This document shows, one piece after another, positions 1 to 64,000 of a DNA stretch of 64,000 nt. The position numbers were made by a program, and so were the translations under genes. Positions within the stretch are counted from its first letter, which is position 1. Each line of letters begins with the position of its first letter. Source of the DNA: an uncultured Collinsella sp. (GTDB lineage: Bacteria; Actinomycetota; Coriobacteriia; Coriobacteriales; Coriobacteriaceae). The DNA is taken from positions 1,609 through 65,608 of the forward strand of contig CATYEN010000007.1 in NCBI GenBank assembly GCA_958405565.1, in the 5' to 3' direction. The notes beneath the pieces are model-generated. The model had not been told where the DNA came from. It did not search any database and was given only the letters and a program-made list of their open reading frames with translations.

Positions 1-362
1 TCGCCCGTGCGGCCCACCTCACGCATGACGTTGGGGTCCTTAAAGTAGCGCACGACCTCGCAGATGGCGTCGGTCTCGCGAATGTTGGCCAGGAACTGGT
101 TGCCCAGGCCCTCGCCCTCGTTGGCACCCTTCACCAGACCTGCAATGTCGACGAACTCGACCGTTGCCGGCACGATGCGACCCGGGTTGACGATGTCGGC
201 GAGCTTTTGCAGGCGGCTATCGGGCACGTCGACGATACCCACGTTGGGGTCGATCGTGGCGAACGGATAGTTGGCGGCAAGGCCGGTCTTTTTGGTAAGC
301 GCGGTGAACAGCGTCGACTTGCCCACGTTGGGCAGGCCCACGATACCGATGGAAAGGGACAC
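1..362 (-). CDS. ychF: Ribosome-binding ATPase YchF, N-terminal part (gene runs off the left edge)
   Basis: Reverse translation from GTG at 362-360 gives [100 protein letters not shown]. It has the P-loop GLPNVGKST and Obg/YchF-type G motifs. AAGGAG lies 5 nt upstream. It is absent from the ORF track because it is truncated. Confidence 0.9.
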
Positions 363-476
363 GACAGCTCCTTTTGGTACAAGCATTTCAAACTGCATAA
401 GTATAGCGCCGCCGCAGCATCCGGGCGAACCCGGACGCCACGGCGGCACGAATGAAGCAGAGATAGAGGTCGCTGA

Positions 477-1730
477 CTAGTCCGCGAGCTTCTCCACCTG
501 GTCGAGCATCTTGTCGAGCTTGGCCTTTGCCTCGGCCTTGACCTTCTCAGCTTCTTCGTGAGCCTTCGCCTTCTGGGCGGCCTTTTCCTCGGCTTCGGGA
601 TCGACGACGACCAGATTAGACGCGTCGTGCTCAACCAACTTGAGCGCATGCTCAGGGCACACCTTGACACAGGCACCGCAGCCCAAACAATACGTGGACT
701 CCAACGCAAAGCGGCCGCTTCCCACCAAATCGCAGGCGAACGTAGGACATACATTGACGCACTCGCCGCACGACGTGCACTTGTCAAAATCGCACTCCGG
801 CGTGCTCACCTGCATGTTCTGGGCAAGCTCGGGGTGGTTTTGCAGCGTCGAGAGCACCAGCTGCCGCCCGTGCGTGAGCGAACGGCGACGCTTGGTCGTC
901 GTGGTACCGCACATGGTGTTGAGCGTACGTTCGAGCTGGGTAATCTGGTGGCGGTGAGCTTTGAGCTTCTGCGTCACCGAGGCCAGTGCCGCCGTTGCCG
1001 GGTTGAGTTTGGTCACGGTAAGGCCCGTGGTGCGGGCGATCTTTTCCATGTACTCCTTGCGCTCGTACTCGCGGCGCTTATGGCACTTGAGGCTCTTGGG
1101 GTCGACCTCCAGACCCATACCCGTGCCCGCCCACTCCTCGGCGGTAGCAATGGCCTCGCCCAGGATGTCCTCGCCACCGGTGTTACGGCACTTATCGCAC
1201 ACGCCCAGCGGCAGGTACACGCTCACGTTGGGATAATCGGCCAGCACCGAGAACCAGGTCTCGGCCGTAATATCGCCCACACAGGCGACAACAACCTCGT
1301 TCTCGCGCGGCATGCGCTTAAGGGCACGCGTGCAGGTAACGTAGGCGGTCTCGTGGCTCGTAGCCGCCGAGACAATGTCGTCGTAGACGTTTTTGGGTGC
1401 AAGGCGCGGAGAGATGATCGCCTCCGTCGGGCAAGCAGCGGCACACAGGCCGCACTTACGGCAGCTGTCGAGAATCTCGATAGCATCTTCCTCGATCTCG
1501 ATGGCGTTCACCGGGCACACGTCCATGCACGCGGTACAGCCGCTCTTCTCGTTCTTGCAAGCCAGGCACGGTATGGTGTTACCGCGCGGGCGCTCCTTGT
1601 AGTCGGCAGGATTCCACTGCGGCGCCGACGGATCGAGTGCGTCGGTCACACCGCCAAGCGGGTCTTTAAAAAAATCCAAGCCCTTGCTGATCTCGATAAT
1701 GTCATCAAACAGATCGTGTTCCTGCGCCAT
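477..1730 (-). CDS. 4Fe-4S polyferredoxin-like protein with a Lys/Glu-rich C-terminal tail
   Basis: ORF 477..1880, trimmed to the ATG at 1730 (MAQEHDLF). Four Cys clusters of ferredoxin type are present: CLACKNEKSGCTACMDVCP, CRKCGLCAAACP, CTSCGECVNVCP and CLGCGACVKVCP. Confidence 0.75.
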   Translation of the reverse strand: MAQEHDLFDDIIEISKGLDFFKDPLGGVTDALDPSAPQWNPADYKERPRGNTIPCLACKNEKSGCTACMDVCPVNAIEIEEDAIEILDSCRKCGLCAAACPTEAIISPRLAPKNVYDDIVSAATSHETAYVTCTRALKRMPRENEVVVACVGDITAETWFSVLADYPNVSVYLPLGVCDKCRNTGGEDILGEAIATAEEWAGTGMGLEVDPKSLKCHKRREYERKEYMEKIARTTGLTVTKLNPATAALASVTQKLKAHRHQITQLERTLNTMCGTTTTKRRRSLTHGRQLVLSTLQNHPELAQNMQVSTPECDFDKCTSCGECVNVCPTFACDLVGSGRFALESTYCLGCGACVKVCPEHALKLVEHDASNLVVVDPEAEEKAAQKAKAHEEAEKVKAEAKAKLDKMLDQVEKLAD

Positions 1731-1881
1731 GCGCGGCCCCTCCCTGAGCAGTGCAAACAAGCAAGTGATAATGATACGCCATCGGCCCACGCCTCGGGCA
1801 AATTCCATGCGGCGCATCTTTGCGGCAAATAGCCTATGGTCTATCGCCGCCTCGATTGCACAAGGCCAATCAAGTGCCAAG

Positions 1882-2949
1882 CTATGCCTCGCGCATGAGC
1901 TGCACGAGCTTTTGTTTGGTCACCTTGGCCTGCTCGTTGGCCATATTGCGCTCGTTCTTAAAAGTTGCGTCCGCAACACTCTGCAGGTCGGCATCGGAAA
2001 TCTCGCCAAGGCCCAGCTCCTCGAGCGTCGTCGGCAGACCAACGCGTTGGCAAAACTCGAGCACCTGATCAAACTCGGGCGCACGCTCCAGGCGCAGCTG
2101 CACCACCAGGCCAAATGCCACGGCCTCGCCATGCATGGCCTTGCACTCGGGCAGAATCGTCAGACCGTTGGCGATGGCATGCGCCAACGCCAAGCCGCCG
2201 CTCTCAAAGCCGACGCCCGAGAGCAGAATATTGCACTCGATCAGGCGCTCAACCGCCGGCGATGTACGGCCCTTTTTGAGATTGCGCTTGGCAGCGACAC
2301 CGCACTCCATAAGTGTGTCATAGCAAGCACGAGCCGCAACCAGGGCCAAGTGCCCCGGCGCGCCACCGTGCTCGTTGGCGCCGTGCGCCGCGGCGCACGA
2401 ACGCGCCTCGAAGTACGTTGCCAGCGCATCGCCCATACCAGCGACCGTCATACGCAGTGGGGCCGCCGCGACCACGTTGGTATCGACCACGGCCAGGTCT
2501 GGATTCTTCTCGAGCATCAGGTAGCGGTCGAACGACCCATCCTCGTGATACAGCACCGAAATCGCGCTGCATGGACCGTCCATCGAAGCCGCCGTGGGGC
2601 ATACGCACAACGGCAACTCGGCATAAAACGCTACTGCCTTGGCGATATCGAGCATTTTGCCGCCGCCAATGCCCACCACCATGTCGCAATACTCGGCCCG
2701 GGCTTCCTTGGCCATTTCGACAACGGCATCTTCCGTACACGGACCGTCATAAATCTTAAAGAACGGCTCGCTTAGATCTTCGTCCAGAAATCCATCGACG
2801 ATCTGCCTGCACAGCCGATCCTCGGTGCCCTGGTCAAACAAGACATAGGCAGCACAGCCCAACCATGACAAATACCTGCCCTGACGCGAGAGCTCGCCCG
2901 GCCCCTGAACATACCGGCCGGGACCGCCATAAACCATGGGAAGCGCCAT
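1882..2949 (-). CDS. Glycerol dehydrogenase-like iron-containing alcohol dehydrogenase (paralog 1)
   Basis: 355-aa ORF. It carries GIGGGKMLDIAK, PTAASMDGPCS, MGDALATYFEA and GLALAHAIANGL, which I recognise as GldA-family signature blocks. Confidence 0.8.
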   Translation of the reverse strand: MALPMVYGGPGRYVQGPGELSRQGRYLSWLGCAAYVLFDQGTEDRLCRQIVDGFLDEDLSEPFFKIYDGPCTEDAVVEMAKEARAEYCDMVVGIGGGKMLDIAKAVAFYAELPLCVCPTAASMDGPCSAISVLYHEDGSFDRYLMLEKNPDLAVVDTNVVAAAPLRMTVAGMGDALATYFEARSCAAAHGANEHGGAPGHLALVAARACYDTLMECGVAAKRNLKKGRTSPAVERLIECNILLSGVGFESGGLALAHAIANGLTILPECKAMHGEAVAFGLVVQLRLERAPEFDQVLEFCQRVGLPTTLEELGLGEISDADLQSVADATFKNERNMANEQAKVTKQKLVQLMREA

Positions 2950-3062
2950 ATGAGAATCCGCCCTTCATCAAACAACGATTGGTGCAAAGCAACCTGACCC
3001 CTTTGCACCATAGCAAAAAGGGGCAAAGCCATCTTCCGGCTTTACCCCTTCCTTACCTTAGT

Positions 3063-4163
3063 TTACTCATCCATAAGGTAGTAGTGACCCAGTGCGTCGG
3101 CACCCAGAATGGCGTTTGCGACCATCTCGGGCGTCACCTCAAACGGCATGTTGCACATGGTGTCATCGGGCGCGCAAGCGGCCTCGGCAACAATCATGGC
3201 CTGCTCGCGCGTAACCTCGGCAACGCCAAGTTCCTTCATCGTGACCGGCAGGCCCAGCTCAATGCAGAAGCCCAAGACTTCCTCGAGTTTCTCAGTCGGA
3301 GCATCCTCGAGCACCAGCTGAACGATAGTGCCAAAGGCGACCTTCTCGCCGTGATACATGCCGTGGCACTCGGGCAGCATCGTCAGGCCATTGTGGATGG
3401 CATGAGCAGCAGCAAGACCCGAACTCTCAAAGCCAATGCCGGAGAGCAGCGTGTTGGCCTCGATGATATGCTCGACGGCAGGCGTGAGCGCACCCTTCTC
3501 CAGCGCGACCTTGGCCTTGACGCCATCGGCCATAAGCGTCTCGTAGCAGAGCTTGGCAAGTGCCAGACCAGCCATACCGCCCTTGCCGCCAGCGCAAGTG
3601 CCGCCGTCGGCATCGTGCGTCGCCTGGGCCTCAAAGTAGGTTGCGAGCGCATCGCCCATACCGGAAACCGTCAGGCGCACCGGGCTCGCCGCGATAACCG
3701 TCGTATCCATCAGGACAATGTTGGGGTTTGCCTTAAGGAAGAGATATTTATCGAACTGGCCGTCGTCGGTGTAGAGCACCGAAAGTGCCGAGCACGGTGC
3801 ATCGGTCGAAGCGATGGTGGGGCAAATGATAACCGGAGACTCCAGGTAATAGGCGACGGCCTTCGCGGTGTCGAGGATCTTGCCGCCACCGACGCCGACG
3901 ATGATGTCGCAACCGTTGTCGCGAGCGAGCGCAACCAGGCGATCGACCTCGCCCTTGGAGCACTCGCCGTTAAAGTCCTCAAACAGCAGCTCGGCCTTAG
4001 CCTCGGCAAAGCCGCCCTCGATCTTGGCACCGACGCGCTTCTTGCCCGAAGGCGTCACGATGACGAGGGCCTTAGCGCCGAGCGGCTCGACATAGGAGCC
4101 GAGCTTGGCGAGCTCGTCCGGACCCTGGATGTACTTGCTGGGGCTATTGAAAATTGCAGCCAT
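3063..4163 (-). CDS. gldA: Glycerol dehydrogenase
   Basis: 366-aa ORF. It carries GVGGGKILDTAKAVA, PTIASTDAPCSALSVLY, SGMGDALATYFEA and GLAAAHAIHNGLT, and is collinear with GldA as I know it. Confidence 0.85.
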   Translation of the reverse strand: MAAIFNSPSKYIQGPDELAKLGSYVEPLGAKALVIVTPSGKKRVGAKIEGGFAEAKAELLFEDFNGECSKGEVDRLVALARDNGCDIIVGVGGGKILDTAKAVAYYLESPVIICPTIASTDAPCSALSVLYTDDGQFDKYLFLKANPNIVLMDTTVIAASPVRLTVSGMGDALATYFEAQATHDADGGTCAGGKGGMAGLALAKLCYETLMADGVKAKVALEKGALTPAVEHIIEANTLLSGIGFESSGLAAAHAIHNGLTMLPECHGMYHGEKVAFGTIVQLVLEDAPTEKLEEVLGFCIELGLPVTMKELGVAEVTREQAMIVAEAACAPDDTMCNMPFEVTPEMVANAILGADALGHYYLMDE

Positions 4164-4179
4164 AACTATCCCATTCTCT

Positions 4180-4220
4180 AAAAAAGAAAGGGGCTCCGTA
4201 CGGATACGTGCGGAGCCCCT
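4180..4220 (-). terminator. Rho-independent terminator downstream of the Fe-ADH gene
   Basis: Hairpin aggggctccg...cggagcccct (4189-4220). An A-run at 4180-4186 on the plus strand gives a U-tract on the minus-strand transcript. Confidence 0.7.
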
Positions 4221-4241
4221 CGTTACGATAACAAGAGTCGA

Positions 4242-5465
4242 TTAGAAATCGATGTCGGTGTCGTAGTAGCAGGCCTTGAGGATCTTCTCGAAGTCAGCAG
4301 CCTTGGTCTCACGCGGGTTCTCGGGCGTGCAGGCGTCCTGCTCGGCGTTCGCGGCGATCTCGGGCAGCTTGGCGAGGAACTCCTCCTCGGAAACCATCTG
4401 CGGGTTCTCGGCGTCGACCTTCACGCCACCATTCGCGTAATCCTTGATGGACTGCGGAATGTTGAGCTGGTCGTTGAGGTCGCGGATCTTCTGGACGAGC
4501 GCAGCGATGAGCTCCTCGTTGGTCTCGCCGGGAAGGTGCAGGATCTCCTTGGCCACGTAAGCGTAACGCTCGGCAGCACGGGGATCCTTGGAGTTCCACT
4601 GGATGACCTTGCCCAGGTACATGGCGTTAGCGGCGCCGTGGATGATGTGGCCGTTCTCGAAGGCAGCACCGGTCTTGTGAGCCATGGAGTGAACGATGCC
4701 GAGCAGGCCCGAGGAGAAGGCGATGCCGGCGATGCACTGAGCCTCGTGCATGTGCTGACGGGCCTCATGGTCGCCAGCATAGGACTTGGGCAGCCACTCG
4801 ACGATCTCGCGGATGCCGTGCAGAGCGTTGGCGTCGGTGAACATAGAGGCGAAGGTGGAAACGTAGGCCTCCATGCAGTGGGTCAGAGCATCCATGCCGG
4901 TGTGAGCGCACAGCTTGGCGGGCATGGTGTAGGTGAGCTCGGGGTCGACGATGGCGACATCAGGGGTGATGTTGAAGTCGGCCAGCGGGTACTTGATGCC
5001 CTTGGCGTAGTCGGTAATGACGGAGAACGCGGTGACCTCGGTAGCGGTACCGGAGGTAGAGGAGATAGCGCAGAAATGAGCCTTCTGACGCAGCTCGGGG
5101 AAGCTGAACGGCTGGATGATGTTGTCGAAGGACTCCTCGGGATACTCGTAGAAGACCCACATGGCCTTAGCGGCATCGATGGGCGAGCCGCCGCCGATGG
5201 CGATAATCCAGTCGGGCTCGAACTCGCGCATGGCCTCGGCGCCCTTCATGACCGTCTCGATGGACGGGTCGGACTCGACGCCCTCGAACAGCTTGACCTC
5301 GAAACCGCCCTCTTTGAGGTCGGCCTCAACGTCCTGCAGGAACCCGCCACGGCGCATAGAGCTGCCGCCAGAAACGATGATGGCCTTCTTGCCCTTGAGG
5401 TTCTTCACCTCGTGGCGAGCGCCCTCACCAAAGTACAGATCGCGAGGATTGGTAAAACGTCCCAT
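4242..5465 (-). CDS. Iron-containing alcohol dehydrogenase (DhaT/FucO/AdhE-C-terminal type)
   Basis: ORF 4242..5516, trimmed to the ATG at 5465 (MGRFTNPRDLYFGEG), which is preceded by AGGAGG. Motifs seen: GGGSPIDAAKAMW, SGTATEVT, HTGMDALTHCMEAY and HSMAHKTGA. Confidence 0.85.
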   Translation of the reverse strand: MGRFTNPRDLYFGEGARHEVKNLKGKKAIIVSGGSSMRRGGFLQDVEADLKEGGFEVKLFEGVESDPSIETVMKGAEAMREFEPDWIIAIGGGSPIDAAKAMWVFYEYPEESFDNIIQPFSFPELRQKAHFCAISSTSGTATEVTAFSVITDYAKGIKYPLADFNITPDVAIVDPELTYTMPAKLCAHTGMDALTHCMEAYVSTFASMFTDANALHGIREIVEWLPKSYAGDHEARQHMHEAQCIAGIAFSSGLLGIVHSMAHKTGAAFENGHIIHGAANAMYLGKVIQWNSKDPRAAERYAYVAKEILHLPGETNEELIAALVQKIRDLNDQLNIPQSIKDYANGGVKVDAENPQMVSEEEFLAKLPEIAANAEQDACTPENPRETKAADFEKILKACYYDTDIDF

Positions 5466-5965
5466 ACTGTGCCTCCTAAACAAGCCCCTCTTAGACTTGC
5501 GTATATAACGGAGCACCCAATTGGCTCCGTTAGGACCGGTTTGCGCGTTGCCGGCGATGACAATGCGCGATGTCTAAACGTCTCAACGCTCAGACAAACA
5601 CTATTTTACCGTTCTGGTTGGTCAGTTATTCACCTAAAGACGCCAATGATGAAACGTTTTTTCTATCCCTGAAGACCCTTGTGCGGCATTCATACTCCCA
5701 AGCTGGGCAAACGTTTTATCAAGGTTGACTACATATCCCGGGCAGGACGGTGCCCCTCCAAAATATGCACCGTTCGCCGCCAAAAATCGACCGTTTGCGG
5801 CACCGTGATACCACTCGGTCGTCCAAGGTGCCGACATTTGTGCGACATCCGTCTTCGTGGTGCAAAGGTGCATGTCCAAGTGCGGCACCCCCGGTGTGCC
5901 ACATGCGGGTAAACTAGAACCTTATATAGAGACATTTGAACCCTAACCGCAGCAAAGGAGGCCCC

Positions 5966-7042
5966 ATGGCATTCGATCCCATTCAAGAGGATTGCCATCG
6001 CCTCGTTCTTGAGGCCTTGCGCCGCGACAATATCCCGCTCACCGACGCTGCCGCCGTAGAGCGTCTGATGGAACAATTCACCCGCAACCCCGCACCGCTC
6101 ATCGTGCACGACCGCGACCGCGCCGGGCACCTCATTGCCAAGGTGGTCGAGGCCGTCGACTACCGCATTCCCTTTATCCCTGACGATACCCAAGCAGAGC
6201 AAGAAGAGGCAGCTGCCGAGAACATGCTCCGCGAGGCAGCCGCGCTCGATCCGGCCAACTGGGACGCTCAGCGCATGCTGACCGCCCTCACCGCCAGCTC
6301 CAACGAGGAATACGTGCAGTATCTGGTGTCCAAGTGCGACGAGGTGGAGCACGACCTGGCACTCAAGATTGCCTCGGCGCAGGACCCCTACGAGCGCGAG
6401 GCCGCAGGCGACCTGACCCGCCGTCCCTACCTGCGCTGGCTTGCCGCCTTGGCATCGCGCGCGCTCATTAGCGGCCGCTACCGCATGTCGCTCGAAGCCG
6501 CAAACCGCAGCCTCGACTTTGCCCCCAACGATCCTGCCGGCGTCCGCCACACCGCAATGCTCGCCATGGCAAAGCTCGAATACCCCGCTGAGGAGCTCAA
6601 GCGCTTTCGCTCTGCCCACTCCGTCCCCTATCTCGCCAACACGCCGCTGCGCCGTCGTCCCAAGGATGCAGAACGCGACTTGGACCCGTGGACGCTCTTC
6701 GCGCTGATGAGCGCTGCCTGGCGCGAGCTGGACTACGAGGGTGCCGAACACTACCTGCGTATCCTTGCGCGCTCGTGTCCGCACGCAGCCGAGGCACTCT
6801 ACTTCCAAACCGAGTTTCCCGATGGCGTCTATGCCCGTGTCAACGTGGGTGTGGGCTCCACCGATGAGCTCGTCCTTGCCCTGTCCGAGGCGACGCCGGT
6901 GCTACAGGAGGGTCTAGGCGCGCCCGACAACGCCAGCTTTGCCGCCTGGGTCGCCACCAACGACATCGTGCGCTCCCAGATCGACGAGCGCATCCTGCGT
7001 GCAGCCGAGCAGGGGCTTCCATTTAAGGGAGGGGACCTCTAA
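5966..7042 (+). CDS. Hypothetical alpha-helical (TPR-like?) protein, paralog A
   Basis: ORF 5936..7042. The preferred start is the ATG at 5966, after AAAGGAGG. I recognised no catalytic motif. Its stop overlaps the next start (TAATG at 7040-7044). Confidence 0.6.
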   Translation: MAFDPIQEDCHRLVLEALRRDNIPLTDAAAVERLMEQFTRNPAPLIVHDRDRAGHLIAKVVEAVDYRIPFIPDDTQAEQEEAAAENMLREAAALDPANWDAQRMLTALTASSNEEYVQYLVSKCDEVEHDLALKIASAQDPYEREAAGDLTRRPYLRWLAALASRALISGRYRMSLEAANRSLDFAPNDPAGVRHTAMLAMAKLEYPAEELKRFRSAHSVPYLANTPLRRRPKDAERDLDPWTLFALMSAAWRELDYEGAEHYLRILARSCPHAAEALYFQTEFPDGVYARVNVGVGSTDELVLALSEATPVLQEGLGAPDNASFAAWVATNDIVRSQIDERILRAAEQGLPFKGGDL

Positions 7043-8085
7043 TGGATCCGAGCGTCTACATCCCCGCCTACTTGGAGCGCACCTACTTGGCATCGCACCC
7101 CGAGCTCACCGATGCAGCACGCGAGCTTGTCCATAACGACATAAGCGCAAACCCTCAAAAGTATGCGCAGACCGAGCACGCCCAGGCGCTGCTGTCCTAT
7201 GCCGGCGTTCATCGTCATTTGCTCGATGAGCTTCGCCGTATCGAGGACATGGGCAGCGACGAGGAGTTCGAGCAGACGCGCAACCGTCTGTTCGACGATA
7301 TGCGCGACGAGTTGCTCAAGATCGTCCGCGTCGATGCGTTGGCTGTAGACGCCCAGCTGCTCGCCATTATCCTGGCAGATACGCCAGTTGATGCCTGCCT
7401 GGGCGACCTGATGAAGCTCGAGGCGAGCACGGCCGACTACCTGCAACAGAGCGTGCCCGGGTTTGATATGGAGGCCCCGCACTACTGGGCCAATAATGTT
7501 TTGGCCGACGGTGTGACGGCGGCAGATCTCACCGTGAGCGAGCCGGCACTTATCGGATGGCTCCACACGCTCGAGGCCATCTCGCAGCTGTGCATGGCGA
7601 GCGCCCGCTACCGCGCTGCTGCCAACTACGCCCGCCGCGTCCTTAAGGCAGAAGGCTATCCCACCCGAGCTGCCGGCACCGTGTTGCTCGCCCTCGCTCG
7701 CTTGGAAGACCAGGACGGCTTTTTTGCCCTGGCCCACCAGCTCGAGGAGCAGATAGGGGCCGATGCCCTCGAGAACTCTCCCTGGTACCTGCTCGCCCGT
7801 ACGATTCTGCTGTTCAAAACAAACAAGATGCGCCCGGCGACACGCGCCCTGCGCGAGTTTGCCAACCGCTGCGAGGGTGGCGCGTTCTTTTTGCTGAACC
7901 CCATGTACCAGACACCGTACCTTCCCTGCCGGCCCGAGCCACACGATCCCTGGGACCTTTCGCACCAGGCAGTTTGGGAGGCCGACGGCATCATCTCGGA
8001 CACTCCCGACTTTGCTCCCTGGGCCAATGCCTGCGAAGACGTGTCGCAGCTTGCCCAGGAATTTGCGCGCCGCTACGGATTTTAG
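7042..8085 (+). CDS. Hypothetical alpha-helical protein, paralog B
   Basis: 347-aa ORF, translationally coupled to the preceding gene. It shares weak collinear blocks with paralog A, for example RWLAALASRALISGRYR versus GWLHTLEAISQLCMASARYR. Confidence 0.6.
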   Translation: MDPSVYIPAYLERTYLASHPELTDAARELVHNDISANPQKYAQTEHAQALLSYAGVHRHLLDELRRIEDMGSDEEFEQTRNRLFDDMRDELLKIVRVDALAVDAQLLAIILADTPVDACLGDLMKLEASTADYLQQSVPGFDMEAPHYWANNVLADGVTAADLTVSEPALIGWLHTLEAISQLCMASARYRAAANYARRVLKAEGYPTRAAGTVLLALARLEDQDGFFALAHQLEEQIGADALENSPWYLLARTILLFKTNKMRPATRALREFANRCEGGAFFLLNPMYQTPYLPCRPEPHDPWDLSHQAVWEADGIISDTPDFAPWANACEDVSQLAQEFARRYGF

Positions 8086-8130
8086 CGACGCGATCGCCCC
8101 GACCATGTCATTCACGTTAGGAACGACTTC

Positions 8131-10308
8131 ATGAACTTCCGCTCATCTCTCGCCTGCACCTCGAGCGATATCGCCCGCTGGGGGCTGCGCTCTATCCTTA
8201 AGCGCCAGGGCGGCGTACTCCCCGGCCGCATCGCCATGAAGATCGACCCCGAGTTGCTGAGCGACCTCGCCGGCCTTGTCGACCGCAGCGTGGTGATTAC
8301 CGGTACTAACGGCAAGACCACCACCTCCAACCTCATCGCTGACGCCGTTGCTGCCAGCGGCGCTACCGTGGTGTGCAACCGTGCCGGCAACAATATGGAG
8401 CCTGGTGTGGTGGGTGCTCTGCTCGAGGCCCGCGGCGGCCTTAAGCACACCAGCAGCGGCAAGCGCGTGGGCGTTTTTGAGTGCGACGAGCTCTACACCG
8501 TACGCGTTCTGCCCAAGCTCAAACCGACGTACTTTGTGCTGCTCAACCTGTTCCGCGACCAGCTAGACCGCTACGGCGAGATCGACCATACCCAAGACGT
8601 CATCGCCCATGCGTTGGAGCTCTCTCCGACGACAACGCTCATCTACAACGCCGACGATCCGCTGTGCGCCTCGATTGCCGCGCGCGTCCCCAACACGAGC
8701 ATCGCCTTTGGCATCGACGGCGCCACGGGCACCGAGTCCGACCGCATTAGCGACTCGCGTTTTTGCTCGCAGTGCAACGCCCCGCTGGAATACGACTATG
8801 TGCAGTACGGACAGCTGGGCGCCTATCATTGCCCTTCGTGCGGCTGGGGTCGCCCCGCGCTGCTCCGCCGCGTGACGGGCGTTGAGCTCGGCTGCGACGG
8901 CTACGGCTTTGACCTGGCCTTTGGACCCGAGGCCAACGCGCCCGCCGTGCACATCGCCACGCGCTACAACGGCCTGTACATGGTCTATAACGTCGCCGCC
9001 GCCTTCTTTGCGGCGCACGAGCTGGGCGTGGACGCGGCGCACCTGCAGCCCACGCTTAATGCCTACGTGCCCGCCGGCGGACGCATGGGCCGCTGGGATA
9101 TTGCCGGCCGCACCGTCGAGGCCAACCTGGCCAAGAATCCCGTGGGCTTCGATCGCCAGATCCAGTCCATTAAAACGGCAGGTGGCAGGCTCTGCGCCTT
9201 CTTCCTAAACGATAACGATGCCGACGGCCACGATGTCTCGTGGATCTACGATGTCGACTTCGAGCGCATCGCCGACACGCCGGGTCTTGTCGCCTTTGCC
9301 GGAGGCACGCGTGCGCACGACATGCAGGTACGCCTCAAGTACGCCGGCATCGATGCCGCGATTATCTCGGACGTCGCGCAGGCGATCGGCGCCGTGGCAG
9401 ACGAGGCCGCCGATGACACCTTCTACGCCGTCGCCAACTACACGGCCTTCCCGCCGTTAGTCAAGGAGCTCGACGGGCTTAAAGGCACCGATGCGGCCAC
9501 GGTTGCCGCCCACGCTGCACCGTGCGCCGATGGTAGCGCTGTCCCCACCGATATTGCGCCGGTCGAGCTTTCGCGCCCGCTGCGCATCGTCTATCTGTAC
9601 CCCGATGCCCTTAACCTCTACGGCGACGGCGGCAACGTCATCGCCCTCGAACGCCGCTGCGCCTGGCGTGGCATTCCCGTGCGTGTAGACGAGGTCCGTA
9701 TGGGCGAGACGCTTGATTTGACCGATGCCGATATCGTCATGATGGGTGGCGGCTCCGACCGCGACCAGCTGGCCGTGGCACACGAGCTGCTCGCCCAAAA
9801 AGATAAGGTCGCGGCCTATGTTGAGGATGGCGGCTCGCTGCTTGCCATCTGTGGCAGCTATCAGCTGCTCGGCCGTTCGTACTACATGGGCGAGGATCGC
9901 ATTGAGGGTCTGGGCGTCATTGCCGCCGAGACTGTGCGCGGCTCCGACCGCCTGATCGGCAACGTCGCCGTCAAGACCGACCTGGCACCCGAGCCCTTTG
10001 TGGGATTCGAGAACCACGGCGGCCGCACCCTGCTCGACGCAGAGGCCACGCCGCTCGGAACGTCCGTCGTCGCGGGCACCGGCAACAACGGCGACGATGG
10101 CTTTGAGGGCCTCATCTACAAGGGCGTCATCGGCACGTACCTGCACGGGCCGGCGCTACCCAAGAACCCCGAGCTTGCCGACTGGCTCATCACCCACGCC
10201 CTCGAGCGCCGCGGCGACGTGCAAGCCACGGCCCTGCTGCCACTTAAGCCTCTCGACGACACCTACGAACACGCCGCCCACGACGCCGCCATGAAACTCC
10301 TCCCCTAA
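8131..10308 (+). CDS. murT-gatD: Fused lipid II isoglutaminyl synthase: MurT (Mur-ligase-like) plus GatD (glutamine amidotransferase)
   Basis: 725 aa. The N-terminal part has the Mur ligase P-loop ITGTNGKTTT and the Cys4 ribbon CSQCNAPLEY..CPSCGWG typical of MurT. From about residue 485 (near nt 9580) it reads LRIVYLYPDALNLYGDGGN ... LLAICGSYQLLG ... GFENHGGRT ... TYLHGPALPKNP, which looks like a GatD/CobQ-type amidotransferase with Cys and His. Confidence 0.8.
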   Translation: MNFRSSLACTSSDIARWGLRSILKRQGGVLPGRIAMKIDPELLSDLAGLVDRSVVITGTNGKTTTSNLIADAVAASGATVVCNRAGNNMEPGVVGALLEARGGLKHTSSGKRVGVFECDELYTVRVLPKLKPTYFVLLNLFRDQLDRYGEIDHTQDVIAHALELSPTTTLIYNADDPLCASIAARVPNTSIAFGIDGATGTESDRISDSRFCSQCNAPLEYDYVQYGQLGAYHCPSCGWGRPALLRRVTGVELGCDGYGFDLAFGPEANAPAVHIATRYNGLYMVYNVAAAFFAAHELGVDAAHLQPTLNAYVPAGGRMGRWDIAGRTVEANLAKNPVGFDRQIQSIKTAGGRLCAFFLNDNDADGHDVSWIYDVDFERIADTPGLVAFAGGTRAHDMQVRLKYAGIDAAIISDVAQAIGAVADEAADDTFYAVANYTAFPPLVKELDGLKGTDAATVAAHAAPCADGSAVPTDIAPVELSRPLRIVYLYPDALNLYGDGGNVIALERRCAWRGIPVRVDEVRMGETLDLTDADIVMMGGGSDRDQLAVAHELLAQKDKVAAYVEDGGSLLAICGSYQLLGRSYYMGEDRIEGLGVIAAETVRGSDRLIGNVAVKTDLAPEPFVGFENHGGRTLLDAEATPLGTSVVAGTGNNGDDGFEGLIYKGVIGTYLHGPALPKNPELADWLITHALERRGDVQATALLPLKPLDDTYEHAAHDAAMKLLP

Positions 10309-10401
10309 CCACCACAAAGGGGACAGGCACCTTTGTGGTGGTTTTCCAGTTTGCCAACGATATACGCGCCGGCAAAAAAGTCTGCTATACTCTTTCCCGC
10401 T

Positions 10402-10478
10402 GTCCCCATCGTCTAGCGGCCAAGGACGCCACCCTTTCAAGGTGGATATCGCGGGTTCGAATCCCGCTGGGGGCACCA
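10402..10478 (+). tRNA. tRNA-Glu (anticodon TTC), CCA encoded
   Basis: I folded the cloverleaf by hand. Acceptor GTCCCCA/TGGGGGC, D arm GTCT..GGAC, anticodon stem CCACC/GGTGG with loop CTTTCAA, T arm GCGGG-TTCGAAT-CCCGC, discriminator A, then CCA. Confidence 0.9.
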
Positions 10479-10490
10479 TTTAAATCGAGA

Positions 10491-10524
10491 AGCCCGTTGC
10501 CCTCGCGGTGACGGGCTTTTTTCT
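10491..10524 (+). terminator. Rho-independent terminator after tRNA-Glu
   Basis: Hairpin AGCCCGT...ACGGGCT followed by TTTTTTCTT. Confidence 0.75.
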
Positions 10525-10598
10525 TCTCCAACGCCGGGATTCGAACCCCGAAGGCATAAAATCTCACTGTCATCCAAGGGCCCGTGGACAAAAAATAG

Positions 10599-10787
10599 CA
10601 AATATGAGTACTGTTACCAATTTAGTAACAGCGATTTCATGCCATCAGAAGGCAATTTGGACGCCAGGCGTCCTACGGCGGAGGAATTACAGGCGCTTAT
10701 CAGCTAAGTACTTGGACATATGTTGCGTAACACTGCATATTTTGCAAAAAGATAATGCTACAGGGCTTGTGACAGTACTCATATTTG
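10599..10787. repeat. Perfect 16-bp inverted repeats bracketing a visibly AT-richer 157-bp segment
   Basis: caaatatgagtactgt (10599-10614) is the exact reverse complement of acagtactcatatttg (10772-10787). A second hairpin, ctgttac-N8-gtaacag, overlaps the end of the left arm (from 10611). Confidence 0.6.
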
Positions 10788-10861
10788 ACGTTTTTTGCCC
10801 ACGACCCCTTATTGCGTGGGCGAATCAGTTGCAAAGCGGGATCCAAAGCGTCCTTCGCAAA

Positions 10862-10897
10862 CAAAAAGCCGGGGCCCACGCGATGCAGACCCCGGCT
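10862..10897 (-). terminator. Rho-independent terminator of glnN
   Basis: Hairpin gccgggg...ccccggc (10867-10897). The adjacent plus-strand A-run gives a U-tract on the minus strand, just 3' of the glnN stop. Confidence 0.7.
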
Positions 10898-10926
10898 CAA
10901 TACCGTGACGATATGTCAGTTACGCT

Positions 10927-13014
<2,088 letters not shown>

Positions 13015-13093
13015 ACGGAACTCCCTTCGTATCGGCACCGCGTGAGAAGCGGTGTTGATTACTAACGAACGAGTCACAGATTAGACTCGTCGT

Positions 13094-13131
13094 GTTTCCG
13101 CAACATTACCGTTATGTTGCTGTCACGAAAC
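13094..13131. promoter_or_regulatory. Imperfect palindrome in the glnN leader/promoter region (candidate operator)
   Basis: GTTTCcGCAACATtaccgttATGTTGCtgtcacGAAAC. The outer GTTTC/GAAAC and inner GCAACAT/ATGTTGC inverted repeats lie 80-117 nt upstream of the glnN start. Confidence 0.35.
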
Positions 13132-13230
13132 CAATCAATGAGGTTACCGCATCGCGGCGGCGTTGCCGCCCTCAACAGCCAATCAACTGTATAAATTGCA
13201 GACCTCTCCCCATGGTTTAAGGGTAGTCAA

Positions 13231-13296
13231 TTTGGGATGGGGCTCTATTAACTGGTATTTCGCATCAGATACCAGTCTTTATAGCCCCGTCCCAAA
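13231..13296. other. 66-nt extended hairpin in the divergent glnN-metF intergenic region
   Basis: The outer stem tttgggatggggct / agccccgtcccaaa is 14 bp with one G-U pair. The inner stem actggtat / ataccagt is 8 bp. Neither strand has a U-tract after it. Confidence 0.5.
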
Positions 13297-13437
13297 TTTA
13301 CTGTCCCGTTATAGGCAATGCCGATAGCAAGGCATCTTCGATTGGTATCCCCAAATAGCGAGTAAAACTCCACCGTGGCACAGTGGTGCTGTAGAATCCT
13401 TACAACACATCGCACTAAATATCTAAAGGAGCACGAT

Positions 13438-14310
13438 ATGCGCGTCGACGAGGTTTTTAAGCAGGCAGCATCCCAGGGCACCACGCCCGTTTCGTTTGAG
13501 ATGTTCCCGCCCAAGGGCGAGCTCACCCTCGATACGGCTCGCGAGGTGGCGGGCAACCTGTGCAAGCTTTCGCCGAGCTTTGTCTCGGTCACCTGCTCGG
13601 CCGGCGGCTCGGGCAACGGTGCCACCACCGCCCCCATCGCGCATATGATCTCGAGCGAATTCGATACGCCCTCGGTCGCGCACCTCACCTGCGTTGGTCG
13701 CACCCACGCCGACATCGCCGCCAAGATCGACGAGTATCGCTCGGCCGGCGTGGAAAACATCCTGGCCCTGCGCGGCGACCTTCCCGCCGGCGCGACCGAG
13801 GACGACAAGCCCGCCTCCGACTACGCCTATGCTCGCGACCTCATCCCCGAGCTCGTCGACGCCGGCTTTTGCGTGGGCGCCGCGGCCTACCCCGAGGGCC
13901 ATATTGCCTGCGAGGATCTGAACCTCTCGGTCGAATACCTCAAGCAAAAGCAAGACGCCGGCGCGAGCTTCTTTGTGACGCAGCTCTTCTTTGATAACGA
14001 GTGCTTCTACCGCTTCCGCGAGCTTGCCGACAAGGCCGGTATCACCGTGCCCATCACCGCGGGCATCATGCCGTTTATGGGAAAGTCGCAGATCAGCCGC
14101 ATGGTCTTTATGTGCGGCGCGTCGCTGCCCTCCCCCGTCATCAAGATCCTCGCCAAGTACGAGAACGACCCCGAGAGTCTGCAGGCTGCCGGTGTGGATT
14201 ATGCCGCCCGCCAGCTTTGCGACCTCAAGGAGCGCGGCGCCGACGGTCTGCACCTGTACACTATGAACCGTCCTGCAATCGCCGCGACCATTATGGAGCG
14301 CCTGGGGTAA
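13438..14310 (+). CDS. metF: Methylenetetrahydrofolate reductase
   Basis: ORF 13375..14310, trimmed to the ATG at 13438 after AAAGGAG. Blocks seen: SFEMFPPKG, SVTCSAGGS, HLTCVG, ALRGD and FFVTQLFFD. Confidence 0.85.
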   Translation: MRVDEVFKQAASQGTTPVSFEMFPPKGELTLDTAREVAGNLCKLSPSFVSVTCSAGGSGNGATTAPIAHMISSEFDTPSVAHLTCVGRTHADIAAKIDEYRSAGVENILALRGDLPAGATEDDKPASDYAYARDLIPELVDAGFCVGAAAYPEGHIACEDLNLSVEYLKQKQDAGASFFVTQLFFDNECFYRFRELADKAGITVPITAGIMPFMGKSQISRMVFMCGASLPSPVIKILAKYENDPESLQAAGVDYAARQLCDLKERGADGLHLYTMNRPAIAATIMERLG

Positions 14311-15098
14311 TGGAAAAATCGCACATCGATACAACCGTTGTCGAAGTGCCGGCCGACCTTGCGTCGCCGGCGCTTTACCGTGTCGATGCTGCCCACCACC
14401 CCCGCGTCGACCGTGCCGAGATGCTGCGGTATCTGGGCTACGGCGGTCAGCAGATCGAGCCCGAACTGTCACAACGCATTGAGCTTGTCGTTGAGCGCCT
14501 GGAGCTAGACATTGAGCCCCGCGGCGTGCGTCGCGTCTTTGCCGTCGATGCCACGGGCGTCGACGAGCAGGGCGAGCCTTGCATTCGCCTAGTTGGCACC
14601 AATGTTGAGCTGCGGGGTCGCGATATCTATCGTCATCTTAAGGACGCCCGCCTGGCGGCGCTCATGGCCTGCACTCTCGGCATGGCCGCCGAGCGCCGTC
14701 TGCGGACCACCGGAGCCCAGCAGCCCCTGGAGGGCGCTGTGCTCGACGCCGCGTGCTCGGCATATGTTGAGGCCGCCGTTGAGCAGATGGACCAGCAGGT
14801 CAAGGCGGACGCTGCCGCACACGGGCTCGCCGGCAACTGGCGCTTCAGTCCCGGCTACGGCGACTGCCCGCTCTCGGCCCAGCGCTCAATCGTCGACGCG
14901 CTCAACGCCACGCGGCTCATTGGACTCACCGTCACACCCACCAGCCTGCTTATGCCCACCAAAAGCGTGACCGCGGTGATCGGCCTGTTCGACGGCGAAG
15001 TCCACGACGCCCAGAGTCGCCCCACCTGCAATATCTGCCGCATGCGTGAGCACTGCCGCTTCCGCGCAGCCCACACCACCTGCTATTCCAGCCATTAG
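14310..15098 (+). CDS. Stand-alone methionine synthase activation (AdoMet-binding) domain-like protein
   Basis: ATG at 14310 overlaps the metF stop (TAATG). The product (MEKSHIDTTVVEV...) contains the block NWRFSPGYGDCPL and a C-terminal Cys cluster (CNICRMREHCRF). It sits directly upstream of a metH that lacks its own C-terminal activation domain. Confidence 0.6.
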   Translation: MEKSHIDTTVVEVPADLASPALYRVDAAHHPRVDRAEMLRYLGYGGQQIEPELSQRIELVVERLELDIEPRGVRRVFAVDATGVDEQGEPCIRLVGTNVELRGRDIYRHLKDARLAALMACTLGMAAERRLRTTGAQQPLEGAVLDAACSAYVEAAVEQMDQQVKADAAAHGLAGNWRFSPGYGDCPLSAQRSIVDALNATRLIGLTVTPTSLLMPTKSVTAVIGLFDGEVHDAQSRPTCNICRMREHCRFRAAHTTCYSSH

Positions 15099-15107
15099 GA
15101 GCCCTCG

Positions 15108-17666
15108 ATGTTTACTCCGCTTATCACTCATGATTCTGACGGCGCTGCACTGGCGGCGCCTGTCAATGCCGCGCGTCTCAACGGCGCCACGTACAAGACG
15201 CGCACGATTGACGATCTGCGCATTAAGGATGACCGCTTACGCGCAGCCGTCGAGGGCACGGGGCACCTGCTGTTCGACGGCGGCATGGGCACCATGTTGC
15301 AGGCAGCCGGCATGAAGGCAGGCGCCCTGCCCGAGCTGCTCAACTTTGAGGAGCCCCAGGTCATCACCGACATCCAGCGCCAGTACGTCGAGGCCGGCTG
15401 TGACGTAATCACTGCCAACACCTTTGGCGCCAACGCCCACAAGCTCGACGGCGCTGCCACCGTGGCAGATGTCTTTGCCGCGGCTGTCACCTGCGCCCGC
15501 GAGGCCGGCGCCCGCTACGTCGCCGGCGACATCGGCCCCATCGGCGCGTTGCTGCGCCCCCTGGGCACCCTCAGCTTTGACGAGGCCTACGACCTTTTTG
15601 CCGAGGAAGTGCGCGCTGGCGTCGCCGCGGGTGTGGACCTCTTTATTATCGAGACCATGACCGACCTTGCCGAGATCAAGGCGGCTGTCCTCGCCTGCCG
15701 CGAGAACTCCGACCTGCCCGTCTTTGCCACCATGACCTTTGAGGAAGACGGTCGCACCTTCCTGGGCACGAGTCCCGAGGTTGCCGCCATCACGCTCGAT
15801 GCCATCGGCGCCGACGTTTTGGGCATCAACTGCAGCCAGGGACCGGCCGAGCTCCGAGGGCTCGCCGCTCGCATGCTCACCGTTACGGACAAGCCCGTTA
15901 TGGTGCAGGCCAACGCAGGACTGCCCCGCGTGGACGACGACGGCAACACCGTCTTTGATATCCAGGCGCCCGAGTACGCCGTGGCCGTCGCCGGCATGAT
16001 CGCCGACGGCGTGAGCGTCGTGGGCGGTTGCTGCGGCACCACGCCGGCGCACATGGCAGCGCTGCGCACGCTTATCGATAACCACACGCCCAGCCCGCGT
16101 CACCGCAAGCCCAGCATGTCGGTCACGAGCGCCCAAACGGTCGTGGATCTTCCCTGCGACGGCCACAAGATCGCCGTCATCGGCGAGCGCATCAACCCCA
16201 CCGGCAAAAAGCGCCTGCAGCAGGCCCTGCGCGACGGCGATCTGGACTACGTGGTGAGCCAGGGCATCAGCCAGCAGGAGCAGGGCGCCGACATCCTGGA
16301 CGTCAACGTGGGTCTGCCCGAGATCGACGAGGTCAAGATTATCCAACAGGCCACCGAGCAGCTCCAAGGCTCCACGCTGCTGCCGCTGCAGATCGACTCC
16401 ACCGATCCCGCCGCTGTCGAGGCCGCCGTACGCCGCTATGCCGGCAAGCCCATCATCAACTCCGTCAACGGCAAGCAGCAGATCATGGATGAGATCTTCC
16501 CGCTGGTCGCCCACTATGGAACCAACGTCGTCGGCCTTACGCTCGACGAAGGCGGCATCCCCGATACCGCCGAGGCCCGCTTTGCCATCGCCGAACGCAT
16601 CGTGGCCGAGGCCGCCCGCTACGGCATCGGCCCGGACCGTATCCTCATCGACTGCCTGGTCATGACCGCCTCGACCAATCAACGCCAGGCCGAGCAGATC
16701 CTACGCGCCATGTCCCTGTGCAAGGAGCGTCTGGGCGTCAAATGCGCGCTCGGCGTGTCGAACATCAGCTTTGGCCTGCCTGCCCGCCCGCTGCTGGGCT
16801 CGGTCTTTTTGGCCGCCGCCTTTGGCGCGGGCCTCGACGCCCCCATCATGAACCCGGGCTCCGAGCGCTTTATGGATACCGTCTACAGCTATCGCGTCCT
16901 GAGCGTTGAGGACGAGGGCTCGACCGGATACATCGAGCGCTACGCCGGCTGGACCGATCCGTACAAGATCGCCGCCAACCCGGCAGCAGCTCAGGCCGCA
17001 TCGAGTGATGCCGCGCCCGCTGCTGGCACCGCCGGCGCCGACGGCAACGACGACCCGATTCGTCGCATGGTCGTCTCGGGCCGCAAAGGCGAGATCGCTG
17101 CCGAGACCGAGCGTCTGCTGGCAGACCACGACGCCATGGACCTCATCAACAATCACTTTATCCCCGCCCTCGACGAAGTTGGCGTCCTCTTTGACCAGGG
17201 CAAGTTCTTCTTGCCGCAGCTTATGGCCTCGGCCGAAGCCGCGCGTGTGGGCTTCGACACCATCAAGCGCCTGATGCCCGCCGGCGAGATTGCCGACAAG
17301 GGCAAGATCTGCGTGGCCACCGTCAAGGGCGACATCCACGACATTGGCAAGAACATCGTCAAAATGCTGCTCGATAACTACGGCTACACCGTCTTTGACC
17401 TGGGCCGCGACGTCGATCCGCAGGAGGTACTCAAGACCGTCAAGGAGCGCGATATCAAGCTCGTCGGCCTCTCGGCGCTTATGACCACCACGGTCGTCGC
17501 CATGGAGGAGACCATCAAGCTGCTTCATGCCGAGGTGCCGGGCGTCAAGATCATCGTGGGCGGCGCCGTGCTCACCCCCGAATACGCCAAGCAGATCGGC
17601 GCGGACTACTACGCCAAGGATGCCGCCGAAAGCGCGCGCATCGCCGAAGAGGTCTTTGGGCAGTAA
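15108..17666 (+). CDS. metH: Cobalamin-dependent methionine synthase (Hcy-, pterin- and B12-binding modules; no activation domain)
   Basis: 852 aa. Blocks seen: FDGGMGTML, GGCCGTTP, the pterin-binding block, and the B12-binding motif GDIHDIGKNIV with SALMTTT. Confidence 0.85.
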   Translation: MFTPLITHDSDGAALAAPVNAARLNGATYKTRTIDDLRIKDDRLRAAVEGTGHLLFDGGMGTMLQAAGMKAGALPELLNFEEPQVITDIQRQYVEAGCDVITANTFGANAHKLDGAATVADVFAAAVTCAREAGARYVAGDIGPIGALLRPLGTLSFDEAYDLFAEEVRAGVAAGVDLFIIETMTDLAEIKAAVLACRENSDLPVFATMTFEEDGRTFLGTSPEVAAITLDAIGADVLGINCSQGPAELRGLAARMLTVTDKPVMVQANAGLPRVDDDGNTVFDIQAPEYAVAVAGMIADGVSVVGGCCGTTPAHMAALRTLIDNHTPSPRHRKPSMSVTSAQTVVDLPCDGHKIAVIGERINPTGKKRLQQALRDGDLDYVVSQGISQQEQGADILDVNVGLPEIDEVKIIQQATEQLQGSTLLPLQIDSTDPAAVEAAVRRYAGKPIINSVNGKQQIMDEIFPLVAHYGTNVVGLTLDEGGIPDTAEARFAIAERIVAEAARYGIGPDRILIDCLVMTASTNQRQAEQILRAMSLCKERLGVKCALGVSNISFGLPARPLLGSVFLAAAFGAGLDAPIMNPGSERFMDTVYSYRVLSVEDEGSTGYIERYAGWTDPYKIAANPAAAQAASSDAAPAAGTAGADGNDDPIRRMVVSGRKGEIAAETERLLADHDAMDLINNHFIPALDEVGVLFDQGKFFLPQLMASAEAARVGFDTIKRLMPAGEIADKGKICVATVKGDIHDIGKNIVKMLLDNYGYTVFDLGRDVDPQEVLKTVKERDIKLVGLSALMTTTVVAMEETIKLLHAEVPGVKIIVGGAVLTPEYAKQIGADYYAKDAAESARIAEEVFGQ

Positions 17667-17774
17667 CACAACGGAAACAACCGAGCACCAAAACGTGCCG
17701 TATGCGCCACTTGGCACGTGCGGCACGTTAAAATAAAAAAGATTATGCTCGTTTTGGCAGATAGGAGCGCAAGG

Positions 17775-19139
17775 ATGGCGATCACGCCCGCAGAAATCGC
17801 GGAAACCCGCGGCATGGTTGAGGAGCAGAACCTCGACATCAGGACCATCACCATGGGTGTTTCGCTCATGGGTTGCGGTGACGAGAACCTCGACCGCATG
17901 TGCACGAAGATCTACGACCACGTGACGCACACGGCTGAGCATCTGGTCGAGACCGCCGAGAACCTCGAGCGCGAGTACGGTATCCCCATCGTCAACAAGC
18001 GCGTTTCCGTCACCCCGGTGGCGCAGATCGCCGCATGCTGCAAGGATGAGGACCTCACCCCTATCGCGCACGCCCTCGACCGCGCGGCCGAGACGCTCGG
18101 CATCGATTACCTGGGCGGCTTCTCCGCACTCGTCCAGAAGGGCATCGGCGACGCCGACCGCCGCGTCATCCAGTCCATCCCCCAGGCACTCGCCACCACG
18201 AGCCGTGTCTGCTCCAGCGTCAATGTTGCTAGCCTGCGCGCTGGCATCAACATGGACGCCGTGCTTATGGCGGCTCAGACCATCATCGATGCCGCTAAAC
18301 TCACGGCCGACCAGGATTCCGTCGGCGCTTCCAAGTTTGTCTGCTTTGCCAACATGGTCGAGGACTCCCCGTTTATGGCGGGCGCCGTCCACGGCGGTGG
18401 CGAGGCCGACGCCGTCATCAACGTAGGCGTCTCGGGCCCCGGCGTTATGGCCGCAGCCCTGGAGACGCTGCCCGATTCCGCATCGATGATGGAAGTCGCC
18501 GAAAAGATTAAGCAGACCGCCTTTAAGATCACCCGCGCCGGCGAGCTCATGAGCCGCGAGGCCGCCCATCGTCTGGGTGTCGAGAAGGGCATTGTCGACC
18601 TGTCGCTGGCTCCCACGCCCGCCATCGGCGACTCCGTCGCGCGCATCCTCGAGATCATCGGCGTGGGCACCTGCGGTGGCCCGGGCACGACCTGCGCGCT
18701 CGCCATGCTCAACGATGCCGTCAAGAAGGGCGGCGTCATGGCCAGCTCCAGCGTGGGTGGCCTCTCGGGCGCCTTTATCCCCGTGTCCGAGGACGCCGGC
18801 ATGATCGCCGCCGTCGAGGCTGGCGCGCTTTCGCTCGAGAAGCTCGAGGCCATGACCTGCGTGTGCTCCGTTGGCCTGGACATGATCGCCATCCCCGGCG
18901 ACACCCCGGTCGAGACCATCGCCGGCATCATCGCCGACGAGATGGCCATCGGCGTCATCAACAACAAGACCACGGCCGTCCGCGTGATTCCCGCCATCGG
19001 CAAGGGCGTGGGCGACTGCGTCGAGTACGGCGGCCTGTTCGGCCGTGCGCCCATCATGCCGGTGAACCCCAACGCCGGCACCGTGCTTGCCCATCGCGGT
19101 GGACGCTTCCCGGCACCGCTGAACTCGCTCAAGAACTAG
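17775..19139 (+). CDS. UPF0210 (DUF711) family protein
   Basis: ORF 17718..19139, trimmed to the ATG at 17775 after AGGAGC. The product ([31 protein letters not shown]...) is collinear with the UPF0210 family as I recall it. Confidence 0.7.
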
Positions 19140-19156
19140 CTGAGGGGTGCTGGCGA

Positions 19157-19290
19157 GGAGCCCCGGGGAGGGCAAATATATAAGGTCGCCTGCTCGGACA
19201 GTCCTGACTCGCACGGAGAGCACATTAAGTGCTCTCCGGCTCGTGCGGAACTCGCGATCGACCTTATATATTTGCCCTCCCCGGGGCTCC
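19157..19290. repeat. 134-nt nested palindromic element with perfect 32-bp arms
   Basis: ggagccccggggagggcaaatatataaggtcg (19157-19188) is the exact reverse complement of 19259-19290. The 70-nt centre contains a second perfect 10-bp hairpin, cggagagcac-attaa-gtgctctccg (19214-19238). Confidence 0.85.
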
Positions 19291-19456
19291 CGCACAACGG
19301 GACCTCGGTTGGGTTCTGTCCCGTGTGGCAGTCGCTTCGCTCCTGCCCTCCTTGGTTGTGAGGGCGGTTTGGCGTTGGAACGGTTCTTTCTGATATATGC
19401 TGGTTGCGGCTCTTCTTTTGGGAGGAGTCGCTTTTTTGTTGCTAGGAGGTTGGCCC

Positions 19457-20344
19457 GTGGTTGATGGGGAGAATCGTTCTGAGCTGCTTTCTGTGGATTG
19501 GAATGAGGAGTGGATGCGTTTGCAGGCTGCTCGGCATCGGGCTGATGACTCTTTTGAGTGGGATAAGCGGGCTCGGCATTTTCGTCCGCTTGAGACTGCT
19601 CCGTATGCTCGGGATTTTATGGAGCTGCTGGCGTTAGAGTCTGGTGAATCCGTGCTTGATATGGGGTGTGGGGCTGGGTCGATTGCTATTCCGTTGGCGC
19701 AGGCTGGGCACTCCGTGATTGCGGCTGACTTCTCCCCTGCCATGCTCGGGACGCTTGACGCCGGCATTGCCTACTATGGGCTCGAAGATCGTATTATGCC
19801 GCTTGAGCTTGCCTGGGATGATGATTGGGATCTGGTGGGGCCGGTTGCGAAAGCTGTGGATGTTGCCTTTGCCAGTCGTTCGGTTACCACCACCAACCTA
19901 AAAGGGGCGCTTGCCAAGCTTGATCGAACGGCCCGCCGGCGTTGTGCTGTCACGATGGTCGCCAACTCCAGCCCACGCTATGACCTGCACCTGATGAACG
20001 CCATCGGTGCCTCGGTTACCTGCAGTAATGGCTTTGTGTACGCCTTCAACATCCTCATTCAGATGGGTGCGTTGCCGCAGGTTACATACTTTGAATCGCC
20101 TCGTCGCGATACCTTCAATAGCCTTGAGGCAGGTGTGGCGGATTTTTCCCGTATGCTCGAGCATGGCAACGAGGATAAGGTCGACCGTCTGCGCGACTAC
20201 ATCGCCCAACACATGATCGAGAACCCCCATGCCGGTGAGCCGGGATCCAAGGGCGTGCCGCAGGGGCGCTATATGCTCGATCATGTCCGCAAGGTTCGTT
20301 GGGCGTTTATTGCATGGGAACCGGTCTCTGAATCCCGCTCGTAG
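19457..20344 (+). CDS. Class I SAM-dependent methyltransferase
   Basis: ORF 19397..20344. The preferred start is the GTG at 19457, 7 nt after AGGAGG. SAM motif I is VLDMGCGAGSIAIPLA. Confidence 0.75.
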   Translation: MVDGENRSELLSVDWNEEWMRLQAARHRADDSFEWDKRARHFRPLETAPYARDFMELLALESGESVLDMGCGAGSIAIPLAQAGHSVIAADFSPAMLGTLDAGIAYYGLEDRIMPLELAWDDDWDLVGPVAKAVDVAFASRSVTTTNLKGALAKLDRTARRRCAVTMVANSSPRYDLHLMNAIGASVTCSNGFVYAFNILIQMGALPQVTYFESPRRDTFNSLEAGVADFSRMLEHGNEDKVDRLRDYIAQHMIENPHAGEPGSKGVPQGRYMLDHVRKVRWAFIAWEPVSESRS

Positions 20345-20502
20345 CCCGTTCACAGCCCGCACTGTCCATCACCTCGGCATCCGCATTCTTTTTGAACTGG
20401 ACAAACGCGCTCCACACCACGCCGTTCCTGCGCTATCGTGGGACAGCTCACGTAGATTAAGGCCCCGTCGTGGGGCGCCCCATACATAGAAAGCGAGAAC
20501 CC

Positions 20503-20802
20503 ATGGCACTGACAGGAGCACAGGTCAAGCAGCTTCGCAGCATGGCCCATCACCTCAACCCCGCCATCATCATCGGCAAGTCCGACGTCAATGAGGGCAC
20601 CGTCGAGCAGACGGTCGCCTACTTGGAGAAGCACGAGCTCGTTAAGTGCTCCGTGCTCGATGGCTCCAGCCTTTCCGCCCGCGAGGCCGCCGAGGAGCTC
20701 GCCGAGCGCTCCCACGCCGAGGTCGTCCAGGTTATCGGCCGCAAGTTCTCGCTGTATCGCGAGTCTTCGCGCAAGGACATCGAGAAGATCAAGCTCGTCT
20801 AA
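20503..20802 (+). CDS. yhbY: YhbY/CRM-domain RNA-binding protein
   Basis: ORF 20470..20802, trimmed to the ATG at 20503. The sequence LTGAQVKQLRSMAHHLNPAIIIGKSDVNEGTVEQTVAYLEKHELVKC fits the YhbY family. Confidence 0.8.
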   Translation: MALTGAQVKQLRSMAHHLNPAIIIGKSDVNEGTVEQTVAYLEKHELVKCSVLDGSSLSAREAAEELAERSHAEVVQVIGRKFSLYRESSRKDIEKIKLV

Positions 20803-20841
20803 GAACCGGCGATTCGGCGAGCCAACACGTAGCAAGTCTGC

Positions 20842-20873
20842 GGGCGTCCGAGCAATTCGGACGCCCGTTTTTT
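20842..20873 (+). terminator. Terminator between convergent yhbY and the regulator gene
   Basis: Hairpin GGGCGTCCG-N7-CGGACGCCC followed by GTTTTTT. Confidence 0.75.
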
Positions 20874-23871
20874 ATCGTTCGACCAGTACGCGGTTAAGCC
20901 TGCCCTCCACCAAGCGCTCGTACAGACGCCGCGTCTCGGGCTCGGGCACACCATTGACCTGTTCCCTTAGGTGGTGCATATGTCCACTGTACAGCTCGAC
21001 GATATCGCGCCGCCGCCCCGCCGCGCCGTAGACGCGCATAGCGCAACGCACCATGTCCTCGCGCGCCGTCTCTTGGCGCAGCCCCGACTCCACCAGCCAT
21101 ACCGCCGACTGCAGGTCGTTTTCTTCTAGGGCGGCATTCGCTCCCCGAATCATGCAGTCGATATACTTCGATTCCATAATGCGCCGCATACGCAAAAAGT
21201 AGGTGGGATTGCAGCCATTGGGAACATACAACGGACCGGCATAGAGCTGCTCGATCTTAAGGCACAGCTCGACCAGATGGGGTCCGCGCGCACCCGTGCG
21301 ATTCCCCAACACCTCACGGCTAATCTGATCAAACAGCCGCACATCGGTCTTGACGTAATCGCCGTTAAGCCCAATGCACTCATTTTGGATGAGCACGCAC
21401 GATTTGCCGTCCGGCGTCGGCCCCAAGGCCGAACGCAGGCGCGATATCGTCGAATACAGGTTGTTGCGGGCGCTATTGAACTCAGCATGGGGCCATAACT
21501 CCATGGCCAACGTCTCGCGATCGACCAGCGCATCCATGCCCAGCGCAAGCCGCTCGGCAAGTGTCGCCGCTTTCTTGCGGCGCCACATCTTGTCCGTGAT
21601 GGGAAACCCGTCGCGCTCGGCGCGAAACGCCCCAAACATACGAATCTCGATATGGTCAATCGTATCGACGGCTTCGACCTCGCCAGCCTGAAACAGGCGC
21701 TCACCCTCCCCTTCCAGATCGTCACGCAGCGAATACCGCGATAGTTCGCGCACGGGGAGTTTCTTACGAATTCTTGCCGCCGGCTCGCCCAGACAATGCA
21801 TGGCAAGGCGCGCAAAGAGCCGATACGATGGGTCCAAAATCCCTGCACGGTTCATGGACATCCAGGCCGCAAGATCGCTGTCTCGCCCCGCGCAGGCCAA
21901 GTGCAGCGCCACCATCCAGGCCTCCGCACCGCCAACCTGCGTCTGGCTTATATCGAGCAGCTCCGCCTCCTCGCGCACCGAAACCATCGAGGTATTGCGC
22001 AGATACGCCGCACGCTCCAGCAGCAACGCGTTGTCGCGCATGTACGCAATTGGCTCCTCAGCCAGTTTGAGTACCTGGACCGCGCGGAACTTCGCATTGA
22101 CCGGCCGACCTTCTGCCAGCGATTGCCAGCCTTCTAGCAGCAGACCAAACAGCTGAATCTGGTTGTCGCGTATACGTACGGCAAAGCGATCGAGCTCGTT
22201 GAACGCCGCATCGTCGGTTACCGGCAAGCCGGAAAGGAGCCGGCGTGCCGCCAGCACCATGCGTATCCAGATAGCCGGCGCCTTAAGCCCACGTACATCG
22301 AGCGCGTCCCGTACCAGCGCCATCTCGTCGTCGCGCTCGTCGATCCCCGCAAACGACCCATCGAAGAGCTCCACCAGCATGCTATCGGCCCGTATAAAAG
22401 TCCCCGCGATATCGAGCTCACAGTCATAGGCCTTGCGCGCTTTGAGCTGCTGCAGAGCGCCGCCGTCATCTCCCCGCTCAGCCAACCAGTGCTTGACCCC
22501 GATATGTGCAAAGAGCATGTCGAGCGCCGTGTGTTCCGTCTCGATTTCCGGCACAGCAAGGTTCATGGGAAGCCCAAGCCCGTTGTCCCCATAGCAAACT
22601 GCCGTAAGGGCCTGGGCGACCTTCCACGAAACGGGATCTATTTCACAGGCCGCCTGATCGCCCGCATGCTCAATAAGCGATGCCATACAGCGGGCGAGCT
22701 TTGTGTTGGACACGCTGACCGCCGCCAAATAGACGCCGAGCGCCTCGGCAGGCGTTGGCTCTGGAGCCGGATTGTCGGCATCGATCGTGCCCAGCGCTGC
22801 TCGGCAGATATCGGCCCCGTGCCCCGCCAGAGCCAAATCGACCCCATACTGCCCAGCAAGTTCAAGGACCGCATCACGGTCCAAAAAGGCGTCCGCCAGG
22901 CCCATCGCCGCATCGCATCGGCCCGCCTTAAGCAAAATCCGGGCCGCCCTCGGAACAAGTTCGGGGCGAACCTCGGCCACCAACTTACGCAAACGCAAGC
23001 GTCCGTTATCCTCCGTGCCCAGACACGTAAAACTCCGCTCGGCGGGGTCCAAGCCAAAGATCGGGTAGTCGCGTACAAAGTAGGACTGGTCGACCATCGA
23101 CAACCTCACCCCACAAGCCTCGAGTTCCGCGATATTGCCCTCGCCCATTAAAACCATGAGACATGCCACGCAAAACAGCGCATTATTGTCGAGCGAAGCC
23201 AGATCGACGAGTGCCGCGCCATATACGTTGACAATCTCGTTTTCGAGCAGACCGGCTACGTCGCCTTGTCCATACAGACCCGTCTGCAATGCCGAAACGA
23301 GCTCGGGCACGCCCTGCGTGAGCTGATAAAAGTCGAGCGATGTGCTGATCGAAAACGCCGATGCCCACGCCGAATACTCATAGGCATGCACCTTGAGCAT
23401 CTGCGCATTGATCTTAACCGAATCGCCCAGCCCATGAATCAGCTGACGATTTGAAGGACGGCAGGAGATAAAGACCCCTACCCCCATGGCGCGCAGGCCG
23501 CGAATCCTGTCGATGAGGTCTTCGGTATCGTGCTGATCGAGGTTTGGCACATTATCAATCGCGATAAGGGAGTGCGGTTTGTCTTTGAGCTCTTCGGTAA
23601 CCACCTCGAGCTGCATAAACAACTCGCGCCCAATGGCGCGATCGGCCTCGATAATCCGCACGGGGCCTCGCGTCGGGTCGCATTTAACCTCATGGGTGTA
23701 CTGCAGCAGCACCGAGGTCTTCCCAAACCCGTCGGGCGCATAAAGAACCACGATGCCGGCCTTTCGGCCCTTGGCGATAAGCTCATTCATCAAGCGTTCG
23801 CGTCGCACCATATAGCCTCCGCCCAGCGGCATCAGCTCGAGATCGTCTATACTGCCCAAATCGTTTACCAT
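20872..23871 (-). CDS. Large transcriptional regulator: N-terminal P-loop ATPase, helical repeat middle, C-terminal winged-helix plus BTAD (SARP-like) module
   Basis: 999 aa. Walker A-like YAPDGFGKTS and Walker B-like LIAIDNV lie near the N-terminus. The last roughly 270 aa (IEIRMFGAFRAER...WRRKKAATLAERLAL...YSTISRLRSAL... then a helical BTAD-like region ending RRLYERLVE) resemble OmpR/AfsR-type DNA-binding plus BTAD domains. Confidence 0.65.
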   Translation of the reverse strand: MVNDLGSIDDLELMPLGGGYMVRRERLMNELIAKGRKAGIVVLYAPDGFGKTSVLLQYTHEVKCDPTRGPVRIIEADRAIGRELFMQLEVVTEELKDKPHSLIAIDNVPNLDQHDTEDLIDRIRGLRAMGVGVFISCRPSNRQLIHGLGDSVKINAQMLKVHAYEYSAWASAFSISTSLDFYQLTQGVPELVSALQTGLYGQGDVAGLLENEIVNVYGAALVDLASLDNNALFCVACLMVLMGEGNIAELEACGVRLSMVDQSYFVRDYPIFGLDPAERSFTCLGTEDNGRLRLRKLVAEVRPELVPRAARILLKAGRCDAAMGLADAFLDRDAVLELAGQYGVDLALAGHGADICRAALGTIDADNPAPEPTPAEALGVYLAAVSVSNTKLARCMASLIEHAGDQAACEIDPVSWKVAQALTAVCYGDNGLGLPMNLAVPEIETEHTALDMLFAHIGVKHWLAERGDDGGALQQLKARKAYDCELDIAGTFIRADSMLVELFDGSFAGIDERDDEMALVRDALDVRGLKAPAIWIRMVLAARRLLSGLPVTDDAAFNELDRFAVRIRDNQIQLFGLLLEGWQSLAEGRPVNAKFRAVQVLKLAEEPIAYMRDNALLLERAAYLRNTSMVSVREEAELLDISQTQVGGAEAWMVALHLACAGRDSDLAAWMSMNRAGILDPSYRLFARLAMHCLGEPAARIRKKLPVRELSRYSLRDDLEGEGERLFQAGEVEAVDTIDHIEIRMFGAFRAERDGFPITDKMWRRKKAATLAERLALGMDALVDRETLAMELWPHAEFNSARNNLYSTISRLRSALGPTPDGKSCVLIQNECIGLNGDYVKTDVRLFDQISREVLGNRTGARGPHLVELCLKIEQLYAGPLYVPNGCNPTYFLRMRRIMESKYIDCMIRGANAALEENDLQSAVWLVESGLRQETAREDMVRCAMRVYGAAGRRRDIVELYSGHMHHLREQVNGVPEPETRRLYERLVEGRLNRVLVER

Positions 23872-24259
23872 GCCCGCTCCTCAACTCGACCGTATGGACA
23901 CTGTAACCGCAAGACCATACAAGCCGCGCTATGAATAGAGCGACCTTGCGTTTGAGGTTGTCTTTTGGTACGCAAGCGGCAAGTTTTTGTACAGCGAGGG
24001 CCGATTGTTATTAATCCCCCGACTAATCGGTCTTTAAGCAGGTAAATGAGCTTGTCAGCTTGTCCCATCTAAGCGGCAGTGTAACGTAAATGAACAAGGT
24101 TCAGCTATGTCATTCAACTCGCCTAGCACCCGCTACCGTCTACGACCTTTTAGTGGCATTTTTGCATAGAATCTGGTATGGAATGAATCAAGCTGTTGGG
24201 CATCCGACATTCGTCAGGCTTGCGGCAAGATTTTGGTCAAGCGGGCGGAAAGGGATAGC

Positions 24260-24285
24260 AAAAAGGCCCCCGCAAAGCGGAGGCC
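24260..24285 (-). terminator. Terminator downstream of nagB
   Basis: Hairpin ggcccccgc-aaa-gcggaggcc with one mismatch. The plus-strand AAAAA beside it gives a minus-strand U-tract. Confidence 0.55.
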
Positions 24286-24319
24286 TTCGGCAAAGCTATG
24301 TCGAGATGACGGGCTCGCG

Positions 24320-25048
24320 CTACTCGCAGAGCGAAAGGGCGGCCTCGTCGGCAACGACAACGCAGTTGGTGTGCAGCTGCAGGATCGAAGCCGGGCACGC
24401 GGGCGTAACCGGACCATAGCACATGTCATGCACGGCCTGAGCCTTGGCCTCGCCGTTGGCGACGACCAGGATCATGCGGGCATACATGATGGTCTGGGTA
24501 CCCATGGTGTAGGCCTGACGGGGAACATCGTCGATGCTGTCGAACAGGCGGCTGTTGGCCTGAATGGTGCTCTCGGTGAGGTCGACGCAGTGCGTGCCCT
24601 TGGAGAAGTGGTCATCGGGCTCGTTGAAGCCGATGTGGCCGTTGTTGCCAATGCCGAGCAGCTGCAGATCCGGGTAACCGGCGGCGGCGACGATCTTGTC
24701 GTACTCAGAGCAGGCAGCGGCGGCGTCGGGGTTGGAACCGTCGGGCACATGCGTGTTGTTCAGGTCGATGTTGATGTGATCGAAGAAGTTCTCACGCATG
24801 AAGTAGTGATAGCTCTGGGGATCGTCGTGCGAAAGACCGCGATACTCGTCCAGGTTGTAGGTGCTGACCTCGGCAAAGTCGACGTCGCCCTTCTCGTACC
24901 AAGCAGCGAGCTGCTTGTAGGCACCGATCGGGGTGGAGCCGGTGGCAAGACCCAGCACACAGTCGGGCTTGAGGATAACCTGCGCCGAGATGATATTGGC
25001 GGCCTTGCGGCTCATATCCTCGTAGTCTTTAGCTTTAATGATCTTCAT
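24320..25048 (-). CDS. nagB: Glucosamine-6-phosphate deaminase
   Basis: ORF 24320..25213, trimmed to the ATG at 25048 (MKIIKAKDYEDMSRKAANII). Blocks seen: GLATGSTP, YNLDEY, LGIGNNGHIGFNEP and QLH. Confidence 0.85.
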   Translation of the reverse strand: MKIIKAKDYEDMSRKAANIISAQVILKPDCVLGLATGSTPIGAYKQLAAWYEKGDVDFAEVSTYNLDEYRGLSHDDPQSYHYFMRENFFDHINIDLNNTHVPDGSNPDAAAACSEYDKIVAAAGYPDLQLLGIGNNGHIGFNEPDDHFSKGTHCVDLTESTIQANSRLFDSIDDVPRQAYTMGTQTIMYARMILVVANGEAKAQAVHDMCYGPVTPACPASILQLHTNCVVVADEAALSLCE

Positions 25049-25246
25049 TACGCGTCCTTTCTCGTACAAGAGAGGCAAGGCTCCCCTTACAAGCACTTGC
25101 CCGCGGCCCGCGTCGGCCGCAACCAACGTGTGCGGCCACCAGGGCGAGGTCGCGTAATGTATGTGTCTCGTGTCTAGCCGCGTCGAGGCCCCTGCCCGTC
25201 CACGGTGACCCAAAGCTGTTTAGCCTCGGACGTTTCCCATCTTGCC

Positions 25247-25280
25247 ACGGAGGGCGCCCTCTTTCAAGGGCGCCCTCCGT
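25247..25280 (-). terminator. GC-rich 13-bp hairpin after the PTS EIIA gene (no clear U-tract)
   Basis: acggagggcgccc / gggcgccctccgt, about 40 nt downstream of the EIIA stop on the minus strand. Confidence 0.45.
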
Positions 25281-25320
25281 AAACGTGTTTGAATTGTAGG
25301 CTAATGGCCACGTGCACTTG

Positions 25321-25818
25321 CTAGCGCTCGCGAGCAACGATGAGCTGGTCCATCTCTTCGACATGCACGCCAACGGAACCCTTGATGCTCGAGAACTCAA
25401 CAGAGTTGCACACCAAGATGGGAACCGTCACATCGTAGCCCTCGGCAGCAATTGCCTCGCGATCGAACTCAATGAGCACATCGCCCTTATGGACGATGTC
25501 ACCCACTTGCGCATGTACGGTAAAGTGCTTGCCCTCAAGCTGAACAGTGTCCAAACCAACGTGGATGAGCACGTCCAAGCCATCGACCGTGTTAAGCGCA
25601 ACAGCGTGTCCCGTGGGAAAAATGGCCTCGACCTTGGCATCAGCCGGTGCAATCACACGCGTGCCGGTAGGCTGAATCGCCACGCCCTGGCCCAAAAGGC
25701 CGGTGGCAAATGTCTGGTCGTTTACCTCGGACAACGGAATGACGTCGCCCGAGATGGGAGCATCCAGCGTAAGGACTCGACCACGCATACCAAAAGACCT
25801 TAGGACTTTAGTGAACAT
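25321..25818 (-). CDS. PTS glucose-family EIIA component
   Basis: ORF 25321..25839, trimmed to the ATG at 25818. The block PTGHAVALNTVDGLDVLIHVGLDTVQLEGKHF contains the two conserved His residues of EIIA-Glc. Confidence 0.8.
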   Translation of the reverse strand: MFTKVLRSFGMRGRVLTLDAPISGDVIPLSEVNDQTFATGLLGQGVAIQPTGTRVIAPADAKVEAIFPTGHAVALNTVDGLDVLIHVGLDTVQLEGKHFTVHAQVGDIVHKGDVLIEFDREAIAAEGYDVTVPILVCNSVEFSSIKGSVGVHVEEMDQLIVARER

Positions 25819-25889
25819 GATCCCCCTCGGACATACCAATCAACCAAAATAGCTTTAACAGTTTACCACTTGGCACCCGTTTTTGACCA

Positions 25890-27227
25890 TTAGGGAAGTT
25901 CGCGCTTGACAACCTCGACGATGTCGTCGACAACACGCTGGGTCAGCTCGTGCGTCTCGGCCTCGGCCATCACACGGACCAGCGGCTCGGTACCACTCGG
26001 GCGCACCAAGATGCGGCCGCGACCGTTGAGCTCCTTCTCGGCGGCAGCGACGGCATCCCAGATGGGCTGGCAATCGTCCAGACCAGCCTTGTTGTCGGAA
26101 TGCACGTTGACGAGTACCTGCGGGTACTTCTTCATGATGCCGGCAAGATCGGTGAGGGTACGACCGGTGCGCTTGAGCACGGCCAGCAGTTGCAGAGCCG
26201 TCACCAGGCCGTCACCAGTGGTGTTGTGCTCCAGGAAGATGATGTGGCCGGACTGCTCGCCGCCGATGACGGCGCCATCCGCGAGCATGCGCTCCAAAAC
26301 GTAGCGATCGCCCACGGCGGTCTGCACCATCTCAAAGCCCTGCTCCTTCATGGCGATGGAGAAGCCCAGGTTGCACATAACGGTCGAGACGATCTCGGAG
26401 TTGGCGAGCTTGCCACGGGCGGCCAGGTCGGAGCCGCAGATGGCCAGGATGTAGTCGCCATCGATCTCGTTGCCCTCGCTGTCCACGAACAGCACGCGGT
26501 CGGCGTCGCCGTCGTGAGCCAGGCCGATGTCGGCATGTGTGCGCAGCACGAGCTCGCGCAGGGGCTCAAGGTGAGTGGAGCCGCACTCGACGTTAATGTC
26601 GGTGCCGCAGTAATCGGTGTTGATAGCGTGCACCGTGGTGCCCAGGCGCTGCAGCGCGGCAGGCGTGGTCTGGCAAGAAGCACCGTGGCCGCAGTCGACG
26701 GCAACGACTAGGCCGTCGAGCCTCATGCCATCAAGCGTATCGATGGCATGATCGACATATGCCTTGCGAGCGTCCTTCATCTTAATGATGTGGCCCACGC
26801 CGGCACCGGTCGGCAGCGTATCGGCAGCCATGGCTTCCTCGGACATGACCCAGGCGCTGATCTCTTCCTCGACCGCATCGGGAAGCTTCATGCCCTTGCG
26901 GCTAAAGAACTTGATGCCGTTGAACTCCGGCGGATTATGCGAAGCAGAGATGACGATGCCGCCGTCGAGCTCGTTTTGAACGGTGAGCAGCGCCACGGCA
27001 GGCGTGGGGATGACGCCGCAGCAGTGCGGACGGCCGCCCTCGGCCATGATGCCGGCGGTCAGAGCGCTCTCGAGCATGGTGCCCGAAAGACGCGTGTCGC
27101 GACCGACGCAGATATCCGGACCAAGGAACTTGGTCGCCGCGCGGCCCAGGCGAAACGCGAGGTCGCACGAGAGATCGGCATTGGCGACGCCACGGACGCC
27201 GTCGGTACCGAAGATGTTCTGGGGCAT
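25890..27227 (-). CDS. glmM: Phosphoglucosamine mutase
   Basis: 445 aa. Blocks seen: FGTDGVRG, active-site ISASHNPPEFNGIKFF, HDGDADR and GEQSGH. Confidence 0.9.
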   Translation of the reverse strand: MPQNIFGTDGVRGVANADLSCDLAFRLGRAATKFLGPDICVGRDTRLSGTMLESALTAGIMAEGGRPHCCGVIPTPAVALLTVQNELDGGIVISASHNPPEFNGIKFFSRKGMKLPDAVEEEISAWVMSEEAMAADTLPTGAGVGHIIKMKDARKAYVDHAIDTLDGMRLDGLVVAVDCGHGASCQTTPAALQRLGTTVHAINTDYCGTDINVECGSTHLEPLRELVLRTHADIGLAHDGDADRVLFVDSEGNEIDGDYILAICGSDLAARGKLANSEIVSTVMCNLGFSIAMKEQGFEMVQTAVGDRYVLERMLADGAVIGGEQSGHIIFLEHNTTGDGLVTALQLLAVLKRTGRTLTDLAGIMKKYPQVLVNVHSDNKAGLDDCQPIWDAVAAAEKELNGRGRILVRPSGTEPLVRVMAEAETHELTQRVVDDIVEVVKRELP

Positions 27228-27276
27228 AGGATCGCTCCTTCCCTAGCAGGCGATATGCAACCGCCTACCCTAGTCG

Positions 27277-27320
27277 AAAAAGAAAAGCGGGACCCGCCGA
27301 GGAATCGGCAGGCCCCGCTT
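27277..27320 (-). terminator. Terminator downstream of rpsI
   Basis: Stem aagcggg / cccgctt. The flanking plus-strand A-rich run gives a minus-strand U-tract. Confidence 0.5.
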
Positions 27321-27350
27321 GTACATTGTATCTCGTAAGGAGATAAAACC

Positions 27351-27746
<396 letters not shown>

Positions 27747-27748
27747 CT

Positions 27749-28192
27749 TTAAGCCTCCAGCTCAATCTTCGTGGGGTTCTGGGCAGCATGCGGATGCTCG
27801 GCACCAGCGTAGACCTTAAGCTTGGTCATCTGGGCACGGCCGAGGGTGGTCTTGGGCAGCATACCGCGAACGGCGCGCTCGATGACCTTCTCCGGGTGCT
27901 TCTCCATAGCCTGGCGGAAGCTCTCAGCCTTGAGGCCGCCGTTGTAGCCGCTGTGGCGATAATAGGTCTTCGTGTCGGCCTTGTTACCGGTAAGCTGGAC
28001 CTTATCGGCGTTGATGACGACAACGAAGTCGCCGCAGTCGCTGTTGGGCGTGAACTGGGGCTTGTTCTTACCGCGCAGGATCATTGCGATCTGGGTGGCA
28101 AGACGGCCCAGGACAGCACCATCGGCGTCGACGAGAACCCAGTTGCGCTGGACCTCGCCCTGCTTGGCGTAGTGAGTCGATTTCGAAATCAC
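27749..28192 (-). CDS. rplM: 50S ribosomal protein L13
   Basis: 147 aa with a GTG start after GGAGGAG. Blocks seen: [25 protein letters not shown] and [10 protein letters not shown]. Confidence 0.95.
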
Positions 28193-28349
28193 TTAGACTC
28201 CTCCATGTACAGTACGTGTTGTTACAGAGATTCACGGGGCTCTGCAAGTAACCCGTCCATATTACCCCGCTCGCCGTACGAGTCAACAGGTATTTTGGCT
28301 CCGACCAGAGTTTCTGCACATGTCATCCACGAGCCGTGATGTCGCAGCG

Positions 28350-29228
28350 TTAACGCTCGACAAACGCCTCGATATCTCCCAGCAAGCGCTTTGCCTCCTG
28401 ACGGCCCTGGATATACAGGTCCAAAAGCTTTGCCGGATCGTGCTCGACATGGCCGACCTCGACCGGCTTTTGCGGAGCGACGACCAGCGCACGGCCCTCG
28501 CGCTCATACTTCCACAGATGCATGCGCTGGATGTTATAGCGGTCGTGGCGCGTCTCGATAGCCTCGAGCAGATAGGGGTAGTCGGCATAACGGGCGCGCG
28601 CCGCCGGCAAAAACTCGTAGGGCTTTTTCTCATACGAGCGGTCCTGGGTGACGATGACGACCGCACGGTCGAAGCCCGCCTCCTCGAGCACATGCTCGAT
28701 AGGAACCGAATCGGCCACGCCGCCGTCGACGTATTTGTGCCCGTCTATCTCGACCGGCGGTGTCACCAGCGGCAACGAGGTCGATGCGCGCACAGCGTCG
28801 AGGTCAAGTACGGCGCTTTTGACCGGCAGGTACGCGGCGGTTCCGAACAGCATGTCCGTCGCAACGGCGTACATCTCGATGGGGCTGGCGTCGAACGTCT
28901 CGTTGTCAAAGGGATCCAGGCGGTCCTGGACATCGTTGAAGATAAAGTCGTAACCCACAATAGAGCCCGTGGACGCAAACGATGCGGCGCCCATGTAGCG
29001 GCTGTCGTTGCAGAAGGTCAAATTGACTCGGTTGGTGCGGCCGATCTGGTGCGACTTGTAGTTCACGCCGTTGAGGGCGCCGGCCGATACACCGTAGACC
29101 GCCGGAATCTCGACGCCTGCCTCCATGAGAACGTCGAGCACGCCCGCGGTAAACTGCCCGCGGAAGCTGCCGCCCTCCAAAACGAGCGCGACCTTGCCGG
29201 CGTTCTTTGCCTTATCTTCTGCAGTCAT
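28350..29228 (-). CDS. Patatin-like phospholipase family protein
   Basis: 292 aa. It has the oxyanion GGSFRG, the nucleophile elbow GVSAG and the catalytic Asp block VDGGVAD. Confidence 0.8.
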   Translation of the reverse strand: MTAEDKAKNAGKVALVLEGGSFRGQFTAGVLDVLMEAGVEIPAVYGVSAGALNGVNYKSHQIGRTNRVNLTFCNDSRYMGAASFASTGSIVGYDFIFNDVQDRLDPFDNETFDASPIEMYAVATDMLFGTAAYLPVKSAVLDLDAVRASTSLPLVTPPVEIDGHKYVDGGVADSVPIEHVLEEAGFDRAVVIVTQDRSYEKKPYEFLPAARARYADYPYLLEAIETRHDRYNIQRMHLWKYEREGRALVVAPQKPVEVGHVEHDPAKLLDLYIQGRQEAKRLLGDIEAFVER

Positions 29229-29300
29229 ATTGACCTCCTGCGATTGCGTTTTGGCTTTCTTCTACCCAGTTTTGGAATGGAGGGCGCATGGGTTTTGGAG

Positions 29301-29321
29301 CAGAGTTCGATTCTCCGCGGT
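29301..29321. repeat. 21-bp direct repeat, copy 1
   Basis: cagagttcgattctccgcggt is identical to 29512-29532. An inverted partial copy, cgcggagaatc, lies at about 29399-29409. Confidence 0.8.
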
Positions 29322-29492
29322 TTGGGGCTTGCGTTGAAGCGGGGCATGGGCAGCCGGAGCTTAATCGACATCGCATCGATATTGGGTTGGGGCTTTGCGC
29401 GGAGAATCCGCGTGTTCGCTTCGCGAACCCGCGCCGGCTTCGGCCGCCTGCCGGCGTCCTCGCCCGCGGGCCAAAAACGCTTACGCGTTTTC

Positions 29493-31001
29493 CTAACGCC
29501 CGCGCCCTGCACAGAGTTCGATTCTCCGCGGTACGGGCTGGAAATAAAAAGGCAGGTAGATATGAGTATCTACCTGCCTGTTACTTATGGTGGAGCTGGC
29601 GTTCATTCGGTCGAACACGCCCTCCCCCGACTCGTCGAAGGTGAAGGCGATGCGCAGCCCGTCGCCGCCGTCCGGCCCGCCGAGCACCACGCGCGAGACG
29701 AACGTGCGCAGTATCGTGGCCGTGTCCATCTTGGCCGCCATGGCGTCCAGCCAGTACAGGGCGCGGTCGCGGTCCAGGCTCGCGCCCTCCACGGCCTTGG
29801 CCACGGCCAGCTCGTCGCGCAGCAGGTCCTGGCGGCGCTTCAGCGCGTCTATGCGCTCCTTGCCGCCCGGAGGCGCGATGCCCGACTCGATGGCCGCCCA
29901 TATGTTGGCGTAGGCCGTCTCTATCCTAGCCAGCTCGCCCTCGATGATCGCGCTCTGCGGCTTCTCGTCGGCGCGCTCCTCCTCGGCGTCGGCCAGCAGC
30001 TCGGCGATGCGCCGGCGGTTCTCCTCGCTCCCGAGGGCGCGGCGCACGGCCTCGGCCACGCGCTCCTCCACGTCGTCGCGGCCGACCGTCCGCCTGCACT
30101 CACGGCATCGGTAGTAGTAGTACGTCGAGCCGGATGCGCTCGTGCCGCTCGTGCCCGTCATGGGCGCGCCGTCCGCGCCGTCGAACAGCTTGCCCGTGAG
30201 CATGAAGTCCGATGCGCTCGCGCGCTTGCGCGGCCTGTGCCTGTCGTTCAGCAACCTGATCACCCTCTCGACGTCCTCCATGGGCACGATGGCGGGCATC
30301 CCGCCCGGGACCGTGACCCCGGCATAGCTGTACTCGCCGCCGTTCTCCCTCCGCATGAGGATGCGGCGCACCGTCTGGAAGCGCCACTTGCCGCCCTTCT
30401 TGGTGCGGTACGGCTCCCACGCCCTCACGACGTCGGCGACCGTCTTCCCTTCGAGCAGCATCCTGGTGCCCATCCTGATGACGGCGGCCTCCTGGTCGTT
30501 GACCTGGTAGACGCCGTCCACGATATCCCAGCCGTAGCGCACGCACCCGTTGGCCATGCACCGCTGGGCGTTCTTTTGGATGCCCTCGCGGATGCGCTCC
30601 GCGTCGACCGCGCTCTCGTACTCGGCGAGCAGTTCGAGCATGCCGAGCTGCAGCACGCCCGCCGAGCCGCCCGCTATGTCCTCACCCGCGTACAGTATCT
30701 CGACGCGGCTGCGGCGCAGCATGATGCGCGCCATGGCCATCTCGTCGCGGTTGCGCATGATGCGCGTCACCTTCCAGATCACCACGAAATCGAACAGCCC
30801 GCGCCTTGCGTCGGCCATCATGCGCTGGAACTCCGCGCGGTCGGTGTTGGTGCCGGTCTGCGCGTAGTCGCAGTACTCCGCGACCACCGTCAGCTCGTTT
30901 TCGCGGCAGTAGTCGCGGGACTTCTCCACCTGTATCTCGATGGACTCGCTACGCTGGTTGTGGCTGGAGAAGCGGGCATATATCGCCGCACGTCCGCCCA
31001 T
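29493..31001 (-). CDS. int: Large serine recombinase (phage integrase)
   Basis: 502 aa. The N-terminal resolvase domain (AAIYARFSSHNQ with the catalytic Ser) is followed by a recombinase domain and a zinc-ribbon region (YYYYRCRECRR) with a coiled-coil-like segment. The position of the C-terminal end is uncertain (see findings). Confidence 0.85.
   Translation of the reverse strand: MGGRAAIYARFSSHNQRSESIEIQVEKSRDYCRENELTVVAEYCDYAQTGTNTDRAEFQRMMADARRGLFDFVVIWKVTRIMRNRDEMAMARIMLRRSRVEILYAGEDIAGGSAGVLQLGMLELLAEYESAVDAERIREGIQKNAQRCMANGCVRYGWDIVDGVYQVNDQEAAVIRMGTRMLLEGKTVADVVRAWEPYRTKKGGKWRFQTVRRILMRRENGGEYSYAGVTVPGGMPAIVPMEDVERVIRLLNDRHRPRKRASASDFMLTGKLFDGADGAPMTGTSGTSASGSTYYYYRCRECRRTVGRDDVEERVAEAVRRALGSEENRRRIAELLADAEEERADEKPQSAIIEGELARIETAYANIWAAIESGIAPPGGKERIDALKRRQDLLRDELAVAKAVEGASLDRDRALYWLDAMAAKMDTATILRTFVSRVVLGGPDGGDGLRIAFTFDESGEGVFDRMNASSTISNRQVDTHIYLPFYFQPVPRRIELCAGRGR
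29512..29532. repeat. 21-bp direct repeat, copy 2 (inside the 3' extension of the integrase ORF)
   Basis: cagagttcgattctccgcggt is identical to 29301-29321. Confidence 0.8.
29544..29578 (-). terminator. Perfect 12-bp palindrome plus U-tract lying inside the last about 30 codons of the integrase ORF
   Basis: ggcaggtagata-tgag-tatctacctgcc (29551-29578). The plus-strand AAAAA beside it gives a minus-strand U-tract. It could be a terminator or part of an att-like site. Confidence 0.5.
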
Positions 31002-31003
31002 GG

Positions 31004-31693
31004 CTACCTGCCTAATGTGTAAAGAGTTGGCGGAGTATCGCCTGTCGGACTCATTTCGCTGATTCGGGAGACGACGAGTTCTCCGTTAACGACCTTTGAA
31101 GTCACTTTCCAATAGTGGCCGAACGCGGCACCGTTTTCGAAAAGCGCGTACTCGCTTTCAATCCTTCCCGGATTCCCGTCCGGCAACAAGCTGGCGGTCA
31201 TCGTGATATGGGTCCTCGGCGACCGGGGTTTGCGCATCATCCCGGAATCGTATTCAAACCGGAACGGAAACTTCGACACCCGACCGGTTTTTTCCGTAAA
31301 CGGGATGCACCGAATGCCGCAAAGCGGAAAACGCAACAAGCATTTATAGGCATCCGACAGATCAGGCATAGGGACGGAAAACTCGGGAAAACTAGCAAGG
31401 GAATGAGCATCAGCGAGCAAACTGTTGGCCTGACGAACAAGAGCCTCGACTCTCGGAACGTCCTGCGGGGCAATGCTGAACATATCGCGCATGCGCTCGG
31501 TTAAAGTCGTTCTGATTGCTGGTCTTCCTTTGAACTCATAGGGGAAGTCGGGAAACTGGTCAGCCCATTCCGGCTGAAACTCGTCAAATAGTTCGTCGTA
31601 GTTCGACTTCGGGAGTTCCAAACATTCGGGAACATAGGAAACCGGCTCGGCCGTCCTCCTCCCCTTTTGCTTCATAAAATCAAACAAGCCCAT
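31004..31693 (-). CDS. Hypothetical protein in the lysogeny operon between repressor and integrase (visibly lower G+C)
   Basis: ORF 31004..31999, trimmed to the ATG at 31693 (MGLFDFMKQKGRR...). It lies 2 nt from the repressor stop and 2 nt from the int start. I recognised no motif. Confidence 0.6.
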   Translation of the reverse strand: MGLFDFMKQKGRRTAEPVSYVPECLELPKSNYDELFDEFQPEWADQFPDFPYEFKGRPAIRTTLTERMRDMFSIAPQDVPRVEALVRQANSLLADAHSLASFPEFSVPMPDLSDAYKCLLRFPLCGIRCIPFTEKTGRVSKFPFRFEYDSGMMRKPRSPRTHITMTASLLPDGNPGRIESEYALFENGAAFGHYWKVTSKVVNGELVVSRISEMSPTGDTPPTLYTLGR

Positions 31694-31695
31694 GG

Positions 31696-32376
31696 CTACT
31701 CCATCTCGTTGGCGGCCTGGAACCACACCACCGTGCCGATCACGCGCACGGGGCCGTCGTCCATGCCGAAGATCATGTCCTCGTAGTCCTCGAAGCTGTC
31801 CGCCGACAGCATCAGCTTGGTGCTGCCCTTGTACCAGCGGCGCATGACCGCGCGGTAGTCCTCGGTCTCCACCACGGCGATGGACCCGTTGGCGGGCTGG
31901 CGGTCGGGGTCGACCAGCACGTGGCTGCCCTCGGGTATGACGCGGTTCATGCAGTCGCCCTCGACCTCCAGAGCGAACGCGCGCGGGTGTCCGGCGCACA
32001 CGGACGCGGGCACCTCCACGCGGTGCGCTATCTCCTCCTCGTCGGCGAGCGAGCCGGCGTGCACGCGGCCGAGTGTGAGCAGCGGCACGGTTGCGCTGCT
32101 GGCCACCACGGGGATGGCGCCGGAGGGCATATACGGGCTGCCCTTGGGCTTTTTGGTCACGGGGTCGATGAACGACATCCCGTTATCTTCGATAATGTTG
32201 CTTTTAGAAATGCGAAAGTAGTCCGCAATCTTTTGTATCGAACCCATACGAGGTTCGGAAAAGCCGCCTTCCCACTGAGAGACGGCACCACGGGAAACGC
32301 CCGCAATCGAGGCAAGCTGCTCTTGCGTAACGCCGAACAGTTCCCGCAGTTGGATGATGTTCTCGCGAATGCCCAT
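31696..32376 (-). CDS. CI/LexA-like repressor (XRE HTH plus S24 peptidase domain)
   Basis: 226 aa with AGGAGG upstream. The HTH is QEQLASIAGVSRGAVSQWEGG. An Ala-Gly cleavage-site-like GRVHAGS is present. The S24 block reads EVEGDCMNRVIPEGSHVLVD...VMRRWYKG, with Cys where Ser is usual. Confidence 0.8.
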   Translation of the reverse strand: MGIRENIIQLRELFGVTQEQLASIAGVSRGAVSQWEGGFSEPRMGSIQKIADYFRISKSNIIEDNGMSFIDPVTKKPKGSPYMPSGAIPVVASSATVPLLTLGRVHAGSLADEEEIAHRVEVPASVCAGHPRAFALEVEGDCMNRVIPEGSHVLVDPDRQPANGSIAVVETEDYRAVMRRWYKGSTKLMLSADSFEDYEDMIFGMDDGPVRVIGTVVWFQAANEME

Positions 32377-32398
32377 AGCGACCTCCTGTTAACTTCTC

Positions 32399-32450
32399 TT
32401 GCATTTTATTGCAAAATTAACTTGACATGCAATGCTAGAAAAACTAACCT
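32399..32450. promoter_or_regulatory. Divergent cI/cro promoter-operator region
   Basis: Rightward promoter: TTGACA (32422-32427), 17 nt, TAACCT (32445-32450). Leftward promoter on the minus strand: TTGCAT (complement of 32427-32432), 18 nt, TAAAAT (complement of 32403-32408). The palindrome TTGCA-N6-TGCAA (32399-32414) covers the leftward -10. TTAACTT occurs twice (32389, 32417). Confidence 0.5.
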
Positions 32451-32486
32451 TTGAGACAGTTCGACAAGCGAAGGAGGTGATAAGGC

Positions 32487-32693
32487 TTGGCGAAGTTCAA
32501 AACTCTTCGCGAGGCACGCGAAGATGCAGGCTTCACGCAGCAATATATGGCCGATGAACTGGGCGTTTCTCGTCCCACTTATATGAAGATTGAGGAAAAG
32601 CCCGAAAATGCGAGCGTTTTACAGGCGCGCCGCATCTGCGAAATCTTGAGCCGTAGCTACGAAAGCATTTTTTTCGGCAGAAACGCTAGTTAA
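32487..32693 (+). CDS. Cro-like XRE-family HTH protein
   Basis: 68 aa with a TTG start after GAAGGAGG. The HTH is TQQYMADELGVSRPTYMKIE. Confidence 0.7.
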   Translation: MAKFKTLREAREDAGFTQQYMADELGVSRPTYMKIEEKPENASVLQARRICEILSRSYESIFFGRNAS

Positions 32694-32716
32694 ACTAACC
32701 CGAAGGGAGAACAACC

Positions 32717-33058
32717 ATGACCACCAAGAGCCACCAGCCCGAGTTCGTTGCGGATATCGTCGGCGAAACGCTCGACCGCATCACCGACAAGCGCAAGCAC
32801 GTGACGTTCCACTTCGAACCCGCTGAGAACGGCTGCATGGAGGAATCCAAGTACAGCATGATCGACCGCATCGTCTCCACGTGGGGCTTCGAAAGGAAGC
32901 GCGTCATTCCGCTAGAGGCCAGCATGAAGCAGCAGTTCGAACTCGGCGGCATGCAGTTCAACGTCTACGACTCCGTGCAGTTCAGCGTAAACGGCAAGGG
33001 CTGGAGCACCGACTTCAAGCGCATCGAGCGCGACAGCGCCTACGACGTGGAGGAGTAG
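32717..33058 (+). CDS. Hypothetical phage early protein
   Basis: 113-aa ORF with GAAGGGAG upstream. No motif recognised. Confidence 0.55.
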   Translation: MTTKSHQPEFVADIVGETLDRITDKRKHVTFHFEPAENGCMEESKYSMIDRIVSTWGFERKRVIPLEASMKQQFELGGMQFNVYDSVQFSVNGKGWSTDFKRIERDSAYDVEE

Positions 33059-33107
33059 GCCATGCTGAACGAGGTGACCGTACGGGGGGGGGTTCACCGC
33101 CCTCAAC

Positions 33108-33308
33108 GTGAAGAGCGGCAAGTGCGTGCTGCAGTTTGAGCTGGACCCGAAGTACAGGGACTTCATCCCGAAGCTGGTGGAGTTCACGGGCCAGATGCTC
33201 AACATCCACGTGTACGACGACCAGGAGGTGATGTTCGTGAACGAGGACACCGGGGAGTGCATCTACGAGGACGCCCCGCTTTCGCTGCCGGGCGTCGCGG
33301 GCGAATGA
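33108..33308 (+). CDS. Hypothetical phage early protein; probably begins at ATG 33062 but is interrupted by a G9 tract
   Basis: The track ORF starts at a GTG with no RBS. The ATG at 33062 has GGAGGAG upstream and would be in frame if the G9 run (33084-33092) were G8. Confidence 0.5.
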   Translation: MKSGKCVLQFELDPKYRDFIPKLVEFTGQMLNIHVYDDQEVMFVNEDTGECIYEDAPLSLPGVAGE

Positions 33309-33490
33309 CCCCGCAGCAGCGCGCCATGTGCCGCGAGCTGGCGGCCATGATGCGCGAGTTCTACAAGGACCCAGAGAACGAGAGGAAGTTCCAGGAATGG
33401 AAAAGATCGAGGGAAGGAGGGTGCGCGTCTCAGCCGGCAAGCGAGGGACGCGCACCGAAACGGTTCACTTCCGAACCGAGGACAGTGTAA
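33305..33490 (+). CDS. Hypothetical phage early protein
   Basis: ATGA overlap with the preceding ORF. Product: MTPQQRAMCRELAAMMREFYKDPENERKFQEW... Confidence 0.45.
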   Translation: MTPQQRAMCRELAAMMREFYKDPENERKFQEWKRSREGGCASQPASEGRAPKRFTSEPRTV

Positions 33491-33584
33491 CACCCGAGCA
33501 GCGCCGCGAGAGGCTGCAGGCCGTTTTCGCCGCCCTGTTCGTCTGCGCGTGCATCGCCGCCACATGGGCGCTGGAGGCAACAGC

Positions 33585-33983
33585 ATGGCCGAGGTAGACG
33601 CCAAGGCCCAGGCCCTCGTGGCCAAGGCGTGCGGCTGGGTTGCCTCGAACCCCGATACATGGGCGAAGCTGCGCCGCATCTGCTACCGCCTGATGCTGGA
33701 GGGCCACGTCATCCAGCGCGACAACGTGTACACCCTGGCGTGCCAGAACGGCATGACCGTGAGCGAGGCCAGCGAGTTCAAGCGCGACCACAACCTGTGG
33801 AGCGTGCTGTCCCGCTACATGGTGCTGCAGCGCCCCTCCATGCTGGCCGCCGTGAGCTTCCGCCGCACGCCGGTGGACTCCGTGGACCTGGTGGGCGCGT
33901 GGGAGGCCATCGTGGGCCCAGCCGTTTTCGCCGCCTCCACGCTAACCGAGGCGCAGGGCATCTACGACAGGGGCGCGCAATGA
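33585..33983 (+). CDS. Hypothetical phage early protein
   Basis: ATG at 33585 after GGAGG. It is coupled (ATGA) to the downstream rusA-like gene. Confidence 0.55.
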   Translation: MAEVDAKAQALVAKACGWVASNPDTWAKLRRICYRLMLEGHVIQRDNVYTLACQNGMTVSEASEFKRDHNLWSVLSRYMVLQRPSMLAAVSFRRTPVDSVDLVGAWEAIVGPAVFAASTLTEAQGIYDRGAQ

Positions 33984-34345
33984 GGTGCGCCGTCACGGTC
34001 GAGGGCCGAATGCCGAGCCTGAACGACTACATCAGCGCCGAGCGCGCCAACCGCTACAAGGCGGCGGCCATGAAGAAGCGCGAGACGGCGCGCGTGAGGG
34101 CGGCGGCCATGCAGCAGCGCGCGCCGCGCTTCGAGCGCCGGGTGACCGTGCGCACCACGTTCTACGAGCCCGACATGCGCCGCGACGCCGACAACGTGGG
34201 CTTCGCGCGCAAGTTCGTGCTCGACGGCCTGGTGGCGGCGGGCGTAATCAAGGACGACTCCCGCAAGTACGTGGAGCAGTGCCCCGACAGGGTGCTCACC
34301 GACAGGGCGCGCCCCCGCGTGGTCGTGGAGGTGAGCGACGAGTGA
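33980..34345 (+). CDS. rusA: RusA-like Holliday junction resolvase
   Basis: 121 aa. PSLNDY...RRDADNVGFARKFVLDGLVAAGVIKDDS matches the RusA acidic/DxDN core as I recall it. Confidence 0.65.
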   Translation: MRCAVTVEGRMPSLNDYISAERANRYKAAAMKKRETARVRAAAMQQRAPRFERRVTVRTTFYEPDMRRDADNVGFARKFVLDGLVAAGVIKDDSRKYVEQCPDRVLTDRARPRVVVEVSDE

Positions 34346-34899
34346 CCCGCCGAGACAAGGGCAGGCCACACAGGGCGTGGCGCAAGGCCGACCTCGACCG
34401 CATAGCCGAGCTGGCGGGAAAGGTGCCCGCCCGCGAGATTCGCCGCGAGCTGCGGCTGTCCAAGAACCAGTTGGATAACGCGCGGCGCGTGATCAACGCC
34501 AGCGGCGGCCACGTGTCCCTGCGCTGCTACCGCCACCGTCTGGAGCTGTGCCCGTCGTGCGGGTGCCGCAGGGCGACCCTCGGCAAGGACGGCATCTGCG
34601 AACCGTGCAGACGCCAGCAGCAGCTTGAGGCCATAGAGGCCCGCATAGCCGAGCTGCTGCCGAGGCTGACCGCAGAGGAGCGCCGCACCTACGAGCGCAC
34701 CGAGTGCGGCCGAGAGAGCCGCGCCGACCCCATGCCGCAGGCCCCGGACACCTCGGGCATGAGCCGCTACGCCGCCGACAAGGCAGCAGAGGCGCACGAC
34801 GAGGCCATGGAGCGGTGGCTGTGCCGCTACCTGTACCGCAGGGTCAAGGCGGCGCAGAAGCGCAAGGAGCGCATAGAGAAAAAAGTTCCGAAATCCTGA
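34342..34899 (+). CDS. Hypothetical phage protein with an HTH-like N-terminus and Cys4 motif
   Basis: GTG at 34342 overlaps the rusA stop. It carries CPSCGC...CEPC. Confidence 0.5.
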   Translation: MTRRDKGRPHRAWRKADLDRIAELAGKVPAREIRRELRLSKNQLDNARRVINASGGHVSLRCYRHRLELCPSCGCRRATLGKDGICEPCRRQQQLEAIEARIAELLPRLTAEERRTYERTECGRESRADPMPQAPDTSGMSRYAADKAAEAHDEAMERWLCRYLYRRVKAAQKRKERIEKKVPKS

Positions 34900-34941
34900 A
34901 AAGTTTTTATCACTTTTAGTTTTCCCAGTTAGGAGACCCAA

Positions 34942-35238
34942 ATGCTCACGGAAATCATCAGCAAGACCGTCGCGGACAAGACGGTGGACAGCATCCTGAA
35001 GCGCATCGAGCGCGCCGTCCCCGTGCCCGAGCCGGGCGACGGCGGCTTCGACGCCGCCATGCGCCAGGCGTTCAACATGGGGGCCGCCTGCATGGCCGCG
35101 CAAATCAAGAACGGCCCCGTGCCCACCAAGCGCATCGCGCTCATGGGCGAGGTGGCCCGCGTGGCGTGCCGCGCCCGCCTGGTGGGCATGGAGTGCCGCG
35201 TGGTCGTAGACGAGGAGGCCCGCGCATGCAATCGCTAG
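34942..35238 (+). CDS. Hypothetical phage protein
   Basis: 98-aa ORF with TAGGAG upstream. Confidence 0.5.
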   Translation: MLTEIISKTVADKTVDSILKRIERAVPVPEPGDGGFDAAMRQAFNMGAACMAAQIKNGPVPTKRIALMGEVARVACRARLVGMECRVVVDEEARACNR

Positions 35239-36509
35239 AGGAGGTCGCGATCTGCGACGTGTACCCCTACGAGCGCGCCGACGGCGAGCCGATGAACCCG
35301 CGCGACTTCACCACCAGGGAGAGCGCCGAGCACATCGCGGGCCTGGCCGCGCAGTTCAAGGCCAACCGCCTCAACCCCGGCCAGCCCGTCATGAAGCCCA
35401 TCCTGTACAAGGAGGGCGGCATCTACTGGATCATCGACGGCGAGTGCCGCGTGCGCGCCATGAGGGCCATCGGCACCGAGCGTTTCCTCGCCGAGGTCTA
35501 CGACGACCTGGACGACGCCGAGCTGGCGCGCGTCGAGGCGGCCAAGGCCATGGTGGAGACCGACGCCAAGCTGGGGCTGACCGCCGAGGAGAAGTCGCGC
35601 GGCGTGCAGACCATGCTGGCGCTCGACATCCCCGACGAGGAGGTGGCCGTGGCCGCCCGCACCGACGCGCGCACCGTGGCCAAGGCGCGCCGCGCGGCCC
35701 GCAGGGTGCAGGACGCCGCCTACGACATGACGCTCGACCGCCTGGCCGCCATCGCCGAGTTCGAGGGCGACGACGAGGCCGTGGCAGAGCTGCGCGACTG
35801 CAAGCAGTCCGAATGGCAGCGCGTGTACGCGGGCCTGAAGGCCAAGGCCGAGCAGAGGCGCAACCGCGCCGAGGTGGTGGCGGTGCTTGCCGACGCGGGC
35901 GTCGAGTTCGTCGACGAATGCCCCGAGGGCTTCGCCGCATGCCGCACGTTTTCCGACTACCGCCCCGACCTGGCGGCGCTGGACGCCTACGTGGCCGACA
36001 ACGCGGGCGCGGGGCTTCTGGCCGAGGAGACGTCGTTCGGCGTGACCCTGCTGGCGCCGGTGGCCGAGGGGGCCGACGAGGCCGCACAGGCCGCAGCCCA
36101 GCGCAAGGCCGACTTCCAGGCCGCCTACGAGGACGGCGCGAAGGCGCGTCGCGAGTGGCTTGCCGCCCACGCGGGCGACCTCAAGTCGATGCGCCGCACG
36201 GCGCTGGCGCTGACCTCGTTCGCCATGGAGGCCGAGGCCGTGGAATCGTTCGAGGAGCTGCTGGGCCGGCCCATCGACCGCACGCCCACCGAGCTGGCCG
36301 TGGCCATGGGCTGGCGGGCAGCGTGGGACATGAGCGGCTGGACGGCCTGGAGCCTCATGGAAGGCGGCAGCTCCGTGTACTTCAACCGAGTGACGGTCGA
36401 GAGCGTGACCATCATCTACGAGGCCATGAAGGCCGACGGCTACGAGCCGAACGCGGCCGAGACGGAAACCTACGAGGCGTGCATGGCGCGCCTGGGAAGC
36501 GAGGAGTAA
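35226..36509 (+). CDS. ParB N-terminal (ParB/Srx-like) domain protein
   Basis: ATG at 35226. The sequence KPILYKEGGIYWIIDGECRVRAMRAIG is a ParB-box-like GxxR motif. Confidence 0.6.
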   Translation: MQSLEEVAICDVYPYERADGEPMNPRDFTTRESAEHIAGLAAQFKANRLNPGQPVMKPILYKEGGIYWIIDGECRVRAMRAIGTERFLAEVYDDLDDAELARVEAAKAMVETDAKLGLTAEEKSRGVQTMLALDIPDEEVAVAARTDARTVAKARRAARRVQDAAYDMTLDRLAAIAEFEGDDEAVAELRDCKQSEWQRVYAGLKAKAEQRRNRAEVVAVLADAGVEFVDECPEGFAACRTFSDYRPDLAALDAYVADNAGAGLLAEETSFGVTLLAPVAEGADEAAQAAAQRKADFQAAYEDGAKARREWLAAHAGDLKSMRRTALALTSFAMEAEAVESFEELLGRPIDRTPTELAVAMGWRAAWDMSGWTAWSLMEGGSSVYFNRVTVESVTIIYEAMKADGYEPNAAETETYEACMARLGSEE

Positions 36510-37520
36510 ATGAGCGAAGCAGTTGAGGCCGAGATCATCGAGCCCGAGGAGGCCTCGGAGCTGACCGTGGCGTACTCCCCCGCTGTGATCGAGGCCAACT
36601 TCGACGCCCTGGAGGCGCACGTGCGCAGGCTGGTGGCCGACTACGAGGGCGCGACCTACGACATGGGCAAGGACGAGAACGTGAAGGCCGCCAAGCGCGA
36701 CCGCGCCTACCTCAACGGCATCGCCAAGGAGATAGACGAGCGCCGCAAGGCCGTGAGCCGCGAGTACACGAAGCCCCTGGCCGCGTTCGAGGACAGGTGC
36801 AAGGCCGTGGCGGGCATCGCGAAGCAGGCAGCCGACGGCATCAAGGCGCAGCTGGACGAGGCAGAGGAGGAGCGCCAGCTGCGCGCGTACGCCAAGCTGC
36901 GGGAGCACTACGAGGAGTTCGCCGGGCTGCTGGCCCCCGTCGTGCCCTATGAGCGTTTCCACGAGAAGCAGTGGACCAACAAGACCTTCGGCGAGGCGAA
37001 GGCATTCAAGGCCCTGGAGGCCAAGGTGGAGCGCCTGGCCCAGGACTGGGAAACCCTCAAGGCGCAGTTCCAGGGCGAGCCGTTCTACGACGAGGCCGAG
37101 CGCGAGCTGTTCGCCACCCTGGACCTGGGCGCGGCCATAACGGCGGCGCACAAGGCCGAGGAGGAGCGCCGGCGCATCGCCGAGCTGAAGGCGGCCATGG
37201 AGCCGGAACCCGTGGAAGAGCCCGAACCCGAACCCGAAGCGGTGCCCGAGCCCGCGGAATGCCAGCCCGCAGAGTTCCCGCAGCCGCTTGAGCAGATGCC
37301 CGAGCCGCAGCCCGCGCCCATGCCCGCCCCGGTGCCGCCAGCGCCGCCCGCGCCGGCACCCGTGGCCATGGCGGGCGACCCGTGGACGGTCGTGGTGCCG
37401 TGCGCCACGCGCGAGCAGATGCAGGGCGTCGCGGCGGCCCTCAAGGCGCAGGGCGTCGTGGGCACCATCATGCACGGCACGGTGGGCCAGGTTTACGAGC
37501 GGATGAACGGAGGCTACTAG
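36510..37520 (+). CDS. DUF1351-family phage protein (partner of ERF/RecT-type recombinases)
   Basis: 336 aa. The sequence PAVIEANFDALEAHVRRLVADYEG...KRDRAYLNGIAKEIDERRKAVSREYTKPLAAFE fits the DUF1351 pattern. The C-terminus is Pro/Ala-rich. Confidence 0.6.
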   Translation: MSEAVEAEIIEPEEASELTVAYSPAVIEANFDALEAHVRRLVADYEGATYDMGKDENVKAAKRDRAYLNGIAKEIDERRKAVSREYTKPLAAFEDRCKAVAGIAKQAADGIKAQLDEAEEERQLRAYAKLREHYEEFAGLLAPVVPYERFHEKQWTNKTFGEAKAFKALEAKVERLAQDWETLKAQFQGEPFYDEAERELFATLDLGAAITAAHKAEEERRRIAELKAAMEPEPVEEPEPEPEAVPEPAECQPAEFPQPLEQMPEPQPAPMPAPVPPAPPAPAPVAMAGDPWTVVVPCATREQMQGVAAALKAQGVVGTIMHGTVGQVYERMNGGY

Positions 37521-37521
37521 C

Positions 37522-38094
37522 ATGACCCAGGAACAGCAGTCCATCGACCTCATGGCGGCCGTTGCCCGCGTGCAGCGCGCCGTGGTGGTGCCCAAGGCCA
37601 AGTACAACGCTTTCGGCAAGTTCAGCTACCGCAGCTACGAGGACATAGTGGCCGCGCTGAAGGAGCCGTGCGCCAAGGAGGGCCTGGCGTTCTTCATGAC
37701 CGACGAGCTGGTGCAGATAGGCGACCGCTACTACGTGAAGTCCACGGCGTGCGTGTTCCCCGCCGAGGGCGGCGAGGGCCTGCTGCAGGTGAGCGCCTAC
37801 GCCCGCGAGGACGAGCACAAGAAGGGCTCGGACGACGCCCAGGTGACCGGCATGGCGTCGAGCTACGCCCGCAAGTACGCGCTGTGCGGCGCGTTCGCCA
37901 TCGACGGGCAGAGCGATCCCGACGCCATGGAGGAGCAGCCCGCGCCCGAGGAGAAGCAGCCGCCCGCAGACGGCCCCTTCACGGCCCACTGCCGCAGCTG
38001 CGGGGCGCGCTACCAGTTCGCCAGCATGCCGCAGTACATGGAGTTCGTGGCCAACAGCCCGTGCTGCCCGCGCCCCGACTGGCAGGTGGAGTAG
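37522..38094 (+). CDS. erf: ERF-family single-strand annealing protein
   Basis: 190 aa. It reads VPKAKYNAFGKFSYRSYEDIVAALKEPCAKEGL...GMASSYARKYALCGAFAI. A C-terminal Cys motif (CRSCG...CCP) is present. Confidence 0.7.
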   Translation: MTQEQQSIDLMAAVARVQRAVVVPKAKYNAFGKFSYRSYEDIVAALKEPCAKEGLAFFMTDELVQIGDRYYVKSTACVFPAEGGEGLLQVSAYAREDEHKKGSDDAQVTGMASSYARKYALCGAFAIDGQSDPDAMEEQPAPEEKQPPADGPFTAHCRSCGARYQFASMPQYMEFVANSPCCPRPDWQVE

Positions 38095-38448
38095 ATGCAG
38101 GCGCTCACCGAGGAGCTGGACGAGCTGACCGACAGGCTGGAGGCCGAGCTGAAGACCTGCAAGGAGTCGGGCTGCCAGTACGCCGAGAACGAGGCCGAGT
38201 ACCGCAAGGCCCTGCGCATCGCCATCCTGAACGAGCGCCAGAAGGGCACGCCCGTCACCATCATCGGCGACGTGTGCCGGGGCCAGGAGCAGATAGCGGA
38301 GGCCAAGCGCCGCCGCGACTGCTCCGAGGCCATCTACAAGGCCTCGCAGGAGGCCATCAACGTAATCAAGCTGCGCATCCGCATGGTAGACGCGCAGATC
38401 ACCCGCATCTGGAACAGCGGGGACGTAACCCAAGGAGGGTATCTATGA
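38095..38448 (+). CDS. Hypothetical phage protein
   Basis: 117-aa ORF that abuts the erf stop. It is predicted to be helical. Confidence 0.5.
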   Translation: MQALTEELDELTDRLEAELKTCKESGCQYAENEAEYRKALRIAILNERQKGTPVTIIGDVCRGQEQIAEAKRRRDCSEAIYKASQEAINVIKLRIRMVDAQITRIWNSGDVTQGGYL

Positions 38449-39014
38449 GCATCAACCGCGTGTGCATATCCGGCAACCTGACCCGCGACCCCGTGCTGCG
38501 CTCCACGTCTGGCGGCATGTCCGTGCTGTCCATGGGCGTGGCCGTCAACGACCGCCGCAAGAACCAGCAGACCGGGCAGTGGGAGGACCACCCGAACTTC
38601 GTGGACTGCACGCTGTTCGGCACCCGCGGCGAGAAGCTGGCGCAGTACCTCGCCAAAGGCAGCAAGGTGGCCATCGAGGGCAAGCTGCGCTACCGCAGCT
38701 GGAACGACCAGCAGACCGGCCAGAAGCGCAGCGCGCTGGAGGTCGTGGTGGACGAGCTGGAGTTCATGAGCGGCCAGCAACAGCAGCAGGGCTACGCGCC
38801 GCAGCAGTACGCGCCCCAGGCGGCCCCGCAAGCGCCGCAGGCCCGCACGTACGGCCAGGGACGCCCCGCCCCGGCACCTGCACCGCAGCAGCCCGCCTAC
38901 GCGCCGCAGCCGGCCACTCAGCAGGCGTACGCGCCACAGCAGCCCGCGCCGCAGCAGCCCGCGCCGCAGCAGCAGGCCATGCCTGATCTGTACGACGAGG
39001 ATATCCCGTTTTAG
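38445..39014 (+). CDS. ssb: Single-stranded DNA-binding protein
   Basis: ATG at 38445 after GGAGGG. The OB-fold N-terminus MSINRVCISGNLTRDPVLR is followed by a Gln/Pro/Ala-rich linker and the acidic tail DLYDEDIPF. Confidence 0.9.
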   Translation: MSINRVCISGNLTRDPVLRSTSGGMSVLSMGVAVNDRRKNQQTGQWEDHPNFVDCTLFGTRGEKLAQYLAKGSKVAIEGKLRYRSWNDQQTGQKRSALEVVVDELEFMSGQQQQQGYAPQQYAPQAAPQAPQARTYGQGRPAPAPAPQQPAYAPQPATQQAYAPQQPAPQQPAPQQQAMPDLYDEDIPF

Positions 39015-39033
39015 GGAAGGCGACGGCGACACT

Positions 39034-39735
39034 ATGGGCATGGTTATACACGACGACTTCTGGGCGGCCGCGCAGGCCATGCCCGAGAAGCAGCGCGCGC
39101 CGTTCATCTACGCCATCGTCGAGTACCGGTTCACGGGCAAGGAGCCGCAAGGCAGCCCCGCGTGGCTGCCTACCTTCCTGGTGCTCAAGGGCAGGCTCGA
39201 CATGGGCGACGAGAAGAGCGAGCGCGCAAGGAAGGCGGCCAACGCCCGCTGGGGCAACAGGCCGGGGAAGGAAGACGCGGTGGACGATGCGGCGGCACGG
39301 GCGCAAGCCGATGCGCAAGCACATGCGGGAGCATATGCGGATACAGGTGCAGTCGCACATGCGCAAGCAGATGCGGATGCACATGCAGGCGCATCGAGTT
39401 GCGGCAATGCAGAGGTTGAGGTTGAGGTTGAGTATATAGATAACCCCTTAATCCCCTTTGACGAAATCGTGCATGCGCTCAACGAGGCAGCCGGCACCCG
39501 CTACCGCTCAAGCAGCGCCAAGACCCGCAGGCTGATACACGCCCGCTGGGCCGAGGGCTACCGCCTCCCCGACTTCCTGGCCGTCATCGACACGATGGCA
39601 GCCGAGTGGGCGGGCGACCCGAAGATGGCCAAGTACCTGCGGCCCTCCACGCTGTTCTCGCCGAAGTTCGAGGACTACGTGAACCGCGGCACGAGGACCC
39701 GGAAGGAGGCCGACGGCTATGCCGAGTACGACTGA
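39034..39735 (+). CDS. Phage replisome organizer / replication initiator-like protein
   Basis: 233 aa. An N-terminal domain and a C-terminal block (IVHALNEAAGTRYRSSSAKTRRLIHARWAEGY...STLFSPKFEDY, the 'conserved phage C-terminus' type) are separated by a repeat-encoded Ala-rich linker. Confidence 0.6.
   Translation: MGMVIHDDFWAAAQAMPEKQRAPFIYAIVEYRFTGKEPQGSPAWLPTFLVLKGRLDMGDEKSERARKAANARWGNRPGKEDAVDDAAARAQADAQAHAGAYADTGAVAHAQADADAHAGASSCGNAEVEVEVEYIDNPLIPFDEIVHALNEAAGTRYRSSSAKTRRLIHARWAEGYRLPDFLAVIDTMAAEWAGDPKMAKYLRPSTLFSPKFEDYVNRGTRTRKEADGYAEYD
39295..39400. repeat. Tandem degenerate 12-nt repeats (about 8 units) inside the replisome-organizer gene; candidate origin iterons
   Basis: Units with 12-nt phasing: gcacatgcggg (39319), gcatatgcgga (39331), gcacatgcgca (39355), gcagatgcgga (39367), gcacatgcagg (39379). 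They are followed by (gaggtt)x3 and the AT-rich gagtatatagataa (39431-39445). Confidence 0.5.
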
Positions 39736-40447
39736 GTGCCCCCACTGCGGGGCGCAGCTGGAGGTCCGCTACGTGGTGCTGGCTGGCCGCCGCACCTTCT
39801 GCGGCTGGAAGCCGTGCGGCTGCCCGGGTGCCGTGGCGGAGCGCGACGAGCGTTCGCGCCTTGAGGCCAGGGCCAAGGCCGAGGAGGCCGCAGCCAAACG
39901 CCGCCGGGCCTACGAGCGGGCCGGAATCAAGCCACGCTTCATGACGGCCGCCTCCCCCATGGCCGAGGGCATCGCCGCGAAGGTTGAGCAAGGGCGTGGA
40001 GCGTACATCTGTGGCCCCGTGGGAACCGGCAAGACCCACCTGGCGAGCGCCGTGGCGCGCCTCCTGGTGGACGGCGGCACCAGCGTGAGGGTGACCGACA
40101 TGCTGGGCGTGCTGGCCGCCATCAAGGGCACCTACGGCGGCGACGGCACCGAGGACGGCGTGCTGTCCAGGCTCTCCCGCGTGGGGTGCCTGGTGCTGGA
40201 CGACCTGGGCAAGGAGTCCCCCACCGACTGGACGCTGGGGCAGGTGTTCCGCGTCGTGAACGACAGGTACGAGAACATGAGGCCCGTGGTCGTGACCACG
40301 CAGTACGGCAAGGGCGACCTCATACGCCGCCTGGCCAAGAACGGCGACGAGGAGACGGCGGTGGCCATCGTGAGCCGCCTGTCGGAGATGTGCGACAAGT
40401 ACGAGCTGCAAGGCAAGGACAGGAGGCTATCGAATGACAAACGTTGA
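39719..40447 (+). CDS. DnaC/IstB-like AAA+ helicase loader with an N-terminal zinc ribbon
   Basis: 242 aa. It carries CPHCG...CGWKPCGC, Walker A GPVGTGKTHL and Walker B LVLDDLG. Confidence 0.75.
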   Translation: MPSTTECPHCGAQLEVRYVVLAGRRTFCGWKPCGCPGAVAERDERSRLEARAKAEEAAAKRRRAYERAGIKPRFMTAASPMAEGIAAKVEQGRGAYICGPVGTGKTHLASAVARLLVDGGTSVRVTDMLGVLAAIKGTYGGDGTEDGVLSRLSRVGCLVLDDLGKESPTDWTLGQVFRVVNDRYENMRPVVVTTQYGKGDLIRRLAKNGDEETAVAIVSRLSEMCDKYELQGKDRRLSNDKR

Positions 40448-40829
40448 CACGCTGCCCGAGATCCTGCGCCCCCTCATGGAGGGGCCGAGCATCGAGACGC
40501 CCAGGTGCGCCGTGTGCGGCGCACCGTGGCCGCTCAACCGCCACCACATCGTGAGGCGCGGGGCGGGCAAGCTGTTCCGCGACGGGCGCGAGGTTCCCAA
40601 GCCCACGGTGATGCTGTGCGGCAGCGGCAACGGCAGCGGATGCCACGGCCTGGCGCACGCCAACCGGCTGCACTTCCGCTGGGTCAGGGCCGAGCAGAGG
40701 TTCAACCGCCTCGCCCCGCCGGGCTCGGGGCACTGGGAGTACCTGCTGCTGCCGGAGCCGACCAAGTACGCGGATGCCCTGGCCATGGACGGCTGGAGGC
40801 GGCTGCCGAGGGGCAGGCGGTGCATGTGA
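40434..40829 (+). CDS. HNH endonuclease
   Basis: 131 aa. CAVCG...NRHHIV...LCGSGNGSGCHGLAH matches the HNH beta-beta-alpha-metal pattern. Confidence 0.65.
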   Translation: MTNVDTLPEILRPLMEGPSIETPRCAVCGAPWPLNRHHIVRRGAGKLFRDGREVPKPTVMLCGSGNGSGCHGLAHANRLHFRWVRAEQRFNRLAPPGSGHWEYLLLPEPTKYADALAMDGWRRLPRGRRCM

Positions 40830-41074
40830 GCGGGTACGAGCCTTCAAGCGGGTGGAACCTCCCGCCCGGGTGCTTCGAGTCCGACCCCAGGGCACCGTGG
40901 AACCGGCCCGACCCGTGGGAGGGCCGCACGTGCCGGGAGTGCCGATTCTGCGGCCATGTGCAGGGCGCTGGCGGCGAGGCCGTGTGCGCCTGCGACGCCA
41001 TGACGGGCGGCGGCCCCGACGTGGAGGCGATTGACGAGACAAGCGAGGCATGCGAGTGCTTCGAGTTCGAATAG
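40826..41074 (+). CDS. Hypothetical Cys-rich phage protein
   Basis: GTG at 40826 overlaps the preceding stop. It carries CRECRFCGH...CACD...CECFEFE. Confidence 0.45.
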   Translation: MSGYEPSSGWNLPPGCFESDPRAPWNRPDPWEGRTCRECRFCGHVQGAGGEAVCACDAMTGGGPDVEAIDETSEACECFEFE

Positions 41075-41085
41075 GAGACGAAACG

Positions 41086-41289
41086 ATGAAGAAGATCTAC
41101 GCGGTGGCCACGGAGAGCGACGTGGTGCTGGCGTTCGAGAGCAAGCCGGACGCCGAGGAGTACGCGGGCGAGCACGACGGCATGGCGGTGCTGCCGGTGC
41201 CGTGCGTGGGGGCCTACGAGTACCCGAGCGAGCACTCGGCGACCGACTGGGACCATATCACCGACACGCTGCCGAAGGGAGGCGAGTAG
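41086..41289 (+). CDS. Hypothetical phage protein
   Basis: ATG after AGGAGA. 67 aa. Confidence 0.45.
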   Translation: MKKIYAVATESDVVLAFESKPDAEEYAGEHDGMAVLPVPCVGAYEYPSEHSATDWDHITDTLPKGGE

Positions 41290-41291
41290 CC

Positions 41292-41483
41292 ATGAAGGTG
41301 TACATGTGCGCATGCGAACGCTGCGGCAAGGAGGTGCCGGTGACCCTGAAGGGTTGCGCCAGGATGGTGCTGAGGAACAGCGCGCGAATCGACGGCAAGG
41401 CAAGGGCCTTGTGCCCGGAGTGCGCCGAGAGCCTGCGGGCGTGGTTCCTCTCAGGCGCGGCGAAGCCGGAAGGAAGGGAGTAG
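41292..41483 (+). CDS. Small zinc-ribbon protein
   Basis: 63 aa. It carries CACERCG...CPEC. The junction motif GAGTAGCCATG lies at its start. Confidence 0.5.
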   Translation: MKVYMCACERCGKEVPVTLKGCARMVLRNSARIDGKARALCPECAESLRAWFLSGAAKPEGRE

Positions 41484-41485
41484 CC

Positions 41486-41992
41486 ATGGGAATCATCTGC
41501 GAGACCTGCGGGCGCGATATCGACGCCCTGGGGCAGGACAACATGGGCGTGGACGCGCCGCTGTGCGAGGACTGCTGGAGCGAGCAGCAGAGCCACGCGG
41601 TGGCCGCGCTGAGGCGCGAGGTTCGCAACCTGAGATTCAAGAACGCCCGGCTGCGCGAGGAGCTGGACGCCGCGACCGAAGAGACGGCCGTGCAGAACCT
41701 GCGCCAGGGCATCGAGACGGCCTACGAGCCGAACCGCGAGCGCGCCCTGGCGCTCACGAAGCTGGACGAGTGCGAGTTGTGGCTGGGGCGCTGCGAACTC
41801 AAGGAGACGGCGGCGCCCGCTGCGGGCAGCGCGGCCCAGGAGGCGGCCATGCCTTGCCTCAAGGCCGAAGAGGCGCGCGGCTTCGCGATGCCCGACGTGA
41901 ACGTGGAGGCGAAGGCTGAGGTAACGGCCGAGGAGTTGGCCAAGGGCCTGCGCGAGGCCATGCAGCCGGTCATGCGGATGGCGGTGGAGTAG
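41486..41992 (+). CDS. Hypothetical protein with an N-terminal zinc ribbon and a coiled-coil region
   Basis: 168 aa. It carries CETCG...CEDC. The junction motif GAGTAGCCATG lies at its start. Confidence 0.5.
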   Translation: MGIICETCGRDIDALGQDNMGVDAPLCEDCWSEQQSHAVAALRREVRNLRFKNARLREELDAATEETAVQNLRQGIETAYEPNRERALALTKLDECELWLGRCELKETAAPAAGSAAQEAAMPCLKAEEARGFAMPDVNVEAKAEVTAEELAKGLREAMQPVMRMAVE

Positions 41993-41994
41993 CC

Positions 41995-42177
41995 ATGGAG
42001 CAGCAGACGAGGAAGAAGCGCCGCCCCAGCATCGAGGTGCGCTGCCCGAAATGCGGCATTCGCGAGATCTGGCACCACCTGCCCAAGGGAGGCGACCGCT
42101 GCCGCTGGTGCGGCCACCTGTTCGAGGACTTCACCTACCGAGAGGTAGGGCCGAGCGCGAAGGGGGCCGCGAAATGA
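41995..42177 (+). CDS. Small zinc-ribbon protein
   Basis: 60 aa. It carries CPKCG...CRWCG. The junction motif GAGTAGCCATG lies at its start. Confidence 0.5.
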   Translation: MEQQTRKKRRPSIEVRCPKCGIREIWHHLPKGGDRCRWCGHLFEDFTYREVGPSAKGAAK

Positions 42178-42395
42178 CGAACTGGGAGTGCCTTTTCGGC
42201 ACACCCGAGCGGGCTGTCCGAACGGAGGTGGAGTTCCACTCGTGGCCCTTCATCATCATCGTGAGCGAGACGCGCCGCATGAGCGAGTGCACTACCAGCG
42301 GCCGACTGCTGGCCCGCTTCTACACGGAGGCCGACTACCTGGAATGGCTCAAGGCCGAGCATGACGACGGCACCGTCGAGTTGGAGGACGAATGA
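42174..42395 (+). CDS. Hypothetical phage protein
   Basis: ATGA overlap with the preceding ORF. 73 aa. Confidence 0.45.
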   Translation: MTNWECLFGTPERAVRTEVEFHSWPFIIIVSETRRMSECTTSGRLLARFYTEADYLEWLKAEHDDGTVELEDE

Positions 42396-42526
42396 ACCGC
42401 CCGGGATGCAACTGGGGCTGCCTGCTTTTCATAGCGGCGGCTATCGCCATAGACGTGGCCGCGTTCTTCGCCATGCGCGCGCTGGCGGCCGGCCTCGTGG
42501 CCATGGCAGCGGCGGCGTGCGGGTAG
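42392..42526 (+). CDS. Small hydrophobic (membrane?) peptide, 44 aa
   Basis: ATGA overlap with the preceding ORF. Product: MNRPGCNWGCLLFIAAAIAIDVAAFFAMRALAAGLVAMAAAACG. It is below the ORF-track length cutoff. Confidence 0.4.
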   Translation: MNRPGCNWGCLLFIAAAIAIDVAAFFAMRALAAGLVAMAAAACG

Positions 42527-42553
42527 GGACAACCGAATACGGAAACAGGCAGA

Positions 42554-42574
42554 GGGCCGTCCTTCGGGGCGGCC
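42554..42574 (+). terminator. Hairpin at the end of the early operon, followed by conserved box A (42574-42594)
   Basis: gggccgtcc-ttc-ggggcggcc, then cttttccatgcccggcgacac. Confidence 0.6.
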
Positions 42575-42638
42575 TTTTCCATGCCCGGCGACACGCTTGC
42601 GACCATATGGGCCGAGAGATAAGGGAAGGAGGCCGCAG

Positions 42639-43070
42639 GTGCCCAAGAAGGACAAGCCGCTCACGGCGAAGCAGGAGGCGTTCGCCCGCGAGATGGCCAA
42701 GCCCCGCGCCAAGCAGCAGGACGCGTACCGCGCGGCCTACGACTGCAAGCGCATGAACTACAACTCGATAAGCTGCGCCGCCTCCAAGCTGATGCGCGAC
42801 CCACGAATCGCGCACAGAATCCAGGAAATCCGCGACGCGGCCGCCAAGGACTGCCGCTGGGAGCTGCAGGACGCGGCCGCCCCGCTGTTCGAGGTGCTGG
42901 ACGGCGCGCTGCCCATCTTCCGCCGCCAGGCGGCCGAGGGCAGCATCAACGGCGACGCGCGCCTGGCCATAACCGAGAGCGTGAAGCTGCTCAACGACAT
43001 GTTCGGCGTGGACGGCGCGAAGGCCGCCATGGCCGAGGCGGGGGTGACCATCGTTGACGACCTCGGTTAG
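42639..43070 (+). CDS. terS: Terminase small subunit
   Basis: GTG at 42639 after GGAAGGAGG. The sequence LTAKQEAFAREMAKPRAKQQDAYRAAYDCK...AASKLMRDPRIAHRIQEI matches the Terminase_2 pattern. Confidence 0.75.
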   Translation: MPKKDKPLTAKQEAFAREMAKPRAKQQDAYRAAYDCKRMNYNSISCAASKLMRDPRIAHRIQEIRDAAAKDCRWELQDAAAPLFEVLDGALPIFRRQAAEGSINGDARLAITESVKLLNDMFGVDGAKAAMAEAGVTIVDDLG

Positions 43071-44337
43071 GCTCTCGGACGTCGTTGCCTCCGTGTTCGC
43101 GGGCGTGTGGCGCTCCATCAAGGCGCACGAGTTCACGCACTACTGGTTCAAGGGCGGGCGCAACTCCACCAAGTCGTCGTTCATCTCCATCGCCATCGTG
43201 CTGCTGATCATGCTCAACCCGGAGGCCAACGCCGTCGTGCTGCGCAAGGTCGGCAACACGCTGCGCACGTCCGTGTACGAGCAGATAGGCTGGGCGTGCG
43301 ACGTGCTGGGCGTGGCCCGCCTGTTCGACTTCGGCCTGTCCCCCATGGAGGTGACCTACCTCCCCACCGGGCAGGTCATACGCTTTGTGGGATGCGACAA
43401 GCCCAAGAAGCTGAAGTCGGCGAAGTTCCGCACCGGCTACTGCGCCGTGGTGTGGTTCGAGGAGGTTGACGAGTTCGACGGCATGGACGAGGTGCGCAGC
43501 GTGCTGGCCACGTTCCTGCGCGGCGGCGACGTGTTCTGGGTCTTCTACAGCTACAACCCTCCCCGCTCGGCGCGCAACTGGGTGAACAAGGAGGCGCGCG
43601 ACCTGGAGGCCCACCTGGGCGAGGACGGGCGCTTCATATGCCACACCACGTACCTGGACGTCATAGACGAGCACCCCGAATGGATAAGCGCCACCGCGCT
43701 GGTGGAGGCAGAGCGCAGCCGCCGCAAGACCCCCGACTCCTACCGCTGGCAATGGCTCGGCGAGGTGACGGGCACCGGCTCCGAGGTGTTCCCCGACAAG
43801 CTGCTGGAAATCCGGCCCATAACGGACGAGGAGCGCGAGGCCATCGCCCTGCGCTCGTTCGGCGTGGACGCGGGCAGCGTGCACCCGTGGGTGTTCATGG
43901 AGGTGGGATACGACGAGAACGAGCGCGTGCTGTACCTGCTGGACGAGGAGAGCCGCCAGGGCGTGGACGCCGTCGACCCGAAGACCGCCGAGCTGGTGGC
44001 CTCGAAGCTGGAGGAAGCCGGCGACCCCGCCGCAGACGTGTGGTGCGACAGCGCAGCGCGCGGCATGATCCTCTACTACCAGGAGCAGGGCATCAGCGCC
44101 CAGAAGGCGTTCAAGCAGGGCCTGAACGCGCCCAAGAGCCGCATCAGGTGGATGCAGAACATCACGCGCATAGTCATCGACCCCGACCGCTGCCCGCTCG
44201 CCGCCAAGGAGTTCCCCGAGTTCGAGTACGTGTCGAACGGGCAGGGCGACATAACCGAGACACTGCCGAAGGTGAACGACGACGCGATAGACGCGGCGGG
44301 CTACGCCGCAGGACTGTGGATAAGGAGCAACCTCTGA
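43054..44337 (+). CDS. terL: Terminase large subunit (PBSX-type)
   Basis: 427 aa with a TTG start. A Walker A-like FKGGRNSTKSS is followed by a C-terminal nuclease region with acidic residues. Confidence 0.8.
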   Translation: MTTSVRLSDVVASVFAGVWRSIKAHEFTHYWFKGGRNSTKSSFISIAIVLLIMLNPEANAVVLRKVGNTLRTSVYEQIGWACDVLGVARLFDFGLSPMEVTYLPTGQVIRFVGCDKPKKLKSAKFRTGYCAVVWFEEVDEFDGMDEVRSVLATFLRGGDVFWVFYSYNPPRSARNWVNKEARDLEAHLGEDGRFICHTTYLDVIDEHPEWISATALVEAERSRRKTPDSYRWQWLGEVTGTGSEVFPDKLLEIRPITDEEREAIALRSFGVDAGSVHPWVFMEVGYDENERVLYLLDEESRQGVDAVDPKTAELVASKLEEAGDPAADVWCDSAARGMILYYQEQGISAQKAFKQGLNAPKSRIRWMQNITRIVIDPDRCPLAAKEFPEFEYVSNGQGDITETLPKVNDDAIDAAGYAAGLWIRSNL

Positions 44338-45851
44338 TGGAGAAGCGAGGCAACACGGGCTACGCCGAGGCGTGGCTGCGCCGCATGGGATACCAGCCAG
44401 ACACCCGCATGCAGGGCATGGTGGGCGTCTGGTTCGGCTGGTTCGCGGCGAACAACGGCTGGTACCACTACAGCGAGCGGCGCGGCTTCCGCGTGTACAA
44501 GCGCGAGCGCGCCAGCCTGCACCCGGCGGCGCTCGTGGCCGACGAGTGGGCCAGCCTGCTCATGAACGAGAGCACGATCATCTCCAGCACGAGCGACGAG
44601 CGCCGCGCCTGGATGGCGCGCTACTTCGCCAACCCCACGGCGACGGGCGGCGTCGGCGACGAGGGGCACGAGGACGGCCAGGCCGCGCCGCAGCCGGCAG
44701 AGGACGTCGACGCGCCCACATCGTTCGCCATGGACAACGCCGACTTCATAGCCCGCGCGTTCGCCATGGGCACGGGCGCGTGGGTCATCGAGCCGCGAGG
44801 CGTGACCGACAGCGCCTACACGCCCGACGCCGAGCTGCGCATCGTGCGCTACGACGCCACGCAGATAATCCCGCTCACGTGGAGCGCCGACGACTGCACG
44901 CAGTGCGCGTTCGTGGGCCGCGTGGAGGTCGCCGGGCGCGACTACGACCAGTGCCAGGCGCACGTGCTCGTTGGCGGCACCTACCACATCCTCACGCAGC
45001 TGTTCGACACCCGCACGCACAAGCAGGTGGCGGTCGAGGGCATCAGCGCCGACATGGACACGCGCTGCACCCGTCCGCTTTTCGCGCTCGTGCGCCCCGC
45101 CGTGTCGAACCGCTTCTACGACTACTGCGCGATGGGCGCGAGCGTGTACTGCAACGCCGTGGGGGCCATGAAGGTGGTCGACGAGGCCGCCACCTCCCTG
45201 CTTGACCACATCCGCGTGGGCCGCCCGCGCACGTTCGTGGACAAGACCCTCATTGAGTCCAAGACCGACAAGGGGCCGGACGGCAGCCTCACGAAGACCT
45301 ACTACGCCTTCGGCGAGGCCGACGACACCATCTTCAGCATGAACCCCGGCGACGAGGGGTCGGCCAAAATCCAGACCGTGCAGAGCGACCTCAAGGCCGA
45401 CGAGAACGCCAGCGCCATCAACACGGGCCTGCGCCTGCTGTCGGTGGCGTGCGGCTTCGGCAACGGCTACTTCTCCTGGGAGTCGCACACGGGCCTGAAG
45501 ACCGCCAAGGAGGTGGCGGCCGACAACTCGCAGCTGATGCGATCCATCCACCGCCACGAGAACGCCCTGCGCAAGTCCATCGTGCGGCTGGTCAACGGCA
45601 TGGCCGACGCGTGCCGCAGCATCAAGGGCGAGGCCGTGCCCTACGGCGACGTCACCGTGGACTTCGACGACTCCATCATCAGCGACACGCAGAGCGCCCG
45701 CGAGATGGCCATGAGCGAGGTCGGCGCGGGCATCATGGCCCCGTGGGAGTACCGCCGCCGCTTCTACGGCGAGACCAAGGACGAGGCGCAGGCCAACGTG
45801 CCCGAGCAGCAGGGCGGCGCGTTCGACATGCTGGGCGACGGGCTGGCCTGA
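44337..45851 (+). CDS. Portal protein (SPP1 gp6-like)
   Basis: ATG at 44337 overlaps the terL stop. The call rests on its 504-aa length and its position between terL and the head-morphogenesis gene. Confidence 0.7.
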   Translation: MEKRGNTGYAEAWLRRMGYQPDTRMQGMVGVWFGWFAANNGWYHYSERRGFRVYKRERASLHPAALVADEWASLLMNESTIISSTSDERRAWMARYFANPTATGGVGDEGHEDGQAAPQPAEDVDAPTSFAMDNADFIARAFAMGTGAWVIEPRGVTDSAYTPDAELRIVRYDATQIIPLTWSADDCTQCAFVGRVEVAGRDYDQCQAHVLVGGTYHILTQLFDTRTHKQVAVEGISADMDTRCTRPLFALVRPAVSNRFYDYCAMGASVYCNAVGAMKVVDEAATSLLDHIRVGRPRTFVDKTLIESKTDKGPDGSLTKTYYAFGEADDTIFSMNPGDEGSAKIQTVQSDLKADENASAINTGLRLLSVACGFGNGYFSWESHTGLKTAKEVAADNSQLMRSIHRHENALRKSIVRLVNGMADACRSIKGEAVPYGDVTVDFDDSIISDTQSAREMAMSEVGAGIMAPWEYRRRFYGETKDEAQANVPEQQGGAFDMLGDGLA

Positions 45852-47572
45852 TGCTGGGGCCGGACTATATAGAGCACTTCACCGACGCGGCGCAGGGGGC
45901 GATGGACGAGTACACCCTGCGCCTGGTGTGCATCTACGCCGCCCTCATAGGCTCCATCGACTTCGAGGGCGAGAGCGCCTACTCCCAGGCCGCCAGGAAG
46001 GCCGCGCTGGCCGCCAAGGACGTGCAGAAGGCCATGAGCGAGGAGGGCCGCAGAGCCGCGAGAGAGGCTGCCAAGGCGGCGGCCGAGGCTGTGGCCAAGA
46101 GCGCCGAGACCGACCTGTCCACGCTGGGCACGGCCATGGGCGCGCTGTCTAAGACGATGCAGTGGAGGCTCCACAACTCGGCGCGGGCCACGGCGGCGGG
46201 CGTTCAGGAAGTGGTGAGCCGAGACAACCTGAAGATGCCCGCCAACGTGCAGCGCGCGTACCTCGAAGTCGTGGCGCAGGCCGTGGCGCAGGTGAACTCG
46301 GGCATGGCGGGCTACGAGCAGGCCACCCGCGAGGCCGTGCTGAAGCTGGCGCGGCGGAGCGTGTCCGTCGTGGACTACAAGAGCGGGGCGTGGGCGCAGG
46401 CCGACGTGGCCATGCGCCGCCACGTGCGCACCCAGGTGGTACAGGCAGGCAGCCGCAACACGCTGGAGCTGCTTGAGGAGACGGGGCACGACCTCGTGCA
46501 GACCTCCTCGCACGGCGGCGCGCGCGAGAGCCACGCCAAGTGGCAGGGCCGCGTTTTCAGTCTGTCGGGCAAGTCCAAGAAATACCCGCCGTTCTACCGC
46601 GAGACGGGCTACGGCTCGGTCGATGGCTTGTGCGGCGCGAACTGCAAACACGACTTCGGCATCTACGTGGAGGGCCAGCCGCTGCGCTACGAGCGCGACC
46701 CCGACGGCGGCGACGAGAAGCGCGAGGAGCGATACCAGGCAGAGCAGAAGCAGCGCGAGCTTGAGCGCGGCATACGCGCCGCCAAGCGCGAGGCAACGGC
46801 CCTGGAGGCCGCCGGGCTCGATAACACCAAGGAGCGCCTGCGCCTGGGCAAGCTGCAGAAGCGCCAGCGCGAGCACATAGCCGCCCACCCCTACCTGTCC
46901 CGCGAGCGCACGCGCGAGGCCGCCATGGAATCGAAGGCGCGCATCTACCCGCTTGCCACGGACAAGACCTGGGTGCGCGAGAAGTTCATGCCGGGCAAGG
47001 GCGCGGGCACCGCCGCAGACGTGAGCCGCCGGGCCGTGAACGGCAGGGCCTACCACGACAAGGTGACCTCGCTGCCCATCCCAAAGCGCGCAAGCGAGGC
47101 CGTGTACGCCGAGAGCCGCCGCATCCTGCGCGACCGCGACGGCACGGGCTACGAACGCATGTCCGTGGTTTCATGGAAGAAGGGCGAGCGCGTCACCGAT
47201 ACCTTCGGGCACGGCCTGAAGAGCCAGGCGTGCGGCCTGACCGCAAAGCAGGTGGAGGCGTGCAGGCGCACCGAGGGCGGCGTGGTGCTGATACACAACC
47301 ACCCCATGAGCTCGCCGCCGTCGTGGACCGACATACGCACGGTGGCGGAAAACGACTGGGTGCGCAGCTCGGTGGTGGCGTGCCACGATGGTACAATCTA
47401 CGAAATCAAGGTGAACGACCCCGGCGTGGTGAAGGCGTACGAGAGAATACGCCAGCAGATGAAGGCGCTTTACCCGAACGCGGGCGGCGCTGCCATCGAC
47501 CACTACACGACGGAAATACTCTACAAGCAGAACGAGGAGGCGAAATGGTTCAGGCTGACAAAAAAGAAGTGA
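45851..47572 (+). CDS. Head morphogenesis / minor capsid protein (SPP1 gp7-like) fused to a C-terminal JAB/RadC-like domain
   Basis: ATG at 45851 overlaps the portal stop. The central block HGGARESHAKWQGRVFS...CGANCKHDF is the minor-capsid type. The C-terminal approximately 170 aa contain GGVVLIHNHPMSSPPSWTDI, resembling the JAMM motif HxH..S..D. Confidence 0.65.
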   Translation: MLGPDYIEHFTDAAQGAMDEYTLRLVCIYAALIGSIDFEGESAYSQAARKAALAAKDVQKAMSEEGRRAAREAAKAAAEAVAKSAETDLSTLGTAMGALSKTMQWRLHNSARATAAGVQEVVSRDNLKMPANVQRAYLEVVAQAVAQVNSGMAGYEQATREAVLKLARRSVSVVDYKSGAWAQADVAMRRHVRTQVVQAGSRNTLELLEETGHDLVQTSSHGGARESHAKWQGRVFSLSGKSKKYPPFYRETGYGSVDGLCGANCKHDFGIYVEGQPLRYERDPDGGDEKREERYQAEQKQRELERGIRAAKREATALEAAGLDNTKERLRLGKLQKRQREHIAAHPYLSRERTREAAMESKARIYPLATDKTWVREKFMPGKGAGTAADVSRRAVNGRAYHDKVTSLPIPKRASEAVYAESRRILRDRDGTGYERMSVVSWKKGERVTDTFGHGLKSQACGLTAKQVEACRRTEGGVVLIHNHPMSSPPSWTDIRTVAENDWVRSSVVACHDGTIYEIKVNDPGVVKAYERIRQQMKALYPNAGGAAIDHYTTEILYKQNEEAKWFRLTKKK

Positions 47573-47709
47573 CCCCCGATGACTGGGTTCTAGTCATCGA
47601 CGACCACGTGCCCGAGTTGAGCGAGGACGAGAAGCTGAGCGAAAAAGAACGCGAGGAACTTTTCGCCAAGTGCCGCAAGGTTCTGCGCGACGAGGGCCTG
47701 ATGCACTAG
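47545..47709 (+). CDS. Small hypothetical protein
   Basis: ATG after GAGGAGG. 54 aa. It overlaps the preceding gene by 28 nt. Confidence 0.4.
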   Translation: MVQADKKEVTPDDWVLVIDDHVPELSEDEKLSEKEREELFAKCRKVLRDEGLMH

Positions 47710-47742
47710 GCATCACCGACAACCGAACAGCGACACGGCATC

Positions 47743-47768
47743 AAGGCCGCCCACGAACGGGCGGCCTT
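47743..47768 (+). terminator. Hairpin followed by conserved box B (47766-47787)
   Basis: aaggccgccc-acgaac-gggcggcctt, then cttttcttttgcctggcgacac. Confidence 0.65.
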
Positions 47769-47910
47769 TTCTTTTGCCTGGCGACACCTCGGGGAAGATG
47801 CGGTCACGCGATGGGGCGGCGACAACGGCCCCGCACGCGACCACGGCGACAACGGTGGGCCATCCAAGCGCGCAGGGAAGCGCGACAACCAAACACGGAA
47901 GGAGCAAGCG

Positions 47911-48468
47911 ATGGCTGAAGACAACAAGCCCAAGGGAAACGAGGGCGGCGAAGGCCAGGGCACCGAGCCCCAGAAGGAGGTCGTGTCCTACGCGAAGTAC
48001 AAGCGCGAGACCGACGAGTACCAGGAGCAGGTGAAGGCCCTCAAGGCCGAACTGGAGCAGCGCGACAAGCAGATCGAGGAGTTCACCTCCAAGGCGGGCA
48101 ACGCCGAGGAGCTGCAGGCCGCGCTCGACAAGGCCAAGGCCGACAACGAGGCGTACAAGGCCGACGCCGAGAAGCGCGAGGCCGACATGCGCCGCGACTT
48201 CGCCATCGACACCAAGCTGGCGCAGATGGGGGTGCGCAACGCCAAGGCGGCGCGCGCGATCATCCCGAACATCGCCGACGCGAAGCTGGACGAGCAGGGC
48301 AACCTCACGGGCATCGACTTCGAGGCCCTGAAGAAGGACAACGCCTACATGTTCACCGACCAGCCCCGCGAGAGCGCGGGCGGCGACCCCAAGGGCGGCG
48401 CAGGCTCCGACGGCCTGGCCGACTTCCGCGCAGCTTTCGGACTCACCGACGAATCTACGAAGGAGTAA
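47911..48468 (+). CDS. Scaffolding protein
   Basis: 185 aa, charged and coiled-coil-like, immediately upstream of the major capsid gene. Confidence 0.65.
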   Translation: MAEDNKPKGNEGGEGQGTEPQKEVVSYAKYKRETDEYQEQVKALKAELEQRDKQIEEFTSKAGNAEELQAALDKAKADNEAYKADAEKREADMRRDFAIDTKLAQMGVRNAKAARAIIPNIADAKLDEQGNLTGIDFEALKKDNAYMFTDQPRESAGGDPKGGAGSDGLADFRAAFGLTDESTKE

Positions 48469-48471
48469 ATC

Positions 48472-49356
48472 ATGCCAAACAGCATCGAACTGCCCAAGGG
48501 CTACGAGAACGTGCTCATGGAGGCGTACCGCAAGGAATCCCTGACCGCCGTGCTGGAGAGCGCCGCGCCGCAGGGCAACATCGCGCAGATGGAGCAGCTG
48601 GGCGAGTTCTACTACCCCGTCTACTCCATGGGCGGCCTGGGCGACGTGCAGGCAAACGGGCGACTGCCCCAGAACAGCGGCGCGTCCCTGACCTGGAAGC
48701 CCATCAGCGCCAACTACGACCGTGGCACCATCCTGGAAATCGACCAGAAGGTGGACGCCCAGTCCTTCAACCTGGCGTTCGGCAACGCCGCCGCGCACTT
48801 CAACCGCACCAAGGTGGTGCCCGAGGGAGACGCGTTCGTGTTTTCCACGCTGTGCGCGGGCACCGGCATCACCAAGGAGCAGAAGACCTACGCCGACGGC
48901 GCGGACATGCTCAAGGGCCTGAACGCCGCCATGTGCGACATGGACGAGAAGGAGGTGCCGGAGGAGGGTCGCGTGCTGTTCATCACCCCCACCCTGCTGG
49001 GTATGGTGAAGGACCTGGACACCACCAAGTCCCGCGAGGCGCTGGACGGCTTCTCCTCCATCGTGAAGGTGCCGCAGTCCCGCTTCTACAGCGCCATCGA
49101 CCTTTTGGACGGCACCACCAAGGACGAGGAGATCGGCCACTACAAGAAGGGCACCGGCGCGGTGGACATGAACTTCCTTATCGTCCACAAGGACGCCGTG
49201 GTGCTGCGCTGGAACTTCGCGCACGGCAAGGTCATCGACGCAGAGGACAACCAGCAGGGCTTCGGCCACCTGTTCAAGTACCGCAAGTACGGCGTGTGCG
49301 GCGTCCGCGAGAACCTGGCGCACTACATCACCGCAGGCATGAAGGCGGCGGCCTAG
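48472..49356 (+). CDS. Major capsid protein
   Basis: 294 aa. The call rests on its position after the scaffold gene and its size and composition. The family was not verified. Confidence 0.65.
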   Translation: MPNSIELPKGYENVLMEAYRKESLTAVLESAAPQGNIAQMEQLGEFYYPVYSMGGLGDVQANGRLPQNSGASLTWKPISANYDRGTILEIDQKVDAQSFNLAFGNAAAHFNRTKVVPEGDAFVFSTLCAGTGITKEQKTYADGADMLKGLNAAMCDMDEKEVPEEGRVLFITPTLLGMVKDLDTTKSREALDGFSSIVKVPQSRFYSAIDLLDGTTKDEEIGHYKKGTGAVDMNFLIVHKDAVVLRWNFAHGKVIDAEDNQQGFGHLFKYRKYGVCGVRENLAHYITAGMKAAA

Positions 49357-49370
49357 GAAGGAGGCGCGAC

Positions 49371-49523
49371 ATGCGCACAGTTGGACTGACCTTCAAGAAG
49401 GAGGCCCCGAAGAAAGCCAGGCCCGCCAAGGGCAAGGCGGAAAAGCCCGAGGCGAAGGCCGCAGACGGGCAGCCCGCCGAGAAGGCAGAAAAGCCCGAGG
49501 CGGCCGAGGACGATGGAAACTAA
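49371..49523 (+). CDS. Small Lys/Ala/Glu-rich protein
   Basis: ATG after GGAAGGAGG. 50 aa. Confidence 0.4.
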   Translation: MRTVGLTFKKEAPKKARPAKGKAEKPEAKAADGQPAEKAEKPEAAEDDGN

Positions 49524-49872
49524 AGCCCCGACCCACGAGGACTACCTGGCAGCCGGGCGCGGGGAGCTGTCCGCCGAGGAGTTCGAGGCGGCGCTCCCCC
49601 ACGCGCTGGCCTGGGTGCGCGACCTGATCTTCCCCAACGAGCCGGACGGCTCAAAGGAGTGGGCGCAGGCGGTCATGGCGGCCTGCGAGGTCGACGCCGC
49701 GTACGGATGCTCGGGCGGGGCCATGGAGGGCGGCGGGTTCACCGTCGGCTCATTCACGTGGTCGCCCGGCACCGAGCAGGCCAGCACCTACCGCAGCGAC
49801 ATGGAGGCCGCCGTCCGCCGCGAGCTGCTGGGCACGCCGCTGCTCTATACGGGCATCGGGGGCGCGAGATGA
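49513..49872 (+). CDS. Head-tail connector protein (putative)
   Basis: 119 aa. The call is positional only. Confidence 0.5.
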   Translation: METKAPTHEDYLAAGRGELSAEEFEAALPHALAWVRDLIFPNEPDGSKEWAQAVMAACEVDAAYGCSGGAMEGGGFTVGSFTWSPGTEQASTYRSDMEAAVRRELLGTPLLYTGIGGAR

Positions 49873-50198
49873 TGCGGGTGCCGCGCTCGGCGCGGCCCTC
49901 CACCATGTCCGTCAAGGTGCCCAGGGAGGGCGGCTACGGCGGCGAGTTCGAGCAGCCCGTCGAGGTGCGCCGCGTGCGCTTCGAGCCGGTGAGCGCGTGG
50001 CTCGTGCGCGAGTACGCCCTGGGCGACGGAGCGCAGGGCCTCGTGATAGCCGACGGCGCGGACAGCCCGGGCATGTTCGACGTGCCCGTGGGCAGTCGCG
50101 TGAGCATCGACGGGGGCGAGTGGATGAACGTGGCGAGGTGCACGCCCCGCCGCGCGTTCGGCACCCGCCCCCACCACTGGGAACTGGAGGTGAGATAG
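49869..50198 (+). CDS. Head-closure / head-tail joining protein (putative)
   Basis: ATGA overlap with the preceding gene. 109 aa. The call is positional only. Confidence 0.45.
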   Translation: MMRVPRSARPSTMSVKVPREGGYGGEFEQPVEVRRVRFEPVSAWLVREYALGDGAQGLVIADGADSPGMFDVPVGSRVSIDGGEWMNVARCTPRRAFGTRPHHWELEVR

Positions 50199-50549
50199 AT
50201 GCCCGCAGCAGTGACGGTCGACCTGACCAAGCTCATGAAGCGTTTCAGCGCGAAGGAGCTGGAGGCCAAGCAGGTGAAGTTCGCCATGAGCGTGGCCGAG
50301 GACATGAACGCGTTCACGCCCGAGGACACCAAGCGCATGCACAACTCCATGCAGGCCGCCTCCGACTTCAGGCAGGGCCTCGTGATATGGGACGCCGACT
50401 ACGCCGCCTACGTGCGCGACCTGCCCGACAGCTCCATCAAGCACGGCAAGAACCCGAGGGCCAAGGCCGACTGGCCGAAGGCCGCGAAGGAAGCGCACGG
50501 CGAGGACTGGGAGCGCCTGGCCGTCGACCTCCTGACCGAGGGGGCGTGA
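50199..50549 (+). CDS. Head-tail joining / minor capsid protein (putative)
   Basis: 116 aa. The call is positional only. Confidence 0.45.
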   Translation: MPAAVTVDLTKLMKRFSAKELEAKQVKFAMSVAEDMNAFTPEDTKRMHNSMQAASDFRQGLVIWDADYAAYVRDLPDSSIKHGKNPRAKADWPKAAKEAHGEDWERLAVDLLTEGA

Positions 50550-50550
50550 C

Positions 50551-50949
50551 ATGGCCCCGGACGTGATGGAGGCGGCGAAGGCCGCCATAGAGGCGCTGGG
50601 CTACGGCCCGGTGCTCCTCACCCGCCTGGCCGCCTCGCGCGGCCACGATGACGCGGTGGTGCTGCGGCCCATGCCCACCACCGACGTGGTGCGCCACATG
50701 GACGGCACCCGCCGCGTGGGCTACGTGCTGCAGGTCATCGTGAAGGACACCTCCGAGGCCAAGGCCATGGGCGACGCCTACGACCTGGCCGATGCGCTGG
50801 ACGGGGCCGACTTGTCCTCGCCCACCGGCTCCTACGGCTTCACCAGCGCGGCGCTTTACACAGAGCCGCAGGAGATAACGCCGCCCGAGGGCGGGCCGTA
50901 CCTGTGGGAGTTCCGAATCAAAGCGACCATAACCATAGAGAAGGGATAA
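50551..50949 (+). CDS. Tail completion protein (putative)
   Basis: 132 aa. The call is positional only. Confidence 0.45.
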   Translation: MAPDVMEAAKAAIEALGYGPVLLTRLAASRGHDDAVVLRPMPTTDVVRHMDGTRRVGYVLQVIVKDTSEAKAMGDAYDLADALDGADLSSPTGSYGFTSAALYTEPQEITPPEGGPYLWEFRIKATITIEKG

Positions 50950-50951
50950 CG

Positions 50952-51668
50952 ATGGCAAAGAACCAAGACCTGGGCTTCGCGCCCAACTACATGAGCGCGT
51001 TGGAGATCGACACCACGCCCGACGCGGCGAGCCCCACGTGGGCAATCTTCTCGCGCGGCATCACCGAGGTGAAGCCGACCACCAACGAGACCACCGAGAC
51101 CAAGGACTACTACGACGGCTACGGCACGCCCACCGACAAGGTGAAGAGCGTGCAGCCGCAGTACGAGGTCACGGGCGACCGCTGCTACGGCGACCCCGCG
51201 CAGGACTACGTTGCCAGCCTGGCGCTTGAGACCGGCGAGGGCCGCACGGGCCACTTCCGCCACACCGACCCCAACGGCGACGTGGTGGAAGGCGACTGCA
51301 CCTACCTGAGCCTGACCGTGGGCTCGCAGCAGGGCGCGGCGTCCGACCCCGGCGCGTTCTCCTGCACCATCTCGGGCGCGGGGGCCATGAAGTTCATCCC
51401 CGCCAACAAGCTAAAGCAGCCCGCGGCAATCACGTGCACCGCGCCGGCCGGCCCCGCCGTCGGCAAGTCCGTGAAGCTGGCCCCGAGCGTCACGCCCACC
51501 GAGGCGAACCCAAAGTGCTTCTTCGCGTCGGGCAACACAGACGTGGCAACCGTCGACAGCGACGGCAACGTGACGGGCGTGGCCGTGGGCGAGGTGGTCA
51601 TCACCGTGCGCTGCGCCTCCAAGCCGAGCATCTGCACGCAGGTGAAGGTGACCGTGGCGGCGAAGTAG
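50952..51668 (+). CDS. Major tail protein with a C-terminal Ig-like (Big_2-type) domain
   Basis: ATG at 50952. The C-terminal block VKLAPSVTPTEANPKCFFASGNTDVATVDSDGNVTGVAVGEVVITV is a typical Big_2 pattern. Confidence 0.65.
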   Translation: MAKNQDLGFAPNYMSALEIDTTPDAASPTWAIFSRGITEVKPTTNETTETKDYYDGYGTPTDKVKSVQPQYEVTGDRCYGDPAQDYVASLALETGEGRTGHFRHTDPNGDVVEGDCTYLSLTVGSQQGAASDPGAFSCTISGAGAMKFIPANKLKQPAAITCTAPAGPAVGKSVKLAPSVTPTEANPKCFFASGNTDVATVDSDGNVTGVAVGEVVITVRCASKPSICTQVKVTVAAK

Positions 51669-51703
51669 CCGCAGGCGACACCAGACATAACCTCCTGGAC
51701 ATG

Positions 51704-51734
51704 GGGGCGCGGGCTAGTGAGCGGCCCGCGCCCC
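51704..51734 (+). terminator. Hairpin followed by conserved box C (51734-51755)
   Basis: ggggcgcgggc-tagtgagc-ggcccgcgcccc, then cttttctatgcccgacgctcac. Confidence 0.6.
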
Positions 51735-51776
51735 TTTTCTATGCCCGACGCTCACCGCTCACGAAAGGGGCAGCAA

Positions 51777-52280
51777 ATGGAACTTCTGAAAAACATCCGC
51801 GCGTACGAGGACGTGTACTTCGAGGACCCCGAAGAGAACCCCGACACGCCGCGCTTCCGCGTGTGGTTCGACGACAAGCACATCGAGGAGTACCTGGCCA
51901 AGGTCGGCAACGCCATCGACCGCGCGCAGGCCAACGAGCAGATGGCCCGCGAGGCCGACACCCCCGAGAAGGCGGCCGAGGCCAACGCCGCGCAGGCCCG
52001 CCTCATGAAGCGCACCATCTCGACGTTCATCGGCACCGAGGGCTGGGAGCAGCTGCTCGCGTGGATGGGCGGCGACGAGGGCCCCATCGCGCCCGAGGAG
52101 AACATCCGCATCCTGGGCGAGGTCTTCGCCACGTTCCTCAACATGTTGGCGCGCCACGCGACCAGTGAGCAGCTGATGGCGTGCGGCCTTGCATACAGCG
52201 AGCGCGCCGATCAGGTCCAGGCGCTCAACCGCGCCCAGCGCCGCGCCAAGGCCAAGCGCAAGAAGAAGGGCGGCAAGTAA
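51777..52280 (+). CDS. Tail assembly chaperone (putative)
   Basis: 167 aa. It lies upstream of the tape measure gene and has a basic C-terminus. Confidence 0.5.
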   Translation: MELLKNIRAYEDVYFEDPEENPDTPRFRVWFDDKHIEEYLAKVGNAIDRAQANEQMAREADTPEKAAEANAAQARLMKRTISTFIGTEGWEQLLAWMGGDEGPIAPEENIRILGEVFATFLNMLARHATSEQLMACGLAYSERADQVQALNRAQRRAKAKRKKKGGK

Positions 52281-52936
52281 TGCTGCCAGCCGCGCTCACG
52301 GCCGAGCGGGTGCGGCTGCCCGACGGCACGAGCGCCACGCGCTACCCGTGGAACGGCGAGGAGGTGCTGGTGCGCGACGACGCGCTCACGATCATCCGCG
52401 TCATCGAGGTGCTGACCGACGAGGGCAAGTCCGACGACCAGCGCCGAGACGAGTTCCTGGCGCTGTTCTTCGTGGACTGGGCGGACGCGTGGTGCGCATG
52501 CGACTACGACGCCGCCGAGTTCGTGCGGATGCGCGACGCGGCGGTATGGGACATGTGCGGGCTGGACCTGACCGGCAACCGCCCGCACGAAACGCCTCTA
52601 TGGGACCTTGAAGAAGACGCCGCGCGCATCCGCATCAGCTTCCGCCAGGCCTACGGCATCGAGTGGGACGAGGTGCGAGGGCGAATCAGCTTCGCCGAGT
52701 TCGTGGCGCTCGTCGGCGGATGCCCGCAGGACACGCCGCTCGGCGCCGCCATCCACTACCGCAACCCGGCGACCAAGCCGAAGCCAACCAAATACAACAG
52801 GCAGGAGGTCGAGGCCTGGAACGCCGCCCACAAGGCGTTCGAACTCGGCAAAGGCCGCAGCTCACACGGCTCTGAGGAAGGAAGCGACGCGGCGATGCGC
52901 GATGTTTTCGCCGCGCTCAAGAGAGCGACGAGGTGA
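52280..52936 (+). CDS. Gp15-like protein of the tail chaperone region
   Basis: TAATG overlap with the preceding gene. 218 aa, directly upstream of the tape measure gene. Confidence 0.45.
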   Translation: MLPAALTAERVRLPDGTSATRYPWNGEEVLVRDDALTIIRVIEVLTDEGKSDDQRRDEFLALFFVDWADAWCACDYDAAEFVRMRDAAVWDMCGLDLTGNRPHETPLWDLEEDAARIRISFRQAYGIEWDEVRGRISFAEFVALVGGCPQDTPLGAAIHYRNPATKPKPTKYNRQEVEAWNAAHKAFELGKGRSSHGSEEGSDAAMRDVFAALKRATR

Positions 52937-55629
52937 GCATGGACGGCAACGTCATCATCAAGGCGGTGCTCGACACCGTTGACGTATCCAAGAACATCAA
53001 GGCCCTGGAGCGAGACCTCCAGAGCATCTCCTGGAAGAACATAACCGAGGGCGACGAGAAGGCGGCGAAGCTTTCCTCCTCGTTCAAGAAGGCCGGCACT
53101 GCCGCCACGCTGACGCTCACCGCGCCCGTGGTGGCCGCCGGCAAGGCCGTGTTCGGCGTGGCCAGCGACTACGAGCAGGCCAACGCCCGCATAGCCGCCG
53201 CGTTCGGCGTCTCCGGCGAGGAGGCGGAACGCTTCAGCGGCATAGGCAAGCGCATCTACGAGGGCGGCTGGGGCGAGTCCCTGGACGAGGTGAACGACGC
53301 CCTGATCCAGTGCAAGTCCACACTGCGCGACGTTTCCGACGAGGACCTGCAGACGGTCACCACCAACGCGCTCATGCTGTCGGACACCTTCGGCGCGGAC
53401 GTGAACGAGTCCATACGCGGCACCAACGCCCTCATGGAGGGCTTCGGGCTGTCCGCCACCGAGGCCAGCGACCTGCTGACGGCGGGCATGCAGCGCGGCC
53501 TGAACTACACCGACGAGCTGGGCGACAACCTGAGCGAATACTCCGTGCGATGGGGCGAGGCAGGAATGAGCGCCAGCGAGTACTTCTCGCTGCTCGAAGC
53601 GGGCACGTCCAACGGCGCGTACAACCTGGACAAGGTGGGCGACTACCTCAACGAGTTCCTGACGGCGCTGTCCGACGGCCGCATGGAGGAGTCCATCGGC
53701 CAGTTCTCGGAAGGCACGCAGGAGGTCTTCGAGAACTTCAAGAACGGCAGCGCCACCGCCGAGGACATGCTGCAGGCGGTGCTGGGCGACCTGACGCAGA
53801 TGCCAAACGAGTATGACAAGGCCGCGCTGGCCTCCACCCTGTGGTCCTCGCTGGGCGAGGACAACGCCATGGGCATGATCGAGTCCCTGGCGGGAGTGCA
53901 GGACAGCTTCGGCGACGTCGCCGGCGCTGCGCAGCAGGCCCAGGAGGCGGCATCGGACAGCTTCGCCGTGAAGTCGCAGGAGGCAATGCGCGAGCTGCAG
54001 GGCTCCATCGAGCCGCTGGGCGAGCCGCTGCTCAACATCGCCACCAACGTGGCGGGCGTCGTCAAGTCGTTCTCCGAATGGTTCGCCGGCATCGGCGAGG
54101 GCGGTCAGACCGCCGTGCTCGTGATAGCGGGCATCGTCGCGGCGCTCGGCCCCGTGCTGTCCACCGTCGGCACCGTCATCGACACCGTGCCCAAGATAGG
54201 CGCGGCGTTCCAGACCGTCGGCAAGCTGGGCACCGGCGCGCTGGGGCTCATAGCCGCGCACCCCGTGATAGCGGCCATAGCGGCCATCATCGCCGCCGTG
54301 GTGCTGCTGTGGAACAACTGCGAGGAGTTCCGCGACGCGGTAACGGCAATCTGGGACGCGGTATGCCAGGCGTTCCAGGTCGCCGTGCAAGTCGCGGGCG
54401 AGGTGGCGCAGTCCGTCGGCGGGTTCTTCTCGCAGCTCGGCGAGACGCTTGGCGGAATCTGGGACGGGATATGCGCCACAGTTCAGGGGGCCATAGAGGC
54501 CATAGCCGGGTTCTTCCAGGGGATGGCCGACACCGCCGCGAGCGTCTGGGACGGCATCTGCAACGTGGTGCAGGTGGCGGTCATGCTGCTAGGCGAGATA
54601 TTGAACCTCGCTATAGAGGTGCTGCTCGCTCCCTGGACCTTCATCTGGGAGAACTTCGGCAGCCAGCTGAGCGCGGCGTGGGACGCCATATGCGCGGCGG
54701 TGGGCGCATACCTGGAGGCCGTGAGCCAGAACATCACCGCCGTGCTGACCGTCCTCTCCGAGTGGTGGTCCGCCGCCTGGGGCGCGATCAGCGCCGTGGC
54801 GAGCGCGGTGTGGGAGGCCATCAGCTGGGCGGTGTCGACCTACATCGCCGCCGTGCAGACGAACATACAGACGGTCCTCGGCATCATCCAGGTGGTGTGG
54901 AGCACGGTCTGGGGCGCGGTCAGCTCCACGGCATCCACCATATGGGGCGGCATCAGCTGGGCGATAGGCGCGGCCATAGACGCCATCAGCTCCACCATAT
55001 CGGCGGTGCTGTCGGCAATTCAGGCGGTGTGGGACTCCATATGGGGTGCCGTGAGCAGCACGGCGTCGAGCGTGTGGAGCGGCATCAGCTCGACAATATC
55101 CGGCATCGTGAACGGCATCCGCGACACGATCTCCAGCGTGTTCAACGCCGCCAAGGACACCGTGAGCAGCGTGTGGAACTCCATCAAGAGCGCCATCGAG
55201 ACGCCGATACAGAACGCCCGCGACACCGTGCGCAACGTCATCGACTCCATCAAGGGGTTCTTCAACTTCTCGTGGTCGCTGCCCCACCTGAAGCTGCCGC
55301 ACCTGTCCATCTCCGGCAGCTTCAGCATCGCCCCGCCGAGTGTGCCGCACTTCGGCATCGACTGGTACGCCAAGGGCGGCGTGTTCAACGGCCCCAGCGT
55401 CATCGGCGTCGGCGAGGCGGGCCCCGAGGGCGTGGTGCCGTTCAACGAGCGCGGCGCGCGCCCGCTGGCCGAGGGCATCGCCAAGCTGCTCGACGGCAAG
55501 GGCGGCGCGGACCATGGCGACACAAACGTGACAATCAACCTGTACGCGACCGTGCGGGAGGAGGCCGACATCGAGAAAATCTCCCGCCAGATAGCCAAGG
55601 AAATCAAACGGCAGGAGTGCTTCGCATGA
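52933..55629 (+). CDS. Tail tape measure protein
   Basis: 898 aa. It has long helical and hydrophobic Ala/Gly/Val/Ile/Trp-rich repeats (...WDAICAAVGAY..., ...WGAVSSTAS... repeated). Confidence 0.85.
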   Translation: MSMDGNVIIKAVLDTVDVSKNIKALERDLQSISWKNITEGDEKAAKLSSSFKKAGTAATLTLTAPVVAAGKAVFGVASDYEQANARIAAAFGVSGEEAERFSGIGKRIYEGGWGESLDEVNDALIQCKSTLRDVSDEDLQTVTTNALMLSDTFGADVNESIRGTNALMEGFGLSATEASDLLTAGMQRGLNYTDELGDNLSEYSVRWGEAGMSASEYFSLLEAGTSNGAYNLDKVGDYLNEFLTALSDGRMEESIGQFSEGTQEVFENFKNGSATAEDMLQAVLGDLTQMPNEYDKAALASTLWSSLGEDNAMGMIESLAGVQDSFGDVAGAAQQAQEAASDSFAVKSQEAMRELQGSIEPLGEPLLNIATNVAGVVKSFSEWFAGIGEGGQTAVLVIAGIVAALGPVLSTVGTVIDTVPKIGAAFQTVGKLGTGALGLIAAHPVIAAIAAIIAAVVLLWNNCEEFRDAVTAIWDAVCQAFQVAVQVAGEVAQSVGGFFSQLGETLGGIWDGICATVQGAIEAIAGFFQGMADTAASVWDGICNVVQVAVMLLGEILNLAIEVLLAPWTFIWENFGSQLSAAWDAICAAVGAYLEAVSQNITAVLTVLSEWWSAAWGAISAVASAVWEAISWAVSTYIAAVQTNIQTVLGIIQVVWSTVWGAVSSTASTIWGGISWAIGAAIDAISSTISAVLSAIQAVWDSIWGAVSSTASSVWSGISSTISGIVNGIRDTISSVFNAAKDTVSSVWNSIKSAIETPIQNARDTVRNVIDSIKGFFNFSWSLPHLKLPHLSISGSFSIAPPSVPHFGIDWYAKGGVFNGPSVIGVGEAGPEGVVPFNERGARPLAEGIAKLLDGKGGADHGDTNVTINLYATVREEADIEKISRQIAKEIKRQECFA

Positions 55630-56339
55630 TATACAACGGCTTCGACTTCGCGCCGTGGTTCGACACCCGGCTCGTGACCCGCTCGCTGCTGCCCGAGTAC
55701 GAAATCGCCACGCGCGACGTGCCCGGGCAGCCCGGCTCGCGCTTCATGCGCGCAGAGCTGAAACCCCTGACGATAGACGTGGCGGCGGCCTGGAGGGCGC
55801 GCCCCGCCGACGATATGGCGGTCCTTCGCCGCCTCATGGCCTCGCGCCTGTTGTGCCTCAAGGAGGCCGAGCTGTGGCTGGACGACGAGAGGCACCTGGG
55901 CCTGCGCTACATGGCCGTGCTGACCTCGCCGGGCGCGCTCGACACGTTGTGGCACACCGGCGAGGCCACGCTGACGTTCACGGCATACGACCCCGTGGCC
56001 TACGGGGCCGAGGGGCGCGCAACCGTGTCGGGCACCTCGGGCGTGCAGGTGGGCGGGACGTTCCGCACCTACCCCACCGTGACCGTCAGGCCCGGCGGCA
56101 GCACGTCGGCGCTGCGGCTGACGAACATGGGCACGGGCGAGTTCGTGCAGATCGACAAGGCGGTGACGGCATCGAGTGAGGTGGTCATCGACATGGCCGC
56201 CCCGCAGGCCACGGTGGACGGCAGCCCCGCGCCCGTGACCTTCGAGAGTGACTTCTTCCCGCTGGAGCCGGGGGCCAACAGCCTCAAGCTGTCCAGCGGC
56301 ACCGCGACGATACAGTGGACGGAAAGGTACGCGGGCTGA
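55626..56339 (+). CDS. Distal tail protein (Dit)
   Basis: ATGA overlap with the tape measure stop. 237 aa, at the canonical position. Confidence 0.6.
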   Translation: MIYNGFDFAPWFDTRLVTRSLLPEYEIATRDVPGQPGSRFMRAELKPLTIDVAAAWRARPADDMAVLRRLMASRLLCLKEAELWLDDERHLGLRYMAVLTSPGALDTLWHTGEATLTFTAYDPVAYGAEGRATVSGTSGVQVGGTFRTYPTVTVRPGGSTSALRLTNMGTGEFVQIDKAVTASSEVVIDMAAPQATVDGSPAPVTFESDFFPLEPGANSLKLSSGTATIQWTERYAG

Positions 56340-58891
56340 TGATTCTGTGGGCATGCGACCGCTGGGAGGCGTACAAGGGACCCATCAAGACGCTGTTCGA
56401 GTGCGAGGACACGCGCGAGGTCAACGGCGAGAACGCCCTGAGCATCACAACGCTGGCGCGCCTGGACAAGGGCGACCGCCTGGTGTGGCGCGACCTCAAG
56501 GGCCGCTGGCACGAGAACATCGTGGACGGCGTGGAGGAGGAGCGCGCGAGCGCGGGCATCCTCTACACGTACTACTGCCCGACCTCGGCGCAAATCGAGC
56601 TCCTGGGCGACTACCTGGAGGACAAGCGCCCCTACGACGTGAGCGCCTACGCCGCGCTGGCCTCGGCGCTGTCCTCCTCGCGCTGGCAGGTCGGAACCGT
56701 GGCCGACCTCGGGCAGGCCGGCACGAACTTCTACCACACCAACGCATGGGCGGCCATCCACGACGTGGCAGACACTTGGGGCGGCGAGCTGTCGTTCGAA
56801 ATTCAGGTGAGCGGCACCAAGGTGACCGCACGCCGCGTGTGCATGGCCAAGCAGGTCGGCGAGGACAACGGCAAGCGTTTCACCTACGCCAAGGACCTCG
56901 TGAGCGTCAAGCGCAGCGTGGACGAGGGCAACGTGTGCACGGCCCTGTACGGCTACGGCAAGTCCCTGCAGACCGCCGACAAGGACGGCAACCTGACGGG
57001 CGGCTACGACCGCAAGCTGACCTTTGGCGACGTGAACGGCGGGCGGAACTGGGTGGGCAGCGCCGACGCGCTGGCGCGCTGGGGACGGCCCGACGGCAAG
57101 GGCGGCAAGGCCCACGTGTTCGGCGACGTGGAGTTCTCCGACTGCGAGGACGCCGCCGAGCTGAAGAAGCTCACCGAGGCGCAGCTGGCGCAGTCGTGCG
57201 TGCCCACCGTGTCCTACACCGTGGACGCCACGGCGCTTGCGCGCGCCGGCGAGGGCTTCGAGGGCGCGGACGAGGGCGACCTGGTGACCGTGGTGGACAA
57301 GGTGTACGACCCGCCGCTGCGCGTGCGCACCCGCATCACCAAGGTGGTGGAGGACCAGCTGCGCCCCGGCGAGGTCACCTACACGTTCGGCAACTACCAG
57401 ACCGTGGCCGAGCTGATGGCCGCCCAGAAGTCCAGCGCAAAGAGAACGGCTTCGAGCATCCGCGCCACCGTGGCCGACGCGGTAAACGCGTCCAACAAGG
57501 CATCGACCGGCAAATGGGGCGAGAGCCTGGCGGCCTCCGAGAAGCGCCAGGAGGCGTTCGCCAGGGAGCAGGGCGGCGCGGCCAAGGACTACGCCGACGA
57601 GGTGAAGGATGCGCTGGACAAGGCCCTCAAGGAGTACGCCGACAACGGGGACACCACCCTAGAGGAAGCCCTCAAGAAGTATTCCGACGACGGCAACCTG
57701 TCCCTTGAGGAGGTGCTCAAGCTCTACACCGACACCACGGTGGAGCAGAGCGAGAGCGTGCTCAAGAAGATAGACGAGGCCAACAAGGAGTACCTGGAAG
57801 GCATCACCGGCTCGCTGGACGAGCGCCTGACGAGCGCCGAGGGCGAGGTTGAGGGCTTGCAGAACCAGCTCGACCAGCTGCCGACGGATATCCGCAAGAA
57901 AATCGTGGAAATGCTCAACAGCGAGATAAACACCACGGGCGGCTGGGTGTACGAGGAGCCCGGCCAGGGCATCCTCGTGTACGACAAGAAGCCGGAGAAC
58001 GCGACCAAGTGCGTGAAGATAGGCGGCGGCGTCATCGGCGTGGCCAACTCCAAGTACTCCAGCGGCGCGTGGAAGTGGCGCACGGCCATCACCGGCGACG
58101 GCGTGACCGCCAACGAGCTGACCACGGGCCGCATCAAGGGCGGCAACTCGTACTGGGACCTCGACAGCGGGGCCTTCTATCTGCGCGACGGCTCCATCTT
58201 CATGACGGACGGCAACGGCAACAGGGTCTACATCAACGCCACCAACGGCTTCCAGATATACGACAAGAACGGCTCCATCATCGCGGGCACCGTGCTGGTG
58301 GGCAGCACCTCCATGTTCCGCTGCAACATGGTCGGCACGTCGTCAACCAACTACATCACCACCGGCACGACGACGAACAACCACCCGGGAGCGTCGTTCG
58401 TGAACGGCTCGACCGAGTACTGCACCATCGAGGCCGTCCACGCGAAGGACAGCCCCACGGCAAGCTCGACCGACGGCGTGGGCATATCCACCTGCGGCTA
58501 CGGCTTCCTGGCAGTCAACCGCTACTACCGCCAGACGTGGCTGACAACCCCCTACTACGCGGGCTACATGAGCCATCCCGACGAGCAGCTGTACATGAAG
58601 AGCGGCAACAGCAACGCGGGCGGCTCGGCGTACGTGAAGCTGCAGGAGAGCTCCAACAACTACGTGTACCTGGATAGCAGCCGCGCAGACATTGGGTCGT
58701 CGGGCACCGCCAGGATACTCGCCCCGAAGTTCGCCATAGGAACCAGTCCGAGCAGCGGCGGCACCTACGGGTACACGGGCTCCACGCAGTTCATCGGGTG
58801 CATCACCAACAACGGCAACAACTGGACGTGGGGCACCATCAACGTGGTGAACGGAATCATCACCGGCATGAGCAGCATCACGGGAAACTAG
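56339..58891 (+). CDS. Tail-associated protein (Tal / prophage tail endopeptidase-like) with a long C-terminal extension
   Basis: ATG at 56339 overlaps the Dit stop. 850 aa, at the canonical position, with a coiled-coil middle region. Confidence 0.6.
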   Translation: MILWACDRWEAYKGPIKTLFECEDTREVNGENALSITTLARLDKGDRLVWRDLKGRWHENIVDGVEEERASAGILYTYYCPTSAQIELLGDYLEDKRPYDVSAYAALASALSSSRWQVGTVADLGQAGTNFYHTNAWAAIHDVADTWGGELSFEIQVSGTKVTARRVCMAKQVGEDNGKRFTYAKDLVSVKRSVDEGNVCTALYGYGKSLQTADKDGNLTGGYDRKLTFGDVNGGRNWVGSADALARWGRPDGKGGKAHVFGDVEFSDCEDAAELKKLTEAQLAQSCVPTVSYTVDATALARAGEGFEGADEGDLVTVVDKVYDPPLRVRTRITKVVEDQLRPGEVTYTFGNYQTVAELMAAQKSSAKRTASSIRATVADAVNASNKASTGKWGESLAASEKRQEAFAREQGGAAKDYADEVKDALDKALKEYADNGDTTLEEALKKYSDDGNLSLEEVLKLYTDTTVEQSESVLKKIDEANKEYLEGITGSLDERLTSAEGEVEGLQNQLDQLPTDIRKKIVEMLNSEINTTGGWVYEEPGQGILVYDKKPENATKCVKIGGGVIGVANSKYSSGAWKWRTAITGDGVTANELTTGRIKGGNSYWDLDSGAFYLRDGSIFMTDGNGNRVYINATNGFQIYDKNGSIIAGTVLVGSTSMFRCNMVGTSSTNYITTGTTTNNHPGASFVNGSTEYCTIEAVHAKDSPTASSTDGVGISTCGYGFLAVNRYYRQTWLTTPYYAGYMSHPDEQLYMKSGNSNAGGSAYVKLQESSNNYVYLDSSRADIGSSGTARILAPKFAIGTSPSSGGTYGYTGSTQFIGCITNNGNNWTWGTINVVNGIITGMSSITGN

Positions 58892-58912
58892 ACCAGCGAG
58901 AGAGGAAACGGA

Positions 58913-59233
58913 ATGTTCTACCACCTTGTGCAGCAGCCCGAAGCGCCACAGGCGCTCGACGGCGCGCCGAAGCCGCCCGAGGCGCTTCCGGTGTTCGAGT
59001 GCATCAGCGACCCGGCCACGGCGCGGGCCATCGTGGAATCGGAAGACGTGTTCGAGTTCGACGGCAAGGGCGGCTTCACGCTCGTGTCCAGCCCCGTGGC
59101 CGTCATGGACGCGGAAGGCGGCGAGGCCAACGCCGTGGACTTCTCGGCGCTCACCGACGAGGAGATATGCGGGGTCCACAGAGCGCAGCCCGGCGACATG
59201 TTGCGGACACTTGCGCCCGAAGGGAAGGAGTGA
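58913..59233 (+). CDS. Hypothetical tail-region protein
   Basis: 106-aa ORF with AGAGGAAA upstream. Confidence 0.45.
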   Translation: MFYHLVQQPEAPQALDGAPKPPEALPVFECISDPATARAIVESEDVFEFDGKGGFTLVSSPVAVMDAEGGEANAVDFSALTDEEICGVHRAQPGDMLRTLAPEGKE

Positions 59234-59236
59234 GGC

Positions 59237-60139
59237 ATGGCAACGCACGAGCTTACGCTCAACCTCAAGAAGACCAACATAGCGCCGCCCGTCATCACCG
59301 TGCACCAGGGCGACAGCGCCGAGGTCCTGAAGGCCGCCATCTACGACGGCGACAAGAAGGCGGCCCTGACGGGCTGCAAGGTACACCTCATGGCCGCGAA
59401 GCCCGACCACACCTACGTGGAGCAGCAGTTCACGGGCATCAGCGACAACGTGGCCACCGTGACCGTCAACCCCGCCGTCTTCGGCGTGGCCGGGCTGCTC
59501 AAGGTGTGCTACGTGCGCGTGCGGAACGCGGCGGGGCTGGACGCCACCACCGAGAACGTACTGGTGAACGTGCTGCCATCGGCGAGCGCGTCGGGCGAGA
59601 TATCCGGCCCGTACGTCGATGCGGTGGAGGCGATCATCGCGAACCTCAAAGGGCAGCTAGCCGACGTGAGCGCGCTGAACGCGCAGATGCAGAAGGCCGA
59701 GGCCTCCCGCGCGAGCGCGGAAAACCAGCGCGCCGCGAACGAGAAGGCACGCCAGACCGCCGAAACCAAGCGCGCAGAGGCCGAGAAGAAGCGCGCCACG
59801 GCGGAAAGCGCCCGCGTCACCGAGGCGGCGCAGCTGAAGACGGCCTCGCAAGCCGCCACGGCTGCGGCAAACGGCGCGGCCTCGAACGCCGACGCGGCGG
59901 CCAACACCGCCCTGCAGATAGCCAACAGCGTGGCGCAGGGCAGCGCGGGCAGCTCGGACATGGCCAAGCAGAAGCAGCAGATAGCCGACCTGTACGGCAA
60001 GCTTGCCGACGTCACGAACGCGTTCATCTACGACGACGGCACCGTGTACTGCCCCGCCTCCAAGGCCAGCGCATCGGGCAGCACCGTCACGTTCGGGAGC
60101 ACCTGCACGGCGTCCGGCACAACCCTCAACCTCAAGTAG
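59237..60139 (+). CDS. BppU-like baseplate/fibre protein (Ig-like N-terminus plus Ala-rich coiled coil)
   Basis: 300 aa. The N-terminal block ITVHQGDSAEVLKAAIYDGDKKAALTGCKVHLMAAKPD resembles BppU_N. A long Ala/Gln/Glu coiled-coil region follows. Confidence 0.5.
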   Translation: MATHELTLNLKKTNIAPPVITVHQGDSAEVLKAAIYDGDKKAALTGCKVHLMAAKPDHTYVEQQFTGISDNVATVTVNPAVFGVAGLLKVCYVRVRNAAGLDATTENVLVNVLPSASASGEISGPYVDAVEAIIANLKGQLADVSALNAQMQKAEASRASAENQRAANEKARQTAETKRAEAEKKRATAESARVTEAAQLKTASQAATAAANGAASNADAAANTALQIANSVAQGSAGSSDMAKQKQQIADLYGKLADVTNAFIYDDGTVYCPASKASASGSTVTFGSTCTASGTTLNLK

Positions 60140-60151
60140 AAAGGCAACGAA

Positions 60152-61060
60152 ATGGCACAAGCGAAAACCCTGTCGGTGGGCGGCATCGGCTACGAGGTCA
60201 TCGACGATACCGCGCGCAGAAACGCGCAGACGGCGCTCAACAACGCCGAGTACAACCGCCAGGGCCAAATCGGCAAGTACGGCGGGCAGAACATCGCCAC
60301 CATCCTGGCGGGAGAGATCGGCAGCGGCAGCGTGTACGACGCGCTGCACAAGCGAGCCGCCAACGGCAACTTCGCGGGCCTGCGCGTGGGCGACTACCTG
60401 GACGTGCCGCTCGTGAGCGCATCCGCCGTCACCACCCAGCAATCTGTGCGGTTCCTGCTTGCCCACATCGACCCGTACCTCTACTGCGGCGACAACAGCA
60501 GGGGCCACCATATCGCGTTCGTGGCGTCCGCCCCCGTGGCCGTGGCGAAGACCGCGGCCGGCGTGGCAAACGACAGCTTCCTGATGTGGAACACGACCAA
60601 CACGAACCAGGGCACCGCCGACCGGAAATGCCCATACCCCAACAGCAACCTCAAGGCGTGGGAGACGGCCTTCGAGGCGTGCCTGCCCGAAGGGCTGACC
60701 AAGTACCTGCTGACCCAGCGCGTGCTGCTTGAGGAGCGTTACAGCGCCAGCGGCGCGCTCAACGACTCTAACTCGTGGAGCTGGCAGGATATCGGCAAGG
60801 TGTTCTCGCTGTCCGAGATGGAGGTGTACGGCTGCCCGGTGTGGGGCACCAAGGGCTACAGCGTCGGCTTCGACTGCCAGTGGGACCTGTTCCGCGACAC
60901 CGCGCACCGAATCAACGGAACTCGGTTCTATTGGTGGCTGCGTTCCGTCATGGGTGGCTCCTCGTCCTACGTGTGCTACGTCAGCGACTACGGCACTGCC
61001 ACCTGCACCTCGGCGACGTACGTCTGGGTTCGCCCCCGCCCCGGCTTCCTCGTCGGCTAG
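60152..61060 (+). CDS. DGR target protein (tail-fibre/receptor-binding candidate) with a C-terminal variable region
   Basis: 302 aa. The C-terminus ...FYWWLRSVMGGSSSYVCYVSDYGTATCTSATYVWVRPRPGFLVG looks like a CLec/FGE-type variable fold. Its last 129 nt before the final codons are repeated as the TR. Confidence 0.8.
   Translation: MAQAKTLSVGGIGYEVIDDTARRNAQTALNNAEYNRQGQIGKYGGQNIATILAGEIGSGSVYDALHKRAANGNFAGLRVGDYLDVPLVSASAVTTQQSVRFLLAHIDPYLYCGDNSRGHHIAFVASAPVAVAKTAAGVANDSFLMWNTTNTNQGTADRKCPYPNSNLKAWETAFEACLPEGLTKYLLTQRVLLEERYSASGALNDSNSWSWQDIGKVFSLSEMEVYGCPVWGTKGYSVGFDCQWDLFRDTAHRINGTRFYWWLRSVMGGSSSYVCYVSDYGTATCTSATYVWVRPRPGFLVG
60921..61049 (+). repeat. DGR variable repeat (VR)
   Basis: It aligns without gaps to 61660-61788. 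There are 17 mismatches, and 15 correspond to A in the TR. Confidence 0.85.
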
Positions 61061-61088
61061 CCAGCCGAGTGCTCTATACTTCTCTTTC

Positions 61089-61115
61089 GATGCGACCGCC
61101 TTGCGCGGTCGCATC
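61089..61115 (+). other. 11-bp-stem hairpin downstream of the VR (DGR target-recognition hairpin candidate)
   Basis: gatgcgaccgc-cttgc-gcggtcgcatc, starting 40 nt after the VR end. Confidence 0.5.
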
Positions 61116-61118
61116 CCT

Positions 61119-61143
61119 GCCCGCGCAGCGGGCCGTTTTTTTT
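61119..61143 (+). terminator. Rho-independent terminator after the DGR target gene
   Basis: gcccgc-gca-gcgggc, then cg plus T8. Confidence 0.7.
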
Positions 61144-61165
61144 GCCACTATTTCCGGGAGGTGCC

Positions 61166-61636
61166 ATGAGCGGCGTCTACCAGCGAAACCGCGAGGTGTC
61201 CGAGTACAAGTTCTTCACGCAGGCCATCGCCATCCGCGTGGAGGTCAACAAGCTCATGGCCTCCTCGTCGGTCGTGCCGAAAGCCTACAGGCTGCTGAAC
61301 GCGGTGCCCACGGTGGAGACCGCGCGCAGCATCGTATACAACGTCAACCGCGCCGACTGCTTCTACCCCAACAGTTCGTTCAACGCACTTGAGCGCAAGC
61401 GCTACCTGACGCTGGCGATAGCCGACTGCGAGCAGCTGATGCTCGACATGCAGTGCCTCATGGACATCGGCCTGCCCGTGAACGCCAACCGCTTCGAGGC
61501 GCTGGCGGGCATGGTCGAGGAGGAGATCAAACTGCTCAAGGGCGCGCGCAAGAACGTACGCGTCACCGGCAAGAAGACGACCGACGAGCGCATAGCCGAG
61601 GCCGAGGCCGAGCTAGAGCGCCTGCGTTCGTTATAA
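61166..61636 (+). CDS. avd: Avd-like accessory variability determinant (four-helix-bundle type)
   Basis: ATG at 61166 after GGGAGG. It is 156 aa, basic and helical, and lies between the target gene and the TR as in known DGRs. Confidence 0.6.
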   Translation: MSGVYQRNREVSEYKFFTQAIAIRVEVNKLMASSSVVPKAYRLLNAVPTVETARSIVYNVNRADCFYPNSSFNALERKRYLTLAIADCEQLMLDMQCLMDIGLPVNANRFEALAGMVEEEIKLLKGARKNVRVTGKKTTDERIAEAEAELERLRSL

Positions 61637-61659
61637 TGGGCGGCGGTCCCGCCTTGTAT

Positions 61660-61788
61660 ATCAGTACAATTGGTGGCTGCGTTCCGTCATGGGTGGCTCC
61701 TCGTCCAACGTGTGCTACGTCAACAACAACGGCAATGCCAACTACAATTCGGCGACGAACACCTGGGTTCGCCCCCGCCCCGGATTCC
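61660..61788 (+). repeat. DGR template repeat (TR)
   Basis: Non-coding copy of the VR. In the VR frame it reads ..QYNWWLRSVMGGSSSNVCYVNNNGNANYNSATNTWVRPRPG, rich in AAC/AAT codons. Confidence 0.85.
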
Positions 61789-62000
61789 CTTACTGCCAGA
61801 CCGAGTAGGCCAGCGGGCCGAAAGCAGAGCGCGGAGAGGAAGGAAGGCGCGACCATTGGGCGCGAGCCCGTAAATACGCACCCCGCGAGGGTGGCCGGAC
61901 GCTGCTTGCATGGCGCGGCGCTCCGTGGCTTCGCCGCGTTTCATGGCCATACCTCAAGCGGCTGTCAGAGCCACATTGCAAGCCGTGCGGGGTGCCTTCT

Positions 62001-63203
62001 ATGAACTCAGAGGAAAGGCGGGCGGCGCGCCGGAAGCGCCGCGAGGAGAAGCGCGCGAAAGCAAAGGCCGAGCGCGTCAAGGCGTGCACGCTTGAGACCG
62101 TGGCCGACCTTAACAGCCTGTGCAAGGCATCAAAGCAGGCCGCGCGCGGCGTGATGTGGAAGGCGTCCACGCAGCGGTACATGAGAAGCTACCTGCGCAA
62201 CGCCGTCCTTTCCCGCCGCGACCTTTTGGAGGGCCGCGACATATGCCGGGGCTTCATACGGTTCGACCTATGGGAGCGCGGCAAGCTGAGGCATATCAGC
62301 GCCGTGCACTTCCCCGAGCGCGTGGTGCAGAAGTCGCTGTCGCAGAACGCGCTCGTGCCCGCAATCGTGCCCACCCTCATAGCCGCGAACTCCGCGAACA
62401 TTAAAGGGCGCGGCACCGACTACGCCCTGAAGCTGCTCAAGCGCCACCTGGCCGACCACTGGAGGCGGCACGGCCGCGAGGGCTACATCCTCCTGGGCGA
62501 CTTCTCCGACTACTTCGCGCGCATAGCGCACCAACCCGTCAAAAACCAGGTGGCCTCCGCGCTGCTAGATCCGCGCGTGGTCGCCTTGGAACACCGTCTG
62601 ATAGACGCGCAGGGCGATGTGGGCTTGGGGCTGGGCAGCGAGCCGAACCAGATATGCGCCGTGGCCCACCCCAACCGCATCGACCACTATGTGACCGAGA
62701 TGCTGCGCCCCGAGGCCTACGGGCGATACATGGACGACTTCTACCTGATACACGAGTCCAAGGGCTACCTGCAGGTATGCCTGCTGCTCATAGAGTGCAA
62801 GTGCGCCGAGCTGGGCATCGAGCTGAACCCGCGCAAGACCCGCGTGGTGAAGCTCACGCGCGGTTTCACGTGGCTGAAGAAGCGCATCTTCTACACGGAG
62901 ACGGGCCGCATAGTCGTGAAGCCGTGCCGAGACTCCATAACGCGGGAGCGCCGCAAGCTCAAGAAGATGGCCCGCATGGTCGCCGATGGCATCATGACCC
63001 CCGGGCAGGTGGAGCAGAGCTACCAGAGCTGGCGCGGCGGCATGAAGCGGCTGGACGCGCACCGCAGCGTGCGGGCCATGGACGCGCTGTACCGCAGCCT
63101 GTTCGGAAATCCCGCGGGGGGGGTTGCTCAATGCAATCCAAACCTGGAGGCGACACGGATGGGAACATGCCCCTACCCTAGCAACGGAAGGAGCGACCCA
63201 TGA
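62001..63203 (+). CDS. DGR reverse transcriptase
   Basis: ORF 61992..63203, with the ATG at 62001. It has the RT motif 5 sequence YMDDFYL, the motif 4-like LGLGSEPNQ, and an N-terminal basic region. Confidence 0.8.
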   Translation: MNSEERRAARRKRREEKRAKAKAERVKACTLETVADLNSLCKASKQAARGVMWKASTQRYMRSYLRNAVLSRRDLLEGRDICRGFIRFDLWERGKLRHISAVHFPERVVQKSLSQNALVPAIVPTLIAANSANIKGRGTDYALKLLKRHLADHWRRHGREGYILLGDFSDYFARIAHQPVKNQVASALLDPRVVALEHRLIDAQGDVGLGLGSEPNQICAVAHPNRIDHYVTEMLRPEAYGRYMDDFYLIHESKGYLQVCLLLIECKCAELGIELNPRKTRVVKLTRGFTWLKKRIFYTETGRIVVKPCRDSITRERRKLKKMARMVADGIMTPGQVEQSYQSWRGGMKRLDAHRSVRAMDALYRSLFGNPAGGVAQCNPNLEATRMGTCPYPSNGRSDP

Positions 63204-63445
63204 CGGAACAGGAAATCGCCGGGGAGATCAACGGCTACAAACAGCAGCTTGAGCAGAGCGACTACAAGGTCATGAAGGCGGTGGAGCGCATCTTCTCCGC
63301 ATCATCCATCACCGACCTGCTCTCGGCCATCGCCGCAGCTGCCAAGGAGGTGGCCGAGATCATCTCGCAGCGCCAGACGTGGCGCGACCGCATCAACGAG
63401 CTGGAGGCCATGGAGCCCGACCAGCCGGAAGCGCCGCAGGAGTAG
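63200..63445 (+). CDS. Hypothetical protein
   Basis: ATGA overlap with the RT stop, with GGAAGGAG upstream. 81 aa, helical. Confidence 0.5.
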   Translation: MTEQEIAGEINGYKQQLEQSDYKVMKAVERIFSASSITDLLSAIAAAAKEVAEIISQRQTWRDRINELEAMEPDQPEAPQE

Positions 63446-63447
63446 CG

Positions 63448-63467
63448 AGCGCCCCTTCGGGGGCGCT
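63448..63467 (+). terminator. Hairpin followed by conserved box D (63466-63491)
   Basis: agcgcccc-ttcg-ggggcgct, then cttttcttttgcccggcgacacctcg. Confidence 0.65.
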
Positions 63468-63531
63468 TTTCTTTTGCCCGGCGACACCTCGCGGACAATC
63501 GCGGCAGCGATTCGAGGAGGTGAGAAAACGA

Positions 63532-63945
63532 ATGACCGACGTGCTGGAAATCTTCGCGCCGTACGGCCCCGGGTCGCTTTTCGGCGCGCTGCTCGTCCTG
63601 GTGGTCCTGTATTTCGGCAAGCAGTTCCTCGAAGAGTTCAAGGCCCAAAACGAGCGCAAGGCGAACATCGACCTCAAGCGCGAGGAGCGAAAGCAGGACG
63701 AGGTGAACGAGCGGGCGCAGCGCGACCGCGAGCGCAGCCAGATGGAGGGCCGCATCGCCGCGCAGATGGAGCGCAGTAACGCGCTGATGGAGGCCATGAA
63801 GGCGCTCATGGAGTCCGTCGTGACCTCCAACGAGGTGCTGCACGCCGACCTGGCGAACAGCCAGGCGCGCAGCCAGGGCATGGCGGCGAAGGTCGACCAC
63901 ATCGCCGACCGCGTCGACCTGCTCTACAAGGAATCGGCTCGATAG
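63532..63945 (+). CDS. Membrane-anchored coiled-coil protein (lysis-module candidate)
   Basis: ATG after GAGGAGG. One N-terminal hydrophobic helix (GSLFGALLVLVVLYFG) is followed by charged helices. Confidence 0.5.
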   Translation: MTDVLEIFAPYGPGSLFGALLVLVVLYFGKQFLEEFKAQNERKANIDLKREERKQDEVNERAQRDRERSQMEGRIAAQMERSNALMEAMKALMESVVTSNEVLHADLANSQARSQGMAAKVDHIADRVDLLYKESAR

Positions 63946-63958
63946 AAAGGAATCCGAA

Positions 63959-64000
63959 ATGACAGAAATGCAAGCAATCGCAGCCATCGTGCTGTCTTTC
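63959..64000 (+). CDS. Start of a hydrophobic small protein (holin candidate), truncated by the window edge
   Basis: ATG at 63959 after AAAGGA. Product so far: MTEMQAIAAIVLSF... Confidence 0.35.
   Translation, partial: MTEMQAIAAIVLSF

Follow-up and report, generated by a model that had tools for sequence, protein, structure and literature searches.

The window analysed here, a 64-kb stretch of DNA from Collinsella, a human gut genus of the Coriobacteriia, carries prophage genes for a terminase, a portal, a minor capsid protein, a tape measure, a Prophage_tail protein and a BppU_N protein, in a context in which the GC content steps from 0.60 to 0.67. Behind the tape measure, the tail genes run in the order Dit, Tal, BppU and a last gene of 302 codons, with which the region of interest begins. 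Its features, together with the gene directly upstream, are the following.

59237-60139, + strand: tail/baseplate gene upstream of the target, with a BppU domain at its N-terminus (Pfam BppU_N, E 1.8e-10)
60152-61060, + strand: target gene of the diversity-generating retroelement (DGR), 302 aa, DUF6273, with the VR as its C-terminal ~45 codons
60921-61044, + strand: VR, recipient of mutagenised cDNA, in the 3'-terminal part of the target gene, an ungapped match to the TR
61024-61049, + strand: IMH-like VR end, made up of a GC-rich block in common with the TR and then VR-specific bases, its role assigned by BPP-1 analogy
61089-61115, + strand: GC-rich hairpin/cruciform candidate 3' of the VR, from fold and conservation
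61119-61143, + strand: hairpin with a T8 run resembling an intrinsic terminator, in the interval that separates target gene and avd
61166-61636, + strand: Avd-like accessory protein, 156 aa, helical, pI 8.8, from its fold and its homology to the Shimadzu Avd
61660-61788, + strand: TR, non-coding donor; 27 of its bases are adenines, and read in frame with the VR it has 9 AAY codons
61791-62015, + strand: structured spacer RNA, Rfam RF03077 (RT-2), found by cmscan where BPP-1 has its 'Sp' region
62001-63203, + strand (ATG at 62001; alternative GTG at 61992): DGR reverse transcriptase (RT), 400 aa, with RVT_1, YMDD and LGSEPNQ

The ungapped 129-nt alignment of 60921-61049 with 61660-61788, claimed in an earlier note on this DNA, was reproduced programmatically. 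It contains 17 mismatches, 15 of which fall on TR adenines (5 A>C, 5 A>G and 5 A>T), the two exceptions being TR 61748 (T versus C) and TR 61762 (C versus T). With 27 adenines in the 129-nt TR, this bias has a Fisher P of 1.3e-10. When the whole 64-kb window was searched with the TR by blastn, a single VR was matched (E 1.4e-34). The TR itself lies outside coding genes, between the avd stop and the structured RNA; read in the VR frame, its nine AAY codons specify Asn, and no adenine substitution anywhere in it can create a stop. The fifteen adenine differences of the earlier note do not, however, all have the same standing. Across 62 related loci, the A/C pair at 61784/61045 is invariant in all copies compared and thus represents a fixed difference between donor and recipient rather than mutagenesis, while at 61663, 61748, 61761 and 61762 the window VR shows the states of common TR alleles. 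Since 61784 is fixed, and 61663 and 61761 reflect other TR alleles, only about 12 of the 15 can be taken as unambiguous mutagenesis.

The direction in which sequence information moves was followed in 63 related copies from Collinsella genomes; six related contigs terminate within the VR, which may hint indirectly at ongoing retrohoming. Altogether, 658 of 678 TR/VR differences (97%) are located at TR adenines, and each conserved TR adenine is altered in 19-66% of the copies. The VRs are distinct in 62 of 63 cases, and the TRs fall into a few conserved alleles. Of 693 cells at 11 polymorphic TR columns that are not adenines, 691 have the same state in the VR and in the TR of the same copy, as opposed to 60% when the TR of another copy is used, and the window copy is among the two exceptions. 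Differences that fall almost wholly on adenines, in VRs that otherwise copy their own TR, read as the signature of repeated mutagenic retrohoming in this family.

The RT follows the TR and, as claimed earlier, contains YMDD; it also has the Pfam RVT_1 domain and matches phrog_1423 (E 2.5e-62). It is not nearest to group II enzymes, given that its best PDB match is the BPP-1 bRT (8ub7, E 1.5e-10) and that a group II maturase scores only 2e-4. Compared with 8ub7, the equivalent of R74 is conserved and a Leu occupies the position of I181, two bRT residues whose roles have been described (PMC7826257). The closest annotated phage RTs are those of Shimadzu, Taranis, Pioen and nd12, for which records or papers give DGR components or targets. 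Its best PDB relative and these phage RTs place the enzyme, as far as such comparisons go, in the DGR clade. It is almost inconceivable that the repeats are an ordinary duplication or gene-conversion pair that drifted apart by normal mutation and lies beside an RT of some unconnected system (a retron, group II intron or defence RT, for instance). Weak matches to generic group II, retron and DRT models (NCBIfam, PADLOC) could be cited in favour of this, but they remain far under the family cutoffs (42 versus 300 bits for group II, for example), and the idea is refuted by the adenine specificity seen both in the window and in the family, by the DGR RT that is the best structural relative of the enzyme, and by the RT-2 RNA, which sits between TR and RT in all RT-2-positive loci examined.

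In one detail the RT departs from what was anticipated. DGR RTs carry the motif [I/V/L]GxxxSQ instead of QGxxxSP (PMC7826257), and the expected SQ ending proved wrong for this enzyme, which reads LGSEPNQ: the two discriminating residues, L at the start and Q at the end, fit the motif, and N replaces S. All 83 related loci in which the motif could be located have this N, and among 122 motif-bearing close representatives the position is S in 92, N in 18 and C in 8. In the clade with N the adenine bias is normal, and to judge from these alignments LGSEPNQ is a recurrent variant of the motif.

Neither the RT-2 RNA nor evidence that TR and VR stem from different alleles figured in the earlier note. 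The RNA scores 140.8 bits in cmscan against a gathering threshold of 40, over the full length of the model (1-222), and it occupies the same position in three related loci (L001, L064 and L081), in Shimadzu, Pioen and Taranis, and in MT835543. All seven of these loci encode a related RT and three of them are phages reported to carry a DGR; the locus of phage nd12 lacks the RNA. Compensatory changes were found in 18 of 39 predicted pairs (6 loci). To our knowledge RT-2 is an orphan Rfam motif that was published without an assigned function. It would be the spacer/scaffold RNA of a large gut-phage DGR clade, the counterpart of the BPP-1 Sp (RT-10), and would offer a second, well-covarying RNA family for the study of DGR priming.

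The small basic helical ORF upstream of the TR has an Avd-like fold. Its AF2 model (pLDDT 86) contains five helices of at least 17 residues plus a short one at 6-10, and the best Foldseek matches are 2gsc, 2rld and the BPP-1 Avd chains of 8ub7 (TM 0.83-0.85). In sequence it is 26% identical to the Shimadzu 'Avd' (E 1e-12), and it is mildly basic (pI 8.8 versus 9.5 +/- 0.7 for Avd proteins). The entry 2rld was deposited as '23S ribosomal protein family', a name reminiscent of Pfam PF05635 (23S_rRNA_IVP / Avd family). The protein did not match PF05635 even at E <= 1, and only 4 of 47 homologues gave a match, with a best E of 2.3e-4; searches of Pfam, PHROG and NCBIfam with the protein returned nothing of note.

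Both repeats share a GC-rich block of 21 nt, CTGGGTTCGCCCCCGCCCCGG, at 61024-61044 and 61763-61783, after which similarity is gone within a few bases: there follows a C at 61045 where the TR has A, a difference that is fixed throughout the relatives, and then divergence. By analogy with the IMH of BPP-1 (PMC5758913), we regard the block as IMH-like. The hairpin at 61089-61115, with a stem of 11 bp and a loop of 5 nt, has a core, GCGACCGC...GCGGTCGC, that is conserved in nearly all of 74 related sequences (one has a variant 3' arm) and is kept even in the divergent L081-L083, where the flanks differ; among the related sequences one stem pair is altered on both sides, from T-A to G-C. No counterpart of it was found after the TR, where the RT-2 RNA lies instead. 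In BPP-1 the required 24-bp element comes directly after the IMH, whereas here the hairpin stands ~40 nt after the IMH-like block. The T-run of the adjacent terminator-like element varies from T5 to T8 across relatives.

The target protein, encoded after the BppU_N gene as the earlier note had it, is a member of Pfam PF19789 (DUF6273) over residues 157-295, at 30.2 bits versus a gathering threshold of 23.5, and a precomputed PF19789 match exists for all close homologues. Foldseek searches with its AF2 model (pLDDT 91.9) retrieved models of DUF6273, RBP and tail-fibre proteins from gut phages, with E values as low as 8e-16, as well as 9qa6, the DUF6273 N-terminal domain of the T. ramosa IgA peptidase (E 4e-5). 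The C-type lectin fold that had been anticipated for the predicted structure was not recovered directly: the DUF6273 domains were matched, but the search of the PDB returned neither Mtd nor TvpA, and C-type lectins only weakly (E > 2). In the literature, DUF6273 is described as a domain of C-lectin-like fold that DGRs target (PMC10743442, PMC11792537). In related copies the protein is hypervariable only at AAY-templated residues; entropy reaches 2.7-3.6 bits at residues 260, 273, 278-280, 282, 284, 286 and 290, and elsewhere it is mostly below 1 bit, with a maximum of 2.3.

From its place and its kin we infer that the target is the receptor-binding protein, and the BppU-like protein is probably its carrier. 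Conceivably, the diversified protein could instead be a virion-surface adhesin for mucus, glycans or immunoglobulin, or have a role other than adsorption, and not bind the host receptor. Receptor binding by DUF6273 is itself a deduction, the sole solved DUF6273 being the N-terminal domain of an IgA peptidase, and Ig-like decoration proteins are among the targets of phage DGRs (PMC11792537). We nevertheless consider this quite unlikely, because the target ends the tail gene order directly after a BppU_N protein, because single-chain fusions of BppU_N and DUF6273 are known in relatives (P0260 and P0330), because the structural neighbours include proteins annotated as receptor-binding or tail-fibre proteins, and because the Shimadzu homologue (34% identical) is annotated as a tail fibre that its DGR is reported to mutate in a phage-host arms race.

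With a receptor-binding target, the cassette might operate as follows. An RNA spanning the TR and the adjoining RT-2 structure would be bound by the RT together with the Avd-like protein. Starting close to the 3' end of the TR, cDNA synthesis would yield a faithful copy except opposite adenines, where any base could be placed, and this cDNA would replace the VR in the 3'-terminal part of the target gene; the GC-rich IMH-like block and the hairpin downstream presumably mark the recipient copy. Up to ~20 codons could be randomised in this way, including the nine Asn AAY codons, each of which may give 15 residues. Their predicted location is a beta-hairpin surface of DUF6273, the C-terminal domain of the 302-aa tail-tip protein, which follows and probably rides on the BppU-like protein. 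By randomising these codons the phage would be able to alter what it binds, with ~5e14 variants possible.

The window copy also has a history of its own. At 61663, 61748, 61761 and 61762 its VR is not what the present TR would template, and it is fully compatible with the TR allele found at 10 other loci and not with its own. On these states the VR was last written from a TR allele other than the adjoining one, and the discordance at the four sites implies that no homing has overwritten it since the TR changed. The likeliest cause is a recombination event in which related prophages exchanged the avd-TR segment. Relatives resemble the window in a mosaic fashion: in L050, postVR, avd and RT-2 reach 98-99% identity and the target 90%, and in L001 the 3' half of the RT reaches 99.8%, as against 91% for target and avd. 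It is very unlikely that a co-resident sibling DGR prophage, with its own TR and RT, wrote the VR in trans through cross-talk in one cell; two such prophages are present in one complete Collinsella genome (L026 and L030).

The same discordance raises the question of whether this is an intact-looking but currently silent DGR, with a VR frozen as the product of past homing. The VR states of other TR alleles and the lack of homing since the avd-TR segment changed would fit such a copy. We hold it to be unlikely, since all parts are full length and have near relatives (the RT is 99% identical to that of L001), and YMDD, LGSEPNQ, the RT-2 RNA at 140.8 bits, the hairpin and the IMH-like block are all intact. 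Moreover, DGR homing is generally rare per generation, and a single missed update says nothing about capacity. Recombination in an intact-looking element remains our preferred reading, and the copy may be active at present.

Every part of the cassette is homologous to a part of a DGR reported to be active, that of the Roseburia phage Shimadzu (LR596903), which reportedly mutates a tail fibre in vivo, in mice (PMC6563222). There, orf22 (tail fibre), orf23 (Avd) and orf24 (RT) stand in the same order of target, Avd, TR, RT-2 RNA and RT, with identities of 53% for the RT, 26% for Avd (E 1e-12) and 34% for the target over the DUF6273 region, and with an RT-2 RNA of 144.9 bits. Shimadzu differs in its host phylum (Firmicutes versus Actinobacteria here), in a tail of baseplate J / P2_I type where the window has a TMP, Dit, Tal and BppU module, in the canonical RT motif LGSETSQ, and in reportedly diversifying two proteins, as against one VR in the 64-kb window. 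[quoted passage not shown] Unlike BPP-1, however, it has a DUF6273 target from which the fold search did not retrieve Mtd, a spacer RNA of family RT-2 rather than RT-10, an Avd of 156 rather than 128 aa that is less basic and has an extra C-terminal helix, and an RT of 400 rather than 328 aa with a Lys/Arg-rich N-terminal ~30 aa. The Faecalibacterium phages Taranis, Pioen, Roos, Lelie and CP11, together with nd4/nd12, likewise target DUF6273 proteins, whose domain has the VR at its C-terminal end, and Taranis and Pioen have an RT-2 RNA at 175 bits. Their DGR sequences are much more distant (RTs 30-34% identical), and some have two targets or Ig-domain architectures (PMC10743442, PMC11792537).

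Taken together, with a DUF6273 target, an IMH-like block, a hairpin, an Avd-like protein, a TR, an RT-2 RNA and a YMDD RT all in place, we put the probability that the region is a complete BPP-1-type DGR that closes the tail module of a siphovirus-like Collinsella prophage at about 0.93. The earlier note was right to call a complete DGR, and none of the refutations it had named (no adenine bias, an RT in another clade, a coding TR) was borne out; it was also right that novelty is limited, as gut-phage DGRs with DUF6273 targets have already been described (PMC10743442, PMC11792537). The element is an ordinary system of a known kind, in which the tip of a tail protein is rewritten and phage binding is varied, and it leaves the known working of DGRs unchanged. 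What is gained is that ~3 kb of a Collinsella prophage are now correctly labelled and the protein that most likely sets host range is identified, and specialists may find use in the 63-copy comparison for its TR-to-VR flow at non-adenine sites and its frequent recombination breakpoints inside the cassette. With 421 loci of the cassette family confirmed in one-genome-per-species bacterial collections, and thousands of members in some of its protein clusters, the family is very common, and the phages of the abundant gut genus Collinsella probably owe much of their tail variation to it.

The stretch at 60152-63203 of the window carries a complete diversity-generating retroelement (DGR) with the architecture of that of Bordetella phage BPP-1 (target, avd, TR and RT), and the earlier note, which had proposed this from the sequence alone, was right in what it observed as well as in how it interpreted it. 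Its list of cassette parts holds for the DGR components and lacked one further element, an RT-2 RNA. The features are as follows.

60152-61060, target gene, 302 aa, Pfam DUF6273 above threshold
60921-61049, variable repeat (VR), at the 3' end of the target gene
61089-61115, hairpin downstream of the VR, 11-bp stem
61119-61143, terminator-like hairpin and T8 run downstream of the VR
61166-61636, accessory (Avd-like) ORF, 156 aa, pI 8.8
61660-61788, template repeat (TR), non-coding
61791-62015, RT-2 RNA, full-length Rfam RF03077, immediately follows the TR and overlaps the start of the RT gene
62001-63203, reverse transcriptase (RT), RVT_1 with YMDD

Direct comparison of the two repeats bears out what had been read from them by eye: they align without gaps over 129 nt and differ at 17 positions, 15 of which are TR adenines (five to C, five to G and five to T), a bias with a Fisher P of 1.3e-10 given 27 adenines among the 129 TR bases. 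The two non-adenine differences lie at TR 61748 (T versus C) and TR 61762 (C versus T). Within the 64-kb window the TR has one VR partner (blastn E 1.4e-34), and neither blastn nor an A-to-N degenerate pattern found a second VR elsewhere in it. In the target gene's reading frame the TR contains nine AAY codons; none of its adenine substitutions is able to yield a stop, and about 4.7e14 protein variants are possible from it. Both repeats contain the block CTGGGTTCGCCCCCGCCCCGG (61024-61044 and 61763-61783), and their likeness is lost a few bases later.

The same bias holds across the family. Searching a species-representative genome collection with the RT gave 421 loci, the best 80 of which are nearly all from Collinsella, a result that settles the identity of the host, and both repeats could be extracted in register from 63 copies, the window counted in, over a scored repeat of 124 nt. 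In these copies TR adenines hold 658 of 678 TR/VR differences (A>G 352, A>C 183, A>T 123), each conserved TR adenine is altered in 19-66% of copies, and 62 of the 63 VRs are distinct, with few alleles among the TRs. At the 11 polymorphic TR columns without adenine, VR and TR of one copy agree in 691 of 693 cells, as against a 60% match to the TR of another copy; within a lineage, therefore, information at non-adenine sites passes between TR and VR and the adenines are scrambled. This is the pattern predicted by mutagenic retrohoming. At the protein level, variability among 120 close target homologues reaches 2.7-3.6 bits only at residues 260, 273, 278-280, 282, 284, 286 and 290, which are the AAY-templated positions.

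One complete Collinsella genome (NZ_AP031421.1) holds two related DGR prophages, L026 and L030, whose VRs differ at 15 positions; two copies on another contig (L061 and L062) have identical VRs and may reflect duplication or misassembly. Six metagenome/MAG contigs end inside the VR (L018, L021, L022, L025, L029 and L046) and a further one inside the TR (L037), which would suit assembly breaks induced by the repeats as well as heterogeneous VRs in the populations sampled.

The family comparison also revises how the window's own differences are to be read, for of the 15 adenine differences that the earlier note had counted, all of them present, about 12 remain as clear mutagenesis. At 61784/61045 every copy has the same A/C difference, which belongs to a fixed distinction between donor and recipient and is not a product of mutagenesis. 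At 61663, 61748, 61761 and 61762 the window VR has the state of the common TR alleles and the window TR carries a minority allele; the TR allele found in 10 other loci is one with which the window VR is wholly compatible. Identity of relatives to the window is moreover mosaic along the cassette. In one relative (L050) the stretch that runs from the post-VR spacer to RT-2, avd included, has 98-99% identity, and the target gene 90%; in another (L001) the 3' half of the RT is 99.8% identical, and target and avd are 91% identical. The mosaicism of the relatives compared (L001, L050 and L072) points to frequent recombination inside the cassette, its breakpoints lying close to the VR and within the RT gene, and the simplest account of the window copy would be that its avd-TR segment was replaced by recombination between related prophages after the last homing event. 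If so, the two non-adenine mismatches are not RT errors, the roughly 12 adenine differences stand as clear mutagenesis, and, since the VR keeps the states of the other TR allele, no homing has overwritten it since the replacement. Current activity of the window copy is accordingly best called putative.

The target protein was modeled confidently by AlphaFold (pLDDT 91.9, 78 sequences), with the VR forming strands 260-267, 273-277 and 283-287. A PDB sequence search gave no match to it, and searching the PDB by fold brought up neither Mtd nor TvpA; C-type lectins appeared as weak, unconvincing matches, and a C-type lectin fold for the target would rest on the literature. Fold searching matched many gut-phage DUF6273, receptor-binding and tail-fibre models, and also the DUF6273 N-terminal domain of an IgA peptidase. 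Two proteins of related Coriobacteriia phages, P0260 (510 aa) and P0330 (470 aa), join BppU_N and DUF6273 in a single chain, and these fusions support, by the Rosetta-stone argument, a physical link of the target with a BppU-like protein. Seven database proteins of 493/494 aa that resemble a target-Avd fusion (P0002, P0016, P0018, P0024, P0026, P0027 and P0042) were rejected as a real architecture: they come from frameshifts, within the VR or in its C-run, after which the reading frame continues into avd. The target gene and avd of the window lie in one frame, 61061-61165 is free of stop codons, and the TAG at 61058 alone separates them; the length of the T-run at 61136-61143 ranges from T5 to T8 across related loci and shifts the relative frame of the two genes. 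The core of the 61089-61115 hairpin is kept in nearly all of 74 related sequences and persists in three divergent loci (L081-L083) despite different flanks, and one stem pair is altered on both sides.

The accessory protein found nothing useful in Pfam, PHROGs or NCBIfam, and single and profile sequence searches of the PDB were empty or gave a chance match to Cactin. Its model is a helical bundle (pLDDT 86), the best structural matches of which are 2gsc, 2rld and the Avd chains of 8ub7, the BPP-1 DGR complex (TM 0.83-0.85 on target). The name under which 2rld was deposited refers to a '23S ribosomal protein family', which we take to be the PF05635 family, and 4 of 47 accessory homologues match PF05635 weakly. 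The annotated Avd of Roseburia phage Shimadzu is 26% identical to the accessory protein over its full length (E 1e-12).

The RT-2 RNA scores 140.8 bits, where the gathering score is 40. An RT-2 RNA also closely precedes the RT gene in two Faecalibacterium phages, Taranis and Pioen, as well as in a phage from a gut metagenome, and was not found in phage nd12. Six of these RNAs have a common structure, with changes on both sides at 18 of its 39 predicted pairs. RT-2 was published as part of a set of 19 RT-associated motifs, with no role assigned to it; among them only RT-10 was tied to a DGR, that of BPP-1 (PMC5737381). In the window cassette RT-2 stands where BPP-1 has its spacer region. An inverted 21-nt match (20/21, E 3.9e-4) between the TR/VR core at 61681-61701 and the minus strand of 63189-63209, the junction of the RT stop with the start of the next ORF, was considered as an RNA pairing partner and rejected: complementarity is not maintained, because the downstream copy is unchanged in loci with another TR allele there.

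The RT matches phrog_1423 (E 2.5e-62), and its best solved relative is the BPP-1 DGR RT (bRT) in 8ub7 (E 1.5e-10), ahead of a group II maturase (2e-4); PADLOC gave generic RT matches and no defence-system assignment. Two bRT residues, Arg 74 and Ile 181, were shown to promote adenine mutagenesis (PMC7826257); in the window RT the arginine is conserved and the isoleucine position is Leu. Wherever the RT motif was found among related loci, 83 in all, it reads LGSEPNQ, as against LGSETSQ in Shimadzu and LGVEPSQ in Taranis. We rejected the NQ variant as a special feature, since it recurs in the RT clade as ordinary variation (S 92, N 18 and C 8 at this position among the 122 motif-bearing of the 150 closest 50%-identity representatives). 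RT residues 1-30 (62001-62090) form a Lys/Arg-rich N-terminal extension, MNSEERRAARRKRREEKRAKAKAERVKA, outside the alignments to annotated phage RTs, which begin near residue 30.

The surrounding genes place the cassette in a prophage. GC content rises from about 0.60-0.62 to 0.65-0.69 at about 32-36 kb, a step (~32000-36000) that is probably the left end of the prophage; beyond it come genes for DUF1351, SSB, a Phg_2220_C replication protein, large terminase, portal and minor capsid protein 2, and after these the genes for the tape measure, Prophage_tail and BppU_N. The DGR comes last among these blocks, with small ORFs after it, and the window itself stops at 64000. No integrase was identified among the ORFs tested, and the host part contains a tRNA-Glu at 10402-10478. 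The cassette is followed by lysis genes in L081-L083, and about 2.3 kb beyond the RT there is a tmRNA gene in L001 (9501-9864, minus strand) and three tRNA genes in L064 (9505-9806), a region that is probably the right attachment region of the prophage, past the window's end. A small ORF over the RT stop (63200-63445) was rejected as a conserved DGR part, having no similarity to the same-position ORFs of Shimadzu and Pioen. A sub-threshold Rfam match to ctRNA_p42d (63444-63477, 21 bits versus 50, E 0.33) falls on a terminator-like hairpin after an 81-aa ORF and is almost certainly no more than this terminator.

Megablast of 58900-64000 against 50,697 phage records gave no match, and relatives were found by protein-mode search. 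The closest annotated phage, Shimadzu, has the same order of tail fibre, Avd, RT-2 RNA and RT, with an RT 53% and a target 34% identical to those of the window, and mutation of the tail fibre by its DGR has been reported for the phage evolving in mice (PMC6563222; PMC11792537). Our literature search for a Collinsella DGR found no describing paper, its one joint mention being CspRecT from Collinsella stercoris. Taken as a whole, the element belongs to a large gut-phage DGR clade with DUF6273 targets and RT-2 RNA, and nothing in it departs from known DGR biology.
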